From: Amoeboradix gromovi X-113
Taxonomy: Eukaryota; Fungi; Sanchytriomycota
Direction of reading: 5' to 3'
Assembly: GCA_018985225.1 (NCBI GenBank)
Contig: JADGIF010000361.1
Span: 1-10,100 of the forward strand
Length of the DNA stretch: 10,100 bases
Positions within the stretch are counted from its first letter, which is position 1. The number at the start of each line of letters is the position of its first letter. Shown here one piece after another: positions 1-10,100 of the stretch. Under the pieces are notes generated by a model. The model saw only the letters and a list, made by a program, of their open reading frames with translations, searched no databases and was not told the DNA's origin. The position numbers were made by a program, and so were the translations under genes.

Positions 1-537
1 TTGAGTATCTTAATTTTGGAAGTCTCTTTTTCATCTTGGATTCATTTTGCTCCCCTTCCTATCTTGTTTTTAGAGAGAATTTCTCTTGCATTTGCAAGAT
101 CTTGTGCTGAAATCAAGAACATTGAGGTTATGTTATTATTTTCAAGAATGAAAGAACTGTCATTCTGACATTGTGTCCGGCATATCTTTGGAGTAATACA
201 AATCACCTTAAACACAATGTAATATATTTGCCGGCAAGTGTATTCAACAATACAGAAGCTTTTGTTTTTTGTAGAAGTTAAGTAAAAATTTATCAATTAA
301 TAATGGAAAAACTGCTGATTAAGCGACTGGTGCGCTGAATTCTAAAACTATCAAATTATCTTTCTATTTTTAACAGATCAGAATGCCATTGAGAGAATCA
401 TTTAATATAAATCGAGTAGTGAGGCATGGATCTACTTTTGTAATTGGTGGAGTACTCTTCTCAAGATGATTAGCAATCACCGATCACAAAAATCTTATTC
501 ATAGCCATCAAAATTTACGGAGAAAAGGGAATCACAA

Positions 538-942
538 ATGACGGAATCTAATGATAAATTAAATATGGGAACTGTGAGCGGTTCTTGTGTCGATGAATTG
601 CCCTCTCTTAAATTTGTTCTGACAAACGCTAATATTGAATATCGATTACCTTCAGATCCTATAAACATTAGGTTTTCTAGAAAAACCCCAATATCCGTAA
701 ATGAAGATCATTCTAGAAACTCTATAGATCTGCCGTTTACTACGCAATGCAAGGTCTGCAATAAAAATTTTAAGAACGTGCACGCAAAGAAAAAGCATCA
801 GTCTAGTGTCCACGGCCCAAAACTTCCTTGTGAGTACTGTGGCAAAAAGCTTAAAGTTTATGGAAGAACAGACCTAATGAAGCAGCATCTGGATAGGTGT
901 AAAAGATACAAAGCTTTTCTAGAAGACAACGTAGAAGAATAG
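538..942 (+). CDS. Small zinc-finger protein (one C2H2 finger followed by a C2HC-type finger), 134 aa
   Basis: ATG..TAG ORF. CKVC-x12-HQSSVH fits the C2H2 pattern; it is followed by CEYC...HLDRC (C2HC). No specific orthologue recognised. Confidence 0.75.
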   Translation: MTESNDKLNMGTVSGSCVDELPSLKFVLTNANIEYRLPSDPINIRFSRKTPISVNEDHSRNSIDLPFTTQCKVCNKNFKNVHAKKKHQSSVHGPKLPCEYCGKKLKVYGRTDLMKQHLDRCKRYKAFLEDNVEE

Positions 943-1090
943 ACTTTCACTAATTTTAGTAAATAATTTTCCTTTTAAATTTATAAAACTGCTTTTCATA
1001 CATTACCGGTTCATACTAATTTAAAATGTCCTTTCAACTTGTCCTGAGTTCATCATTAGAAATAATTGTTTATGAAGTTTAGGTCAATTT

Positions 1091-1807
1091 ATGGACAGGT
1101 CTTTTCAGAAAAATAGAAAGGTAAAATTGCCTCCACTATCACATTTCAAAGACAAACTCTCACAGATTCAAGACAGCAGACACGATTTAGGTTTTCAAAC
1201 TGAAATCAAAGAAATTCCAATTACAATGAAAGAAGTTCAGCTGGAAACCGATTTATTGTTAAATCGACCACCAACACCTCCATATATACCAATCAAGCCA
1301 GGTAGAGATGTAGAAATACAGGCAGAGGAAATTTTTGATTTTCATGCTGAAGTACAGCCTTTCTTGGACATTATTGTAGACCAGATTATAAACGATGCTT
1401 ATGTCAAGTATTATTATGAAAAGGAATTACAGGTTATTCAAGAGAATATCCAAATTCACAAAGATAGACAGTTTGAACTTTCTGTCTATTTGCTGAAATA
1501 TGAATTGTCTGAACAAGAAATGAGAGAAGAGCGGGAAAAACTTTTAAAGGAGTTTGCACTCAAGAAGCAAAAAACTCAAGTTTTACAGGAACGCAATAAT
1601 CTTGACAAGGTTATTAAGAACGCTGTAGGAACTATAATGCTCGATGTGGAAAAGGCTTTGAGGAAAAAACAGCATTCAGTATCTGGAGAACTGCATATTT
1701 CAGAGCAGATGATTACAACAAACAAGTTAGTTTCTTACCCTACTACAATGAAAATTGCAGAACAAGTAGTCAATCAAATTTTACTACAAGCGATGACAAT
1801 TCAATAA
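1091..1807 (+). CDS. RSP3: Radial spoke protein 3 homologue (axonemal), divergent, 238 aa
   Basis: LLNRPPTPPYIPIKPGRDVEIQ-EEIFDFHAEVQPFLDIIVDQII matches the RSP3/RSPH3 core as I recall it (LDRPPTPLFIPAKTGxDVxTQI...LFDFDxEVxPILEVLVGKT). It is preceded by xQT-like repeats and followed by an E/K/R-rich coiled coil. Start codon not certain. Confidence 0.85.
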   Translation: MDRSFQKNRKVKLPPLSHFKDKLSQIQDSRHDLGFQTEIKEIPITMKEVQLETDLLLNRPPTPPYIPIKPGRDVEIQAEEIFDFHAEVQPFLDIIVDQIINDAYVKYYYEKELQVIQENIQIHKDRQFELSVYLLKYELSEQEMREEREKLLKEFALKKQKTQVLQERNNLDKVIKNAVGTIMLDVEKALRKKQHSVSGELHISEQMITTNKLVSYPTTMKIAEQVVNQILLQAMTIQ

Positions 1808-2120
1808 ACGACTTTGCTTAATCACACGAGAACTATTGATGTTGTCTCACCACCATTTAATCTCAATCTGAGACACCCACAGTAAAAAACAGACCCACTA
1901 CTTTTAAATATCAAGAAGCTGGTCCTTTTCTTTAGATGTTCCTCGTCGGTGCAACAAGTTTCGCATAACTTCTTTGAGAATTACTTAGTCAAGTATTTAC
2001 AGAGGTCTTCCTATATTTTAAGACTTCAAAATCGGGATTGATGCCATTTCCAGCTAAAGTTTTAGAACAATTCATATTATTTATTGCCGACTCCAGAGCA
2101 TATACTAGCAAAGAAGGAGT

Positions 2121-2645
2121 TTATATTTTATTTAAGAATTTCCATTTCAGTAGTGCTTGCTTTGCTTGCTCAAAATCACTCTTTTCGTAAAAATTCCAAA
2201 ATTGTTCATGGTAATCCCTAATAAGCTTATTTACCGTTTTGGAATTCTCATCTTCTTGCAGCTCCATGACTTGCATCAGGAAGCATTGCGGGACTTTATC
2301 AAAATCGTTAATTTTAAAATTCTTTAGCCCGAGAGCATACTCTGCCCGCTTAAAAGAATCATTGACGGTATTATAAGCATTGCTAATGAAGGACGACATG
2401 TTCTGTGCAGATTCTGCACTGTTGTGTCTATCTGGATGTGACATTCCTTGCAATTGAATATATTTCTGCTTTAAATTATTAGGCAGAGTGCTGGGATTGG
2501 AAATACTGAATAGCTGAAAATAGTCCATACTCGGGATCTTTTGTAATTCGTTGCACTTTGAGCAAACCACGAAGGGATGGTTTAGCATCCTATCGCATTT
2601 AAAGCAATTTATTTGGCGAAAAAATCTGGACCCCAATAGTGTCAT
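2121..2645 (-). CDS. HSCB: Mitochondrial Fe-S cluster co-chaperone HscB/HSC20 (Jac1 family J-protein), 174 aa from the first ATG
   Basis: CFKC...CSKC tetracysteine module, DYFQLF, J-domain HPD motif, SSFISNAYNTVNDSFKRAEYAL and FLMQVMELQE. The ORF-track start (2666) is TTG; the first ATG (2645) gives a short presequence-like MTLLGSRFFRQI. Confidence 0.9.
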   Translation of the reverse strand: MTLLGSRFFRQINCFKCDRMLNHPFVVCSKCNELQKIPSMDYFQLFSISNPSTLPNNLKQKYIQLQGMSHPDRHNSAESAQNMSSFISNAYNTVNDSFKRAEYALGLKNFKINDFDKVPQCFLMQVMELQEDENSKTVNKLIRDYHEQFWNFYEKSDFEQAKQALLKWKFLNKI

Positions 2646-2851
2646 AGAGTTGGTACTCCTAATCAAAAGTCTTGGTTCCTGGAAAATAAAGAGTTTCTAA
2701 AGACTTGCATCTACAGTTTTCAACTGTGGAACAAGATCCGCAAGTGTGCAGTCTTTTTCGTTTTCCGAATTCTTAACCATTACGATAGTTCTCGTATTTA
2801 TAGCATCTTTTAGATCTATTTATGCAAACTGAAATGATTTATGTATGAAAT

Positions 2852-3412
2852 CTATTTACTTTTATTTTTAATTTTCCAAAAGTTGCCAATTTTAAAAATT
2901 CTATCTTTACTAAAAGTAAATGGAAATTTTTCTGAGTTTAACATAACCATTGTGTACGAAAAAAGTAAAACCTTATTCCAAAGAATTCCCATAACAGTAC
3001 CAACTATTGCTCCAATTACTAGTTGATCGACATGATGGTAACTCAGGTAATATCTGCTATATACAACAATTGCTGAAAGTGGCAAAGATTTGTATCCGCC
3101 CCAAACAACCGTATAAAAGGCCATGAACCCAGAATGAGCACTTGGTAAACCATAACCAATATTGAAGTTTTCATCATGCCCAGGGTGGTAGGGTCTTGGT
3201 ATCTTGAGGTAGTTCTTTATTAAGCTATTAATACCCTCGTTAATAATATGGCCTGCTAATATCAATAAAATAGTAATATCTTTTAAGTGGACAAACGAAA
3301 AAACTAAATGAGATATCAGTAAGATCGGAAACAGCGAGAAATAAGCTAATATTTTACAGGATGCACATCCTACTTCATACAGCACGTATGAATGATAAAC
3401 TGGTGAATACAT
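2852..3412 (-). CDS. DOLPP1: PAP2-family dolichyl-diphosphatase (DOLPP1/Cax4-like), 186 aa
   Basis: PAP2 motifs KxxxxxPRP, GYGLPSAHS and SRYYLSYHHVDQ. The N-terminal 'YVLYE...LAYFSLFP' and 'GHIINEGIN' segments are typical of DOLPP1/Cax4. Confidence 0.88.
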   Translation of the reverse strand: MYSPVYHSYVLYEVGCASCKILAYFSLFPILLISHLVFSFVHLKDITILLILAGHIINEGINSLIKNYLKIPRPYHPGHDENFNIGYGLPSAHSGFMAFYTVVWGGYKSLPLSAIVVYSRYYLSYHHVDQLVIGAIVGTVMGILWNKVLLFSYTMVMLNSEKFPFTFSKDRIFKIGNFWKIKNKSK

Positions 3413-3712
3413 AGGGGATATGCGACAGACTTCAGAAAATTAACCTACTATAAGTGGGGGTACTCCGTAGTCCCATTATTGTAACTTTTCAGGCTTTTTT
3501 GTGCCAAGTTTCTCATTCCTAGACAAACAAATGAGCTTCAAATTTTCCATATTTATAGTATTGCTATCCCTAATCGAAGGTCTGGCATAGTGTTAACAAG
3601 TCCAATATCCTTGATAAGTTTGCTACTACTATTGTGATTTCTAGAAAAGATCACATTAAAATCGAATAAAATAATGGACTGCAAGTATTTACTGAATTTA
3701 AAATCTAATTAG

Positions 3713-4143
3713 TTATTCGAATTGGCCTCTAAATAAACTAGTTATTACCTTAAACGTCTCACAAGATCCAGGTCACGCTTCATAAGTGTGACTCTTTTAG
3801 AATGAATCGCACAAAGCATGCTATCTTCGAATAGAGTAACCAAGTATGCCTCAGCAGCTTCTTGCAATGCCATTAAAGCACCAGCCTGCCATCTATACTC
3901 TTGATGCTGAAAAATACCTTCTTTTTGAACGCTGGCTGCCAACTGCCTACACAAACGGCCAAATGGAGCTTTCCTTATTAATAAGTTTGTAGACTTTTGA
4001 TACTTTCTTATCTCCTGTAGTGCTCTTGTTCCCGGTTTAAACCGATGCGCCTTCTTTGGGCTGATCTTTTTTCTAGGCGAAGTGTGTCTTTTTGTAGACA
4101 TGTACTTCATTCTGTCTTGCAATGATGGGACTTTTGGCGCCAT
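3713..4143 (-). CDS. CSE4: Centromeric histone H3 variant CenH3/CENP-A/Cse4; two exons (4143-3749, 3728-3713), 136 aa
   Basis: H3 fold ([19 protein letters not shown]...[16 protein letters not shown]) with CenH3 hallmarks: unrelated N-tail, G in place of H3 Q68, W in place of F84, S in place of T107, and loop 1 seven residues longer. Splicing 3748-3729 gives the ending RRLRGQFE*, compared with yeast Cse4 RRIRGQFI*. Confidence 0.9.
3729..3748 (-). other. Predicted 20-nt spliceosomal intron in CenH3
   Basis: AG|GTAATAACTAGTTTATTTAG|A on the minus strand. It contains the in-frame stops, and its removal restores the conserved R-G-Q-F tail. Confidence 0.85.
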
Positions 4144-4321
4144 TATTAACTGATATGTTGTTTCAGGGAAATTTACATAATTTCTGCAATAACAGGCAAT
4201 AAATTAGAACCTACATGGTGCTCAATATGGCATACCAGAGAAAGCAGAATCAAACAAACTTAAAGCAATATAAATATATCTTGATGACACGTCGTGCAAG
4301 TTAAAACAAGTGAATATTAAA
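4144..4321. promoter_or_regulatory. Probable shared divergent promoter region of CenH3 and the membrane-WASP gene
   Basis: 178-bp spacer between head-to-head ATGs. Inferred from gene layout only. Confidence 0.5.
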
Positions 4322-7300
4322 ATGAGCTTTGGTTATATCAATGACACTTCTCTAACCACTTTGAGTATCAATTTCTCCCCTATTAGTAACGGCTTTGCAT
4401 TAGTATACGGTGTTAATGCCTTGATTAAGGTGGAAAAACCTCAGAACAGTTTTTCGGATTTTATCAAGCTAGATAGCCCCGGTCAAGTCATTTCCCAGTT
4501 CAGCCCATCGGGGTCAGTAACTTGGCTTACTGTATGCTCTCCGGGGTATTATCCAAAGGATGGAATATTTCCTGCTAGTTCTTGTTTGCCTTGCCCGAAC
4601 TATTCCAGTTCTTCGATGCTCATGAAAAGTTGTGAATGCCTAGAAGGCTACTATAGTTTGCTGGATGCCAGCAGTTCTGCCTATTATAGCGATATAATAT
4701 CTAACAAACAACAATGTGTATCTTGTCGCCCTGGTACTAGTTGCTCACACGGTATAGGTTCTGTAAATGATAACGTATTACAGCTTAAATCGGATAATGT
4801 GCTGTGTGAGTCTGGCTGTCAGAATGGTATTTGCACTTTTCCATACAAGGGTGATTTTTGTTCCGAATGTGCTGCCGAACATTATAAATTCAACAGAACC
4901 TGTTTAAATTGCGACAATAGTGGATTGTATTTGGCTATTTTATTTTTATGTCTTCTATTCTCTCCGTTAGTCTTGTATTTCATTTTTAAAGCCTGGAAGA
5001 AGATGCTAACAGTAAGTATTGGATTGTTTTTCATACAAGAACTCGCTCTAGTATTATACACAGATGTTTTATTTTCCAATTTCCAATCTCAGTTACGGTA
5101 TTTAGGATTGGTGATGTTTGATGTTGGCTGGTCAAAGCTGGAATGCTTTTCAAATTCTCAAATCACTTTCATATTTCCGATGTTTATTCTACCGCTTGTT
5201 TACTTTTTTGAACTGTTTTGGAAAATGTCTTTTTTCGGTATAAGTAAGACTGCAAAACGGAATCATGAATTGAAAAAGATAATCAGTTATTCGCAGCCTC
5301 GTAGCCTACTCATTTTAATGGAAATCTTGTACTTTCCAATACTTGTCGGACTTGCCAGATTAGGCACTTGTAAGTCATTTTCTACCGGCGGTTTTGTATG
5401 GCAGTGTCCCAATTTTGCAACCGCGCTACTACTTTTTCTTGGGTTTGGCATAATGGTACCTTGTATTCATATTTTGGCGCGAATATACTTAAAGAATCGA
5501 AAGGAGAAGCTGAAAATGATTAAAGCGAATGAGTCAAAGAATGTTAAACAAACAGTCGCTTGGCCTAGAAACACAACTTCCTCTACATTTGTAGGTAAAT
5601 ACAAAACCTCCTCTAACCATCCTTTAATTCTCTCATTTCAATATTTAAAAAGATTTGCAATTGCTGCATTTTGGTTTGGTTCTAGCAGTTGGGGTCCAAT
5701 TACTCAGCTATGGTCAGTTGCAATGATTGAAGCATTTGCTGCACTGTGGTTGACAGTATGTTTTACATCTGTATATAGAGGTAAAATGGGAAAAATAGCA
5801 ATGTTTTTGCAAGCTTGTACCCTAACAATAGCCAGTTCTTTCTACTTGACGACGTCTATTCAGCCGCCACTGTATGCACCACTTGTTGACCAGGATGCTT
5901 TGCAATATGAGATGATGCCGTTTCTTGTTGGGTCGGTGTTTTCAGTTCTCTTTTTGATTTTGTTTGAACATTTCTACGTTTACTTTAACAAATCTGATCC
6001 AGCTTTGTATCGTAAGCCAATAAAGCCGAATCATTCAAAAATAATGGAAATTGTAGACAAAAGAGATAAAGTGGGAATGCAAAGCGATTTACAAAAATTT
6101 GTTCAGGTCAAGATTGACGAAGATGGTAACAAAAAGAATGTTGTTTATTTAACTCGAAGAGCACTACAAACCATGCAGCGAGGCGTTCAGGATGACGACG
6201 AAGATAGCGAAGAGCTCTTGCCAGAGAATGAGGTTAAGCCACACTTACAAGGCAATATTATTGTTGCTGTTGCGCATACTGAGGTAGAAAAGAAAGACAC
6301 CCTATTGAGAATGATTCAAAAAATGGATGTTCGTGACGAGCCCGCTTTAAATCCAGAGGATGGTGATAAAAGGGAATCCAGAGAGACGCCGTATTCATCT
6401 ACTGGTCTGCGGGTATCTAAAATACCAACCCAGGATGAAGAAACAAATAAAGATAATGTGAGGGTATCAAAGTTGTCTGGTGATGATAGTTTGGTACCAG
6501 ATAAGAACAATAATCATAATAAATATATGCAAAAAGATGAGTCTGAAAAGGGGCTCATGCATTCCCAAGAACTTTCTGAATCGCGACTAGATCAACTCAA
6601 GTCTTCAAACAAGTCTAGAAGCAATTCAATGGAACGCAAGACAAGCTTCTTCAGTAAATTTACAAAATCAAAAGATGAGGAAAGTGATAGAATAGGTAAG
6701 CCAACCAATTTCAAGCACACTGGACATTTAGGAGCCAGTAACATAATGCTTGATTCATTGCCTGATGCATATAAAGAAATAATTGAAAAGGCTGGAGTTA
6801 GTTCAGAAGATTTAAAAGATCCAGAAACATTTAGATTTATTATTGAATTTATTGTCAAAAAGTCAAGCGGCACTGTTAAGAGAGTAGTAACCGCAAATGA
6901 AAATGGCAAAAAGCAATTGTACATTGAACCTAGTATAGACAACTCTCTTAATTCTGAGAACAGTTTAATTGCTGTAAATATAATATCTCCTACTTTGATC
7001 AGGAACGACCAAGAGCAGGCTCAAATAGAAGCAGCTGATAATGCAAAGCAGTCAAAGGAATTACAATCCAAGGATTCATTGCAAGGCTTGATTAACGAGG
7101 TCTCAGTTGACATACAGTCTTCCCAGGTACAAAATGAATCATCTAAAGATCTACCAGATTTAGCTTTAACACATTCAGAGTCTCCAATTCAAGAGAATAT
7201 AGCCTTAACACATTCAGAGTCTCCAATTCAAGAGAATATAGCGTTAACACATTCAGAGTCTTCAATTCAAGAGAATATAGCAGTTCCACCTCCCCCACCT

Positions 7301-7655
7301 GCTCCACTGCTTAATACCGTTAATCTAAAGTCTAATGAGTCTAGGTCATCGGACATGTTGTCATCTATACAGAACATTCAACTGAAGAGTGCATCTTCAA
7401 TAAATAAGCTCCCCATTCCTAGGAATCTACTATTAGAACAAATCAAATCAGGTGCTAAACTTAAATCGGTATTATTCATTAATGTAGAACCTCACTGCGC
7501 CTATACAAAATAACTCACTGTCACCGAGTGTATCTGTTTCGAATAAACCAGATATTGCCAATGCGTTAGCTGAAGCATTAAAAGGTAGGAAAATGAAAAT
7601 GAAAGATGACAGCAACAGCAGCTTAGAAAAAGGTGATCCTGACGACTGGGAGTAG
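4322..7655 (+). CDS. Cys-rich ectodomain / multi-pass membrane protein fused to a WASP-type CRIB(GBD)-polyPro-WH2-WH2-C-A module; two exons (4322-7468, 7488-7655), 1104 aa
   Basis: Uninterrupted frame. Cys-rich repeats at 4535-4912 (CxPGYY, CxxC); about 9 hydrophobic helices at 4925-5986; CRIB IGKPTNFKHTGHLG at 6692-6733; WASP GBD helices LPDAYKEIIEKAGVSSEDLKDPETFRFIIEFI at 6758-6853; PPPPPAP at 7286-7306; WH2s at about 7340-7393 and 7418-7468. Exon 2 encodes DIANALAEALKGRKMKM...GDPDDWE*. The 5' end is uncertain (ORF-track start 4310 is GTG; first ATG is 4322). Confidence 0.88.
7161..7281 (+). repeat. In-frame 39-bp tandem repeat, about 3.1 copies (ALTHSESPIQENI)
   Basis: Units at 7161-7199, 7200-7238 and 7239-7277, plus TAGC. 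They differ only at the Ala wobble base and one C>T (P>S). Confidence 0.97.
7469..7487 (+). other. Predicted 19-nt spliceosomal intron between WH2 and the Central/Acidic exon
   Basis: CG|GTATTATTCATTAATGTAG|AA, phase 0, with branch-like TTAAT just before the AG. Removal shifts the frame exactly onto the C-helix and DDWE*. Confidence 0.85.
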
Positions 7656-7658
7656 CGA

Positions 7659-9977
7659 TCAAAACTCTTTATTAATAAAATCATACAGCTCATCTCCATT
7701 CTGTTTCCCCAATATTGTCCTCAATTTAGTTTTACTTGCACCTAATATTTGTAGCACTGTTTGGTACTCCTTTATCAGCTTCTTGTAGTTAAAACTGTTG
7801 ACGCCTGGCATTGATTGTACAAAATCAGCTCCACTGGCTACATCACTTTCATTACCAACATTTTTTGCTGTATCTACTTCTGGCTCTTGTTTATTTATCT
7901 TCAATAACTCAAATAACTTGGCACTAAACTCAGTGTCAGGTGACATGTATATTTGAAGTTTGGGAAAATAATGCATTAACACTGTTACTTTGCCTAATGC
8001 ATTGTACTTCATGAGATATTGCACTCGCAGTGATCTAGATTCTGTGAATTCAATCAGCAATATGGGAAACTCGTAGTTTAAACACAACTGCTGTGCTTGA
8101 TAGTACAATCTACCTGAGTTCAAGCTGCTTATTAAGTCAGATACTACTTTACGCTCCACTGCCATGTTTGGGGCTAATATATAGTCCCCAACATTCAGTG
8201 TAACAGCTGATAGTTTAAAATTGCGATTGAACAAAGAAAGTGGCAACCTACTTCTAAACTCACGCACGTCTACAATAACACACCTTTCTTTAGACTGTCC
8301 ACCAGCTATTCTTGTTGTTGCGTTCTGGTCTAACAGGTGCATAGCTTGAATTGGAACCGCTAGTCGTTCCTGGTCTATTATCAATTTATGAAAGGCATCC
8401 TTCTCCCTTCGTACATCCATCAAGCATTGCTGCTCTTCTTGGGATTCCTTGATCGTTAAAACATGGATTGTTATGTTTTCATTCAATGTGCAATATACCT
8501 CAACTAATCGAAGTGCGTACAAACTAGGATGATAGAGTATTATTTGTTGTGGCTTTATTATTGACAATTGCTCAATAGTCTTTAAATCATTAACGTTTTC
8601 AATAACGGCATTGAGATTCTCTCTACCTTCTTCTAGTTCTATTAGATCCATCTCTATACCTTCATGTACGATTTGGCTACCGACACTGTTTGACATCAAA
8701 TTGGTACCTCTCAATCTTCTTCGTTTATTAGTTCTTGCTTTTTCTGCAACAGGATGGCTTTGAGAAACAATTTTATTCTTTTCCAATTCACCCCTTTCTT
8801 TGAAGTAGTATCCTAGTTTAAACAGCATTAAGAGATTGATTGATTTATCGCCAATGACTACATTTGGCTGAGTTAAGTATTTACGTAAATAAATAGTAGT
8901 ACTCGTTGAATCTGTCAGTATTAATGTCTTTTGGTCAGTCAATATGTTTGAAATACAAGCCCATTTGCAATTTTCCTTTAGCACAGGTGCAACATTCAGT
9001 GGTAACTTGTATGTAATGTTATTATGTTTGTAGTGAATACTAGGACCTAAGCGTTTAATGTATACGCGGTCTTTGGCTTTAGAGTGTATTTGGGTAGCAC
9101 AGAAATGCGTAGTCCAACTGGCTTTGACGGTCATTGCATTGACGTGGGATTCAAAATATTTTAAAAATGAAATGCAATCATAGTCATAAAGATAGCTTAA
9201 CAAATGCTTAAAAAACTTGATTTCTTCAATTGCTAGTTGAGAAGAATCAGACAGCTTGTAATCGTTGGGTTCCAGTTCCTGCTTTAAAAGAAATTCAAAG
9301 TTTGAAGTTAAACTCTTTTCAAGAGTAATTTCAGTAGGATCTATCCATCTGCAGCTGCTTTTAAGGTCGCTGATAACTATCTGTAAGCAATCTCTTATGC
9401 AATGCTCAATATCCAGTAAATCCTTCTGAACTGGAATAGAATGCTCTTCAATAAATAGTTTTTTTAATCCATCATTTACAGCATCCCTGTATCTAGGATA
9501 TAGAAAGAGATTTTGTAGATACAGACTGCTCAGCATTCTTTCTATTTTGTTGAAACCAAACACAAATTTTTCTGGATTTTGAGAGAATCCTTTGATAGAC
9601 GGAGTAGTGTGCTGGTGAATAAGCTTCAGTATAAAGTGCTCAGTACTAGACTCAGTCACTTTATCTGCTTCCAATACCAGAACACATTTTATCAATTTAA
9701 AATCAATCACATTGTTTATTAAATCAGTAATTAGAATGCGGGAGGTAATTGAACAAACACCGCCCGATTGATATATTTTGCATCGATTCTTTATGTTGAT
9801 ATCGTTTGTAATCGCAGGGTTGGAGTGATTTAATATAAACACCAGATACTGACCTTCGTAACTTAATTTTGATATATACTCGTTGATTATAATATCAATG
9901 CCTAAACCTTTTGCTAATATCAATAATCCGTCCTCTTTTTGCAGCTCCTCAACAATTGTAGAGTGTAGTGCAAGCAT
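7659..9977 (-). CDS. ERCC4: DNA repair endonuclease XPF/ERCC4/Rad1/Rad16, about 772 aa
   Basis: Helicase-like N-terminus (GLLILAKGLG; GGVCSITSRILITDL; LYPRY), nuclease motifs VDVREFRS, GDYIL and ERKxxxD...SLNSGRLY, and a C-terminal HhH2 (MPGV). The ORF-track start 10037 is TTG; ATG 9977 best matches where XPF homology begins, and ATG 10022 is an alternative. Confidence 0.95.
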   Translation of the reverse strand: MLALHSTIVEELQKEDGLLILAKGLGIDIIINEYISKLSYEGQYLVFILNHSNPAITNDINIKNRCKIYQSGGVCSITSRILITDLINNVIDFKLIKCVLVLEADKVTESSTEHFILKLIHQHTTPSIKGFSQNPEKFVFGFNKIERMLSSLYLQNLFLYPRYRDAVNDGLKKLFIEEHSIPVQKDLLDIEHCIRDCLQIVISDLKSSCRWIDPTEITLEKSLTSNFEFLLKQELEPNDYKLSDSSQLAIEEIKFFKHLLSYLYDYDCISFLKYFESHVNAMTVKASWTTHFCATQIHSKAKDRVYIKRLGPSIHYKHNNITYKLPLNVAPVLKENCKWACISNILTDQKTLILTDSTSTTIYLRKYLTQPNVVIGDKSINLLMLFKLGYYFKERGELEKNKIVSQSHPVAEKARTNKRRRLRGTNLMSNSVGSQIVHEGIEMDLIELEEGRENLNAVIENVNDLKTIEQLSIIKPQQIILYHPSLYALRLVEVYCTLNENITIHVLTIKESQEEQQCLMDVRREKDAFHKLIIDQERLAVPIQAMHLLDQNATTRIAGGQSKERCVIVDVREFRSRLPLSLFNRNFKLSAVTLNVGDYILAPNMAVERKVVSDLISSLNSGRLYYQAQQLCLNYEFPILLIEFTESRSLRVQYLMKYNALGKVTVLMHYFPKLQIYMSPDTEFSAKLFELLKINKQEPEVDTAKNVGNESDVASGADFVQSMPGVNSFNYKKLIKEYQTVLQILGASKTKLRTILGKQNGDELYDFINKEF
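7668..7679. terminator. Candidate bidirectional polyadenylation signal (palindrome TTTATTAATAAA)
   Basis: Perfect 12-bp palindrome giving AATAAA on + (7674-7679) and on - (7673-7668), next to two convergent stop codons. Function is inferred. Confidence 0.5.
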
Positions 9978-10100
9978 TATACTTATCTGAGGCAAGCGGA
10001 GAATCGAGTAATTTGTTGGCATTAAATGGGACACCAAATATAAAAACTAGACTAACTCGTTTTTAAAGGAGGTGCTCCATACGGAGGAAATGCTATCATT

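Follow-up and report, generated by a model that had tools for sequence, protein, structure and literature searches.

Can one gene join a multi-pass membrane protein to a complete WASP-type activator of the Arp2/3 complex, and if so, what might such a protein do? The question is raised by a 10,100-nt stretch of the Amoeboradix gromovi X-113 genome (contig JADGIF010000361.1, positions 1 to 10,100), referred to here as the window; its GC content is 35.8%. As read from its sequence, the gene has its two halves fused and conserved, a predicted cytosolic tail, and a GBD, two WH2 motifs, and putative C and A segments in the order found in WASP. We consider it fairly likely that the product is an integral-membrane Arp2/3 activator of the WASP family, with a nine-transmembrane (9-TM) module resembling those of CRMPs and Pkd2 in place of WH1/WIP targeting.

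The reading frame of the window is stop-free from the ATG at 4322 to position 7510, and the predicted spliced product has 1104 aa, with an acidic C terminus that contains Trp. The gene is flanked by a CENP-A gene (3745-4143, minus strand) on one side, only 150-210 nt from the start of the fusion gene, and by an XPF/ERCC4 gene (7659-10037, minus strand) on the other. A radial-spoke gene is also present within the window. The features of the fusion gene, in window coordinates, are as follows.

4322..7468, plus strand: exon 1, aa 1-1049 (ectodomain, 9-TM module, linker, GBD, polyproline, two WH2); stop-free frame, colinear with orthologues P0002 and P0003
4322..4534, plus strand: beta-rich N-terminal piece, aa 1-71, with sequons N7 and N17 and without a signal peptide; strands in the model, conserved start
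4535..4912, plus strand: Cys-rich stalk, aa 72-197, of ephrin-receptor-like/DUF7630 type, with invariant sequon N191; 13 invariant Cys, profile match to Ephrin_rec_like/DUF7630 proteins
4931..5980, plus strand: nine-helix membrane module, aa 204-553, predicted N-out/C-in, with invariant outer-loop Cys 275, 350, and 362; hydropathy, model, loop K/R, hhalign, Atlas
6092..6361, plus strand: conserved cytosolic segment, aa 591-680, predicted hairpin and two helices; 38% invariant, like the TM module, with a low-confidence model
6635..6670, plus strand: basic/aromatic motif 5' of the CRIB; conserved in four genes
6692..6730, plus strand: CRIB motif, aa 791-803; Pfam PBD above cut-off, with I, P, and both His invariant
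6749..6865, plus strand: WASP autoinhibitory helices (WAID), aa 810-848; alignment to N-WASP/WASP GBD structures
7161..7281, plus strand: in-frame tandem repeat, 39-nt unit, 3.1 copies, in this species only; repeat detection, and Logan contigs break there
7286..7306, plus strand: short polyproline run; frame translation, orthologue alignment
7355..7393, plus strand: WH2 motif 1; WH2 pattern, Pfam
7421..7468, plus strand: WH2 motif 2, terminating at the intron; WH2 pattern
7469..7487, plus strand: predicted GT-AG intron, 19 nt, phase 0, A at -6; site common to four related genes
7488..7655, plus strand: predicted exon 2, 55 aa, with the Central helix at 7551-7592 and the acidic Trp end at 7608-7652; conserved in five genes

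The membrane half

The stalk has 15 Cys residues at aa 72-197, 13 of which are invariant across the three orthologues, in keeping with the Cys-rich region described in an earlier note on this DNA. Its count of about nine hydrophobic helices also held: hydropathy gave eight strong peaks, and the AlphaFold model (pLDDT 69) adds a helix at about 434-456, for nine long membrane helices within aa 200-558. The K/R counts of the loops and tail alternate (3, 2, 6, 1, 11, 0, 3, 0, 6), and sequon N191 and Cys 275, 350, and 362, all of them invariant, are on the outside. This alternation supports an N-out/C-in topology and a predicted cytosolic tail, as the earlier note had proposed; the last three segments are by themselves enough to assign the tail to the cytosol.

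No signal peptide was found in the fusion protein, and all three orthologues begin with MxFG[YF]. An upstream signal-peptide exon was considered and rejected, since none can be reached with one tiny intron in the short gap to CENP-A. The model that we develop below, a membrane-anchored Arp2/3 activator whose ectodomain might meet a surface, is weakened both because its outer domain of 200 aa has no signal peptide and because this domain is small and without the adhesion arrays of many family members.

An exhaustive search with the membrane half returned the three fusions, followed by distant proteins with E values of 1e-8 to 1e-3, which carry Ephrin_rec_like or DUF7630 repeats, two of them with weak PF06011 matches. 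Comparison with this distant family by hhalign gave 99.7% (E 3.5e-26, 391 columns, from the stalk through TM8), and the shape matches in the Atlas were to stalk/9-TM clusters (TM 0.55-0.60) and to a PF06011 Pkd2/Flc cluster of ascomycetes (TM 0.48). By these profile and shape comparisons, the module is a member of a widespread ephrin-like-stalk/9-TM group. A GPCR or solved channel fold was rejected, as there was no significant Foldseek match and VIA gave generic helical bundles only (Z up to 9.4). The segment at aa 591-680, with a model pLDDT of 45 and no fold match, is a candidate clustering or partner site.

Fungal WASP acts in endocytic patches, and the membrane module could be an address tag or cargo that takes the same Arp2/3 activator to such patches or to vesicle actin, with no sensing. 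Control of Pkd2 internalisation by the Pkd2 tail (10.1101/2022.08.11.503631) is in line with this, as are the short ectodomain without a signal peptide and the long linkers of varying length. However, 34% of ectodomain residues and 39% of those in the TM core are invariant, which matches the WH2 region and exceeds the needs of a plain anchor, and we regard an address tag as rather unlikely.

Fungal Pkd2/Flc proteins (PF06011) resemble the fusion in their nine helices, as in fission yeast Pkd2 (10.1101/2022.08.11.503631), in their outer N-terminal domain and disordered cytosolic tail, and, at a borderline level, in the shape match of their cluster, which is also ML-like. The nine helices and the shape match, with the weak PF06011 matches in relatives, would suit a mechanosensitive or Ca2+-permeable channel that has its own actin activator and turns tension into branched actin. 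Such a channel is improbable, however: Pfam matches PF06011 in neither the fusion protein nor its orthologues and no ML-like domain (PF14558) in the fusion protein, which has the Cys-rich stalk instead and an added WASP tail; no channel in the PDB matched; and the stalk/9-TM clusters fit better.

The WASP half

Pfam PBD scores above its gathering cut-off at aa 790-836, and the top PDB match is the N-WASP GBD (E 2.5e-6), spanning the CRIB and the autoinhibitory helices. In the GBD profile comparison, N-WASP scored 2.4e-9, against 5e-3 for the best PAK; a PAK-type CRIB was rejected because the PAK matches are much weaker and do not include the WAID. The CRIB and WASP-type GBD that had been read from the sequence are therefore recovered by profile, and the charged linker, put at about 230 aa, measures about 237 aa from TM9 to the CRIB. 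The most conserved block of the protein, aa 766-870, is 52% invariant and includes the WAID. The CRIB retains I, P, and both His, and the aromatic hairpin after HxxH is lost. The linkers to the GBD and to the VCA are long, variable in length, and predicted to be largely disordered.

As the earlier note had stated, WH1 is missing: Pfam found none in the three orthologues or their pieces, and the N-terminal half is the stalk/9-TM module. The poly-Pro stretch that it reported is present, but as a single five-Pro run and not as a proline-rich domain of WASP size. Its two WH2 motifs were located by pattern, beginning at aa 1012 and 1037; Pfam WH2 misses its cut-off in this protein (E 5e-4) and exceeds it in P0002 and P0003. 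The WH2 pattern was relaxed slightly from that of Kollmar after the data had been seen, and it gave 0 off-target matches in the 13 sequences scanned.

The C-helix and acidic-Trp patterns match nowhere else in the window. When the C-A exon alone was compared with the PDB, no WASP was found, and the exon has no significant database match, so that the C-A assignment is based on the motif pattern together with conservation across five genes. The last intron falls after the same residue of WH2 motif 2, in phase 0 and with A at -6, in three species (19, 21, and 19 nt), and at this site the introns of four related genes have 21, 19, and 20 nt, with 90 nt in Paraphysoderma. The adjoining CENP-A gene has the same kind of intron, 19-20 nt with A at -6, in all three species. 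Alternative splices of the 3' end were rejected; they cost part of WH2 motif 2 and use a site not shared among the orthologues. The index of sequencing runs returned no RNA run, and the splice is a prediction from the genomic sequence. With the predicted splice, on which this depends, the C terminus has WH2, a Central helix, and an acidic Trp as in class I NPFs. The 19-nt intron, the C helix and acidic end that follow it, and the 1104-aa product given in the earlier note thus appear sound, the site and exon 2 both being conserved.

Were the last intron mostly retained or regulated, the product would stop after two WH2 motifs and would bind or nucleate actin without Arp2/3. The unspliced frame does complete an LKSV motif and then soon stops in all three species, and database entries, of which that of the present protein is in EukProt only, terminate at the in-intron stop; these database ends, however, reflect ORF calling on unspliced sequence. 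Moreover, exon 2 is conserved in five genes and the form of the intron (19-21 nt, A at -6) is that of the conserved CENP-A intron, so that retention is highly improbable.

Reality and age of the fusion

One Logan contig, from the only matching sequencing run, covers 3700-7195 unbroken and crosses the TM-WASP junction; the assembly was probably built from that very run, and the contig is not independent support. Independent support comes from two relatives in ENA metagenomes, P0002 (51% identity) and P0003 (42%), in both of which a single frame holds the complete fusion, flanked by CENP-A and XPF as in the window. Each occurs in two assemblies as near-identical variants, and we counted them as two species, not four observations. 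Conservation at codon positions 1-2 exceeds that at position 3 in the TM module (0.61-0.80 versus 0.38-0.43) and in the GBD (0.73-0.76 versus 0.40-0.50), and positions 1-2 are also much above position 3 in the ectodomain, the linker block at aa 591-680, and the WH2 region. This codon pattern indicates that purifying selection acts on both halves.

A joining of two adjacent genes by assembly or annotation, which the single run and the breaks of contigs at the 39-nt repeat might suggest, can largely be dismissed given the unbroken contig, the conserved linker block, and the identical stop-free fusion in two further species, each in two assemblies, with synteny, the intron site, and selection on both halves retained. 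That there is one fused gene in this clade, as the earlier note had held, we take as practically certain.

Word-index searches returned the three fusions and two distant proteins only, and are too insensitive to judge the presence of canonical WH1-containing WASP in the clade; a GBD word search matched the three fusions only. JGI metagenome scans gave no further fusion, returning either nothing or two distant family loci without a VCA; the Atlas has no large cluster uniting these parts, and an NCBIfam search gave no match.

The top distant match, P0004, is from Paraphysoderma sedebokerense (Blastocladiomycota) and is annotated as a protein of 756 aa with no WASP part. At its locus, a frame of 550 codons opens 36 nt past the annotated stop. 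A stretch of 143 codons in this frame is free of Met (chance about 1e-4), its composition is Ser-rich like that of the annotated tail, and a branch point with an acceptor marks where it begins. At its end lie polyPro and two WH2 motifs, followed by an intron, a C-helix exon, and an acidic-Trp exon. The intron in the VCA has the same site and phase as that of the A. gromovi fusion. The two parts join in frame through a candidate intron of 66-69 nt with a weak donor, the other introns of the gene being 60-78 nt. The WH2 pattern has no other match in the loci scanned, and two matches occurred in 0/5000 shuffles. No GBD was detectable in the P0004 gene, and the VCA is absent at two Paraphysoderma paralogues and at five other family loci. 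In a midpoint-rooted tree of the TM module, from which fragments of <200 aa were left out, it is P0004, and not its paralogues, that joins the fusions (96/94), a placement flagged for possible long-branch effects.

Since the P0004 locus carries polyPro-WH2-WH2-C-A with the same intron site, the fusion probably predates the split from the Paraphysoderma lineage. The simplest reading would be a single ancient fusion whose GBD has disappeared or decayed in Paraphysoderma. The earlier note had suggested looking for the same architecture in relatives; it is found in P0002 and P0003 and is probable, without the GBD, in Paraphysoderma.

Proposed action and known systems

In WASP biology, WH1 binds WIP, the autoinhibitory helices hold the VCA, and GTPases and lipids release it (PMC10330494, PMC3298513). 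In the fusion protein, the outer stalk and nine helices would replace WH1, so that the activator would be fixed in the membrane and not recruited by WIP/verprolin and SH3 adaptors. By analogy with WASP biochemistry, the WAID helices would keep the C helix closed off until Cdc42/Rac-GTP and acidic lipid release it, the WH2 motifs would deliver actin, and C-A would engage Arp2/3. Activation of Arp2/3 by the VCA is, in our judgment, very probable. That no other part is as well conserved as the WAID block argues that autoinhibition is retained. GTPase binding is plausible given the I, P, and both His of the CRIB, yet without the aromatic hairpin; the loss of this hairpin, and the failure to detect a GBD in the probable orthologue from Paraphysoderma, suggest that gating by a GTPase may not be required.

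The steps at the surface are proposed with less assurance. The protein might be clustered when its ectodomain touches a surface or when it pairs with a further 9-TM partner; clustering would therefore concentrate the VCA at the contact site, where it could feed the growth of pseudopods or filopods or host attachment in crawling zoospores. The GBD and VCA sit on long, predicted disordered linkers, which makes direct allosteric coupling unlikely; a membrane part that determines location is more probable than one that acts as a direct switch. The one-component surface sensor of the earlier note is a possible reading. Clustering or a local GTPase would still be needed, and we favour control by position, clustering, and local GTPase over direct allostery. 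A role in surface contact has slightly better than an even chance, and direct, ligand-triggered output is doubtful. Sanchytrid zoospores are amoeboid, crawling with filopodia and a broad pseudopod (PMC8371127), and Paraphysoderma infects by means of amoeboid swarmers (PMC6446968). We offer, as a tentative reading, a contact receptor with a built-in Arp2/3 activator, in which a CRMP-like 9-TM module, clustered by a ligand or a surface, would directly yield branched actin without WIP/SH3 adaptors; it would have arisen once, in a Sanchytriomycota/Blastocladiomycota ancestor, and would underlie the crawling and host attachment of amoeboid zoospores.

The fusion shares with WASP, N-WASP, and Las17-Wsp1 the order of basic region, CRIB, autoinhibitory helices, proline run, tandem WH2, C helix, and acidic Trp; its tandem WH2 is as in N-WASP, and it is to N-WASP structures that its GBD matches. 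Unlike these proteins, it has a nine-pass membrane module and no WH1, and its proline region is one short run. It also has Ile at the position of the GBD Tyr phospho-site of WASP, and its hairpin after HxxH is shortened. WASP without WH1 (WAWH) has been reported in amoebae, Apusozoa, and a lizard (Kollmar 2012, PMC3298513). Like WAWH, the fusion has GBD-PPR-VCA without WH1, the short proline run standing in the PPR position; types I-III of WAWH are otherwise WASP-like in layout and have no membrane module, whereas the fusion has nine TM helices. In the fusion, WH1 was probably lost independently, within fungi. A soluble second gene in locus L001 has a layout that fits WAWH type I.

According to two reports (PMC9815656, PMC9670195), the CRMPs of apicomplexans and ciliates have ephrin-like/EGF-like Cys repeats and nine TM helices, with N-out/C-in topology demonstrated for TgCRMPa. 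Rhoptry discharge requires them, they have been put forward as sensors of host contact, and a heterodimer through their TM parts is predicted. The likeness to the fusion is one of architecture only (Cys repeats and then nine TM, N out/C in, a parasite surface context). CRMPs differ in having signal peptides, large adhesion ectodomains, and a role in exocytosis control, and the descriptions consulted mention no actin-activator tail. WAWH, and CRMPs and Pkd2/Flc as the nearest analogues of the membrane half, had been missed in the earlier note.

Membrane-fixed proteins that place Arp2/3 activation at one site include Listeria ActA, EPEC Tir, and vaccinia A36, which act on host actin and have one or two TM segments; Tir and A36 recruit N-WASP through adaptors. 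The fusion, in contrast, is endogenous and bears the whole WASP module.

A survey of about 1000 WASP-family proteins defines WAWH, and the word "transmembrane" is absent from its main text (PMC3298513). In the literature searched, with thin coverage of subscription papers, no multi-pass or integral-membrane WASP and no sanchytrid WASP is described. In that literature, the novelty that the earlier note had tentatively suggested for a multi-pass WASP holds; a WASP without WH1 was already known as WAWH. The fusion may have been missed because its C-A end lies behind an intron of 19-21 nt and because the Paraphysoderma annotation splits the gene in two.

Subfamilies of the WASP family are defined by their N-terminal targeting module, and we found none described with a multi-pass membrane module; the fusion would in effect be a new WASP subfamily. 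If our reading is correct, it would unite receptor, adaptor, and activator in one chain, and as a minimal system provided by nature it would allow one to ask if clustering at the membrane is by itself enough to activate Arp2/3. Through the fusion, an orphan 9-TM family that is widespread and resembles CRMPs and Pkd2 is tied to an output that can be measured; should the contact-receptor reading hold, this large orphan stalk/9-TM family would gain its first intrinsic output. With such a protein, a cell could assemble actin at precisely the points where its surface meets something, and the protein is a candidate for how parasites of algae that have abandoned swimming crawl and attach. Paraphysoderma, which is a pest in cultures of Haematococcus, is one of these parasites.

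Genes and read-level differences in the window

The features of the window discussed in this section are as follows.
538-942, C2H2 zinc-finger protein
1091-1807, divergent radial spoke protein 3 (Pfam E-value, 7e-22)
2121-2666, HscB/Jac1 co-chaperone
2852-3412, PAP2-family phosphatase
3713-3748, minus strand, intron and short last exon at the 3' end of CENP-A
7161-7281, 39-nt in-frame repeat in the fusion gene

The gene order upstream of CENP-A is unlike that in L001 and L002, the loci of two metagenomic relatives. The radial spoke protein is notable if the flagellum of the organism is non-motile and lacks the central pair. The terminal intron of CENP-A is 19 to 20 nt long, with an A at position -6, and is followed by the short last exon; the arrangement is kept in all three species. 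The contig carrying the 39-nt repeat unit has a depth of 48.7, compared to 12 to 13 for its flanks, and the true copy number may therefore be nearer four. The window and the Logan contigs differ at two single bases, positions 6943 and 7499.

A soluble WASP-like gene beside the fusion

In one relative, the fusion is followed immediately downstream by another gene, which is present also in a further locus, L003.
L001 13809-15209, soluble WASP-like gene

It encodes a basic motif, CRIB, WAID, polyproline, one WH2, and, after an intron, the Central helix and acidic end; it has neither a transmembrane helix nor a WH1 domain. The 20-nt intron occupies a site identical to that of the last intron of the fusion. 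Because clade-specific motifs are common to the gene and the fusion tail, the gene appears to have arisen from that tail by tandem duplication, as a WAWH-like (WASP without WH1) gene in a fungus.

Paraphysoderma and the wider stalk/9-TM family

Two genes lie head to head in the Paraphysoderma sedebokerense locus, L005, about 930 nt apart.
L005 1704-7070, CYFIP/Sra1 (WAVE complex subunit)
L005 8001-12858, putative 9-TM-VCA gene (KAI9144647.1 and the next called gene)

The latter two gene calls are probably one gene divided by annotation, in which no GBD was detected. The head-to-head arrangement may be due to chance.

At L008, L009, and L011, other members of the stalk/9-TM family are encoded immediately after large arrays of TIG, cadherin-like, or SRCR type. 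These arrays are probably the members' own ectodomains, separated from them by annotation, and support an adhesion-receptor role for the family.
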